The notes: generated by a model from the letters alone, not told the origin. Counted from the first letter of the whole stretch, positions 1 through 63,746 are shown. The stretch: 63,746 nt of DNA, filler included, from Rhabdomonas costata (GCA_019059605.1; 41 parts of 41 records of this genome joined end to end with filler, not necessarily neighbours in it), one strand, 5' to 3'. Numbers and translations are program-made.

Positions 1-408
1 ACAGGGAAAGGGTGCGAAGTCAAAGCAGACTGAAGAGAGTGATGCAGGGAGCTATCGTTGTGCAGAGCGAGACTTGGCACCCAGGCGCACTGCGGCTGTG
101 TAGTTGAGCCTTCCTGCCTGCCTTCCTGCTGAGATTTGGCCAAGGGTTGGCCTGCCCTTATGTTTTCTTCAAAAAGGTGGAAGGTTGCAGGAGCCTCGTG
201 CTGCACCACTGAAGATATATTGTCACCCCGATGCTCCAGAGTATGCGCCTTTGTCTCCCGCATTCGAACACCGTCATTGACAGAAAGAACTTTATCACCA
301 TATTTTGGTGATCGTTTGCCTCATGCCTGCATCCCGATGCAGCCGCGGTCGTCTCCAGAAAATAAGCTGACGCAAGCACTCTCCCTTCTCTCCTTCTCTC
401 TCTCCCAG

Positions 409-1271
409 AGCAGGCTGCGGGGATTCGAAGGCTGCGCCATTTGGACGAGTTGGACAGCGAGCTGGCCCCAGAGCTGGACCTGCGGGCAGAGGCAGAGGAC
501 GCCATCACTGCAGAGCTGGCCCACCTTCAGCGGGTGCTTTGCCCTTTCGCTATGGAATTGTGGGGATCGCGTGACCCATTAGAGAGCAGGGATAAGATTC
601 GTGGGTCCCCAGCCATTGATTCGGGTTCGAATGTAATCGTAACAAGCAAATGTAAAAATTTGTAAATGAAACTGCAAACAATTGTTGTTGATGGTGAGGG
701 TGGAGGACATTACCAAAACCCTGTAAGAAACTGATATACAATTTATTCTCCGGCTTTCCAGAGGTCTGAAGGAAAGTTTCGGTTGCAGAATGCTTTGAAC
801 CGGGCTTCTTCTTAAAATGCAGGTATGTGGGCAGGGAACAATTAGTGGAGTCTCCTTTCATATGCCATACTTCCGGAGGACCCCGCCCCCCCGAGAATGA
901 CCCACACTGACAAAGGACAATCCCAAACGCACAAACTTTGAGGTCACCACCAAAGCCGAAGCAAGCACAGCTTCTGACGCGAAAGCCTTACCGACAAAGG
1001 CAAAGACGATGGTTTGGTTTCTCATGTATAGACAACCCATTGCAAGCACACGCATACGCGCACGCGCAAACGCCGCACACGCTGAACACTCCGCCGGGGG
1101 TATTGCTCAGGAGGAAGCCGAGCAGCGGCAGGGGCTCTGGAGCGAGGCTCTGCTGCGCTTGTCGGAGGTCTTCGCAGCGGTTGCCCGGGCCAACGCTGCG
1201 TGGGGGGCCTGCCTGCGGTCACAGCTCGACGCCGCCTCCGATGACACCCGCCGCAGGGAAGCCGCGGACAG
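409..1271 (+). CDS. Partial spliced gene, helical/coiled-coil hypothetical protein
   Basis: GC-rich exon-like blocks after a pyrimidine tract and CAG: ..AAGIRRLRHLDELDSELAPELDLRAEAEDAITAELAHLQR (~409-533) and ..IAQEEAEQRQGLWSEALLRLSEVFAAVARAN.. (~1087-1271). Exact boundaries are uncertain. Confidence 0.4.
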
Positions 1272-1459
1272 GTCCTCACCACCACAACCTTTAGCTTACA
1301 CACACACACACTCTTTGCTCTGTTTCCGAGGAAAGATGAGAGCGTTGGTCGTTCTCAATGGCGCACAACCTCCCCCCGCCCGCCTGATCGCGTGCTCAGG
1401 AAAACACCCTCACGTTCACTTAAAGACATAGGCAGTGACATTCTCTGGGAAGGCATCTT

Positions 1460-1559
1460 NNNNNNNNNNNNNNNNNNNNNNNNNNNNNNNNNNNNNNNNN
1501 NNNTTAATTAATTAANNNNNNNNNNNNNNNNNNNNNNNNNNNNNNNNNNNNNNNNNNNN
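1460..1559. other. Artificial contig-joining linker (first of 40 linkers of the same design)
   Basis: N-run + TTAATTAATTAA (stop codons in all six frames) + N-run, recurring about every 1.56 kb from 1504 to 62234. It splits the window into 41 similar-length contigs. Confidence 0.99.
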
Positions 1560-2120
1560 TGTTGGCGAGGGATGTAAGGGCGTCCAGCAAGTCGTCCTCA
1601 ATTGACATCTTCTTGTCCTCCATGATGGCCCGGAGGTGCTCTGTGCGGAGCCCGGAAGGGCCGGGGGCCAGACCCTTGGGAGTGGCGAGCAGCACCTTCC
1701 GCAGCGTCTTGGCGTCGATGTCCACGTCGGGGGCCGCTGAGAAGGAAGGAGGCTCGGGTCCACTCGCTGGGGCAGGCGGGAACAGTTTATCCCAGCGTGG
1801 TTCTCAACAGTGCGCTCTGCAATTCCACGAGAACTCAGCTGTGCGGTTGCCTGTGAGTGACGGCCCATGTCGGCAAGCCCTGCAATTCGTTTAGCGTCTC
1901 TTGGTGTAAGTCCGTCCGACTGTTTATCGGGACGTTGGCGCTTGGGTTTTGATTGATGTTGTTCCCGCTTAACGGATGCCCAGAGCTCCATAAATCGGCC
2001 AGCGTTCCAGTCTCGGATGCGGGCCCGCAGGGTTCGGCTGGCTGCCTCTTGTCTTGCCCGGCCGCCTCTTCTCGGAGCCGCGAGTAGTGCTTTCGCACAC
2101 ACCAAGTACCTAAGCAGAAA
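1560..2120 (-). mobile_element. Non-LTR retrotransposon fragment (CRE/SLACS-like), region just N-terminal of the RT core, frameshifted
   Basis: LRARIRDWNAGRFMELW..GRHSQATAQLSSRGIA, then after a frameshift near 1790 KLFP..LLATPKGLAPGPSGLRTEHLRAI..LLDALTSLAN. The APGPSGLRxEHL motif is typical of the RT domain-0 region of CRE-type elements. Confidence 0.8.
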
Positions 2121-3118
2121 TTCCAACCCGAACCCACACCGTCAATCCCACTCATCGCGTCACCACTCAACACATCAGCATGCAACGCCAGCATTATCGG
2201 ACACCACATCGCAAGGCAACACAGCACAACCCAAGGAAGGCCAGAGGAACTCGGAAGGCAGACGGGCTAGGCCCACGCTCAAAGTGGGAACATCGCGCAC
2301 ACTAGACACTAAAGCAGCGCTCATGTCCTCTTCCCAGCCACAGCAACGCAACGGAGGGACCGAAACCAAGAACCGTAACCCCATGAGCACCATGGAGACC
2401 GCACAAACCCGCGCAAGCACCACCGAAGCAACCGACACATAAGAAGGAACAATTGTGGCGAGTGAGACCAAGTGAAACAGTGAAAGCATGAAACCGAAGG
2501 CCGAAATGCGCAGGCAGAATGTCAGAAGGCCAAGAGCAACACCGAACCCAACCCCAACCCACACACAGAATCCACACCCCAGCCAACGAATCCGAATGAC
2601 AGCACCTTAGCACACAACGAAGCCCAGTTTATTACCTCTGCGGAAAGACCAAACCCCAGACCGAAGCACACGAAGCACACCAGGGACACCACAGAAACCC
2701 ACTCGAACACCACCTAAGCACAAACCGAAGCAGGGCCTTGGGCGAAGGGGCCCCTTGTATGCTGACGTAAGGGTTTGGCCTATGAGACCGATGGGTAGGG
2801 TAGAGTGCATACCTGTAATAGAAGCATGCCTTGTAAGATCGCTAATGTGTGAAGGGGTTATTGAGACAAAGATGCCAATACAGGGGCCAGATACAGAATG
2901 TGAGGCTTGCGTTAGATGGAGGGTAGAGTACAAACAAAATAGGCAAAAAAAAATAGGCAAAATGTGCTCCCAAAAGAGCATTTGTATCTTTGATTTCGTC
3001 ACCCTATTCCCCAACACCNNNNNNNNNNNNNNNNNNNNNNNNNNNNNNNNNNNNNNNNNNNNTTAATTAATTAANNNNNNNNNNNNNNNNNNNNNNNNNN
3101 NNNNNNNNNNNNNNNNNN

Positions 3119-3224
3119 TTGAACAATCAAGGTTTTGGCCCCCCTTCCCCCCTTATCAATGTTGGGTAAGACCGTTTTGCTAACCAACATTGATAAATGA
3201 GGGGGGGAGGGGGGGGTTGTTCAA
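3119..3224. repeat. Imperfect fold-back element (small MITE-like palindrome)
   Basis: TTGAACAA..C-tract..TTATCAATGTTGG / CCAACATTGATAA..G-tract..TTGTTCAA. The arms are diverged, unlike the perfect end fold-backs. Confidence 0.55.
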
Positions 3225-3269
3225 TTCCATTATGGAAAACGTTGTTTGGTCCGTTGGTGGGTCATGTAG

Positions 3270-3440
3270 TGTGTCTGCGGTGCACGAAGCACGACAGGTG
3301 GTAATACGAGAGGCAAAGAATGGCAGAGAAGCTTCTGCTTAATGCAACAAGAAAAGAGTGAACAGTGACAGGCTGAGTTGGTGCGTGTATATATTTGCAA
3401 GTGATGTGTTTGCATTGTGTGAAAGAGGGTGGTGATGATG
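3270..3440 (-). repeat. Dispersed repeat, copy 1 (homologous to 59678-59825)
   Basis: The reverse complement shares CAATGCAA..ACTTGCAAAT.TATACACGCAC..CCTGTCACTG..AGAAGCTTCTCTGCCATT.TTTGCCTCTCGTATTACCACCTGTCG with contig 39. Confidence 0.85.
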
Positions 3441-4677
3441 ATTTGGGGGGGGAAGACCTGGTGGGGGTGGGGCCAGAGTTGCCTTCAGCCTGACGCCTTA
3501 GCGAGACCAGCCTGGGAGATTATGATATGGATTCGAGCCGACTTCGGTTCCTGACAGTATCCGCACTAGTGTTTACCCCTTACACCCAACTCAGTGTGTC
3601 TATATGTTTTGTGCGGATAATAGGTTCACCTGGTAACCCCGAATCAGGAGAGTCGGGAAGGTGGGTGGCCGGTCATTCCACCACTGGCTGAGCTCGGAAA
3701 AGAGCTCATAAAAAACTGTTGGTCAGCCGGAGGCTCGCACGAAGTCGCTCGGAAGACTTGCCAGTGTCGCACAAAGACCAGTTTTCTGTGCCCGCGTGCA
3801 CTCAAAGCAAGACTTGGTAACTGGAGGATCTCACTGGAGGACCTCGTCCACCTTGGCCTGTTGTCCTGACACCTTATTTTTCCACTACTTGCACTCACAG
3901 CAACCCACACCGCTCAAACTTGAAACCCAGGGGACTTGGTAAGATGCTGGAGGACAGGCATTGTCCAGATAACATCGTCGGCTGTGTTGCCGCGCGGGAA
4001 AAGTTGCGCTGCGCATCTATCGGCAAGGCCGTCGGTTACCACCAGTGTACCAGTAATACCTCAGTTTGAATGTACCCAAACTTTCTGCCACTACTGCGGC
4101 CAGTGTTCTGTAATTGGACTGCACATCGAGCCCCACAACCACCACCACCGGAGTACAGGAGCATACCGAACCGGCGGGAGCGCCTAGAATCACCGACAAC
4201 CTGAACCTTCCAACCTTCAGCAAACTCGCTCATCTCGCTCATCCAATAGAGCTTCTTCCAACATCACTCCAGCTCAGATAACATTTTTTCTGCGCTCATA
4301 TCTGCAGCACCCCCCCAAGAATGCTATGTCCAAAACGAAAAAGAGGCCCCTCCCTCCCCGCGGAGAGCGTCTCTGCGTTTGTCTCATTTTCACCGTCCCT
4401 GCTTATTTTTCTCAGGTGGGGCCAGTCGGGATACATTTACGTTCAGTACGGCTCGAACTGCAACGGAATCGCGAACAATGCCGGCACTGCTGTGGTTGTG
4501 TAAAATGAAAAGCCAGCAGTGGCTTACCTCACACCCTTCCCCTCACCACTACCTCCCGTCTTGATTGCTGGTCTGTTNNNNNNNNNNNNNNNNNNNNNNN
4601 NNNNNNNNNNNNNNNNNNNNNTTAATTAATTAANNNNNNNNNNNNNNNNNNNNNNNNNNNNNNNNNNNNNNNNNNNN

Positions 4678-5388
4678 TTTTTTGGGGAAATTGCAATAGA
4701 CAACGCCTCAAACTTCCTCAAAGAGACGATCTACGCCATCGAGCAGCGCATTCAGCATGCTCCTCGAAAGGAGAAACTTCCTGCTTGGCATGTTGCGTTT
4801 GCACTTTGAACCATCCTTATTCAAAGCAGTTCATGACGAAGTGTCAGTTTTGTTTGCATTTGTTGGATGACTTGACCGCATTTCAGGTATCTGATCGACA
4901 GCATTGTGAAAAGTGGCTCAGCAACGTCCTACAAAGCTGCTTTTGCAAGCAGGCTTCCTCGCCTCATTGTTCAGCACATGGACTTGGACGACCCGCTTCT
5001 CAGTGAGGCGTTCACGGAGCTTCTTTCCGTCTGGCATACAATTTTCCCGGCGGAAATGTTTCGGGTCCAACATACCTGCCATGAACAAAACACACCTACC
5101 CTCGTGCAATAAGATGGGATTAGATGGAATTTTGATTTACCAAAATGGAAGCTGAGTGGTACTGTACGCAACCAAGTGCATTGAAATTGCAGCGTTTGTA
5201 CGCCTGTACCCTTTTTTGGAACAAGACGTCATCCTCCAAATTTCTCTTTTTCAGATGTATTTGTATTGTGTATTTGTATTGTATTTACATGTCCACCGCT
5301 CAGGAAGTTGAACGTCTAATCGGGGAGGCCGTTGCCGCATCTTCGGGTTCTTCTGGAGGAAAGGGACCTACAATACCCCACCAACCAG
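4678..5388 (+). CDS. PCF11: CTD-interacting domain (CID) protein, Pcf11-like; 3 exons (..4787, 4887-5064, 5304-5388), partial
   Basis: Spliced translation EIAIDNASNFLKETIYAIEQRIQHAPRKEKLPAW/YLIDSIVKSG..YKAAFASRLPRL..FTELLSVWHTIFP matches the CID signature KLPxxYLxDSIVK and the terminal W..IFP. Confidence 0.8.
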
Positions 5389-7049
5389 GTTCTTCCCTTG
5401 TTTCTTCTCGGTTTTGTTTTCAGCAACAAAACACCGGCTTCATTGGTTTTTCGTTTTTTTTTCGTCAGGGGCTGCTGTCACTTCAGCTCCGATTATTCCG
5501 GTATTCTGTTTCTGTTTCGACACCCTGAACCCTGAGTGCGTTGAACACGAGTTGCATGTGTGCCTTTCTCTCACAGACCGGGCAACCAGCGGACGCTTTG
5601 TTGGATGAGAATCTAACGGTGTGGCTGTGGGTGGTAACACAGGCGCGTGTTCTTAAGCTGTTTTCTGCTGCAGCTGAGGGTGGTCATTTTTTCGGATGTT
5701 GCGTAACGTTGACATTGTGCTCTTTCCGTTCTTATTCTTGTGAGTGGCAGTGTTTGCCTTCCCGCAAAAGCTTCCTATTTGTTTGTGGACAGCAGCGAGT
5801 TCTGTCCGTGAATCATTGGCAATAGCGACAATAGTGCCCACAGTTTGGATGTTTTGAAGACAAATTTACAAACCGCTTATCGCTCGGGCTTCTTTCTTTC
5901 CTGCGCCACAGCTCACGTGCTGGTGTGAATGTGTGTGTTGTTCGGTACGGGTACTGAACAGTTAGAACCCTCCTAGCTGTTTCCCTCGTTTTTGCTCATT
6001 TTTATCCGTGCGGCCAAAAGTTACTGTGTAACGTAGGTGGTGCTTACGGAACTGGTGCGCTCATTGACAAACGCTGGCGCGACTCCTGCACCCCCTCCCC
6101 CGCTCCCCATTCGCGCTGCCTCTCTCCCGTCGCCCCNNNNNNNNNNNNNNNNNNNNNNNNNNNNNNNNNNNNNNNNNNNNTTAATTAATTAANNNNNNNN
6201 NNNNNNNNNNNNNNNNNNNNNNNNNNNNNNNNNNNNGTTTTTTTGTTGCAGACTCCGTGGCATCTTTCCACTTTCCCCATGACGAACTACAAACAAAAAG
6301 TGAGTATTCCACTGGCCATGGGCTCTTTATATCCTTTTCCACGTCGCTCGCCTCACTGGTTCGCATTTTAAGAGCAATTCAATACCGCTGAAACATGTGC
6401 GATATGATCTGACCTGTTTCAGCATCTTCTGCATTTCCATATTCCGCTCATTCAAAATTCATTCCGCTCAATCACAATGACAACTCTCCCGCCTTCTTTG
6501 CGGTGCGCAGTCTGAGCTGGTGTCGCTTCGGGTGATTCCAGCGCTTTTGGCCGTCATGGGTGCTCCCCGGGGTTGCCCCCACGACCTTTCCGTGAAACTG
6601 ACCGCGACCAAGGTGTGCGTCGCGCAACGTACAATGTGTGGTGCATTTTACCGTAGTCTCTAGACGCTTCTGAGCTGAAGAATGGCACCGCTGTCAGCGT
6701 CGTGGATATTTCTTCTGTTATCGACGTTGAGTGAGGCTTGGCCAAAGCCTCATTCCGTAGCTCCTCGATACATTGCAGTTCGTTTTTGCTTTGCCTTGGC
6801 AGGCCGTGAGGCTGTTGGTCGCCACCAGCCAAGCCACCGGCTACGCCCTCCTGCACGACGACTCATTTACCAAGTGTTTGACTGCATGTTTGAATACACA
6901 AACAGCGTCCGTGTTGAACTTTGTGAATATGATTTTTTTAGCTACCTTTACCCAACACCGAAACACCGAGGGGATTGGGTGTTGTTAGTGCTGTGTGTGC
7001 CTCCCGATGTTTGCCTGGTAGGAAAGTGGGCCGGTGGGGGGCGCACAGC

Positions 7050-7601
7050 TTTCTTGGGCTTCTCACTCCCGTTGCTGAGGAAACCAAGGATCTCGTTCTG
7101 CAGGTCCGAATCATGGGCTCTTCTCCGTTCTCCTTCTTTTTCCTGCATGCACCACTATTGCTGGTCTTTCCAGTTCTGTAGATTTCATGTTTCAGTTCTT
7201 TTCTCGCCCATTTTCCCCAAAAAGAAAACTGACTTTTTGGGGAAAACGTCAGTTGCACGTCGGAGCTGTGAATTGGTGAACTGGAAATTTTCTGTAAAGC
7301 GCAACTCCGAAAAGTTCTCGTCTCCTTCGCAGTGGGCGGAGAGAAATCTGTCGTGCCCAGAAAAGCATTTCCACCCTGGGCCAACGAACTCCGTTTCCCC
7401 TTTGAACTAATGGAACCTCGGGACATACTGGGGTTATTATTTCACACCGCAGGTGCTGTGCGTGTTGTACAGCTGTCTACCTGGTGGGGACGCGGGGGGC
7501 AGCGTCGACCCCAACCCTCTGCTGACGCAAATCGCCTGCATTGCCACCATTACGACGGTTTGCACCGTCCTTGGTGCGGTCATCACCGCGGGCCCCCAAA
7601 G
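7050..7601 (+). CDS. Partial spliced gene, hypothetical protein with a hydrophobic segment
   Basis: AG/GT-bounded exons FLGLLTPVAEETKDLVLQ (~7050-7102) and VLCVLYSCLPGG..LLTQIACIATITTVCTVLGAVITAGPQ (7453-7601). Confidence 0.4.
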
Positions 7602-7992
7602 GTCCTATGAGAGCTGTTGGTGCTTTTATACATCCAAGTACTAACATAAAACTGTTCAATCGCTAGTCCCTGTCATATTTTTGCCTTTGCCCTCCNNNNN
7701 NNNNNNNNNNNNNNNNNNNNNNNNNNNNNNNNNNNNNNNTTAATTAATTAANNNNNNNNNNNNNNNNNNNNNNNNNNNNNNNNNNNNNNNNNNNNGTCCC
7801 TTCTTTTGTCTATGATTTCAAAATTTACGTTAGGTGTTGAAGAAATCCAAAACCTTGTCAGGTCGTTTGTTTTCCAGAGTGTTTTTCTCGTTATTTTAGC
7901 CTTTTGTTGTTACAGAGGTGCCATAAAAGAACCACAGCAGAGCCGCAAGCCAGAGCCTAGCGGAGACCAGGAGGGCCAAGCAAGTGTACTGA

Positions 7993-9254
7993 TGGCTGAC
8001 TAACAGGTTCCAGACGTTGTTGAAGGTTATCATTCCAGATCTTATGGTTTACTATTCCTCCAAAGTGCCAGCTTATTACAGAGTATCGCGCTTCGTGGGA
8101 TACCCTACAGAGAATGGACCTATCAGATCCGTTTACAGGTGTCGCAAGGAGGATAAGTTGTCCGTGATCTACCCGTTGGTGCCCAGGATTAGAACCAAAT
8201 GTTATTCGCCCAGTCTAGACTCGTATGGGTTTTTTACAGACGCTATACTTGTGGTTCCACCAGAGTAGAAGGCCAGGTTGCGCGGGTTGCCGGGCATGTG
8301 TCCAGAGGTGTGTAACTTAGAAGAATCTCGCGAGCCTATTAATTCTCCACGATGCCAATGGTGGGTGATGTTCTTGCTGATGTTGGACATAGTTACAGAC
8401 CAGATTTTGGAGTTGTTGCAGAGTCCAGAGAGGCTTGCAGATGAGATGACGGTGTTTGCTTTTCAGATACTGCGATAGCGGGGGTGTTACGACCAGTTGT
8501 TGCTCAACCAAAACCGCCGGAGGTTGGTGCAGTGGATGAGAGAGTATGCTTTTAAGTCTTGGGTGGTTAAAGTGCTTGTTCCGAAGGAGGCGATGCTGAA
8601 GTCTCATAAGAAGATGAGTTTCTTGTACGTCGAGACCGCTTCAGAGTTTTCGTCTGACGTGGACACCAAAGTTCCGTGCAGAGGGAGTGGAGTACGGAGA
8701 TGATTATGCGGAGCGGAGTAAATGGAAGGACTTCAGAGTTTTGACCTTTGAAAGCAGACATATTTCAAATGAACAGTGAATGTTAAGCGCTTTAGACCAG
8801 TCTTACTTTTTCAGAGGGATAGAAAAAGAGCAGGCGCTACCGTCCACATGTCATCCAGAAGAGGTTATGCAGATAGATGATAAGGAAGACGACTCAGATC
8901 ATGATATGGGCGGACCCAGAGGGGCTCCAGTTGCAGATAGCAGTGCCGGTGGAGGTACACAACAGAGTGTGGGAGTTGCATCCATACCAACCAAAGGGAC
9001 AAGTGAGAGCGGAGATAAGAGTTCCACAGACAATTGTTGCACAGTAATGAGCTTGAGTGTGAAGTGTGCAGAGTTCATTCGAGATCCATTGGCAGCTCTC
9101 AGAGATCACGTTGATGATGATGAGTATGCAGTTGATGCAGAGACGAGGAAAGGGCGGACGTTGAAAATGAAGCGAGGGCCTATATCGGCCTCGGGTCCAC
9201 CCCCAGCGGTCAAGAGAGCAATTAAAGAGCCAGTGAAGCCTCAGCTAAATTTAC
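7993..9254 (+). pseudogene. Decayed long intronless ORF, probably element-derived
   Basis: ORF pieces 8017-8268, 8278-8478 and 8497-8703 lie in one frame separated only by single stops (TAG, TAG, then TGA). The reading continues in another frame at 8780-9254. No family motif was recognised. Confidence 0.45.
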
Positions 9255-9809
9255 NNNNNNNNNNNNNNNNNNNNNNNNNNNNNNNNNNNNNNNNNNNNTT
9301 AATTAATTAANNNNNNNNNNNNNNNNNNNNNNNNNNNNNNNNNNNNNNNNNNNNTTTTTTGGGGTTCCTTCATGATGCGCAGGTGATGCATCGAAGCATT
9401 GAAGCGGGGGTTAGGTGACGATTTGGTTTTGCTCTGCAGTTCCTTCAGTAAGGTCATGCCTTCAGCAGGAAGACTTTCTTCAGTTCGAACTGGACGAAAA
9501 GTAGAACGGCGTTGGGGTACCACTGTTGGGTGGCTGCTTGTGGTCCAAGTAATTCCGGCCATCGTGATTTGGCTGCTGATTTCCCCATGGGTTCGCTGAC
9601 ACCATTTGGACTCCAGGGGTTTAGGAATGGTGAAAGAATCTCACCATGGAACCGTGTCGTGTCTTGTGCGTGCATTGGAAGCTCTTGAGTTCAGGTAACT
9701 TTGTGAGGCTGTGTACCCATTAGCGGGGGACATAGCTGAAGTTTTTCTTCAATGCCACCAGCCCACTTTCTTTACCCCTTTATTTTTGCCCACTATCTTT
9801 TTGGTACAG

Positions 9810-10260
9810 GAAAAGGAACTAGAAAAGAAGCGCGAGCTGGAGAACGAGAAGAAGCGCCGTGAGCACGGCAAGCTGGCCGCCCAGGCCGCGGAGGAGCACC
9901 GCAAGTACGTGTCTTCACAGAGAGAGCCAGCCACCATTTGTATTCCCGGAAGGGGCCTATCCTGTACGTCAGCAATACTCATGAAGTCCTAGAGACAGAC
10001 GCTCGCACCTCGTCCTCTCCAAGTAATTGTGTGAAGTAAGAGTGTGTACTAACATTCATCATTAGAAACAATCGCCGCTGTCGCATAAAACATCAGGATA
10101 AAGAAATATCGTGCTGTTGTCGGTGGGGAAGGATCAGTTAACGTGAAGGAAGCTAAGCTAGATTGCGGCTGTTTGCAAAATTGTAAACGAAACCGTTGCG
10201 CACCGAAGACTTGCAAATCCAGCGAGTACGTCGCGCATTGAGGAGAAGCGACGTTCAGCG
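9810..10260 (+). CDS. Partial spliced coiled-coil protein (exons 9810-9904, 10209-10260)
   Basis: EKELEKKRELENEKKRREHGKLAAQAAEEHRK/LANPASTSRIEEKRRSA, joined in phase by a GT-AG intron. Confidence 0.55.
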
Positions 10261-11149
10261 GTTTTTGTTTGGGTGTATGTGCTGCCACAGCCGCACTTTC
10301 CGACTTGTGTGCATATGGAGGGGGCGCAGCCAGGAAATCAGAGTCTTGAGGAGTTTCGGCTATAGGGGCCCTGGAATACAATGTTCCTTGCTGGCAGATT
10401 GGCCTGGCCTGTGGGTGGGGCCCTTTGGCCGGATAGGGTGCCTTTCCCCCGGTAGTTCCCGTCTAGCCCTCGAATTCAGGCCAAGCAATGAGATTGTGAC
10501 ACACACAGCGACCCGGGGGTCCCGCACAACCCCTGTGCCTCAGCCAATCTTTCGGGAACCAGTGTATTGAAGACCGACAGACAGGCCAACCGCATCCCCC
10601 AAGAAAATCCTGAGTTCCTAGGGGTCCGGGGCAACTACCCACCAGCACACCAAGTCCACCACAAACGTACGCGGCACTGCACCGAAGACTGATGACAGCT
10701 CAATCGTATTGCTATATTTTTCTTCCGAAAATCCTCACCGGGTTCCTGGACAACTATCCACCAGTATCCTCGCTCCACCCCCACCCAAACACACCCCCCA
10801 CACCCAACACANNNNNNNNNNNNNNNNNNNNNNNNNNNNNNNNNNNNNNNNNNNNTTAATTAATTAANNNNNNNNNNNNNNNNNNNNNNNNNNNNNNNNN
10901 NNNNNNNNNNNTTTGGTCGCACTTTAATTCAGTTATGCAATACATACAGCTTTTTGGCCCTTGGAGATGGTCAATGGTGGTTGCCGTGATGTGTCTTAAG
11001 TATCTCTCAGAAGAGGCGCGCGACCTGCGAGATGAATTAGAGCCACGTGCAAATGTTCCCTAGTATTCCCATGTTTGGGACTGTCCAGCGCGCGCACAAA
11101 GGGACTTACTCGACTGGGTGAGTAAGTGAGTGAGTGAGCGTCGTGAGGA

Positions 11150-12086
11150 AAGCGGTGCCTGGATTCGGGTTGCGGCAGGGCCCTGCTCTTCGCACAGGGC
11201 GAGGCTGTGGCGGCGGAAGCAGCGCTGGATCTTCCGCGCCGCAGTGGAGGGGCTAAGAGCCCCGATCTCAGGCTGGACCTGAACACGCACAGCACGACGA
11301 ATACGAGGGAGACAGTTATAACACCGGCATAACAGTGAATCCCTGCGGCTGAAGTTACCTCTCCTAGCGAGTAGTACATAAAAAATAACCCAACCCCATT
11401 GGCGCTGGGGCATTAGGCCCCCCTACCCCCTACAAAGTGCATGTTGGGGACCCCCCACTGCGATGCATTTTACGGACCTAATATGGATGCCAAATAAACT
11501 AAGATCAGCAATACTCCCAGACCTTCAGAGAGAGGTAGGCGAATCTTTCGAGCAGCCTTCTGAGCACCTGTATAATTTTCGGTGTCCAGTAAGATAACTC
11601 TTAGTGTACGGTGAATCACACCACACGATCCTAACACCGTTGGGTTCCACAGCCCAGAACATCTGGGTCAACAGCTGTTACACCACCTCTTCACCGTTCA
11701 CCTGGATTCTACGGAAAAATGATTTCCCAGAACGGAAGATCGTCGACATTAGGAGATGTTTTGGGTACTGCAACGAAATATTATAAGAATTTTGAGTGGA
11801 CCCAACCCTGACAAAAAACCCCAAACAGAAATTCTCGTTGACAAACCCAGGCAACACATGTTCACGAGACGACCATGCGCAAAGGTTTCATTAGGGGCCT
11901 GCCTCGCCCCTGCCTCTGCGCCTCTTGTCGTGTCAGCCACCATCTGTTCTGTTGAGGCACACGCCCGCCGCCCACCAGATGAAGCATACCGGAGTCTCCT
12001 GAACGGCGGGAAACTCGCAGCTTTGCTCAACCGCAGCGCACTGCGAGGGCCGGCGTGCCCTGTATCTCCGCCATGCACGCTGGATC
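11150..12086 (-). CDS. IQ calmodulin-binding motif protein, partial, at least 2 exons
   Basis: Three IQ-like motifs: IQRAWRRYRAR (exon 12086-11990, TAG/GTATGC bounded), and AARKIQRCFRRH and AATRIQ (~11310-11150). Confidence 0.7.
11416..11478. mobile_element. Short MITE-like dispersed repeat (Tourist/Harbinger-like ends), intronic
   Basis: Flanked by TTA/TAA with ends GGCCC..GGACC. The reverse complement resembles 48530-48601 (GGTCCGTAAAA.GCA..GGTCCC..ATGCAC.T..TAGGGG). Confidence 0.5.
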
Positions 12087-15000
12087 CTATTTTCGGTTGT
12101 CGCAAACAGGAACAAGAGTTATATCGCCAGAAAGAAGGTGAAGAAACGTCGCCTGCCCAATTTTCCAACCGCCGTGGCTGCGGCTGCACAGGGAAGGAAC
12201 TCCAAGAAAGAAAACCCATATGAGCAATGCCTCATTTTACCCTGCACACTACACTTTATTCCTGGAGCCAACAGAGCATCCCCAAATGTTTGCTGTGACC
12301 CACTCTGTACAAGCAGCTGAACAGATTGGTGATCCAGGAGAACCACGTTGTTTCCACCAAAAACCTGTATNNNNNNNNNNNNNNNNNNNNNNNNNNNNNN
12401 NNNNNNNNNNNNNNTTAATTAATTAANNNNNNNNNNNNNNNNNNNNNNNNNNNNNNNNNNNNNNNNNNNNGTTTTGTCTGTGCGCTGTACAAGTACGAGC
12501 GCGCGCGCTTTGTGCCAATGCACCGCACCACAGGGGCGCACTCCCATTGTGCCCCTGTGATCCGGGCGTGTTTTCCCACCCATGTGCTGATGGATCCTCG
12601 ATGACGGAGGACGATATTCGGCGCGTGCGAAATCCCATTCTGTTTCTCTTTTTCTCTTGTTCCCCCAAAAAGAGAGAGCCATGCGTGTTGGGAACCTGTT
12701 TTGAAGCAAAGGAGAATTCTGAAACCCTGCGCTCTCCTTCTAAAATCACATCAACAAAATGTCTTCGATGGCGGCTGCACTAAATGAGGTGGCTTTTGCA
12801 GATTTCGCGGTGTTTTTGTGTAAAAGTTTTTGTGTCTCATTTCCGACTCCGCACTGCTGCCGCTTGGCTCTGTGTTGGAGGGCTATTAAGGAGCAATGGT
12901 GTTCTTTACACTCCCACGTTCCAGGTTCCCTGACAACAGCATAAATTATGTATGGGTTTGGGGCCTCAATCTCAAGGGAGTGATCAACCGAAAGTATGGT
13001 TTTCTTTTTTCTGGTTCTGTTAGGTCGTTGTGTAGAGCATTAATCCTGTAAGTCGTCATCCCCCCCCCCCGTGGAGCTGTACCCCACGTCGAGCTGCCGG
13101 AACGGCTGGGGGTTTCATAGTAGGTAGGTGGAGCCCAGGGGGTATGCCACCCCACCACTCAAGCGTGTGGTACTACTCATCTCTGCCTTGCGGTGTGATA
13201 GTTTTGCTGGTCAGTTCACCGTTGGATTCCAGGTGAGCGGCAGCAAAGACGTTTTCCTCATTCCCCAGCGCATTTCTTTTAATTCCACTCCTTTTTTTTT
13301 GACAAACACTCCAACGCTTTTTTTCTTCCCGATGATATGACGGCTCGGCAGATAATAAGCGATGAAATGAGGACCTTTTTCGGGTGAATGTGAACCAACC
13401 GACTCGCACACCGACTTCGGAGTGCTTGGCAACGACGCAAGACTTTGTGTGAGTGTGGGTGTGAGTTCGTGATCCCAAGCTCCACACACACTCTCTCCCC
13501 CCTGATCCCTCGCTCGGTGGTGGGGAGAGTGCATGAGCCTTTCCGCGGCGGCCCCCACGCGCATTCCGCCGGTGCCTCTGCGGGCAGGCAGTGTGGTGAA
13601 GGGGGCCCCGCTTGGGTCGGAACCCAGCAGCGCCCTCTCTCGGTACGGTCCCCTTCCATGGACAGACGGGTTGGTGGGTTTGGGTCTGCCTTCCCCTCCC
13701 CAGTTTTCCAGACCTTTGGGTTTGAGATTAGAGGGTGGAGTAGTGGGCGCAGCGGCGTGTGTGTATTGACCGAGTTTTGTGGCTCAGGCTTTGTACAGTT
13801 TTTGTACATTTTTCACATCCTGCAATCTGCATCACAGTACCGCATTTGCGCTTGCACACATTCCTCTGATGTCTGCATACCTCCGTACTTCAACCCCCCC
13901 CCCCATTAAGACTCGAGACAAAACACANNNNNNNNNNNNNNNNNNNNNNNNNNNNNNNNNNNNNNNNNNNNTTAATTAATTAANNNNNNNNNNNNNNNNN
14001 NNNNNNNNNNNNNNNNNNNNNNNNNNNGGTTGGTTGGTTCTGAGAGTTCAAAAGAGGTAGATGAGATGGGCCTTTCCTCCAAGGTGAGGTTGAGCACCAC
14101 GTTGTCCAGGACTGAAAGTGTTGTTGTGTAGAGCGGGGGAGAGTGTTACAAGTAATGTACGGTAATTGTATCAGTAAATACTCAGTACTCAATAATCAGT
14201 AAATAAGAACTACCGTGTGGAGACGAGGCGCTGGGCACTGCCAAGGAAAACCGCGCGCGTTGCGGGGTCAACGGATTCTGACGAGGCGTCTTGAGTAAGC
14301 CTAACGGAGTCTCAACCGGAGCCAGAAAAGGTTCGAAGGTCTACCTCCCTGCTTTTGAAAACTTTGACTGATGTCATCAAAACTATAGCAGTACCGTGCG
14401 TCTGCGCCGGTTGTGATGCGACGTAATCGGTTTATTTTGCACGCCTAACGTTGGATGCGTCAACCCAAAACTATTTCTACCTAACTACAGTCATCGTGCA
14501 TTACGTTGTTGTGGAACCCCATTCCAACCAGACACAAAGTCAATGTCACGTGATGTGCGGTCAGTGCCACTGTAAAGCGATCCAAACGTGTTTTCACGCG
14601 GTCAGAATGTGATGGCAGTAACCCGCCGACGACAGACCCCCGACAGTCGTGCGATGCGCAGTCGTGGAATCAGAGCCTGAAAGACATCCGGATCTACATT
14701 CACGTGCCTCTGCTGGGAAATGCTACTCCGCTGCCGCATATGTTGCGGACAGCAAAGCAGCGCAGGAAGCCAGCGCTTAAGGATCGCGTGTTAAAACCTC
14801 CAGTGAATGGTAGTACCAGTATGGTATGGAGGAGTGAGAGAGGTGAGGTGCACGAGTTACACAGACAGAAGACAAGCGTGATGGAGAAAGGTTTAAAGCA
14901 GTTAACTCTGGGAGATCAACCACGAATGCTAATACTACCTGATTATTCTTCTTTTTCCCAACCACCATTTTCTTTTGCAACAACCACCGTTTCTCTTTCC

Positions 15001-15109
15001 AAAGAACTAACGCTGACAGCTTTGTTTCCTAAGCGGGTGGTCCCCGACGTTGAATTTTACATTGAAGAAGGATCAGATCCATGTCTCAAAGGCCACTACT
15101 GTTCCTACA

Positions 15110-15430
15110 GCTTACCTTTTGGAAACATGTAGTGCCCGCCATGTTGGATTCAGGAGCTTCAGATTGCTTCATGAGAGAAGCCCTGGTCACTGAACTGCAA
15201 CCACCGCGGAAGCGTATGAAGCAGTCGATAACGGAACCACCTTAGTGGTCGACACCTTTGTCAGAGTGTCTGCCTTGCTGGGCAAAATGCCCGTGCGTCT
15301 GTTCTGTGATTCTGCGATTTCCACCCCCATTCCAGTAGTATTGGGCTACACATTTCTCCACCGACATCAACCTTGGGTGGATTGGAGAAAGCGCGAAGTT
15401 CAGATTTTTAGGCGTGAGATCACCTACTAG
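15110..15430 (+). mobile_element. Ty3/Gypsy-type LTR retrotransposon aspartic protease relic
   Basis: VPAMLDSGASDCF (catalytic DSG at 15147-15155) and, after a frameshift, VVLGYTFLHRHQPWVDWRKREV (the ILGxDWLxxHxPxIDW motif). The upstream intronless DNA is probably decayed gag. Confidence 0.85.
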
Positions 15431-17399
15431 ATCCCAGCCGTACCTGCGTATGACGTATTCCAAATGGCTGGATGGCCAACCAACCCNNNNNNNNNNNNNN
15501 NNNNNNNNNNNNNNNNNNNNNNNNNNNNNNTTAATTAATTAANNNNNNNNNNNNNNNNNNNNNNNNNNNNNNNNNNNNNNNNNNNNCTTGACGCAATAAT
15601 TGCTTGACAGAGCACCTTTGAACTGTTTTTTATCTCACTGTGGTCGGCCTTCTGGAAACCTAATGTTGAGCGCTTGAAGAAGGAGCATCGAAGTGGTGCT
15701 GGGGGAAAGGAGCAACACTTGTATTATCATTGGTAATTCAGGGGGCACTATAGGAACTTGTCGATGTTGTGGTTGAGCGTGAACCCAGGGCTGCAGACAA
15801 TACTCGCAGTGATTCGTGAAAAACGTGAAATAAAAAACCGAACGCTAGCGTTTCGGCAGCGAAATAACGGAAGCTGACTGTTTTGAATTTTGAAGCTTGG
15901 TTCTGAAAGGCACGTCTTGCAAGGCGAATCATGGTGAATCATGCTTCTCTGTCCATGGTGTCCTTCCTTCCCAGTTTTTTTGAATTTTTAATAGTACTGC
16001 CTTCCTATTGGCCACTTGTTGCATTTTTGAAGATACCATGGCATTGTTTTTTCCTTACAGGACGAATACTCGCGGGACCCCATGGTTAGATTCCGGTTCC
16101 GGATATCGCTTGTTACATCGCCAGCTCAATTCTGCTACTTCTGCTGTAGCGCTACTGCCTGCAGCCTATCTCGCTGCGTCTTTTCTTCAAACAAGGCTGT
16201 TTTCTCTTCTCATTTTTCTTTCAGGATGAGATCGTCGGCACCCCGGACTCCAGTTCCAGGGTGAGATTTCGTTCCAGAAATTCCGTTTTCTCGTTCGAAG
16301 CCCTATCGAGCCGCGCCGATTCCGATGCCCTCTACCCGAGTCTCTCCACGTATACCGGTGGTGCTGCCGATGACGCAAGAGATGAGGAGATGCAGACCAC
16401 CCCAGGTGCTGGTGTACATAGACCCTGCGGTTTTGTGGGGTACTACCCCGTTGCCTTTAGCTGTCTTTACTCGACACACACACACACACACACACGCAAA
16501 CAAACATGGCGTCATCTCCTGCTGCCTCCTCTGTCCTGTTTAAGTTGTGGCACCTCCATTCCAACTGCTGGGGTTGGTTGGCTTCAGATTTCCCAGAAGC
16601 AATGCCCGACTCCACGTTTGCGCAGTTGAATGCCACAGATTTCAGGGTGAATTGGGACCCTTAGCTTAGATGAATGTTTAAATTCTACTGGAAGCTCCTT
16701 CCCTGAGTGTGTCGTCTGTGTATGGGCATTGATCTCTGAATTGGTGTTTTCCATTTATTGGAGCTGACTCTTTTCGAAAAGGTGTTCGGGATGTCCGCTG
16801 TTACCGGTTGTTACCGGCTGCATCTATTCAGATTCGGGAGAAAAAGTCTTCCCGAGCACGGCGCTCGGTGCGCGCACAAGATCTCGTCCTAGATCGCTGC
16901 TGCAAATGAGCAGACTCCTGCTTCGCCCAGAAGGCAGGCCAGCATAAACAACAACACTGTCTTTGCTATCGCAGAGACAGAGGGCAAGTAGGCAGCCTGT
17001 GCACCCCTCCCCCCTCCATTCGACGTTGGCCGTCCACACCCACANNNNNNNNNNNNNNNNNNNNNNNNNNNNNNNNNNNNNNNNNNNNTTAATTAATTAA
17101 NNNNNNNNNNNNNNNNNNNNNNNNNNNNNNNNNNNNNNNNNNNNGGTGTGGTGGGTCGAGGGTCGAGAGTGTTGGTTGAGAGGGGTGTGGGTCGAAGCGT
17201 AGGGTGTGGTGTCGGAAGGTGAGGGTTCATGGTGGAGGGTTGGAGGGTGACGGAGTGGAGTGATGCGTAGGGTGTGGAGGGTTGGAGGTGTGGAGGTGTG
17301 TGGCTCTTTGGGTCTTTGGATCTTTGGGTTCCGCCTTCGTTTCTGGTGTCGGTGTCGGGGTTCTGTCTCTGTCTCTGTCTCGGATTCGCGTATGTCCCT

Positions 17400-17560
17400 C
17401 GGGATCTCCAACGTTGGAAATCCAACATCGCCCGCAGAACCAAGGGCAAAAGCTACTCCAGGGACAACAGCCTGTAAGGTGCAACGACGACACGCACGGA
17501 CGAATACTACGACGAGTGACTCGCATGACCAGTACCACACGTGAGCATATCCGATGTGCA
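17400..17560 (+). rRNA. Candidate highly divergent organellar LSU rRNA fragment (domain V, peptidyl-transferase region)
   Basis: 17448-17474 AAAAGCTACTCCAGGGACAACAGCCTG vs E. coli 23S AAAAGGTACTCCGGGGATAACAGGCTG. It is preceded by TGGAA..CATCGC..CAA and followed by CGATGT (17552-17557), in 23S order. Confidence 0.45.
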
Positions 17561-20500
17561 AAGTTGTGTCATTGGCGTCATCTCAGAGAGCAATCAGCGA
17601 TGCTGGAACCAACTCCTAACCGTACCACGAGTACACATGCGATACCTGACGTATCTGGGCGTCAGATGAAGACCTAGTGATGGATGCTAGGCTATTGCAT
17701 AAACCCACAGACGGTGACGCCAAGGCAGTGAGGGACCGGTAACACACACTACTCAACCTCATACGCTAGCGGTGGATCCTGATGGAGGTGAGCTGTCCAG
17801 GTTAACCACGCGTAGTGGCAATGACTGACAGCCTACAGTGGTTGGGTGCCCGCATAGTTAGTGGTGAAGGATACGGCTATGTGAACAACGTGCAGTCGTG
17901 GTGACAGTAACGCTACGTTCATGCGATGCACTACCCTAGTGGTACGGTACACACACCAACCGTAGAGCAGTAGGTAAGACATCCGCGTAGAAGGACCACC
18001 ATGACCACGTGTAGGAGGATGTTGCTGCGTGTCAAAGGTAGGTTGAAAACCTACGCGTAAGATGTACAGTTAGGGTATGCCTTCGCTCCATCTCACTCGC
18101 CAACTACTCAACCACAGAACCACACCGCAATCCCCACAACGTCACCACCACCACAGAAACAGAGGGAGGGTAAGGATGACGGTGGAAGGAGAGACAGAGC
18201 GTGTGATGGAAGTGGTATGCTGATGGTGGCCGCTGCAGCCAGAGGGAACAAGAACACCTTAAGTTCCCTGAAGCGATGCATTTAGGGATGAGAGAGGCCA
18301 CCCTTAAGCAAGAGAAAGAGGAAGAGGACGTAAGGGATGATGTTACGTCGTCAATCCACCACCCTAGGGTGCTTCCGTTCCTCCTCACTCCATGGTCGCA
18401 TGCTCGGTACCTCGCATGCTCCAACTCAACCCCTCACTCAGACGTTGTCACTCCCCACCTAAGGTGTTACGTGACTCCACCTCCTGACGCACCCTCGAGG
18501 AGGATGAGCTTAGCGACGAGTGTGACGACTGTAATAAGGAGGAAAGTAGCGAACATCGTGAGCGGAGTTACGACAGAAGGAACAGGAGGAACAGGAGGGN
18601 NNNNNNNNNNNNNNNNNNNNNNNNNNNNNNNNNNNNNNNNNNNTTAATTAATTAANNNNNNNNNNNNNNNNNNNNNNNNNNNNNNNNNNNNNNNNNNNNG
18701 GGGGGGTGTGGTGCTACTACTCCTGAGTTGCGTTTATTGAACACTTGTAAGCCTCTGGCTGCATCTTTACGCCGACTATGGCATCTTGAAGGGTCCACTT
18801 GGGCCGTGTTTCTTGGGCGTACCCGGATTTCCAAGGGTATGGGAGGGGTGAGCTTTACGGCCCTTGGAAGGCTTGAATAATGAGCTTTAGCTTTCGGCTG
18901 GAGCTCCACAGCATGCCACAAGGCACGCCCAGTAGTACCTCACGCTGACACCGGAATGGGCCGTATGCTTGGGTTTACAGTGCCCTACTGGCCCTTTTGT
19001 GCGTTGCTGGCACCGGAGTGTTGTCCGGAATGCTTCGGCTTGCAACTGCCCCTCAGGCAAACGCCGCACCCCTCAGAGTGAGGAATTCCTCCAATCACAA
19101 AGCACCTTCTGATTCCGACAATGTTTTTTGGAATCGGAGGTCATTTTGCACATTGCAGTTCTGTTCTTTTCCTGTTTCCATTTTTTTGTCGCCGGGATTA
19201 GGTCACTGAGTGCAACCACAGGCACAGGGAGAGGGGAGGGAAGCGGGAGCCCCGGAGGAGAACCTGCACTTGTACGACACTTGCAGGTGCTGGTCCGCGG
19301 AAATGGAGTAGCGGCGGAAGTTCAGGTAGGTCATGATAATCACCTGAGAGCACGAAGGGGGGGACCCCAACCGCCGCAAAGCAAACGAACCGGGGCGGCC
19401 GAAGTTAACGCAATTCTCACACTAAAAGCCAAAAAAGGCAGCACTTAAAGCCCGGCTCCAGAATGCGGAGCGGTTCTCCAAGTTAATCAAAAGCGCTCAG
19501 GAGCTGTGAGGTGTGTGTGTGATAGGATTGACAGCGCATTTCAGGGAGTACCCTAAACCAGTGCACTCTGAGTTGCGTGGACTGAAATCGCAGGAAAGCA
19601 AAAAGGACATCAGTTAGTTTTTGTTTTTGAAAGCGAGGTAGTTTCAGTCTTGACTTCAATGGGATTTTTGAGCAAGGTAAGCTACATCCCGAAACTCAGA
19701 ATTAAGTATGAGTTACGAGTTTCCAATTGAAGGCTTGTATGTATACAAACGAAATGTTTTGAACGTTTTCATGCTACTGAGGCTATATATAAAAGCGTGT
19801 TTTCTGAGTTAACGGTGTAACATCGCGACCGATTCTTTATGGTTGCACCGGCATCAATACCGTCGGGGTCGGGAAGAGACAGCTTACTTACGGGTCACGG
19901 GAATCGGACACCAGAGAACAGCCATCCGAGCCCCTCCGCCCGCCCCTGAGGTTGCCGAGACGGCCAAGCGACAGAAGGACGAGACGCAGAGTGAGGCAGC
20001 CCAGGAGGAGGGAAGGGACAGACAACGGCAGCGCAAAAATGTTGTTGGTGTTTACTGTCGTCTTTTCCGATAGTGTTCGCTGTCATGTCTTTCTGGCATC
20101 CCAAATTCGACGACCCCATTGATGCCAAATCCCACCAAGGACAAGTCCACTCGGTACNNNNNNNNNNNNNNNNNNNNNNNNNNNNNNNNNNNNNNNNNNN
20201 NTTAATTAATTAANNNNNNNNNNNNNNNNNNNNNNNNNNNNNNNNNNNNNNNNNNNNGCCGTGACAGGGGTGGGTGGGGTGCTTGGATAACGGCTGCAGG
20301 TGTTGGAACCGTGTAACTCCGGAACAACACAAATGTCCCGTTATGCTGATTTGTCGATCTATTGATTTTTATAATCGAAAAAAAGATTTGTCGAAATTTT
20401 GTTGAAAAAACTCCAAACAGTATAAACAGAGTCCTTGATATCAGCCCGTGCCAATCCGACTGGTGCAAGACAGCCCCTGTGTTGGCTTTGTTCTGGACCT

Positions 20501-22575
20501 TATGCAATTTGGTAGTTTGTTAGTTTTTGTACGATTTGCCACACCTTGCAGGATATGCAAGAAAGACTGCGAAAAAGAGGGGGGGGGGAAGCGAAACAAA
20601 GCATCGCCTGTTCTGTGTTGATCTTGATAACTCGAGTGTTTATTTGCTGAAGTGGATGTGACCTGGGGGCAAGCCCACGGGTCAAATGCGGGTTTTTTGT
20701 TAGCCATGTGTTAATCTTGTTACAAATGGGAAAGGGCTGGGTATTTGGGGCTTTTCAAGACCATTCGTGTGTCTGCGAGCATGGTATGAACTGCAGAAAC
20801 TGTCTGTAGGGGGAGGGGGGCGGCTTTTTTGCTTCCTTTTTTTTTACGCAGTTTGATCGGTTGCTCCGTGTTGCGTTTCCTGGTGGGAACGCGCCGGAGT
20901 TGCTTTCCCCGGCAGACTTTGTGAACGTTCTACTTTCTACCAAGCACTAAACCCCTCGTCGGATCAAAGGGGGCTGCTGCAGCCCTCCCTGAAAGCTTCG
21001 CTCTGCTGCGAGGAAACCTACTGAAGGTTTCTCAGGTGGCAGCAAGCTCGCGAGAATGTCGGGTTGACGGCTGTACATTATGGCATATTGCGTGAGGGCT
21101 GTACGTTATACAAAGAACTGAGCGTTCTGAATGTGCTGTGTTTTTTTTGGTGGGCTTCCTTCATCGGTAACTGAAAGCCAAATGTAGTCATAACCTTGGC
21201 AGAATGAGGGAATGAGCACTTTGGGCGCGTCGTGTGGCCAACGAGAGTGTGCGTCAACTTAGTGAATGCGGGTGTGTATGTCATTCGACCTGTCCCAATA
21301 GTGGCTTCCACCGGTTGGTAGTCATCCGGCGCACGCGGCTTGGTCCGCGTGTGAAGGGGTTGCCCGCATGCGATCAAGCACCGCAGAACGCGTCAATTTA
21401 TTTCGTATTTCGGGTCGTACCATTAACGCTCCATTGATCGAGCCGTCACCTTTGTTTTCACCCGCGCAAAACACTTGCACACCGTCACGGTGCCGAAACT
21501 TTTACCCCATTAGTGTTGATTAAAACCGTCTTGTTGTTGGTCAAATGCCCCAATGCTGCCCACATTCTCCCGCACGAGAACGAGAGCTGTTAAGGAGCAA
21601 GCTTTCTCACGCCTGCCGCTCCGACGGCGAGCCTTGCAAAACGCGGCCTCCAGCACATCGGTCAGTATATTGTGCCGGAGAATGTGGGCAGCATTGGGGC
21701 ATTTGACCAACCAACNNNNNNNNNNNNNNNNNNNNNNNNNNNNNNNNNNNNNNNNNNNNTTAATTAATTAANNNNNNNNNNNNNNNNNNNNNNNNNNNNN
21801 NNNNNNNNNNNNNNNGGTGGGCTTGGGGCTCGCAATGACTCGGGAGCTTACATTTGAATGTATCCATCGTTGGGAGGTCTGGCCCTGCGCTCCACTGCAA
21901 AGGCGGGAACAGTGGTGTTGCTGAGACCGTCCTGATAGCAGAAAGAGTTCGATGACATCAAAAAAACGAGGAGGGTTTGATGAAATCAAAGCGGCTGTTG
22001 CCGACGGACCTTGTTCGGTACTTCAGGCCCTCCTGGAATCAGTCCATTTCTAACCTTTTCAGAAAAAATGAATCCTTATCAGCTGTATCCAGATTTAGAA
22101 GGTCCTGTTTTTCTGGGGTGTCTTCTTATTAAAAAGAATTAGCGCCACTCTCCGCTGCGCTGGGGAAAGAATCGGTACAAGAATCATTGAAACCGCACGG
22201 TGCAACAGTAGTCCGCACGGTCGGATGGACGAAACAGAAGAAAAATTAAGGAAAGTGCCGCCAAGCGGCTACGCACAGCGTTTTTACAAGCCCTCTGCAG
22301 AAAAAGATGCTCCGGCTTCGCCCTCTTCTCTGCGTTTGCTACAAACGTCTCGCCAAAAACAAACAAGAACAGAAACGTGGGGGACAAATCAAGCATCTTG
22401 CACGAAACAAGAAAAAAGAGCAAAAGCTGGATTCTGGATTTCAGATGGGGGTTTTCTTTTAGGCCATTCTTTCCTTCGTCGTATTTTGACATGGGTAGTG
22501 ACATGACTTACCTCTGACATTTGAGACCCCCCCCCCCAAAAAAAAGGTAGAAAAACACCGGTGCCGTACTTCACT

Positions 22576-23103
22576 GGACATGGTTATCAATTATTTGCAG
22601 GGCCCACATGTTCTTATCCGTCTTTGGATCGGGTGACTGGAACAGTGAATCTCGAAGTTGCCCGAAACCACCAAGCACCATGTTCAAGTCGAATTCCTTT
22701 TTATGATCAGAGCACAGGCAGAGGCATATAATTTCAGTTGCATACAGTTTGCGCTCCGCCAAGGGGATGCGGCCTCAACGAGTCCCGCGCGGCAGCCTGT
22801 GCAAAAGCCATGCCATTCGAGAAGAAAAAACAACCCGCCTCATATTTCAGCAAAAACAACGCAAGGGCTCAGGAAAGGAAGGAGAAAACCCCACAAGCAC
22901 AGTCTGAGCCCCTCCTTCAACCCGCAATACTTGCAAAAGAACCATCTGCCCGCCGCCCCTTGTCGCCCCCTTTGAGTGAGTGTGGTGAATGAGAGGTAGA
23001 TTGGATGCGAACATTTCGGGGGGGGGGGAGACCTCTGCTTGAAGGAGCAGCGCGAACTCGCAGGCCTCGGCAGCCATCAGGGCATACTCACGCAGTATTG
23101 CTT
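22576..23103 (-). CDS. Partial spliced hypothetical protein
   Basis: AG/GT-bounded exon EAILREYALMAAEACEFALLLQAE (~23103-23032) and a second open block ..ERKLYATEIICLCLCSDHKKEFDLNMVLGGFGQLRDSLF.. Confidence 0.4.
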
Positions 23104-23389
23104 CCTGAGAGGCATGGGAGGTCGGGACGGACGGGAGCCTCACCGGAGTTCTGAAATATATGCTTCCAGGCCAACCCAGCTGGCTGGTGGTGGGTGGTGC
23201 ATTGATGCATGCCCTCAAACGCTGGCTGTGAAAGGCAAAAATCACGACACTTCCAGCACCACACACNNNNNNNNNNNNNNNNNNNNNNNNNNNNNNNNNN
23301 NNNNNNNNNNTTAATTAATTAANNNNNNNNNNNNNNNNNNNNNNNNNNNNNNNNNNNNNNNNNNNNGTGGTGGGGGTGTCCTCTGGAAG

Positions 23390-24806
23390 CCTGGTGCAGT
23401 GTAAAGAGAGAGCTGTCGGAAAATACTGCGGTGCCCGGGCACGGACCTCCAGGGAGTCGGTGGCAAGAAAGTACGTCACCTCGGAGGCTTCGCTTGGGCT
23501 GCAGAGACAACAGAGGACACCACACTGTCACTAACACTTTTTTGATGAGCTTTGAGAGTTTCAGCAAATTTGAGTACTTTAGTTTTACAGTTGTGCATCT
23601 CCCAAGTTATGAATTGGAAAAATCAGGTGCACATGCCAAAGACAAGGTAACTCCCAGGACATTTTCAAGAAATGAGTTGAGGCAAGAAGCGATGCTGATG
23701 GGGGAGATCTCTTTCCTTTCCTTTACAAGGGCCAACACTATGAAATGTCAGGGTGTCCCCGCCTGTGGTACACAGCAGATCCAATTACCTCCTTGGCCCG
23801 TCTCGCAGTACATGACAGGTGGATACCTCAAGCCATGCTGACCAACTCTTACAGCGCAGCCAAACATGCACTCCGTGGTGGTCCAGTTGTTCCGTACCGG
23901 GTCCTTCCACAGCGAGCCACCACTCGTGCGGATGTGTATCCCCACAATTCTCCCAAGGGAAGACCCTGAGGCTGCGGCCTTGCCGCGCAGAAGCCTTGTT
24001 CGCAGCGCAGCAATGCCCGCACTCAATGCAGCGGTGGGCTGGAACAGCACCCGCTCAAGAACACCACTGAGGTATTGCGGGGTGAAGCTGGGCAGGCCTA
24101 TCTCCCGAAAGACGGAGTCGTAGCGAGTGTTGCTCATCCTGGTGTGGTGCAAATGAGGGTAACGCAAACGACTCAAATCAATGCGAGGAACACTAGCGCA
24201 ATGGTTTCCGAGGTTTCCAGGAAATGCAAATTTCTGGGGAACAGAAAGTCATCTTCTTCTTTACTCCTTTACTCCTTTACTCTTTAACTTGCCTGCCTCA
24301 ACGGGTACACAACTGAGATTGGCATTGCCACAAAATGAAATGAGAACCACAAGATGAGCGAGACCTTACTGGCCCGTCCTTCCACAACGAGCAAGGATTC
24401 CACAACGGTGCGAAAACAAAGATTGCACGGTTGCAAAAATGACATGACCACGCCGGGTGCAGCAGCGATTGAAAAAGGGAAGCGAAGGGCATGGGGAGAG
24501 AAGTATTTGTTCGCCTGGACTGGAACGCAAGGGAGAAGGATTCCTGGTAGGGAGGCGTGATACACGCCATAAAAAAAGACAACAAGACAAGCAAGAATTT
24601 GTGGGGAAGTCCAAAACCAAGTCCAGTGTAAAACCCAAACAAAGAACAGCATACAGCCGGTGCACAATGGGGACGTTCAGCGAGGTGATCACGACGGTGC
24701 GACCGGGGAAGATCTCCTCCAAGTCGCGAGTGGTGTACTTCATCCACTGCCGAGCTTGGAACTCGTCTCTCTGAGCATTTGTTCGAGGCAGCCGCACGGC
24801 CCTCAC
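23390..24806 (-). CDS. GT-B fucosyltransferase (alpha-1,2/1,6/O-FucT superfamily); exons ..24655, 24138-23827, 23498..; partial
   Basis: In-phase GT-AG splicing gives LERVLFQP..IVGIHIRT (motif I with the conserved Arg) and TYFLATDS (motif II). Confidence 0.8.
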
Positions 24807-25391
24807 CTCCGCTAACCCACCACCNNNNNNNNNNNNNNNNNNNNNNNNNNNNNNNNNNNNNNNNNNNNTTAATTAATTAANNNNNNNNNNNNNNNNNNNN
24901 NNNNNNNNNNNNNNNNNNNNNNNNCTGACCTTCTTCAGGTGTGGTGAACCAGTGAACGCATCCTCCGCAGAAACAACCGAGAATGACACCCTCATTAGTA
25001 GCGCACGCGTCAAACCTCAAGCTATTCTTTCCGACGCAGTACGGGCCAGATCCGGAACCTGCCCTTCGGCCAGCAACGGTGACCTGAACACAATGCAAGC
25101 AGACTCGAGCCTCGCAACAGTAACGCTCAAACGAAGCCGAAAGTCAAAAACACAAAACGTCGGACCAGCACAATAAAAAACACACTCGATTCTCAATGGG
25201 AACGGAATAAGGGATCCAGAAAAGGCACTGACGAAGGATCAATGTTCTTTTTCGGCTCTTACTTTGCACGAAGAAACGATCACTCCGGAGAAAACAATCG
25301 AACGGGATTTCAACCCACCCGACGTTCAACCCCACTATAAAAAACCAATTCCCGTCCAACGCTAAAGTAAAAAACCCAAAAATGCACTTAC

Positions 25392-25598
25392 TTTGTCCAT
25401 AACGGAATCAGCCACCGGCCCCGGATGCCTCAGCCTGGCCTCCAGCTGTGCTAGCTGCACCAGGAAGTTGTCGTTCGGCCGAACACACGGCCGGCACTCC
25501 AGAACCCTCGCCACAGCCTTTTTGGGGGGCGACTCCTTGGCACTCTCGTTCCCCGCCGCCTTTTCCGATAACTCGAGACAGGCAAGGAGAAATAGCAC
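25392..25598 (-). CDS. Dual-specificity phosphatase-like protein, C-terminal exon of the domain
   Basis: KAVARVLECRPCVRPNDNFLVQLAQLEARL matches the DSP AxxxVxxxRPxxxPNxxFxxQLxxxE motif. The exon is bounded by CAG/GTAAGT. The catalytic HCx5R was not seen. Confidence 0.65.
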
Positions 25599-26698
25599 CT
25601 GCACTTGAGGTGAAGAAAAAGAAATCAAGGCAACCGGCTCCTTTCGTTGTAAGCTCTCCTCCGGAGAGATTGCTCGTCAAGCGTCATCAAACGCAACCCA
25701 CAACACCCCCGTGCAAAAGGAAGGCATCAGCATAATGACTATTGGCGAATCATCGAAACTCGTTTTTCCATCAATAGTCGTCAGTCTTTCTCCATCTCAA
25801 CACGGAAAACGACACGAAACTCTCCAAATCCAGAAGGTTGGGGCGTTGAAAATTGCGGCTGCGGCGCTTTGGCCGAAGGGAAAAGTTGTAATCACCAGCT
25901 ACGCCCCCCCCCCCCGTGAAAAATGTACAGCAACCAACTGGTTTCACAGAATTGATGGAATTCGGGACAAACTTTTAGCAAATAGTGTACCTTTCGCTTC
26001 CGAGGGGACCTAAAACTTATGCCTTGACGGAAAGAATAAAAAAATTGCTGTAACTCAAAAAGGTTGCGACATACTGCCTTCACAGAAGAAGAAGAAGAAG
26101 AGAAGCAGACACCAACCCTCTCACTCCCATTCCGGTCCCAGTCACACTGCCTTGCTGAAACCGCTGATAAAAAGAAGAAAGTACACAAATTGGCAACCCC
26201 TGTCGAACGGGGAGGACGGGAGGAGGACAGGAGCCCATGATTTTCTCCACAACTCAGCAGTGATGCGGCTCTCCTCACTCCGCGCTCTCACCCAAAAGTT
26301 CTCTCACGGAACCGTGGGACTCGCTGGACTCCGTATAATTTTGCCAGAGAGGCATCCACATAAAAAAGGCATCAACACAAAANNNNNNNNNNNNNNNNNN
26401 NNNNNNNNNNNNNNNNNNNNNNNNNNTTAATTAATTAANNNNNNNNNNNNNNNNNNNNNNNNNNNNNNNNNNNNNNNNNNNNGGGTGTGGGAGATCTTTC
26501 AGCCAGGGGTCTCCTCTCGGCCTCCTCTCCACTGGGCGGAGTACTTTGAGAAGTCTCACGGACGCACTTGACTGGGGGTTTTACGCGGCTGCAACTTTTT
26601 TGCGCTCTTTTCACGCACACAGGCACATGCCGTATACAGTAAATGTTCTCTTAGAAGCTCGGGCTGCTGTGTGTGGGGGGGGTAGGTTCGACCCCCCG

Positions 26699-26750
26699 GG
26701 CTACTGTTCGAGCACAGGCTACTGTTCGAGCACAGGCTACTATTCGAGCA
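26699..26750 (+). repeat. 18-bp tandem repeat, about 3 units
   Basis: GGCTACTGTTCGAGCACA units, with related GGGCTACTA motifs at ~26982 and ~27017. Confidence 0.85.
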
Positions 26751-28755
26751 AAAACTGCTGCGGGTCAAGAAAACATTCCTCCCTCCACTCTCCTGGTTTT
26801 CAGCACCGAGATTTTTCTTCCTACGACGAGTCAGACGCTATATTGCCCTATGCGACTTTCCCTATGCTACAAACTCCTGGTTCTGAGAGGAACTGATGCA
26901 GCGTTTTCTTGACGAAATTGTTGAAGAAAGCAAAGCAGTACAAGAAGACAATAGCTGCACAGGCGAAGAAAATGACGGCCCGGGCTACTATGTTTTTGGG
27001 GTGTGTCGGCCCCCACGGGCTACTATTCGAGCATGAACTACTATTCCAGCCCGGGCTAAATACGGTTTACACACGAGTGCGAACCCCAGTGATGAGCTGG
27101 TTGTAGGCTTGCAGGGTTTTCCCCGGGTCCTCGGCAATCAGGGCGGAAAATCCACGCAGCCTCATCACCAGCATGGTCACCTGAGAAAGCCGGAGCGGGA
27201 GCGAGAGCAAGATGCACAAGAAACGTCCAGGTTGATCCGGCACACAGGCTATCGCACGCGGGGACTTTCATTTAAATATAGCGACACAGTCTGATGTTTG
27301 TGGCAGCGAGGGTCCGCCCCTAGTCATTACGTCGCTTCAACGTGCCGAACCAGGCCATATGACCGCAGAGCAACTTAGGAGGGAATCCAGATTCGCTTCC
27401 AGATGAATGAGTCGTCGTCACTCTTGCCTTGCAGCCTTATTCATGTTAGTAGTACTGCTAGACAAAACGTCGGGGAAGGGAAAAACGTTCTTTGAACCTA
27501 TGATCCAAACACCTGAGTGCTACATTTCAATTACATTTCCGTTACAGAAACAAAACAAGACAAAGGAAGCCGGGAAGGGGTCACAAACCGGCCGCTTGAC
27601 AAGCTCCACACAACCCACGGGCCGCGGAGACTGCGAGGTGCCCGTGCCCATCATGAGGCACCTCCGAAACCCATCCTGCGAGCTCGAGGGAACGCGGCCA
27701 ACCTCAGGGTCCGAGACAGTCCTCGAGTTTAAGCGCCCAAACCGCTGTGGGAAGAAAATAAAAGGAATCTCAAACGTGACTGCGTACGACATCGATCCGG
27801 CTTTCCCAAGTTGGCCTTACAACGTAACCCCGGAAAGCATTCAGGTTCTAAGGTTCTTGATGTGAAGTGCCTTCTCAGAGAATGCTGAGTCGGTATAGAG
27901 GTCAGCCGTCCCTGAGAAGGTCGGAGCAGCAAAAACAACCNNNNNNNNNNNNNNNNNNNNNNNNNNNNNNNNNNNNNNNNNNNNTTAATTAATTAANNNN
28001 NNNNNNNNNNNNNNNNNNNNNNNNNNNNNNNNNNNNNNNNGGGGGTGGTGTCGCATAAAGAACTCCCAAGCATGACATGGGAGTTCTTTATGCGACACCA
28101 CACTCTGGATCTGCAACTGTCATTCTGTGTGTAGTTTTCAGAACATAAAGTATTTGCTGGACGCTTACGACCGTCACTATCCGGTCCCCGGATCCACACC
28201 CATTGCAAGTCTCCCTCCTCTTGGATGTGGTAATATGCTTTACTGTTCGCTACACAGGATACTATTGTTTGTGCGATAATTGCAAACTCAGAAGCAACAT
28301 CCGTCAACACCATTACCCTGGATCGCAAAATCACAGAGCGTTTTTGTTTGGTTTTTAGTGAATGGAACGCAAGGGCGGCAAATTTCGTATCATATGTAGA
28401 GGATGCCTAGCATCTAATCAGCAATGGTGAACCTGGTGGAGCTTTAGCCGTTTCTGAATGATTCGACCGCACCGTATCGAAGGCAGGTGTGAGGGCGGCC
28501 GAACAGTAATGGCGACGACTGGTGGATCTCTGGCCATGGTGAAGCTTTGCTTAGGTCTGGCCTCCTTGGGAAAGTTTAGGCACCTTTCAAATTTAGTCCC
28601 TAAATGCGTGGCTCGAAGTCAACGAAAATATGCGCTGTAGGGGCGCGCAGTATCGGCAGGTTCTTTGGCCGCAACTACGATTATCTTCATGGCGTTTGAC
28701 CTGGGAACGAGTGGGCCAACACATTCCCCAGCCATCTGTGTGTGTTTTTGTGCAG

Positions 28756-29445
28756 CTACATCCAGCTCCTGAGCTTTGCGGTGCACCTGTTCATGTTCGT
28801 CTTCATGTGCCAAACCGCGGGGCAGGTCAACGCGGCCATCAATAACTCGTCCTATGGCAGCACCATTCGGTCGGGCAACGTCCTGTGGGGTTACGTCCAG
28901 CTCCTGATCCTTGTCACGGTGCGCTGTGGATGTCCACTCAATCCTCCTGATTTCATGGCATCACGGAGTGAAGCTCATTTGCCTGGCAGCCCAACAACCC
29001 CCACCTGTAATATGGCGTGCAGAGCAAGTTGTTCTCTATTTTGGTCATTGGCCACGGGGCACTAGGCACTGGGACGTCGGCATATTATCTCTCTGTGTGT
29101 ATGCAGTTTATCGGTCAAAACGCACAAACGTTTTCGCATTCGTCCTATGAACCTGTGAATTCTGAGGCACGTTAACCGGAGTTAGTCCCCTGGACCCCAC
29201 TTTCACAAGCCTCGCAGTGTGCACCACCTTCCCTTCTGTTGAATTAGCCTGTCCTCGAAAGAGGAGGGGTGTGGGCTGAGACGATGTGTGTGCGCAGGTT
29301 TTCGAGGGCCTTTTGGTTCTAAACTGCCTGTTGGAGAACCCTCTGGACCCTAGCCGCGAGGCCAGCTACCCCGCTAGAAAGTACGCCGCGGACCTGCTGT
29401 CCTCGACCGCAGCAGTGCTTCGGGAGGGCGCCGCACAGCCCGCCC
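28756..29445 (+). CDS. Bestrophin-like channel, partial (exons 28756-28918, 29298-~29445)
   Basis: YIQLLSFAVHLFMFVFMCQ..VLWGYVQLLILVT/VFEGLLVLNCLLENPLD resembles bestrophin YxQxxxxAV and FxGxLxxxxxLxNP. Confidence 0.65.
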
Positions 29446-30302
29446 GTGAGCCTCCCTCCGCCTTCCGTCGGCTGGCCTTCCCCACCCTCCCACACACANN
29501 NNNNNNNNNNNNNNNNNNNNNNNNNNNNNNNNNNNNNNNNNNTTAATTAATTAANNNNNNNNNNNNNNNNNNNNNNNNNNNNNNNNNNNNNNNNNNNNTG
29601 CTGTAGTGTGTGGGATGGTGGTGTTGAGTTGGAGGGGCTGTGCGTTTCAGGGTGTCGATGGAGAACAGCCAGGAAGGGTTGCTGCTCGTCAGCTATGTTT
29701 GTGTGTGGGGGATTGGGTTCGCGCTAGTGGACAATTTTCTCTCTTCCGACGGATCATCGTGTCATCATGTCGGCTGGTGCCGCTGCACCAATGTCCGAAA
29801 TTCACTTTTGTTTGTAGATCTCCTCTTTACTAGACATCATTTCTCTCCAGTGTAAATGGTACTGATTTTTTATGACCACCACCCGTTCTGCTTTTTGTGC
29901 CCCGTTCGTCGCAATTGTGCTGATGTGCGTTGAGCCGCTTGTGCGTTGGGCGATGAGGACACCCGCCAATTACTCCCAATGTCCCACAGATTTTTTTGTG
30001 CGTGTCGGGCGCACAGCGCATTGGAGTTTGCCTTGCTAGCTGATGGTGACCGCTGTTGACTGACAAACATTCCCCGCTGTTGTGTACATCGCGCGTACCG
30101 GAGAAAAGTTGCCCTCGCCAAGAGCACGAAGTTTGCACCACGCTAGTTATAAAAAGTGATAGAGAGACTGGCAGAATCATCAGCGAGCAAGTTCGTGGGG
30201 CAAAAGATAGTGTGATGCCACTGCTGCCTCACTGAGTTAGTGATGTACGGGGAGAAAGGTGGAAGCAAAAATCGGCCGCAACAAAAGCCCCAGTCGTCCC
30301 AC

Positions 30303-30566
30303 CTGTCTCACAACAGGGAGCACAGGGGCCAGCCGCTCCTGCTCCTGGGCCTCCGTGAGTGCCGTTGACCCCGGCGCAGTGCTCTCCGCACCGATGTCCA
30401 CCACGTCGGCACCAGCCTCAAACAGCGCCTGCAGAGCACCCCGCAGTGCATTAGTGGTAACCACCGTCTGATAGGCACTTCCGGTCCGCTCTGCGAGCCA
30501 ACCGTCCCCCGAGAAGCTGTCCGGGGTCATGTTGAGCACCCCAACAACCTTGACATCCCGACTCAT
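30303..30566 (-). CDS. folP: Dihydropteroate synthase, N-terminal exon
   Basis: MSRDVKVVGVLNMTPDSFSGDG..AGADVVDIGAESTAPGS..EQERLAPVL, followed by a CAG/GTGGGA donor. Confidence 0.92.
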
Positions 30567-33100
30567 TCCCGCGCCGCCCCAGATGCGCTCACCAGGAGAA
30601 CAATTCAAGTAGGGCACGAAAAAGTGCTGCTTGGAGAAAGAAGACGAAATACATTTGTGAAAAAACTGAATCGCAGGGATTTTCCGCAGCGGTGCTCAGC
30701 CAGCAATTCCTATTCATATCGTTAAAACCTATCGAGAAAATAAGATGAGATCTCAGCGTTATTTCTGCGGATCGCAATGGTTGGTAAGGTCGGCAATCCA
30801 GCGCGACACTGGGCCAACTTGGCCACCGCACCCACAACGTAGTAATCAGCGGTTCGGAGTTCATACTGACAATGCACGAAGGAGGGGAATTCGCGCTTTT
30901 GGCACCTTTGTTTGCAGGAGCAACTGAGCCCTCAGAACAAAAATACCGAGCTCACCTTTCACGTTCGATACTCAGACGTAGACAAGGCTACGAGTATCGA
31001 ACGTGAAAGGTGAGCTCGGTATTTTTGTTCTGAGGGCTCAGTTGCTCCCACAAACANNNNNNNNNNNNNNNNNNNNNNNNNNNNNNNNNNNNNNNNNNNN
31101 TTAATTAATTAANNNNNNNNNNNNNNNNNNNNNNNNNNNNNNNNNNNNNNNNNNNNTTCAATACGCAGTGCATCGTTTGCATCTATCATCAATAATAGTT
31201 CTTTAGGATGCTCCGCGTCAGGTCAAAAGTGAGAACTCAGTCTAAGCCCTAAACATGCATGGAGAAACGCCCTTTTGGAGGTGTTAGGCAGCGAAAAAGC
31301 GTGGGTTTTAGATCCCTTTTCGAGCCCGAAATCGTAAACTTTACGTACAGCGAGCAAAAATCTCTCTTTTGAGGTGACGCGGGCTATACAAATAAAAGGT
31401 TCATTTGGTGTTAGCGGGTCAAAAAAAAAGGGTAGCATCGGGAGGGCGTTTTAGGCTGTTACAAAACTGTCCACGTCTTCTCCAATCCATGGCGATTGGT
31501 TGTTTTCTTGCCGTCAACACCTTCAGAGAGTGCGTCCCGAGGCAGCCGCAGCGCGTCTTCTTCAGAGTACTCTCCTCACCGTCCAGCTGAGGCAGCCATG
31601 AGGCGCAGGACAAGCCGGAACCGAGGCGGCAGCGATGGTAGCCCCCCATCCACCTACTGGGAGGACAGTGAACGAGGGAGATTGTATCCGGAGCCGCATG
31701 GGTACGTGACACAGTCGCGGAGGTACATGCCGCGGGGCTACTGCTCGGCCCCGCAAGTACCGAGGACACCACCATCGCTGCCGTGGAATAGTTCTGGGCA
31801 CGGGATCGTTGATGGGGTTGCCCGGGGCAAGGTGGGCCATTACAGGTGTTGGTGGCGTGGGCGGTGACCTCGACAACACCGAGAGCGGTATTTGGCCAAT
31901 GGTACAGTTATATGCTGCTTTCTTCAGAAGAAGACGAGAAGTGGTTGCTCGTGTTCGGGAAGAATGCGCCTGAGCCAATCGATCAGACGTCACGCTACAT
32001 GATATGTATGGACCGTTTCACCTCCATGATGAAGCACCTCAAGTACGCTACACCGTAAACTGCAGCTCGTCAATGCTGGGAGAGCCCCAACAGGGCTGAT
32101 GGTCGGCTTGTTTTGCTTCTGGCACAGGGTTTTCCGTTTTTTATCTGTCCCCTCCCCTTCTTCCCCTCCGTTCCCGCGAATTCGGACAACTATGCTGGCT
32201 CCGGGTTCCGCTGCAGTGAAGGAAGAGCCAATGGACGACACGGGTATGTTATGCATGTTATACCATACCACGACTGCTCCTGGGGTATTTTTCTGCAATG
32301 TCATGCCTCACGCCTGAATGCTGCAAAAAAAAAAAGTCGACTGCATGAACATGTGTGGCCGTGATATCACCTTGACCGGTTTCTGGTTCCTGTTCAGAAT
32401 ATCTGCGATTATGTTGACATCGAAGTACGGTGGGTGTGGTGAATCAGTTAGTCTGAATCACCTTGAACCAAGGGATACCGCCATACTGAAGGCAGTATAG
32501 GTAGTCACACAACAAATAACTGTGCCGTAAAAGGTATGTGTCAGGCGTTTTTCGGGGCGTGACCATCGAGATGCACAAACAAAAGGCAGTGAGGCGACGC
32601 TTGGCCCCCACCACNNNNNNNNNNNNNNNNNNNNNNNNNNNNNNNNNNNNNNNNNNNNTTAATTAATTAANNNNNNNNNNNNNNNNNNNNNNNNNNNNNN
32701 NNNNNNNNNNNNNNGTTTTGGGGGGGGGGGTGCTTTCAGACACAAAATTTGACGAAGTAATCATCTTCATTCTCAGTTTGTTGCGACGTGTACATATTTG
32801 CGAGCTGCAGCTGCTGCTTTGTTTTGCAGCTTTGTCTTTCAGTCCTGCCGCGCTTTGCAAGCAGTGCAAGCAAGGCGCGTTTCCCATTTTTGACAAAACA
32901 CCAGAGAGAGATGAAAGCTCCAATTCTGAAATGAAAAAGGTCAAGGTCAAGTCCTTCATCTTGAGCCGCCGCTTTGGGGGTTTATTGAGTTGCAGGTTGA
33001 ACCCCATTCCCCTTTGTGCGGCCATGGCGCAATAATTACCTCCGGAGGGTACGTTGTTTTCTCTTTTTTGTGTGTGAGGTGTCTTCTCTTGCGGTCATAG

Positions 33101-34172
33101 GTCCTGACCCTAGCAAGCTGAAGCCAAACTCTTACCTGGATCCCACATTCAACTCCTATCATGCCGCGGTGTCTGCGCGGAATCCCTCGGAGGCCGCGAC
33201 GGAGCGCTATGCGGGTCACGCCGATGAGTACCTCAAGAGGACCCTCAGGAATGACTTCTCGCTGGCCGCCACAAACTTTGTGCAGAACTTTCCGGAGCCC
33301 CTGGATCCCCCACAGGGTTCTGTGCGTCCTTTTCTGTCGCTTTACTTTGCTCTGAAATTTGCCGTGTTGAAATGGGCAATTAGAAATCGCCTTATGTTGT
33401 TTTGGATTCTGCACAGGCGCTGTCAAAACCGTGAGCCACGTAGCCGGTCAAAACGTGCTTCTGTGACCTCATTTTTGATTTCTATATCTTTTCTTTTCTT
33501 TTTTCTTTGCTGCAGTTGAGAGAAGGATGATCTGGGTTTGGTTGGGTGGGGAGAGCGGTGGGTTCCTAATGGGCAAGTCCGGCACGCCGAGCCCCACGAG
33601 CTGCAGAGGGTGGAGGAGAGCATTGAGGCGCTGAAGCTGGCTTCTGAAGTCCTGCGCAACAACAAGGAGACCTTCAGCACCTTTCTGCACAGGTTTGCTA
33701 GGGTTCTGACGGTCCGACGCGGCGTTTCCAGTCGCATGGAAATTGGGCATTCATTCATATGGGCGGCAGCGTCCTTTTTACATTGGACTTGCCCAGACAA
33801 AAGCGACAGTGAAGAAGCCACGTACCTGAACCTGCTGAAAGAAGGGACGGAGGACGGCAAATGGTTGGAAGGTATTGGGTCCTTTCCCCTGGTGCACGTG
33901 TTTAGGGGAGCACCGCACTTTTGTATGAAATTGCTTTTCTATGTGAGTCTTGCATTTTTTAACTGCAAATTATTGACTTTTAGCTTTCATCGACCCCTCG
34001 TTTTGCATTCGAGATGGCACTGCCTTTCATATGGGGGGTGACTTTTTCGAAGCGGGAGGAGGTGGCTGGTGCCCCTGCTCAGGGAGTTCGCTCGGACCCC
34101 GGTCGCCACCCCAGAGGACGCCGCCGTCACTTTGCTGCGGTGCCTGGACAACCGGGAGCTGCTGCCCTCCCG
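33101..34172 (+). CDS. Partial multi-exon hypothetical protein
   Basis: GC3-rich exons PDPSKLKPNSYLDPTFNSYHAAVSAR..FPEPLDPPQ and VRHAEPHELQRVEESIEALKLASEVLRNNKETFSTFLH, separated by T-rich introns. Confidence 0.55.
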
Positions 34173-37100
34173 NNNNNNNNNNNNNNNNNNNNNNNNNNNN
34201 NNNNNNNNNNNNNNNNTTAATTAATTAANNNNNNNNNNNNNNNNNNNNNNNNNNNNNNNNNNNNNNNNNNNNGTTGTGGTGTTTGTGTGTCATGTGCTTT
34301 TGGGTTGCGAGCGTTGTTTTATGTTTTATGTTAGTTTCTTTTCCAACCTCGGGCACGTTTCCTGCGCCCAGCATGGTTCATGCCGATTTGTTTAGCCCGG
34401 CAACATTCCGTTTTTTTGCCATTGGGGTGGAGTACGCATCGCTGCTGGGCCTGTGGGCGGGTTTGTCAAAAACAATGTATTGGAAGCGTCTAATTGGTTC
34501 TCTTGAATCAAGAGCAAGTGCCACCGTGGGCAAAGCAACATTACTGGCAGCAAGCGCGGCCACGCAAACGTTGCCCGACCTTTTCCGTCGTTGCCCCTGT
34601 CGCACTGGGAAGCCCAGAATGAGGGGAGCGCCGTATATTTTCTTTTCTTTTCTTTTTAGGCACCGGAGAGCAATGTCTTGGCGCCCGCTGCTCTACCCAA
34701 CGGCCCTCCTGGGGTTGTCAGCGCTTTTCTGCCGTGGCAGCGGCTGGTCCCTCGCAGGCTGTTTCCGGCGCCGGCGGTGCGTTTCTTTTTTTTTGTTATC
34801 CTTCTTACGGATGGACGGAGTCTTCGAAGTGGTGTCGGTTGTACCTGGTGCCCAGTTCAACCATATGGTGCTTTTTGAAACATACACTTTTGCTCCATGT
34901 TCGTCCGCAGTAATACTTCTCTCTTTCTCCCTATCTCTCTCTCTCTCTGCGCTGGTCCTTCCACCGCTCCATCAGTTAGCGCTGTTCATGCAGAAGTGTT
35001 TGTCCGCTGTTTTTGTATTTGCACATGACCACCCTCAAAGCGTGATGTTCTCCCGTATTGTTTCCACTTTGTATCTGTGATTCGGCGGCGGTGAACTGCG
35101 ATCTTGCTCATGCCTTTTGTTTCTCCATTGTCCATATTTTCGCAGGATGGGGAGAGCACCTTGGATCCGTTCCAGCTTTAGCGAGCTAAAGCGGACAGTG
35201 ACTATGCTATCGACTGTGACTTTGTATATACTTAACTTCCAAGGATTTTGTGTTTATACATTTAATTCCCAACAGTATTGGTGTGGACTGCGGCGGAAGG
35301 GCAGATGTTTGGTGAATATACTTTTTGTCCCCGGGTGGAAGCCTTTCTGGACACATTTTTTTGTTTTCCTCTTCGCTTGTGCCATGTTACGGGTTCGTTC
35401 GTATGGCATTACCATTGCGAGCGGTGTGTATATCAGAGCTGACCATACATGGGGCGACCATTCTTAAAGTCAGGGCCGTGGTTGAAAAAGGGAGAAGGCT
35501 GGTCACTTTCAGGCTCTGTTGGCCCCCCCCCCCTTTGTAGTCCCATTGCCTCTTCCTTTGGTTTGGTCAGGCATCATGCTTCGTTACCCTCCCTCCGCCA
35601 TCATCATTGTGCGTAAGTGCATACTCAGAGGCCTTTGCCCTTGTGTGACCCTCTCTGCTTCCGGAGAAAGGCTGGTGTACGGGTGGAGGGGATGGAGGCG
35701 TCCTCGGGTTTTCCTCCATACCCACCCCACNNNNNNNNNNNNNNNNNNNNNNNNNNNNNNNNNNNNNNNNNNNNTTAATTAATTAANNNNNNNNNNNNNN
35801 NNNNNNNNNNNNNNNNNNNNNNNNNNNNNNGAAAACGATTGAGTGGTGAAGCTTTCGAAGTTTTCGATAAAAGTCAAAGCACAGATAAAAGAGCTGTGAT
35901 AACCCAAGGGGAGATGGGGGGGGGAACGAAGTTGCGTTCAGATATTCCTCCTGAATCTTCAGCGCTGCAACCCTATCAAAAAACCCGGATCCAGCATTGC
36001 GCCTTGTTATACTGAGCCCACGAGATGCTGGAAATCCGATGTTGCGCACGCCGAGTGCGGGTTATTAAGCACACCTGCCGAAGCTGAAAGAATGGGAACA
36101 TTAAAAGGACTCTTCATCCACTTCATCCACTTCATCCACTTCCACGAAAGTTGGAGGATCCCTGCATCTAACCACGGTTCCGTAAGCGGCGCCGGTGATG
36201 TGGCCAGATGGGCTCACTATTGCACTGTTGCAGAATTCAGAGGGAAACGTGATTAAAAGTTCACGTTCCCCGTTCCCATGACAAGCATCGGACAGACGGA
36301 AGGGGAGCCCCCCGCGGGCCCAAGCAGGTCAGGGCGTTGGTAGTATGCGTAGCATTACACCTCTCTCCCAAAAGCTCAAAGTCAAACGAAGTCAACGACG
36401 GCAATTCCACACACAGACAGAGCAATGGTACGGACGCAGTGACTGCGCTGGGAAGCAGCGAGAGAAGTCAGCTTCCCAGCAGTCGCAAGAAAGAGAGATA
36501 GAGAGAGAAAGAAAAACCGAACCCGAAACAATGCAAAGCAGACGTACACGCGCTACACCTCACACACCGACGCGATGTCCCGGCATCTCACCGAAGGAGA
36601 CATTGTGCAGAGAGAGAATTATCGAAGGCATGAAAAGAGCCGCTAAAGGAAAGGACACTACCTGCTGCAGTAAACTGAAAAGCACTGGGACGGTATCGAG
36701 TTGATGTCATCCTTCTGTCTACTAGGCAAGAATCCTGAATTCTGCTCAGAACAAGGGGCGATGCTCGGCGGGTCCGTGGGCGTAGAAGCAGCTTTGCCCC
36801 CGCGCGCAATTAGGGTAGAACCTGCACAGCGTTCCGGGATTCCTGCAATCAGAAGCCCAAAAGAATGTACAAAACTTGGACAAGATCCCCAAATGCTGAG
36901 CTTCTGAATGTGTCCAGCGACCCGAAGACTGTGGCAATCATTCTCAAGGAAAATACCAAGCGAAGGACTGCCATGGACAAGGAGCAATGGGCAAAGTTGG
37001 AGGCTCCCAGCAATCACAAAACCTGGCAGTACAGCGTAAGGATGGGACAATGCAAAAGAAGCTGTTGTATTTTTTTTTTATTTTTTTTAGGGAGCAGTAG

Positions 37101-38027
37101 AACAAACTTGACCCCATTTCGCTAAGCCCCGTGCCGAGAAAATGACTTTTTTGAGGAATTTTTTTTTCGCGTTTAACGCCGTTAAACAGCAAAAGTCAAA
37201 GCAAAAGTTCCTCAAAAAAGTCATTTTCTCGGCACGGGGCTTAGCGAAATGGGGTCAAGTTTGTTCTACTGCTCCCCCAAAACNNNNNNNNNNNNNNNNN
37301 NNNNNNNNNNNNNNNNNNNNNNNNNNNTTAATTAATTAANNNNNNNNNNNNNNNNNNNNNNNNNNNNNNNNNNNNNNNNNNNNGGGGTGGTGGTGGAGAA
37401 GCTCGCGGAAACAAGCGGGGGTCGCTGAGGCGTCGACTGCAGTCATCAAAGTGTCAACAGGAAGAGAAACGCGGACCACTCACAGATAAGAAGCAGAGGA
37501 AACAGAAAAGATAAAGGGAAGACCAAGAGGCCCACACAAGTCCCTTTTCTTTTTGCCTTGCGAGGGGAGAGAAGTGAATTTCAACCAACCATGCGGTGCT
37601 TCGGGAATTTCTGTGCTGGCGGGCGATGCCTCTTACCCGCAGCACCCGTGAGCTTTGAGGGGGCGACATGTGTTCGACCGTGTTGGACTGGGGGGTTAAA
37701 AACATTGTTCTGACATCCTGGAAAGAAAGCGCGCTTGAGAAATGAGAATGGGAGGATGTGGTTATTCCGAAACGGAAAGCTAACTACAGGCAGGAAAGAT
37801 GTAACACCCTCTGTAAAACGACATACGAATGCGCACACGCAGTTCCCAGGAAATTAATGACGAAGTGGGTGCAAATTTCTCCATTGCACATAAACAAAAC
37901 AAAAATTCCAAGTTAGTATTGCACTGACTGCAGCTTCTAAACATACCAGCTCACTTTTATTCTCTGTTGGTTTCCTCACAAGACTCGGGAGACGGAATCC
38001 AGAAATTTGGCCCTTCCCGAGACACAC

Positions 38028-38306
38028 CGGCGCAGGGGGCGGGTCTTGTTGCTCCGACAAGGACGGCGAGATCGAGGCGGAGAGGAACAATCGCACCACC
38101 GGCGAGGGGTCTGTGCCCTGCCGGGATACCCACAGCAGCAGCTGGGCCCAGTCCGCGGGGTTGCGGAGGGAGATCCGGTCGCCGTCCCCGTCGGCCCATT
38201 TTAGGGAGAAGGATGTCCCCTGGGAGGCGCCCAGGTCCATGTTCGCGGCAATTTGCCGCTGCAACTCTGGGAAACTCAACGTGGTGGGAATGCTCATCAT
38301 TACCGC
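38028..38306 (-). CDS. PB1-domain protein exon
   Basis: LSFPELQRQIA..FSLKWADGDGDRISLRNPADW..VVRLFL contains the PB1 OPCA acidic motif. The 279-nt exon is bounded by CAG/GTGTGT. Confidence 0.85.
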
Positions 38307-39366
38307 CTGAACAGGAGGACACCCAGAGGAAGAAAAAGCTGAAAAAAAACGACAAGGAGGAAAACAGATACACAACACAGCACACAGACGAAAACACGTC
38401 GAGGCAAGCATACCACAAAAAAAACCAACCGTGGATCAGTAACGGACAACAATTACAGAAAATATGGGGTATGAATCAGAAGGCCACTTAAGGGCCGGGC
38501 GTGCAGGCAACGGCCACGCCCTCCCAAACAAAAAGGTCTTGCAGTCCTGCGGGCTGCGCTGAGGTCTACAGCCTGTCGTCCTTACCCAACACCGCAACAG
38601 CAGAGGGCCAATTGCAAACCCTCAACCCTCAACCCTCGTATGTGGCGGGGTTGGCGCGCCCTGTTGGTCTCTGCATTGCACCTTTGCAGGAACACACTGA
38701 TTACGCACCTGGGTTGGGCTGACCACTTTGCAGGAGATTACGCTCGGAAGCCGCAAGCCCGCAGCCTGCACAGAGGCCCCCACCGAAGAGTCCGGAGTGG
38801 ACGGATTCGATGGCAGCCGCCTTTCCGCAACTTCCACAACNNNNNNNNNNNNNNNNNNNNNNNNNNNNNNNNNNNNNNNNNNNNTTAATTAATTAANNNN
38901 NNNNNNNNNNNNNNNNNNNNNNNNNNNNNNNNNNNNNNNNTGTTGGAAGAGATGGGGAGACGTCTCCCAGCCCTGCGCTCTTTCCCTAAAAAGGAAACAC
39001 TTCTGAAAGGAGCATTCACAAGCATGCCATCAGTGCTAGCCGGGGCGGGGTGGTGTGCCGTTTCGCGTCAACCATGGTTTTGGGTGGGGGAGGACGCTCC
39101 CCCCATTCTGCCTGTTAATCCGATCAAAATATGATCCTAAGCAATGCGACTGATGATGCAGCAAGCAGGAGCATTGAAAACCACACCCCTCTCTGCGACA
39201 ACACCGCAACTTGTTCGACGACAAACACCATCATCACCACGATTGACATAAACGTTGCACCTGCAAAGCAGTGACAAGCGACATGCTACCACATCACAGA
39301 AACAGTGTACGTCTACGACTCCACTCCACTGCCCTCCCGGAGGATCAGTCACTTTTACGCCATCAC

Positions 39367-39534
39367 CGTCAGCGGGTGCGCGCACTTTGGGTCCATTGCG
39401 CTGGCCGCCGCCGCCGCGAACACGGCGATGAAGCTGCGCACGCGCTGCTTGAAGGGGATCCACGGGTGAGGGTACCGGAACCCCGCAAAGCACGCCAGGC
39501 AGGCCAGGAACTCCGAGTAGTTCAGCAGTGCAAA
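39367..39534 (-). CDS. Exon of a hypothetical protein
   Basis: GC3-rich block after a CAG acceptor: FALLNYSEFLACLACFAGFRYPHPWIPFKQRVRSFIAVF. Confidence 0.5.
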
Positions 39535-40498
39535 CTGCACGGAAATGTGGGGATGTGGGCTCAAGCTCAGACCAAATGTTGTTAATCTCAGCAAAGGCCG
39601 TCCCTTTATTAATGCCATCGCAATGTGGCAGTCGACCTGAGGTCGCCGGCACTTACAACTCTCGCCGCGGCTGGCTCCACGATATAACGTTTGGGAAAGG
39701 AGGCAGGCTGATTTTCATTATCCTTTTTTGGAAGACGACTTGTCCCCTTATGGATGGAAGAAGTTGCAGCCCAAACACCAAAGCCCCCCGACAAAACAAA
39801 CTAATCAACCTCGGACAACCTCGGATGCGGATGTGCGGCCCAAAAAGGGGTTTCGGGTGTGGTCTCTTGAAGAAGAAACCCCTCACTCACCCAATTCTCA
39901 AAAAGGAGGTTGGGGTGCACAAAAAAGCAAAATTATCAACTGGCCGTCAACGGGAAGCTTGACGGGAAGCTTTCACGAGAAAAGAGAGAGGAGGGAGGAG
40001 GGAGGAGTTGCTAGGTTGGTAGGAGTTGCTCAGAAAACCTCCTCTGGTGGACTTCCTGCGGGAGCCTTGGACGAGGCAACGGCGGACAAAGGGCCATCCC
40101 CGAAAAGCTCCGGGTCAAGCTGCTTTACCGCGCAGAACACGGCCACACAGATGCCATAGCCAGCCACAGACCCCGGTTTCTGGGTCTTGTCCACTGAAAG
40201 AAGGAACAGGAGCAGTCGTGCTTCTCAGGCTCAAGAAACCGCACCTTGTGGGCTCAGAGCGACATCTGCCATGCATACACACAAGGGCTTCAACAGCTGT
40301 GCGAAAAATAGACTGACTGCAGGAGGTGATGAATGCGAGGATCAAGGTACACGTGAGCGACCCGATAAACGGGTGAGAGAAAGGCAAAACAAAAAACCNN
40401 NNNNNNNNNNNNNNNNNNNNNNNNNNNNNNNNNNNNNNNNNNTTAATTAATTAANNNNNNNNNNNNNNNNNNNNNNNNNNNNNNNNNNNNNNNNNNNN

Positions 40499-41956
40499 AG
40501 ATATGCCTTTAGCATCAGATATGTCTGAAGTAAAGCCTACAGATGAATCACTTTCAAGATCAAGTTCTGTTTCAACAATTCATCTAGATGTAGATGAAAG
40601 AAGAGAAGATTTAGTTGAAGACAAAGAAAAACAGTTGACACATACAGAATCTATAAGTTATAGAGGAATTGATGTTATGTTGATGATGGTTAATGGGTAC
40701 GATATATTACATGAACTAATAATTTTAAAACATATATTTGAAATACAAGATAAGGGAAAAACACGAACATCAGAAGCATTAATAATTGAACATATGAAAG
40801 ATAGATATTTACATATGATGGGAGTACAAACAGAATCTGACGATGATTTTAAAAAATTTTCAAACAAAACTGGTATGTGTAAATCAGAATGGTTTCTGGA
40901 TTATTTATTTGAAGGATTTTTGATTTTGAGACATAAACAAAGTTTGTTTATGCATGGAGGTTTGATAAATAAGAATAATGATGTTGCAACAACATCAATA
41001 GGTTATTCTCCTTCTAGTAATGAACGTTTAGATGATATTGATAAATGGATAGAGTCGTTAAATAAATGGTATAAAAATACTATAATAAAACTTAGATGTG
41101 AAGCTAATAAATATATAGAAACAAAAACCTTTTTAGATCAAGAAGATGATGATAACGATATACAAAAATTAATAGAAATGACATATGGAGAATCTACATC
41201 TATAATTGTTGGAAGTCATATTGATGACATCGGAAATCCAATTTATTTACGAAATATTAATACTTCATACAATGGTACAGCAATATTACTACCATCACTC
41301 GATTTTGATACAACATCAACAGAATATCCATATGTTAGTTTACATAAATATTTAGAAAATAGAAATATATCATGCATATACGTTGGTCATACTCCACATG
41401 GTTTCTCACCAACATTCATTACAGAATTTGTTTTGGAAAAAAGACCAGAACAATACCCTACATATGTAACTGATTCTGATGGTAATTATATATTTAGTTT
41501 AGCAACTGTGATGTTAGATACTTCTAAAGATTTATGTGATACACGTTCTCATGCTGTTTCTTCATTTGTTATATCTGATAATTCAATTGTTAGTACACAG
41601 ATTATTGGAAGATCCACACAAGATATGACATCAGATGGTAGATTACATCTTGAACTTACTTACACAAAAATAGAAATGGAAAAAGATTTTTCATTAAGAT
41701 ATATAAATGAAACACCTATCAGTAACGTATCTACTTTAGGTTCGCTCTATAATTTAAGAAATAGAAAAATTAAATATGAAAAAAAGATATTGTGTGTGGA
41801 GATTGTGAAAATTTTTATAATGAGGAAGATTATGGACGTATGACATTAAAGACAGTATATAATGATGTTAATGGGAATTGTATATTACTTTTTGTAAGAA
41901 TGTGTCAAAATAATGAACATACATATTATATTGCAAGTATAGATGACAACAAAACA
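40499..41956 (+). CDS. AT-rich intronless calcineurin-like metallophosphoesterase-related protein, 5'-truncated, probable frameshift near 41780
   Basis: 446-aa ORF with LFMHGG, IYVGHTPHG and MLDTS in the order of the C-terminal metallophosphoesterase motifs. An overlapping ORF from 41792 continues after an A-run. Confidence 0.65.
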
Positions 41957-43638
41957 NNNNNNNNNNNNNNNNNNNNNNNNNNNNNNNNNNNNNNNNNNNN
42001 TTAATTAATTAANNNNNNNNNNNNNNNNNNNNNNNNNNNNNNNNNNNNNNNNNNNNGGGGTGAAAGGCTGTTGGGGTGTATGCTGGTCGTATGCTTAGTG
42101 CCTTCGCATACTCCCTAAATGTGGTGGTGAATGCTACGTACCACCTTAGGGTGGGGAGTAGCATGAACCACCACATTTAGGGAGTATGCGAAGGCACTAA
42201 GCATACGACCAGCATACACCCCAACAGCCTTTCATCCCCCGTTTGGTATCCTTGCTATCCTGTCAGTCGGCATTTCACCACCATAAGGTGCTTTCATGCC
42301 TCCTTCCATCCCTTACTCTCACTACCCCTAGCATCAAGGCATCACCTCTCAAGGCATGAAGGCATGAGTCACGTAGTGGGTCATGCCGTAATAGGAGGGC
42401 CACCGGCAGGTAGCATCACCTTTTAGCCTTTTATGCCCTATGCCGGTGGAATGCCCGAACAACCACATCTAGGGAAGGATATGCGCAGCATCGACTGACC
42501 GACATCAACACTCTTTCTTCTGTATTCCTACTTTCGGGATTCTCAGTCCTTCGAATCCCTCCCTCCCTCCTTCTATACACGTGTCTCTCCTCTCCACTCC
42601 CCGCCATAAGGCGGTACGTGGAGATCCGTCCGGGCGTAGCCACACGAAGAGAACTCAGGATAAAGGTTGATGGTGGAGGTCTCGAAGGCACCTTAGGGTG
42701 GTGGAGAGACCGAGGCATCATTCATATGGAGTGAGAGACGCAAGGATCTCACGACCGGCAAGAAACATCCCCAGGGTTCTTTATCCCCTACAGTCATGCT
42801 GAGTTACTGCATTCTTCACTCATAGTCATGCTGATACCCTACACCTCATGCCTCAACCTCACCACGTAACCCCAACATCCGACACCCAACCCACGACCTC
42901 CCAAAAACAAGAACACGTAGCCCCAAAAATGCCAACACACAACAAGCACAGTACACAGCATCAACACAAACACGCACCTTGAACCCCACGACCTCAGAAC
43001 ACGAAATGCCACGACCCCTCCAACACAAAGCCCCTCACTCCCAACACACATGACACCGTAGTACTCAGCTTGACATTGCCCACACTCTCCCCTTCGACTC
43101 ACGAACCCCAGACCTCCACAGAAACGCATGAACCCTCCGACGAACCCACAAAGCCCCACACTCCAAGAACACACACTGCCTAACAACACTAACCCTCAGA
43201 CTCCGACGCACTGACCCTCACCCTCCAACACAAACACACCCTGAGTCGCAGCAACACACAAAGCACTAACACAACGCATAAGACGGTGAGCATGGTTGAG
43301 AGTGAGCATGGTAGCAGAGGCCTTGAGACACAAACAGAGGCTGAGACCGTGACACCGTACAAGCACATCCAACGCACTACAACAGAGAGCATGGTTCGAG
43401 AAGCACACAGGAAGCGCTAGAGACACAAAGCAACAGGAAGCACAACGAACGCACAAACACACCCTCCAACCGTAACAGCCAACACACCCTCCTACACAAC
43501 AACAGTGAGCATGNNNNNNNNNNNNNNNNNNNNNNNNNNNNNNNNNNNNNNNNNNNNTTAATTAATTAANNNNNNNNNNNNNNNNNNNNNNNNNNNNNNN
43601 NNNNNNNNNNNNNTTGTTTGTGTTAGATAATTTTGCAG

Positions 43639-43945
43639 ATCAGGTGAAGGGCGACGCTGTCTGCACATCCCGCTGGGCAGTGTCCGTTTGGGGAATGTTT
43701 TAGGTGCTCCAGTGGCATGGGTGTCGCAGTTCCCAGACGAGCAGGAGGTACTATTTCCCTGTGACAGTGAGCTGTGGTTTGTGCTTCCTGAGAAGCGGGA
43801 CCGCAACCAGCCCTGGTACAAGTTCCAGGGCCCCAGCAAGAAACCGAAGAAACAGGTCTATGAGTTCACAGTGCGGTGCTACTTTGATCCCAGCCGCGGG
43901 CTTCCCGTGGTGCCTGGGTTTTCCGAGTCTGGTTTCCGAGCATAG
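43639..43945 (+). CDS. Mono-ADP-ribosyltransferase-like (R-S-E class) terminal exon
   Basis: GAPVAWVSQFPDEQEVLFP matches the SxFPxExEVLFP catalytic loop. There is a TTTGCAG acceptor and a TAG stop. Confidence 0.7.
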
Positions 43946-45319
43946 GATTTTCACAGCTCTGAAGCCGTGAAGCCTTCTGAGGTGGTGCCATGGTGAAGCT
44001 TTAGTTTTGGTCGCTGCAACTCGTTTTATTTCGCACACCAAGAGTTGTCCGGCTCGTGTGTTTGCAAGCAGGTAAAATTCCTGCTGACACTGTACTGTTT
44101 CACGCGTGGCTTGCGCTGCCACAGCGGTTTGCCTGTCGAAGCAATGCACTTGGCGGCTTTGTGTTGGACGAGGCTGGATTATGCGGATAAAAGAGTACCC
44201 TCCCAAATTACTGCGGCAAGTGGGGTGGTAAAGAAGGTTGTTGTCGAGTACCACGAGAGTACGGCAGTGTGAAGCTCAGTGAGAGTGAAACATTGTGTTG
44301 GTTGAGTGAATGCTCGTTTCCCTCCAATGTTGGAAACAAAGCGATGATTGCTCGCTGTGGTCTGCAAAATGCCATCGATGTGATATGGGTGCTTGTGGGC
44401 TAGTGACGTCTTAGGGTTTCGGCTCGGGGAGGAAGAGGATGCATCTTTTTGAGTATCCACATTCTTACAACTGGTGCTGCGGAGAAACTCAACTGGTGTC
44501 CAGTTGTCATGAACGTTTCTCGCCGACAAAGTTGAGGTTGCTTGATTTTGTGTGGATATGAGTGGAATGGGCTACATGGCGCAGTTTCTTACTTTTTCCC
44601 TTTCCCGCCTTGTCGGTTTCGTGCTTGTCTGTGCCGCTGGGAGGCTTTCTGGAGGCCACCAGCACACTGCAGTTACCATGTTGCATTAGCCTTCTCAGGC
44701 TTAAAGGTGATCGTTATTTTTGCATTCTTTGTATTTTCCTTTGGTTGAAACTGGATTTCCAATGCACACCTGCTGCGTATGTGGTTGAGTTATTGTCATT
44801 CATTTTGTGGTAATGGGAGCTTCCGGCTTTTGCCCTCTCACATTGCTTGTTCTCCTGGGTGTTGAGATTACTATTAAGGTGTACGCAGTAAACAGTGTTT
44901 CTAGACCAGGACGCTTTTCTGGCCTTGCTTTCTTCCCTTTCTCAGGATTCGCAAACTTTTACAACACCCACCAGCATCTTTCGCCTGCGAATGAGTGGTT
45001 TGCATTTTCACGCCTCTTTCTCCCCCTTCTCGACGCTCGTTCATAATAAAGGAGCGATTACACCCCAACACNNNNNNNNNNNNNNNNNNNNNNNNNNNNN
45101 NNNNNNNNNNNNNNNTTAATTAATTAANNNNNNNNNNNNNNNNNNNNNNNNNNNNNNNNNNNNNNNNNNNNGGGGTGTGGGTTTTTTATTTTTAAAAAAA
45201 GCGGTCTAGTTAATAACTCGCGCCAATCACATCGAGATGTTGGTGAAGCGGCGGTTCTGGCGGTTCTGCGAAAGCAAGCTGGCTTGGAAACATAACGCAT
45301 ACAAGGAGATTAAAAAACA

Positions 45320-45626
45320 GGCAATACTTTAGAATTGTACCCACGGCCAGGAACCCTAACCCTAACCCTTACCGTATTCCTAACCCTAACCCTAACGCTA
45401 ACGCTAACGCTAACGCTAACCCTAACCCTAACCCTAACCCTAACCCTAACCCTAACCCTAACCCCCAACGGTAACGTCAAACAAGCCAATAAACACATAA
45501 TCTTGTACTTTTCCATCCATTTTCTTCGCTTCTTGTCATCTCCAACAATTTCAAAAAGATCATAAAGCGTAAGCATCTCAAAAGAGAACCTGAATACAGA
45601 GGTGGGTACAATTCTAAAGTAACGCC
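45320..45626 (-). mobile_element. Merlin-type non-autonomous DNA transposon (MITE) with internal telomere-like array
   Basis: 25-bp TIRs GGC(AA/GT)TACTTTAGAATTGTACCCAC at 45320-45344 and 45602-45626. Exact 8-bp TSD AAAAAACA at 45312-45319 and 45627-45634. An internal MLTLYDLFEIVGDDKKRRKWMEKYKI resembles a Merlin/IS1595 transposase N-terminus. Confidence 0.85.
45354..45468 (+). repeat. Interstitial (CCCTAA)n telomere-like array with CGCTAA variants
   Basis: Directly visible hexamer array lying inside the TIRs, not at a contig end. Confidence 0.95.
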
Positions 45627-45679
45627 AAAAAACATTCCATAATATGATAGTGCACCCCACGCGGTTCCTGGTTCACCGT

Positions 45680-46631
45680 TCATGACATCCTGAACCCCCA
45701 ACACAGAATCCCTCGACACCCCTCAGAACATGACAGCCATGATACATACGTCTTGAAACAGCACGCATTGACAGCCATGAGACAGCACTTGACACGGAGA
45801 CAGGATGCGTTGGAGACAGGAAGGCAGAGGGAACACACACAGCCATAACACAAGGGCGTAAAACACACACAGCAGCTGACACACGAAGCATTGACACAGC
45901 GTAGGACACAGAAGGTAGCAACACGACACATGGAGACAGGGCATGGAATCGGCACAGACACGAAGCACTAACACAAGGGCATGAAACAGCAGGCAACATC
46001 CGAAGCACTCACACAGCAGTAGAAACAGGGAGCATGGTTGTAGGAATCGAGACAGAGGAAGCAGTGGACACAGAGCATGAGACAGAGCATGAGATCGGAA
46101 CACGTGAAGCCATGGAGACAGCGCTAACAACAGCTAACAACAGAACCAGGACACACAACAAGCACTAAGGAGGCAGAAGGAACACAAACAGAGGCAAGAG
46201 AGCATGGTTGGACAGACGGAGAGCATGGTTGTTGAGAGCATGGTAGCAGTGAGCATGGTTGAGACGGACGGACAGCAACACCAACAGCACAAGCCCTGAC
46301 AACGGAATCGCGAACACCAACACCCTCCGACCCTGACATCCTGACACCCTGACAGCCTGACACCCTAACACCATGAGAGCATGACAACAAGCAACGCACT
46401 GACACCATGACAACCAACGCACAAACAACCAACAGCCCAACACCCATTAACACAACACACACGTATACAGTAAGAGTAAGAGTAAGAGGAACAGTAACAG
46501 GAACAGGTACAGCTACGGATACGGATACGGCAAGGTTAAGAGTGAGCATGGTTACGGTAACAGACAGCAGCACGAACAGAGACAGCGTAACACCAAGCAC
46601 TAGCAACACACTCCATACCAACACCGACACA
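45680..46631. repeat. Strand-skewed (T-poor) complex repeat with GAGCATGGT units
   Basis: Repeated GAGAGCATGGTT, GTGAGCATGG and ACACGAAGCA motifs. The GAGCATGG units also occur at 43285-43513. Confidence 0.75.
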
Positions 46632-46733
46632 NNNNNNNNNNNNNNNNNNNNNNNNNNNNNNNNNNNNNNNNNNNNTTAATTAATTAANNNNNNNNNNNNN
46701 NNNNNNNNNNNNNNNNNNNNNNNNNNNNNNNTC

Positions 46734-46919
46734 CACGGCCCTAGGGTGGCTTTCCTGCTCGCCGTGGAGGTGATCTGGAACATCTTCCCCAGCACCGCCC
46801 TAACCTCGCTTTGCCTGACCGGGCTGCACCTGGCCCTGCTGGGGTGCCTGGTGCGGTCCACCCCCTCGGCCCCACTGGACCGTGCAAGCGAGCCTCGGGA
46901 TGCACTGAAGCAGCAATGA
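46734..46919 (+). CDS. ALG3: ALG3 alpha-1,3-mannosyltransferase, C-terminal part (missed by the ORF track)
   Basis: RVAFLLAVEVIWNIFPSTALTSLCLTGLHLALLGCL..* matches the ALG3 C-terminal ExxWNxYPSTxxSSxxLxxxH motif. TGA stop at 46917-46919. Confidence 0.8.
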   Translation, partial: HGPRVAFLLAVEVIWNIFPSTALTSLCLTGLHLALLGCLVRSTPSAPLDRASEPRDALKQQ

Positions 46920-48529
46920 GGAACTTCCAGAGAAGACCGGAAGAAAACGAGGGATCCTTTATGGTTGGACTTTGTCGGACCTCGGAGTAGTACTGGTGAC
47001 TGGTGGCAAGTTGGGTTCCCGATCGGAAGTGAAGAAAACTGGGGAAGAACTTGGTCTCCAAGGGTGTAATCAACCTGTTGCTGCCAAGTTGGGGAACGTG
47101 ACGAAGGGGAAGGATGCCACGACTTGAATCGGCATACTGCACCACTGTTTTTGGTATGATGTGTAGGCTGGGGGCACTCAAATTGCGTCCGTGAAAAGCC
47201 TGTCCGCATAGAAGCGAAACAGAAAGCTCAAACACAGGAGTGCCAGAATCTGCGTGCCAGCGTCCAATGCACATCAGATGGATGCCGATTCAACTGATCA
47301 CGACGCTGATCGTGCTGGCAGGCGTTCTGTCCCGAAGTATGTTCTGGCAGCCAATTCTATGATTAGGGATTGCATCCTGGGGGTACGCCTCGGGAGGGCA
47401 AGGCCCAACCACCATGACGTCCAAAACGGCAAACCGTGGTTTTGCTCATGGTCAGCGCCTTCGAACACATTGTCAAAGTCCCGCCGCACAAGCCACCCCT
47501 GGCACCCTGGATCACTGATCGGGGTTTGTTTATCTCTTCCGCCACCCCATTATGAACGGGTACTTTTTAAAAATTATTCGCCGCCAGGGCTCGTTGCCTG
47601 GCTTGATGTGTCTGTTTTTTCTGTTTCGCCTTATTGCTGGTGCGCTTGTGCCGATTTTTCCTGCGCTTGGTTTTCGGTCTTGCGCCACCTCTGTGCAAGC
47701 TGTTTCGCTCCCGTTGTGTTTTTTCTATTTGTGCATTAGCTCACCCGTTTCACACGCCCTTGCCGTCGAAAACTCCCTCGGACAGCTTTGCCCTGGGCGG
47801 CCACAACCGGCGGCAAGGCAAGAAAAAAATCTACTTCGCACTCGGTTCCGGTTCCGGAAAACAACACCCACACCCAAAACGCAAAATTCCCGCGCAAAAA
47901 GGCCGATAGGTATTTTTCACCCTGTTTCAGTTTGTTCCAACCCTCTTATTTTACGAGGACGTATTTCGCCCTTTCCCATTACAGATTTGTTTTTATCTCG
48001 TCCCGTTCGTCCCGTTCAATCGGTTTTCCAGCGAAAACGTTTTCGCTCCTATTTTCCCACCAAAAAGGTGGCGGATAGTTTTTTCAAACCCAGGGGCGGG
48101 AGAAGCCCGGACTCCTACCCCATTCATCTCGGAATCGAAAAACTACAATACAAAACTACCTACAATAAAAGCACACTCTCAAAAACAAANNNNNNNNNNN
48201 NNNNNNNNNNNNNNNNNNNNNNNNNNNNNNNNNTTAATTAATTAANNNNNNNNNNNNNNNNNNNNNNNNNNNNNNNNNNNNNNNNNNNNTGTTTTAGCAT
48301 TATCGAGGGGTTCAAATCCTATGTTTTTATCAAATATGTCAACTAGGCGTACGGGATTTTGGGGAACCCCCCCCCCCTATCGTTTGCGGTGCACTTTATG
48401 GACCCAGGTGTTGATTCATTGAGGATGTGTTGCGCGGGGAGGGGAGGGGCTCCGTTTGTGGGTGAACGTGCATTGCTCCCTGTCCCCCAAGCGACATATT
48501 CTGTTTAATTGCAAGACATGCATCCTGTA

Positions 48530-48601
48530 GGGTCCGTAAAAAGCAAAGAAAATGGGAGGGGGGAGGGTCCCAAAATGCACCTGATAGGGGAGGGAATCCC
48601 C
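48530..48601. mobile_element. Short MITE-like dispersed repeat, copy related to 11416-11478
   Basis: Shares internal motifs with the contig-8 copy in the opposite orientation, and is followed by TAA. Confidence 0.45.
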
Positions 48602-50494
48602 TAACGGCCAATTTCTTTTTAGCCTTACTTCACAGTCATCACCAACCCCAAGCGCGGGCGAGTTGGGTGTTCCTAAGGCTTGCCGTGGGGATGCCCCGTC
48701 GGGCACAGATCACTGAGTATCGAAAGCCCGTCCTTCTTCCAAGCGCAGGGCCAGTTGAGTATAGCCACCGAGACGGCACTGGAAGGCGCAGGTGGGGTTG
48801 TTGGTGAAGGCAAATTACTCAGATCCTTTGGCAGTTAACAAAAATGGCATCGCTAGCTTCAACCCATCCCCTTCCAAACCGGAGGTAAAGGCGGGGAAAA
48901 ACAACCAAGCTCGGAAACGTGATCTCGGGTGGCAAAGCCTTGCGCGCATTCCCCCAAATAATGCACAGCTGCTGGACAACACAACTCTCACACAGAGAGA
49001 TGGACAGCAGGGTTGGGCGAGAAGGGGGAGGGAGGAGCATGCAGGTGGCGCAGCCTCACACTCTACCCAGAAATTGCGGTGAGGCGTCTGCCCCTTCCTG
49101 TGTACCTCAGAAGCGGAGACTGAGCCAAGGGAAGGGAGCAAACGCAAACATGGAGACAGAAGAGATAGGCAACAAAACACAGAAGTTGGTTTGACGACGG
49201 CATTGAAACAAAAACAAAAGAGAGAGAAGAGAAGAGGAGCGACGTGGAGATCTGGAAAGGCTCTTTCACTTTACATTTACTACGTAACTGCACGCGCACA
49301 GAGGGGGAGTCAGGCAGAGAGATGCAGGTGGAAAGAAAAGGGACTGACCACGATTTTGGTCCGTAAAGTGCGCATGAACTGGGCGAGTGAAGGCGAAGTA
49401 GATGCACGAACTGCCGGAAAAGGGCAGAGGAACACGGTTGTGCGTCCGTGGGTTATCTGCTCACACTATTGTGTGTGTGTGTGTGTGTGTGTGTTGTGCT
49501 AATGTGTGTTTTTCACCTCGCTCCACCCTCGGTCCTCCTCTGCCGACCTCCAGACCTACACCCCAGTGGTCAACGGTCTCCCGGAAATGAGGAAATGAAG
49601 GGTCGGTGGGGGAATGCCAGTTGCTTCGAATCAGATCCAAAACCCATTCGCTGACTTCCCATGCCCTGGGATCGGTGCCAGGGAAGGAGGCCTCACAAAA
49701 GCAAACATCACTTAGGCTCGGCGCATGTATCCCTCAGAAAACCCAACNNNNNNNNNNNNNNNNNNNNNNNNNNNNNNNNNNNNNNNNNNNNTTAATTAAT
49801 TAANNNNNNNNNNNNNNNNNNNNNNNNNNNNNNNNNNNNNNNNNNNNGTGGGGGGGTGTCTTTGTTTTGGGGGGGGGGCATGCTCGTGATTCGCTAACCC
49901 GATCTCCCTAATGTCTTCTCTTCTGCTCCAGCAGGAAGTGCATACTGCACACAACATACTGCTGATGAGAGAACGAGCAACTTCCGCCGTCCACTGCTTG
50001 GGTTTTCTCCTTTTTCAATTACTTGGCCTGCAGCTCCACGGGGTGCACTGGGTGCCACCCTCTTCGCCGGTGCTCCTTGGCGCAGTTGTTTCATCTTTGG
50101 TATTGTGCAGTTTGGGCGTCTGTATTGTATAGAGCAAATGCACAACAGTCCTCCAGTATTCTTCTTCTTGCTTCATTGCTTTTCCCGCTTACTGGGGAGC
50201 AGAGTTCTACAGCGCCTGTAGGCACCAACAGGATCCCGACAGGATTTTGGATGGGGTTAGAGCGCGGAGAATTTGTTGGTGGGGATGGAGGTGGCTGACG
50301 AGGAGCGAATGGAAGAATATTAGAAATAAAACTGCACTTGAACCTGTCGGAACAGGAGGTGGTGCCACTGCAAACCAAATGGCACATAAAACCACGCACG
50401 CACACACTTTGTGCACTTGGCTGGGACGACTTTTTTCTGGGGAAGACTCGCGGGAAGACACACACACAACGGCATCTTACACAGCCCCCACACT

Positions 50495-51215
50495 TCACAC
50501 CTCCATCGCGGCGGCCAGCTTGTGTTGCCTCAGCAGGGCCACGGCATGGCACACCAGCGCCAGTGCATGGCGCACCTCGCACTCCTCTTCCGCCAGCTCC
50601 GCGGCCTGCGCCACGGCAGCCTTGACCAGCTCCACCCCAAACATGGACTTAGACATGACCTGCACCTCATCGTCCACGCCATCCCCTGCCACAGCCTCGG
50701 CCTTCGAAGACAGCGACGATGACAAGGAGGTGGCTCCTGCTGCCGGGGCCACCAGAGGGGGTGACAAGGTGGCCCCCACCGGAGGGGTGGAGGGGTTCGC
50801 AGGAGGGGTTGAAGGCGCGGGAATCACAGCAGACCCTACCTGTATTTTGTAGCAGTGAGCCTCTGGGTCAAGACACTGCTAATGCGGCTGTCTAGCAAGC
50901 TTTCGGTTAAAGCAGAACTGTTGGATGGGCTGTACACCAGAAATATGTCCAGAGGCAGATATGACGCTGGTCAACAAAACAAACACTCCCGAATTCCGAG
51001 TTGGATGAGGGGCACCCACCTCATCGGCATGGTCCGCAATCTTTCTTTCGTCTGCAGAAGAGCACCGGTTCAGCTCGGACAGGCAGGAGCTTCCACTCCC
51101 GCCTCCCTTTCCGGCCACCACCGCATCAAGCTCACCACAGCTCCAAATCCCTTTGCCTCCTATCGGAAGGGCCAAAGGCGGGGGTCCCGCGGTGCCTGAC
51201 TCCTCGTTCTCCTCT
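50495..51215 (-). CDS. Partial spliced hypothetical protein, last exons
   Basis: Exons EENEESGTAGPP..KIADHADE (~51215-51020) and VGSAVIPAPSTPP..FGVELVKAAVAQAAELAEEECEVRHAL.. (50839-50495). Confidence 0.5.
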
Positions 51216-51405
51216 TGGAGGGTAGGGGTCAGCGTGGGAAGGAAGGGCGCCGAGAGCCGTGTGGATATAGGGTGGCTCTCGGCGCCCTTCCTTCCCACCA
51301 CCACCNNNNNNNNNNNNNNNNNNNNNNNNNNNNNNNNNNNNNNNNNNNNTTAATTAATTAANNNNNNNNNNNNNNNNNNNNNNNNNNNNNNNNNNNNNNN
51401 NNNNN

Positions 51406-51670
51406 CAGCGTGCGCAGGTTGAAGTCGGGTAGAAGTTAGCTCGTCTCTCCAGGTCCCGTAGGCCAACGACTATCCGATGTGCTCACCCACGGTATGGCGC
51501 ATCATTGCTACGTGTAGGAGGAACGGGGTAGGATGACTATCTGTCAGTATCTGTGGCGTGGGCGTGACGGCAAGGCGATGGAAGGTGTGGGTTGGAGGCA
51601 TGGCGTTGGAAGTCGGGGAGCGTAGGAAGACTCTGGAGGGTAGGCTATCACGGAACGGAAGGGGATACCC
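51406..51670 (+). rRNA. Candidate highly divergent organellar LSU rRNA 3' region (H89 to sarcin-ricin loop)
   Basis: Short landmarks collinear with 23S: CAGCGT..ACGAC, CGATGTGCTCA (51475), GGTATGGC (51491), CTACGTG (51508), GAACG, CTATCTG (51537), CGTGGGCG (51557), GCGTAGGAA, and AC-GGAA-GG (51655-51662, an SRL-like GNRA loop). Confidence 0.35.
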
Positions 51671-53469
51671 ACACGTGATTTTTGTGTCTCAGGTCGAACG
51701 CTGCGAATCAATATCGTGTGATGACGTTCGGTCAATGTGACCCACTGATTGTACTTGCCAACTCACGACACCAAGTTTACCTCGCCACACCGTTACCCAC
51801 CGATTGCTCGTAGCAGACGGATCCCCTAGCTCAGTTTCAGCGCACACGTTGAGTTGGGCATCCGCGTATGTGTACAAGTAGGACGTATACGTATCACATG
51901 GGATTGTTGTGCCAAACGTGGAGCCAGCCGGGGAACGATGGAGCTAAGGGTGTGTATTATCGGCACACGTACACTTAGGTGATTGAGGGGTTGGGGTGGG
52001 GCGAGTCATATCATCAAGCCACAAGTTGGCCAAGGTGGTGTTACCCCATTCAACCGGTGACGTACACCCTTACTTCGATGTCGTTGGATGACACTACGGG
52101 TCTGTTACCCTATTAGTAGTGTTTCGCGTTTCGTAGTAGTGCCTGGTAGTGTCATTTCGTAGGGTTCATGCTAAGGGTGTGGTAGGCTCCCGATGTACCG
52201 TGTGGTACCCCTTTGTGGTACCTGTGCTGGGTTGGCATGTCCTAGGGTAGCACCTCGTGTAGAAGGAGTGGTTAGCCTACCTTTGGATGTGTTGGTCCAT
52301 TGCTATCATCCGGTGGTGGTCATGGCGTGGTTGGCATCGGTGGTATCTGCAGGGCCATCATGCCATAGTGTATCCTAGGAATCGTCATCCAGTATCCTAG
52401 GTGTATGCTATGGGTGGGGTGGTGGTCCGGTGGGTGCTGGCTATGTCCTGTCCACTAAGGTACGTTGGCTGTGGTGCTGCTGCTGATGCTGGTGCAAGGG
52501 GCCAAGTGGAGGGTGTCAAGGCTCAATCTCACACGTAACTCAGGGTGCAACAGGAGAAGTGGTATCATGGCACAACGTACCTCAGGGTAGGTTGGTGCAG
52601 ACAAAACGAAAGAAAAACTAGAGGCTGAAACAGAAGGTGAAGAAGATCGATGGCAAAAGGCGACGGGGGGGCACAAAGTCGGTCTCTCTCTAACTTTGGG
52701 TGAGGAATGTGGAAAGCGCTGGGGCGAGAGTGTCCCCTCTTGGGCTCGTAGACGCTGTGTGGTCGGCAGCATGGGCTGCAGCCTCTGATAAACCCCCTGG
52801 GTAGCTGGGGGCGGCGATGTTCACGCACACCCTCTTTCCTCATCCCAACCCCCCCAACAACACNNNNNNNNNNNNNNNNNNNNNNNNNNNNNNNNNNNNN
52901 NNNNNNNTTAATTAATTAANNNNNNNNNNNNNNNNNNNNNNNNNNNNNNNNNNNNNNNNNNNNTGTGTGGTGGGGCAGGGGGCGTTCGTAGCAATTTGTG
53001 GAGTTAAACGGCACTGAACCAAATAAAAAAAGAGGGTTTATCACTGTGTAATCATCGGAGAGGTGGTCAAAATACAGAGCTGTTAATGAATTACAAGCCA
53101 ATGAGTAGGCGCGCGCGAGGTTTACTTTTGTCGATACAAGATCATATTAACGCCTTCACAGCAGCCGTCGATAGGTGAATCGCAGCATTTCAAAAATAGC
53201 AAATTGTCAGGAAACCGGAAGTGTTCACCACCACCACACGTTCACCACCCCAACTCATACCTTGGGTAAGTTGATCGGATGCATCTGTTTGATAAGCAAT
53301 AGAGGAATAGACATATTTTTTGTGGCTTCACGTGGTGTCACACACACATGCGAGAATGGAGACAGACAGTCGTACTCATTCACCATTTAGGACGTTTCCC
53401 TGAAACATACTGCAAGGCTGAAACAAGATAGACTGAGTGGATGAGGCGGCCGGCGTTTGCGCCGCTATG

Positions 53470-54375
53470 TGGGTGCATACTTAGTTGCAAACTGGCGGCT
53501 TACCAGCCCAGTGATGGCGCGGATCGTTGCCTGGGTGCCGGCGTTACCTCCGGCACCACACAGGGTCGTCAGGAACAGCGGGAGCACAATATACCTGGCA
53601 ATCGGAACAAAGAGATGCCCCCAAAGAGATGCGGCAACATAGCATACACCTTTGAATGTTCGGATTTATTTTTTTCGGTTTTTGAACTGCTCAAGCCAAA
53701 GACTTCTTCCTAACCGCTTCCATCCATATACTGCCATTTCATACAAATGCCAGGGTTCTCATTTCCGTCGGCGGAATAAACGGGCAACCAACGGCAAGCG
53801 ATTTAATGGACGACGCGGGACTTCTGGCAGCCCCTCCAGCAAACAACGCAAAACAAAACTCTCCTCTATTGCGCAAACGCTATACATTCCATTCTATCTC
53901 TTAATCTAAATTTTCAACATCGTAGGGTACTCGCGCGGTGCAAGCCCCAGCCTGGAGGAGGAAAGATCCGTAAACTCTATTCTCATTTCAATTCATTCAC
54001 CCGCCGCCCTCCTCTGTCTTGATTTCTGTCGGCTTGAGTGCCGTCCCTGGATGATGCTTTCTGGCGCACTGCCTCCAACTTACAGTCATCGACGCTGCGC
54101 GCCGTTCTCTCATTCACTGCTTCCAAAGTGCGCCGGAACCCGTACACACTCCCACGAAGCCGCACTTGTTTAGCATCTCATCAAACGCCTCCAGCACGTT
54201 CGACGACATGCTCTGGCACAGCAGGAGCACCGTCAGCACCGTCAGCCGCCGCGCCGCAACCGCGGGCACCGCGGAGGAGGTCATCAGGTAGGCCTGCAGG
54301 GCACGAAGCATGCCTGCGTCAGCGTCCCTGGTGGACAGGTAGGCCTCAGGATCACCGGCTGGTCTACCCCTCCAA
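53470..54375 (-). CDS. mgtE: MgtE-family divalent cation transporter, partial (exons ..54166 and 53594..)
   Basis: RRLTVLTVLLLCQSMSSNVLEAFDEMLNK/YIVLPLFLTTLCGAGGNAGTQATIRAITGL, with the hallmark GGNAGxQ. The intron is GTGCGG..CAG and in phase. Confidence 0.88.
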
Positions 54376-56061
54376 GAGAATATCAAACCAAAAATAGACC
54401 ATCACACAACCCAACACCACANNNNNNNNNNNNNNNNNNNNNNNNNNNNNNNNNNNNNNNNNNNNTTAATTAATTAANNNNNNNNNNNNNNNNNNNNNNN
54501 NNNNNNNNNNNNNNNNNNNNNTGTGTTGGGGACAGAGGCAATGGCCACAGAGGCAGGGTCGGGATGTGATGCAATGTGATGTTGCAGTGGCAGTGCAATA
54601 GTGGTCAAAGTATGGCAAAACTGTCGAGCTGTCCAAAACCATTGTGTCCCAACTCCCTATCCCTGTCCACCTCACGTCACCCAAGAAGCCACGATTCACC
54701 AGGTCGAAAAGCGGGCCTACACGCAAGACTGGGGGCACCGCCACCGGGATAAAAAATCAAACCCTGCTCTCCACTCCTTCGCGCCCCACCCACTAAAAAT
54801 AAACAACAGAAATTCGGCCCCACAGGTCGTTTTGTCGTGAGAAAGATAGTGATACAAGCGCAAAAAGTGCCTGCCTGAAGGGTGGTTTGAACAAAACACA
54901 AAATCGGAGAGACTCAGTGTTCCGGCTGCTAGGGAAGGGAGATGTGGAGCAGTTTCGACTTCATTTTAGCCAAGGCGAAAGAAAAAAAGAACACTCAGTT
55001 CAACATGCTATCGCACAAAAGCGTATAAACGTGTAGCTGGGACGGAGTCTGTGCACTACAGATCCTTGCGAGGAACCCGTCATTTTGGCTCTGCGAGGGT
55101 AAGACGCTGCATGCAAGACTAAAAACACTTATAAGAAGCCACAGTCAGCGTTACTGAAAACAACATCTCGGAAACAACAAATTACAAAAGGACCAGCGTC
55201 TCTGCTATGGAAACAACGCTCCCTAACCCAAGGCATGATGCTGGCGGGGGCACGTGTTTCGCTTCCTAATCCCAAGTGAGTGGTTTACAATCATCCCTTG
55301 TGCCGGGATTCCAAAAAGAAAGCTTTTTTATAAAAATAAAAAAAGTCGCTGGGAGGGAAAAAATGCCCAAAAGCGCAAAATTAGCTAAAAAAAGTGGTCT
55401 GATGAAACTCACTGCAAAGACAAGTGTGAGCTTTCAGGGGCAGTTTGAGAGTGGTGGGTTAATAAAAATGTTTTGTCGTTGCTCGTGCACAAAACCGTGG
55501 TGTCCGCCCCCCCTCCCCCTCATCTCCCGATCTAACATCATCATCAGAGTAAAAAATGTATAGAGTTCTGCATAAGGGGTGAAATCTACGCAACAAGACG
55601 ACGCAATCAATTCACATCACGTGAAAAGAATGCCGGCATGCTGACATTCGGGCCAAGATCAGGACGGTCATCGGAAATCGTTTGTTGTGACAACGAGAAC
55701 CAGTGCAGGGTGCGAAACCTTCGCCAGACTCCGCAGAGTGCATAGGACACCAAGCAGGGTCGAACAAAACAAAAAGTGAGCATCCGTTTTCTTGAGAAAG
55801 CAAACGAAATGGGGCAGATCTACACTGTCCCCGGGGCCAACAAGGGATTTGATAAGGGATGGCAAGGAGAAGGGCTTGGAGTTCGTGAGCGGCCTGAATC
55901 CTCCGCGCTGAGGTAGCTCAGCGCGGAGGATTCAGGCCGTTCACGAACTCCAACCCCAACANNNNNNNNNNNNNNNNNNNNNNNNNNNNNNNNNNNNNNN
56001 NNNNNTTAATTAATTAANNNNNNNNNNNNNNNNNNNNNNNNNNNNNNNNNNNNNNNNNNNN

Positions 56062-56932
56062 TTTGTGGGGTGCCTCTGCCCAACAGCACGGCCTACGAGG
56101 CGCAGCTCGCAGAGCTGCGCGTGATAGCGCCTTCGGTTGTGCCGGACTTCGATCTGCAGCTTCTGTCGACGCAGACGGAGACCGAGTTCAAGAGGATCCT
56201 GGGATCCCGTTTGCGCAAAGTCCTGCAGCACGAGTCCAAGGACTGGATGAAGATGAGCGAGCGCAAGGACGTCCTGGCCCAAGTGCAAGCCCTGTGGGAA
56301 ACTATGAAAGCGGCGCAGGTGGGGTTGTAACGGCCCATGTTCTTCCTCAAAGCGACGGCGGACTTGGCCGGGGTGAAGAGTACTCTGGAGGCGCAGGCCG
56401 AGGGCCTGATCGCGCTCCTGGGTAACCTGATTGGTCCCGCCACCAACCAGGAACTTCTGACATGCCTCACCGAGGCCCTGTTCCAAACTCCGGGGAAGCC
56501 CCCGCAAACCCTGATGAACACGGTGACGGTACCTTACACACTCTCCTCCATCACCAGCACAATAAAGTCCTATTTTTTTGTTTGCGTTTGGTTTTTTTAG
56601 GGGGGGCGGGTTTGGTTTGGCGGGCCCTCCTCGTTTGAATTTGGAGACAGAGAAGGAGTTGAATAAGATAGGCAGAAAGCAGGGACGGGAAATTTCTCTG
56701 TCCCCGTCTCCCGTCCCAAATGCGCACACAGGTGCTGTTCTCCACGGGCTTTGGGTTTGCCTCTCGAACGGACGAGGAGCAGGCCTGCCTGGCGCAGCTG
56801 GACAAGAAGCCGGATTTCCGGGTGAAGTTCCGTGAGTACCTCGGGGCCAGGTTCGAGCCTTACCGGAAGGAGTTCCTGGCACAGGCGCAGGCCCTGGTGA
56901 AGGCCGAGCTGGTCGAGTTTGCGATGCAAAAG
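56062..56932 (+). CDS. Partial spliced hypothetical helical protein (exons ..56318, 56379-~56522, 56732-56932)
   Basis: Strongly GC3-biased open blocks bounded by GT-AG. A 60-nt intron (56319-56378) removes the in-frame TAA. Confidence 0.65.
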
Positions 56933-57974
56933 GTGCGTATTCAAACGCTCCCGCGGCACCCGAAGTGAGCATACTTTTTCTAGCCACTGAAATGAAAACC
57001 TTTTTAGACACATTAACTGCAGCAAACAAGGTCACAGGAGAGACACTCGCTGCAAATTGTGGACAGTGTCGTCCGGAGTGAACCAATACAGGGTGGGAGG
57101 TTTGACCGTGACCCGGAAGCTGAATATCTTAAACCCATCTTATGCTGCCCTAAACAGATGCATACCGGCCCACTCCTCTGCTCAGCGTCAAGTATTCCGG
57201 GCCCTACTCGTAGGTATGCTAAGCAGGCCCGGCCGAAACGTCAGGCTCAGTATGCCAGCCTGCAAAGGGCCAAAAAGTGCTCCCCCCATACCTTGCAAAC
57301 ACTGCTTGGCAAACACTGCTTGATCGAAAATGCCTTAAAAAGGGCAAAAAAGAATGCCCCTAAAAAGCCCCGGAACTCTGAGTAGAAAGAGTCAGAGGCC
57401 AGGAAACGGTCACCCAAGTCATCACAGGGGTACTGCCATACCACCAATTATGGTCCGGGCCAGGGGGGGGGGTCATTTGAATGAGGTCATCTAGCCTTAA
57501 CGCGTGAGATTCAAACCCNNNNNNNNNNNNNNNNNNNNNNNNNNNNNNNNNNNNNNNNNNNNTTAATTAATTAANNNNNNNNNNNNNNNNNNNNNNNNNN
57601 NNNNNNNNNNNNNNNNNNGGTTTTGGTGTGTGTGTTGGTTGGTGTGGTGTGATTTCATTAAGAAATCAGGTGAGTTTATCCGCCAAAAATAGTGTGCGGC
57701 ATAAACCCAGTAAGGACTCTTGTACTTTGTATTTAGGGGGAGGGGCGATTAACGCCGTCCGTCGAACGGCCCAAGTCCCTTTTAAACTTAGTTGGGTTGC
57801 ACTGTAAAGCTGCAACGTGGAAATAACTGGCACTGTTTCCCGAACCCCGTGCTCGGAAAACAAAAACGTTTTGCGTTATTTCATTTCGAAAGATGAGGCA
57901 AGTCCGAAAAGAAGGACATTTACGACGTTTTATCCTCCTTCGTCCGGAGGTGGGATGGCGCGAAAAGTCTGAAG

Positions 57975-58033
57975 TTGGGGCAGCTTTTAACTAATTGGGG
58001 CAGCTTTTAACTAACCCAACCCAACCCAACCCA
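57975..58033 (+). repeat. 20-bp tandem duplication followed by (CCCAA)n
   Basis: TTGGGGCAGCTTTTAACTAA twice (57975-58014), then about four CCCAA units. Confidence 0.85.
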
Positions 58034-59677
58034 AGAGCAGCTTTTTGGTTGCTTCATTTTGCAGCTACCCTACAACCCTTACAAGGGCAACTCCCCTCTC
58101 CCCCCTCCCCTTTTCCGGCTTTTTGATCCTGCTTCAGGGTGGGCTGTGTGCATTTTTCCGGGGAGGGGGGTTACTTTTTAACGACATTTACCGGTATTGC
58201 AACGATGTACTGTATAGCGTTGTTATACGGTTAACATCGTTTTGCGGGAAAAATCTGAAACCAGACTTGAGGGTCTGCCTCCGCGAAACGCACAATAAAG
58301 AACAGCATCAGACTTTGTGTTTCTTGTTGTGTTGTTTCTTACTGGAACCACACAGTGCGGAAATGTGCTCCGGCGTTTCTCTCGGGTGTTTTTCACTTGC
58401 TCAGGCTTCGGAAAAGGAGCAAATGATTCGAGTCCTTGATTGAGGCTTTGCTGAATTTCAACCTCCCTCATCCATATGTGTGTCATCTCCCTAGAGAGAC
58501 ATGTTTACAGAGGAAACATAGCCCACCCCATCATCTCTATCGTTCATTTTGTGTCCCCTGTCTTGGCCTGCTTGGTGACGCTCACGCGAGAAACTTGTAT
58601 AGTTGTCATTTACTTGCGTTGACCTGTCTTCTATATTCCGTTTTGCTTTGGTGGGGAGGACAGAAGCTGTCTGAATTCTGATTTCACGGTCAAAATTGGG
58701 GATACGCATTTTTTTTTTCAAAAATCGCAATTCCTCTCTTCGGTAACTGATCCGGTGAGGTCGGCCCGTCCATTTGCCAACCAGTTATCAGTCCGCAGTT
58801 TGGTCGTTGCCGTGCTCGTGTTCAAGTTCAGTTAATAGCTTAGGATGGCGTTGACGTTCTTGGTGCTCACCTGGTTGTTGATTGCCGCGCCCCCTGTTTT
58901 CAATCAGTCTCGAACTTTTTTCAGAATTACGCACAGCGTCCTCTTTTTCAAGAGGTATTTTGTTTGCGAGGTTTAGCCGCACAATGGCCAGCACAGGCGA
59001 GGATGACTCCGAAGTCAGCGCAGGGGAGCGGTTGAGAGATCGGAGTCATCCTCGCCTGTGCTGGCCATTGTGCGGNNNNNNNNNNNNNNNNNNNNNNNNN
59101 NNNNNNNNNNNNNNNNNNNTTAATTAATTAANNNNNNNNNNNNNNNNNNNNNNNNNNNNNNNNNNNNNNNNNNNNGGTTCCATTTTAATCGTTGGCTTTG
59201 CTGTCGCTTGCCTTAGTGCTCTGTGGTACGCTGTGCACCCTTTTGATGGTCACCCCATTTTGTTGCCTTCAACTTTGTCTTTTTCAAGACCCTTCCTGGC
59301 CCGAATGAGCTAGAGAGAATGAGAACCACGTGGCAAAGCCACAAAAAAATTGGGTTTTCTTTTGTGTTGTATTACTTTAAGTACTCCACAAATCCGTGCG
59401 CTTTTTGATGGCGGCTCAAGCGATCCATTTCCTGTGCAAGTTACTCATACTGTTGGACCGTATCATATATATCCGCATGACGCGGTCTGTGGTACTGGTG
59501 CATACAAATACAATTTATGGGTACCAGTGCTCATCCAAGAACTCAATGAAAAAGATGCAGTATCTCCGTCCCAAACTCGAGCCCTTTTACTTGCTTTCAC
59601 CGTGCTTCCATAACGACTATTAGTTAGCTTTAATTGGTGTATAAAACTCCAAATTGTTCTCAAATTACACCCGTATT

Positions 59678-59825
59678 ATCATCACCACTCGCACAATGCA
59701 AGCACAGTACTTGCAAATTTATACACGCACTTATCCTGTCACTGCTATTTTCCTGTTGATCTCAAGAAGCTTCTCTGCCATTGTTTGCCTCTCGTATTAC
59801 CACCTGTCGGGCACTGCAGACACCA
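59678..59825 (+). repeat. Dispersed repeat, copy 2 (homologous to 3270-3440)
   Basis: See copy 1. Long near-identical blocks are shared between unrelated contigs. Confidence 0.85.
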
Positions 59826-61055
59826 CACGACCCAGAAGCCGACCAAGTGGTGAAGTTCGTGAACTGATAAACCACCAGAGGCTAGTCCTTCTACCCGTGG
59901 TAACATTTTGTATTCCCCCGTTCTTGGACGCTGGGTGAGTCCCTTTTTGACGGCTGCCCAAGCGGAAAGCCGCCACACCGGGTAACGGGATCTCCCATAC
60001 ACCAACACTATGCGGTAACGGAACTGGTGGATGTGAACCATTATCTAATTGGAGGGTATTGCAAAGTTTTACCTCGGGATAGTGTAACCCCCCACCCACC
60101 GTGACGACCGTGTTTTTTCTCGTGCTCTTCTTTGCGCAACCCTGTTCATGCTCATTTGTGTTTTTCAGGCACTCCACGCCACTGCTGCACCACCCTTGCG
60201 CGCGCGTGTGTTTCGTTGCTTGTCTTTCCGGCCTCCTACTTGCTTTTGCTTTTTGCAACCTTCCGCCAACCTGCCGCAAAGCAGCAGCCCCTGCGCGCCG
60301 CATCCTCCAGTACCATCGCCATCCAGTCAGCCCTTGGCGCCGGGACAGCCAGCCTGATGCCCCTGATGATCAAAAAGACCAGCATGCACACACCCACATG
60401 ACCACACCCACAAATGAACCCTGCACTTGTTAAGCCCCGCGCCACCTTTCAATGACTAACGGATTTCCTTGTCCATGGCCTAACACACCCAGTTTCTGAC
60501 ATTAGTCGCCCATTTTTTCGGGGCCTCCTCCGCCCCCAGCTACGGTCCTCCTAATGTAAGAAACCGATTCTTTTCCCCCTAGGATCACCACGTGCCGGAA
60601 AACACATTCTCCCATCAGCACATTAAACACCCNNNNNNNNNNNNNNNNNNNNNNNNNNNNNNNNNNNNNNNNNNNNTTAATTAATTAANNNNNNNNNNNN
60701 NNNNNNNNNNNNNNNNNNNNNNNNNNNNNNNNGGGGGTTGTGGGCCGACCCTCAACTTCCCCAATAATTTCGTTCGTGTTCAGCAGCGCGACTCTGACAT
60801 TCGGCGCGAACGTGTGTTGGCAAGGGAGATGGGAGTTGCATAACAGAACGCGGCGCTGCCAACAAGGAGGTGGACTGGAGCTGCGGAGCAGTTGTGCTGA
60901 GTACATTTCGAGTATTCACGACGAAGGAGGGAAAGTCAACCAGCAGCGAATGCAGACGAAATTTCTCCAATGGACTCAAAGCGTGTGGGCCAATGGGATG
61001 CGATACTTTTTTCTTCATTTGGGAGGGCATATGCTTGTGGTGGCTTTTGTGGCAG

Positions 61056-62189
61056 GCTTTTCGGCACGTGGGACCAGTTCCTGCCGGAGTGGCGGACCTG
61101 CCTGCCCAGCTTTCTGTTCCCTGGGGTGCAGACCGCGCTGAACCAAGCCGAGCTGCAGGACCGAGACGTCAGCGTCGCGGACGTGTGCGTGAACCTCTAT
61201 TACCCCATGGTGGCCACAAACGTCTACCGGGACCGCTCGGTTTCGTGCCCTTCCCTCCATTATGCACTGTACCTTAATTAGAATGGACTTCTCACTGAGA
61301 CGTCTGTGGGTGCAGATCATCGAGCCTGTCGGAAAAGTTCTTGGCGTGGGGGGTCACCCAAAGTTAAGCATGCTTCCATGCAAGAGCTTCACAACCTGCC
61401 GACATGGGAGCAATACAAGGACTTACAGTCACAGGTGTTTATGGTGGTGGAGGAGGTACTTCTGGGGGGGGGCTTTCGCGTTAGGTAGTGGTCTGTCACC
61501 TGAAGGCATGATTAGGGCTGTGATACACCTACTGCTTTAGATGGTGCCGTTGTGACAACCCTCCTCAGCGTTTCATCATTTTCGGCATTGCAGTCAGGAG
61601 CAGCCAACCATATCTGTGATTGTGTGATGCGATATCTGGTTTTCTTTAATACCAGACTGTTGTGGTACACTGTGAGTTGAGTTTTTATGGGTTTGCCTGG
61701 GAGATGGATCAAGTTTCCCTTTTCCACTTCCCTTCGTTTTCTCTTTTCCTTCCTCTTCATCCTTGTTTGTTTCGCCTACATCCCGCTTCTCTCTCCCGCC
61801 ACTTTCTCGGTTTCCTCCCACTTTCTGACTACTTTGTTGAGATGTGTTTAGATGTGTCCCTGGCCTTTTCTTCATTGTATCTTATTGGCCATACTGCCTT
61901 GCACAACCTGTCACACTGCGGTGGGTATTTTGACCGGTCGTTTCAATTGCTTTTGACTATGGGCGTGGTTGCAGGCGATTCGGGCGCAGTTCGACCTTCC
62001 CGCTGAGCCATGCCAGGATGTGCTGGTCTCCGCGCTGTGCACCCAATGCGCGGTGGCGCAGAACTCCCGCGAGATTGAGGCGCGGCTGCCCCGTCCCGCC
62101 TCCGTCGCAGAGCCTGTGCTGCAGTACGCGGTGCTGCCCCCTGCACCGCCCGACGCGGCCCCTTCCAGGGCCCCGGCGCCCCCAAAAAC
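61056..62189 (+). CDS. PLAC8-family protein, partial (exons 61056-61239, 61975-..)
   Basis: LFGTWDQ..TCLPSFLFPGVQTALN..YRDRS/AIRAQFDLPAEPCQDVLVSALCTQCAVAQNSREI matches the PLAC8 RxxIRxxxxxxxxPCxD..CxxCAxxQxxRE pattern. Confidence 0.85.
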
Positions 62190-63746
62190 NNNNNNNNNNN
62201 NNNNNNNNNNNNNNNNNNNNNNNNNNNNNNNNNTTAATTAATTAANNNNNNNNNNNNNNNNNNNNNNNNNNNNNNNNNNNNNNNNNNNNGGGGTTTGGGT
62301 GGACAAGTGTCTCTTGCACCCTTCTCTGGCCGATTATACCTTTCACCTTCTCCCACGCTCCCGTTACTCTTTCCCACTGCTGAACGCTCCCTCCCAATCC
62401 TTGATCGCCAAATCCCCCTCTCCATTTGCCATATCTCCTCGCAAGTCAATGGTCCATTCCGTGATTTCAAAGACACTCGTCCACCCGGAATCCCCCCTCT
62501 ATTTCTTTGCTCTGTGTTCGATGTTTGCTGCTGTTTGTTGCAAGAACGATATTGTGAAGACTACCATAAAAATAGTTATGTATACCTTGGTATATTCTCT
62601 GTCCCTCTTCCGCGGAAAGATAACGTTGAGAATGTTCAATGTTGATGCGAACTTCTGTTGATGCAAAACTTGAGTTTAAGCGCAGCCACAAACATCCAAA
62701 GGGATACATTGCCCGGGCCACCTAAAAAGTGAGAGTTTTCGAGATTTACTCTGAAGGAAGCGATATTTCTTAGTAACTGGTTCTGGTTACAGGTATCAGA
62801 GCAACAGAGCAATTTCAGGTGACATAATTACACGGTTTTCTCGTACGGCACTCGACCGTATAGGGTGTTTCGGAGTTTTCAGCCATTCGGACACTTCATA
62901 CGTCTTCATGAGGGTCACATGAGATTTCATGGGCAGGTTTTTTTTTTGAAGAGTTGTCATTTCGGGTGTAGCTCTCACAAGACCCGAGCCGTGTATGTTG
63001 CAGCAATGCGGCCCCTTCAGGAAGGACCACCCGGAATAAAAACTGCACCTTGGGAACACGGTTCGGCCTCCGCCCCGGTAATGGGGGTAGCAAGCTCGCC
63101 ACTGGGCAGTGAGGGAATGAGCTCAAGCGCTAGGGAAGAGTAGACGTCTTCAGTCCTATAGCGATAAGCGGAGTACCAACCACAGATAGACTTCTGCACT
63201 TTCGATCTCAATTTCGGACGGAAAGAGACCAAAAAGAAGGAAAAGAAGTGCACAAAGCGATATTTCGCACGAGCAGTCTGATTTTCAAAGCCAGCTCCGA
63301 AACATCCTCATTCTAATTTGATAAATAAAAATATTGTAAAAAGATAACTAAATGCAAATCAAACAGCTGACATCCCAAAACGGCCGATGAACGCAAAAAA
63401 AAAAAGAGAGAGAGTCACAACCAAACTTAACAAAGCATTTTGCTGCGAGAGCATTTCATTTGGTATCACTCACGAGCCTCGCATCCAATACCCGGCGGTG
63501 ACTTCATCGCCCGACGCAGCATCGGGCGCAACTTCCTCTGAAGTGCTTGAAGGGGTCCCAACGGCGCCGGGACACGCTGGCAAATCAGAAAGACACCAAA
63601 GCCCGCCGTTCCAAGCATCTGTTTACCAACGCAGAATTCCCTACCCTTTTCGTTTACACCCTTCCGAAGAGATGTGATTCTGGGAATTTCGCTTAGCTCC
63701 AGAGTTCTTCACAGATGTTGCTTGGTTTTTATAATAGGAAGATCTT

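Follow-up and report, generated by a model that had tools for sequence, protein, structure and literature searches.

A conserved 56-nt core with the likeness of the A2451 strand of large-subunit rRNA on a small non-coding contig: a possible separately encoded piece of fragmented organellar rRNA

The window analysed here, a stretch of DNA of 63,746 nucleotides, is made up of 41 short contigs with N linkers between them, and the element under study is one entire contig of 1455 bp. The contig map agrees with the initial annotation that 17145-18599 is a single contig flanked by N linkers. Its parts are as follows.

17145..18599, strand not assigned: the entire contig, 1455 bp, 54.4% G+C, bounded by N/TTAATTAATTAA linkers and non-coding in appearance
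17145..17390, + strand: strand-skewed low-complexity leader, recognised by its composition and short tandem arrays
17395..17404, + strand: small hairpin UCC-CUCG-GGA, read from alignments; the core begins about 25 nt downstream
17430..17485, + strand: conserved core, the sole part common to all five metagenome contigs
17448..17474, + strand: 27-mer that shares 23 of its 27 bases with E. coli 23S 2432-2458
17486..18100, + strand: unique non-coding centre of balanced composition, where small-subunit (SSU) landmarks had been annotated
18038..18054, + strand: perfect 7-bp hairpin GTAGGTT-GAA-AACCTAC, present in the predicted fold and earlier likened to SSU h45
18100..18599, + strand: skewed low-complexity tail, C/A-rich and then purine-rich, with ACAGGAGGA repeats at its end

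The contig carries no long ORF under genetic codes 1 and 4, none of the eight ORFs that we tried belongs to a Pfam family, no tRNA was found on it, and no Rfam family of any kind matches it. There is no sequence similarity between it and the other 40 contigs of the window (~60 kb of assembly compared), and no constant region common to the 41 contigs was seen. The leader is G/T/A-rich up to about 17300, with C at about 5%, and T/G/C-rich and A-poor beyond, and it contains short tandem arrays of GGGTCGA, TGGAGGGT, TGGGTCTT and TCTGTC. Composition and repeat analysis thus bear out the skewed repeats that had been described on both sides of the centre, and the strings quoted in that description all lie where it had placed them. 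The contig's first ~12 nt are purely G/T, as at many contig ends in the window, and may be the remnant of an amplification primer. For the centre (17486..18100) we detected no relative, the five metagenome contigs introduced below not aligning past the core, and its folding signal is not significant (z of -0.92 and -0.22).

Our comparison with E. coli 23S (rrlH, from NC_000913) confirms that the 27-mer is real: 17448-17474 aligns with 2432-2458 without a gap and agrees at 23 of 27 positions, with the substitutions G2437C, G2444A, U2449C and G2455C. We take this stretch to be the 3' strand of H74, the unpaired G2447-G2454 strand that includes A2451, and the opening bases of H89. Within 2447-2454 the E. 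coli base is kept at seven of the eight positions (G2447, A2448, A2450, A2451, C2452, A2453 and G2454), position 2449 being the sole change within the unpaired strand. On a rough alignment of 98 prokaryote large-subunit (LSU) segments, the same four bases are found as C2437 in 21, A2444 in 6, C2449 in 12 and C2455 in 7. As a side remark, two of the four mismatches, A for G2444 and C for U2449, are of a kind that editing could produce, which is not evidence of editing, a reading that is unsupported here. The contig's next-best 27-mers against 23S or 16S, on either strand, score 18-20/27, the best in the other 40 contigs score 19-21/27, and when the contig is dinucleotide-shuffled, 1 shuffle in 300 attains 23/27. 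The match exceeds the contig background, yet about 0.1-0.3 such matches are expected by chance per ~60-kb window, and taken alone it is weak. By Smith-Waterman alignment LSU scores 34, whereas the best of 300 shuffles scores 31, and LSU beats 200 of 200 shuffles under three scoring schemes for the window copy and for two of its relatives, L005 and L006.

The SSU part of the initial annotation did not hold up in the same way. The landmark at 17703-17729 agrees with 16S 1394-1420 at 19 of 27 positions and the contig's best SSU 27-mer at 20 of 27, and such scores (18-20/27) are no better than those of unrelated contigs and shuffles. The hairpin at 18038-18054, likened to h45, does have a perfect stem, but there is no SSU similarity around it. 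Since the SSU landmarks are at chance level, and no SSU match was found, the proposed scrambled module of LSU and SSU parts is unsupported.

A 23-mer of the core has exact matches in five metagenome (environmental DNA) contigs of 1.1-3.9 kb, here called L002-L006, with one copy per contig, where by a rough estimate far fewer than one would be expected by chance; it has none in 185,579 prokaryote species genomes (one genome each) and none in viral contigs. Together with the window copy these give six sequences, with the core consensus GCCC-N3-GAACCAAGGGCA(A/C)AAGCTACTCCAGGGACAACAGCCTGTAAGGTGCAAC. The window copy is 96.4% identical to L002, L003 and L005 over 56 nt, 96.3% to L004 over 54 nt and 98.0% to L006 over 49 nt, and the core has identical boundaries in all six sequences. 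The flanks, in contrast, are unalignable for L003, L006 and the window and 74-78% alike among L002, L004 and L005, and the G+C content of the six contigs spans 46-64%. The LSU-like motif is therefore not noise, since it lies inside a 56-nt core that is 96-98% identical in five contigs with unrelated flanks, and conservation of this kind would be typical of an rRNA core.

Past the core, L002, L004 and L005 stay 74-78% alike for about 1 kb, with perfectly conserved blocks of 19-26 nt, which suggests that a longer functional RNA than the 56-nt piece lies there. L004 19-73 resembles L005 1280-1332 (85%), a hint that the unit may be circular or tandemly repeated in these relatives. The window copy shares 7-8-mers with the same three contigs slightly above shuffles beyond the core, but these are not collinear. 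A-poor stretches upstream of the core are also found in L003 (about 900 nt) and L004, and L005 has one downstream of its 1.1-kb region. A hairpin with a (U)UCG loop stands at a comparable upstream place in all five relatives, with a different stem sequence in each; RNAalifold gives three pairs changed on both sides, each broken in one sequence, a covariation that is weak because the stems are short. The core alone shows no special hairpin stability (z -0.84; 39 of 200 shuffles fold equally well), as one would expect if the strand found its partners on other pieces.

How far does the LSU likeness go? A profile built from L002, L004 and L005 matches 23S 2404-2458 at E=1.4e-4, with one of 200 shuffled-rRNA decoys as good; upstream of 2426 this alignment leans partly on E. 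coli-specific letters, the window copy agreeing there at only 9 of 28 positions. A profile built from 98 distinct prokaryote LSU segments finds the core in all six sequences at E 0.008-0.12, the next match having E of at least 7, and a full-length LSU profile places it at 2426-2458 in all six. This signal, LSU 2404/2426-2458, is the sole rRNA-like one in the six sequences: nhmmer gives no match for SSU, 5S or RNase P RNA at E<=100, and at the same threshold the full-length LSU profile finds no H89 3' strand, no H90-H93 and no sarcin-ricin loop. Nor did we find a consistent partner strand of H74 or H89 in cis or in the other 40 contigs. Covariance models, which had been proposed as a check, gave no match to Rfam rRNA at E<=10 on the contig, on 17395-17500 or on the five relatives, none to Rfam LSU/SSU at E<=10 on L005 1-130, and none to Rfam LSU/SSU at the gathering score in the window. 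The window copy reaches E=0.03-0.1 in nhmmer, in a search space of only 9-25 kb, and the same full-length LSU search returns an unrelated match at E=0.2 (L003, minus strand). We regard the LSU similarity as statistically modest, and the region was also chosen for study because of it. Four things are observed directly: the core is conserved, it is LSU-like, coding sequence is absent, and the neighbouring LSU helices are missing in cis.

Our best explanation, held tentatively and with somewhat less than even confidence, is that the + strand of the contig carries a separately encoded small piece of a highly divergent, fragmented organellar LSU rRNA, most likely mitochondrial. Mapped without gaps, the core falls on E. 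coli 23S ~2414-2469, which we take to cover the 3' strand of H74, the unpaired G2447-G2454 strand with A2451, and the 5' strand of H89. The gene piece would be the core of about 56 nt, perhaps with the covarying hairpin 25-50 nt upstream. The region would be transcribed and then trimmed down to the conserved piece, which could be ligated to other pieces, as in diplonemid mitochondria, or alternatively associate with them through helices formed between pieces, the arrangement of other fragmented mitochondrial rRNAs. Other DNA molecules would encode the strands that complete H74 and H89, and the surrounding skewed low-complexity DNA would be the non-coding backbone of the chromosome. Such a piece would presumably be located in the organelle, expressed and assembled into its ribosome. 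The initial annotation had suggested a fragmented, divergent organellar rRNA; the conservation of the core and its sole LSU signal fit this suggestion, while the Rfam rRNA models, giving no match, do not. Going further, it is conceivable, though we are doubtful, that an undescribed microbial eukaryote lineage, to which the amplified genome studied here and the five environmental contigs would belong, has a lone ~56-nt gene piece for the catalytic A2451 strand of its mitoribosomal LSU rRNA, sitting by itself on a repeat-rich, strand-skewed small chromosome. If this were true, even the peptidyl-transferase centre would be put together from RNA fragments encoded apart from one another, and domain V would be broken up more than in the two-module rnl of Diplonema papillatum.

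The main rival to this explanation is a core that is not rRNA at all. It is a possibility of some weight, though in our judgement an unlikely one, that the core is an unknown, deeply conserved non-rRNA element, and that it works either as a small RNA of the nucleus or an organelle or, at the DNA level, as a signal on a small chromosome rich in repeats, and that its likeness to the 23S peptidyl-transferase strand is coincidental. The chance expectation for the 27-mer given above (from 1/300 shuffles per contig and 41 contigs), nhmmer E values no better than 0.03-0.1, the lack of an Rfam rRNA match and the lack of a second rRNA motif in all six sequences all fit such an element, as does the RNA-like sequence, apparently under constraint for about 1 kb, that follows the core in L002, L004 and L005. 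Moreover, the core by eye also resembles 16S 487-549 (a likeness that, for the window copy alone, beats 199-200 of 200 shuffles at loose gap costs) and the 5' half of one listed spliced leader, so that such likenesses evidently arise easily. However, any one element of 56 nt would match LSU this well by chance with a probability of only ~1e-4 to 1e-3 (a scaled estimate), LSU is the sole match in every search and in three independent flank lineages, the positions kept are those of the unpaired catalytic strand, and known families do not match the core either. The 16S likeness would acquire a meaning of its own if the core were h18, the 530 loop, from a very small mitochondrial SSU rRNA of the diplonemid type, with the upstream G/T-rich DNA as its 5' region. 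The D. papillatum mt-SSU rRNA is described as ~366 nt long, its 5' part nearly all G/U after editing and followed by h18 (PMC3936708, PMC4889940), and the G/T-rich, A- or C-poor stretch upstream of the core is like that 5' part. We nevertheless consider this reading quite improbable. The window copy, aligned with gaps to 16S 481-550, is equalled by 0-1 of 200 shuffles under two loose scoring schemes, but L005, equalled by 34-39 of 200 shuffles, and L006, equalled by 8-19 of 200, do not pass this test, the SSU score falls below the shuffle mean under stricter scoring, and SSU is absent from the nhmmer output. The alignment also needs five gaps, to which one strand of h18 is lost, and no h44 or h45 signal follows downstream of the core.

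The core could instead derive from LSU rRNA and have taken on a new function, for example as a separate RNA that imitates the A2451 loop and is bound by a protein of the kind that binds or modifies rRNA. It can fold with the equivalent of G2447-G2454 in a loop of 8 nt that is closed by CAGG/CCUG. Of the four differences, those at 2437, 2444 and 2455 put Watson-Crick pairs in this fold where E. coli would have mismatches or wobbles, and the partner strands were not found in cis. Against this, the fold is no more stable than shuffles (the z of -0.84 above), and all 13 core pairs are invariant, so that covariation speaks neither for nor against it; we know of no precedent for such a mimic and think it improbable. 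Could the match simply be a NUMT, a decaying rRNA pseudogene, or a pure chance match in ordinary nuclear DNA? Other rRNA motifs are indeed absent, and the contig resembles repeat-rich non-coding DNA, but six copies with 96-98% identity and the same boundaries lie in contexts that are otherwise unalignable. Sharp boundaries and near-identity that recur in six such contexts point to selection rather than to neutral decay or independent insertions, and we consider all these readings, the NUMT origin that had been offered as an alternative included, highly improbable. There is, lastly, the pattern of a conserved exon in variable surroundings, which would also fit the exon of a spliced-leader RNA gene from an undescribed lineage. 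The 37 nt that begin with AACCAA and end with CAGCCT, and the GTAAGG after them, are invariant in all six sequences, as for a leader exon with a GU donor, and perfect conservation runs from about AACCAA to about 12 nt beyond the GTAAGG, with the GT inside a stem in the predicted fold. A 39-nt euglenozoan leader (Table 1 of PMC3795323) likewise begins with AACCAA and holds AAAAGCTAC, in the same order. However, the 3' half of the core is unlike all 30 leaders listed there, all of which end in G before the intron (PMC3795323). By reading, we see no Sm-type U-run in the 150 nt after the core and no T-run downstream; no 5S or snRNA was found nearby on the contig or on L002-L006, and each contig of 1.1-3.9 kb carries a single copy and no tandem array. 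The covarying hairpin sits upstream of the supposed leader start, and the shared 9-mer itself belongs to the LSU-like stretch. A peptide read through the core in one of the three + frames shared three 5-residue words with no protein in the single length band searched, 75-240 aa, of a collection of 5.8 billion clusters, which may lack transcriptomes of the right organisms. A spliced leader appears very improbable to us.

How, then, would a separate LSU rRNA piece compare with known systems? Mitochondrial rRNAs that are fragmented and assembled non-covalently occur in apicomplexans, dinoflagellates, chlorophycean algae and Euglena, and as in these the piece proposed here is small and separately encoded, with ends in helix tips: mapped without gaps, the core presumably starts near the tip of H88 and ends at that of H89. 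Such mitochondrial genomes are mostly A+T-rich, and their rRNA pieces are usually recognisable by standard models. They normally carry several pieces per DNA molecule, whereas here there is a single one. With the bacterial-type H74-A2451-H89 strand (E. coli 23S 2432-2458) the core shares 23 of 27 positions, but it differs in the four substitutions at 2437, 2444, 2449 and 2455 and in that the surrounding domain V is absent. With euglenozoan spliced-leader genes it shares a conserved block of ~37-39 nt that starts with AAC and is followed by GT, and, in the case of one leader, AACCAA and AAAAGCTAC; it is unlike them in its unrelated 3' half and in having neither an Sm-like site nor a 5S tandem array.

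Diplonemid mitochondria offer the other comparison, which we draw from published descriptions. D. papillatum holds all of domains V-VI in one 352-nt module (PMC3936708), whereas no other domain V motif lies within 1-4 kb of the core here, and the A2451 strand is not named in the authors' list of recognisable LSU motifs, in the part of that paper available, so that a classical diplonemid rnl is not an obvious fit (PMC3936708). Among the 41 contigs here, which cover about 60 kb of the assembly, we saw no constant region of the kind in which diplonemid modules are embedded. On the other hand, diplonemid rRNA genes are reported to consist of modules on separate chromosomes, up to four for rnl (PMC3936708, PMC8130358), and the mitochondrial rRNAs themselves to have about 50% G+C and to be missed by BLAST, Rfam and covariance models (PMC3936708, PMC4889940); the contig resembles them in its 54.4% G+C and its lack of an Rfam rRNA match. 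The spread of 46-64% G+C across our six contigs is like the wide spread described between diplonemid species (PMC5658414), and, as in the diplonemid rnl and rns modules so far as described, a short non-coding piece lies in unique and then repeat-rich DNA (PMC3936708, PMC7049700, PMC8130358).

Our analysis indicates that the 1455-bp contig at 17145-18599 (54.4% G+C, one complete contig between linkers) is a non-coding, skewed contig with an LSU-like RNA core that is genuine and deeply conserved, and the initial annotation, which saw in it a possible scrambled or edited mitochondrial rRNA module or a NUMT, is to that extent partly supported. All the strings quoted there are found where they were placed, and the LSU-like 27-mer with four differences is confirmed as an ungapped 23/27 match of 17448-17474 (+) to E. 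coli 23S 2432-2458, around A2451 (reference 23S and 16S taken from NC_000913). After it, the contig's best 27-mers against 23S or 16S, on either strand, score 18-20, the proposed SSU landmarks among them. The best in the other 40 contigs score 19-21, and a score of 23 arose in one of 300 dinucleotide-shuffled versions of the contig. The LSU match is thus the outlier of the window, yet chance alone should produce about 0.1-0.3 matches of this quality per window, and on its own a 23/27 match is worth little. It gains weight because the element around it is conserved in the manner of an rRNA core and keeps the same boundaries in six contexts that are otherwise unrelated. A short rRNA likeness alone stands near chance level; it is conservation in unrelated contexts that separates a real element from noise.

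An exact 23-mer from within the 27-mer is present in five metagenome contigs (L002-L006, the relatives), a count of exact-match family members, the metagenomes having been searched with the exact 23-mer only. This 23-mer does not occur among prokaryote species genomes, a 20-mer of the core does not occur in viral contigs, and a literature search with strings of the core sequence found no mention. By BLAST and alignment, the core at 17430-17485 (+) is 96.4% identical to its counterparts in L002, L003 and L005 (56 nt), 96.3% to that in L004 (54 nt) and 98.0% to that in L006 (49 nt), while the G+C of the contigs ranges from 46 to 64%. No alignment was possible between the flanks of the window copy, L003 and L006, or between these and the flanks of the other relatives; those of L002, L004 and L005 are 74-78% alike across about 0.9-1.1 kb. 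An E-INS-i alignment of the window copy, L006 and L002/L004/L005 gave no collinear conserved islands outside the core, and the 7-8-mers that the contig has in common with L002/L004/L005 (14 against a shuffle mean of 4.5; 5 against 0.8) are not collinear. All six sequences have a common architecture.

Upstream of the core: low-complexity, strand-skewed DNA poor in A, extending for about 900 nt in L003 and for no less than 250 nt in the window; in all six
25-50 nt upstream of the core: a small (U)UCG-loop hairpin, its stem differing between lineages; in all six
After the hairpin, 17430-17485 (+) in the window: the core; in all six
Downstream of the core: a compositionally balanced non-coding stretch; in all six

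Two of the relatives show the skewed DNA at length: L005 1200-3934 and L003 1-900 are kilobase stretches with 3-13% A on one strand, T/G/C-rich and with short repeats, which flank the conserved unit. L004 19-73 resembles L005 1280-1332 (85%), pointing to a possible circular or tandem arrangement of the unit in these two relatives. In L002, L004 and L005, the roughly 1 kb that follows the core contains perfectly kept blocks of 19-26 nt between variable stretches, with hairpin-like compensating changes (e.g. GCCTC...GAGG), and this region looks like a longer structured RNA, one without an Rfam match.

How good is the likeness to the LSU? In Smith-Waterman comparisons the core scores 34 against LSU, where the shuffle maximum is 31 (0/300), and 19 against SSU, under the shuffle mean. 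With three scoring schemes the LSU score exceeds all 200 of 200 shuffles for the window copy, L005 and L006; the SSU score exceeds all 200 for the window copy alone, and at loose gap costs only. A profile of L002/L004/L005 run with nhmmer --max against the E. coli rRNAs gives one match, 23S 2404-2458 (E=1.4e-4), its score being equalled by one of 200 shuffled-rRNA decoys. Conversely, an LSU segment profile built from 98 distinct prokaryote segments drawn from 116 loci matches the core in all six sequences (E 0.008-0.12; next match E>=7), and a full-length LSU profile, built from the 40 sequences retained out of 55, places the core at 2426-2458, again in 6/6 (E 0.03-0.34), with nothing besides the core save one unrelated match at E=0.2. 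For 16S, 5S and RNase P RNA there is no match at E<=100. Likeness to LSU 2426-2458 is therefore the sole one, reproducible and statistically modest. Within it, the unpaired catalytic strand retains seven of its eight positions, and the four changes fall at positions that vary among prokaryotes too. The 3' strand of H89, H90-H93 and the sarcin-ricin loop are absent within the 1.1-3.9 kb of every contig. A search by duplex energy for the partner strands of H74 and H89, in cis and in the other 40 contigs, gave none that was consistent, the top matches differing between relatives; the best candidates in the window, 7284-7307 (-) and 38668-38691, were set aside, being without rRNA-like context.

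The SSU side of the proposed LSU+SSU module is at chance level, and the LSU-like core alone stands. The downstream landmarks are at background (17703-17729 matches 16S 1394-1420 at 19/27), and we reject their SSU identity on the 27-mer counts and profile searches. The covariance-model check went against the initial annotation as well, with no Rfam rRNA match for the contig, the core or the five relatives at E<=10. At gathering score Rfam has no match anywhere in the window; at E<=10 it yields two sub-threshold miRNA look-alikes on the contig and three sub-threshold non-rRNA look-alikes on the core alone, and the relatives give no match above threshold, with sub-threshold miRNA/lncRNA noise only. 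The contig has no long frame in codes 1 and 4 and no Pfam family in the eight ORFs tried; in L005, the sole relative with ORFs listed, there was no noteworthy frame above 192 aa, and the frames were all of low complexity. Peptide look-ups across the core (minus frame and one plus frame) gave no candidate proteins, and tRNA and tmRNA are absent from the contig and the five relatives. Folding of the contig centre is ordinary against shuffles (z -0.92 on the + strand, -0.22 on the - strand), as is the core alone as a hairpin (z -0.84); for the region 17935-18075, z is -2.3 and 7 of 200 shuffles do equally well.

The make-up of the window bears on the contig ends. Its 63,746 bases comprise 41 contigs of 1440-1460 bp each, size-sorted and joined by linkers of 44 N + TTAATTAATTAA + 44 N, and most contig ends open, when read inward, with G/T-only runs (e.g. 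10785-10811, 17145-17156, 18700-18714). One end matches, with 2-3 mismatches, what we take to be a G/T-only primer of whole-genome amplification kits; a 27-nt amplification primer has no match at <=3 mismatches. Given the G/T-only ends and this primer-like end, the first ~12 bases of the 17145-18599 contig may be artefact, and the pattern suggests that the genome was amplified, possibly from a single cell, and that its contigs end in remnants of the primer. The only sizeable inter-contig repeat is a 197-nt one of 76% identity, in opposite orientation, between 3246-3442 and 59675-59846 (contigs 3119-4577 and 59176-60632). The contig at 40499-41956 has 27.5% G+C, against 47-57% in the remaining contigs, and a single open frame, 447 aa or longer, entering from its left end. 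This frame has no Pfam family at E<=0.01, and its nearest atlas clusters, which are leads only, are unnamed, some mostly giant-virus (0.91-0.92), with a Metallophos cluster at 0.87; the contig may be foreign DNA. A dihydropteroate synthase fragment lies at 30303-30566 (-) (Pterin_bind, E=3.5e-12). Within the protein collection, its best relatives reach just 40-51% identity, the sole named organism among them being a bacterium, which implies a host without a close sequenced relative in that collection. The open frame at 37854-38435 (-), whose match to the PB1 domain is weak (E=2e-4, under the Pfam cut-off), is probably a nuclear protein-coding fragment.

What, then, could the core be? Judged from sequence, it may be a separately encoded LSU piece from an undescribed lineage, perhaps diplonemid-like, in which the organellar rRNA is fragmented, a reading we hold tentatively and at somewhat less than even chances. 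By a scaled estimate, the chance of so good an LSU match for a given 56-nt element is about 1e-4 to 1e-3. The negative covariance models and the lack of a second LSU motif count against a separate LSU piece, however, and the region was picked for its LSU likeness in the first place. That the core is a conserved element unrelated to the LSU we consider unlikely, and that it derives from the LSU and now has another role, improbable. A NUMT and pure chance are both disfavoured, the conservation pattern of the core speaking against each.

Two further identities would make the core a different RNA. A spliced-leader RNA gene would accord with the 37 nt that run from AACCAA up to a GT, and with AACCAA and AAAAGCTAC, both of which also occur in a 39-nt euglenozoan leader (PMC3795323, Table 1); yet the 3' half of the core is unlike any of the 30 leaders in that table, neither an Sm-like run nor 5S nor a tandem copy was seen, and the + frame peptide (one frame) is in no protein of 75-240 aa. 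We regard this identity as highly improbable. It is attractive, too, to see in the core h18 of a tiny diplonemid-type SSU rRNA (rns), the G/T-rich DNA upstream resembling diplonemid rns as described in PMC3936708 and PMC4889940; among the six sequences, however, the window copy is the one that favours it.

If the core is not rRNA, it is a 56-nt non-coding element, with no Rfam family, that has stayed nearly unchanged across genomes of 46-64% G+C. If it is indeed a piece of LSU rRNA, it would provide a 56-nt invariant tag for locating the remaining scattered ribosome pieces, and the host organisms, in environmental data. According to four reports on diplonemids (PMC3936708, PMC4889940, PMC7049700, PMC8130358), the mitochondrial rRNAs of these organisms have about 50% G+C, their genes comprise one to four modules, carried on separate chromosomes, and genuine ones are missed by BLAST, Rfam and covariance models. 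In D. papillatum rnl, by contrast, the strand of the core is not among the motifs that these reports name as recognisable, and a single 352-nt module contains all of domains V-VI (PMC3936708, PMC4889940, PMC7049700, PMC8130358). Should the core prove to be a part of the peptidyl-transferase centre that stands alone, the mitochondrial rRNA of its lineage would be more finely broken up than in these cases.
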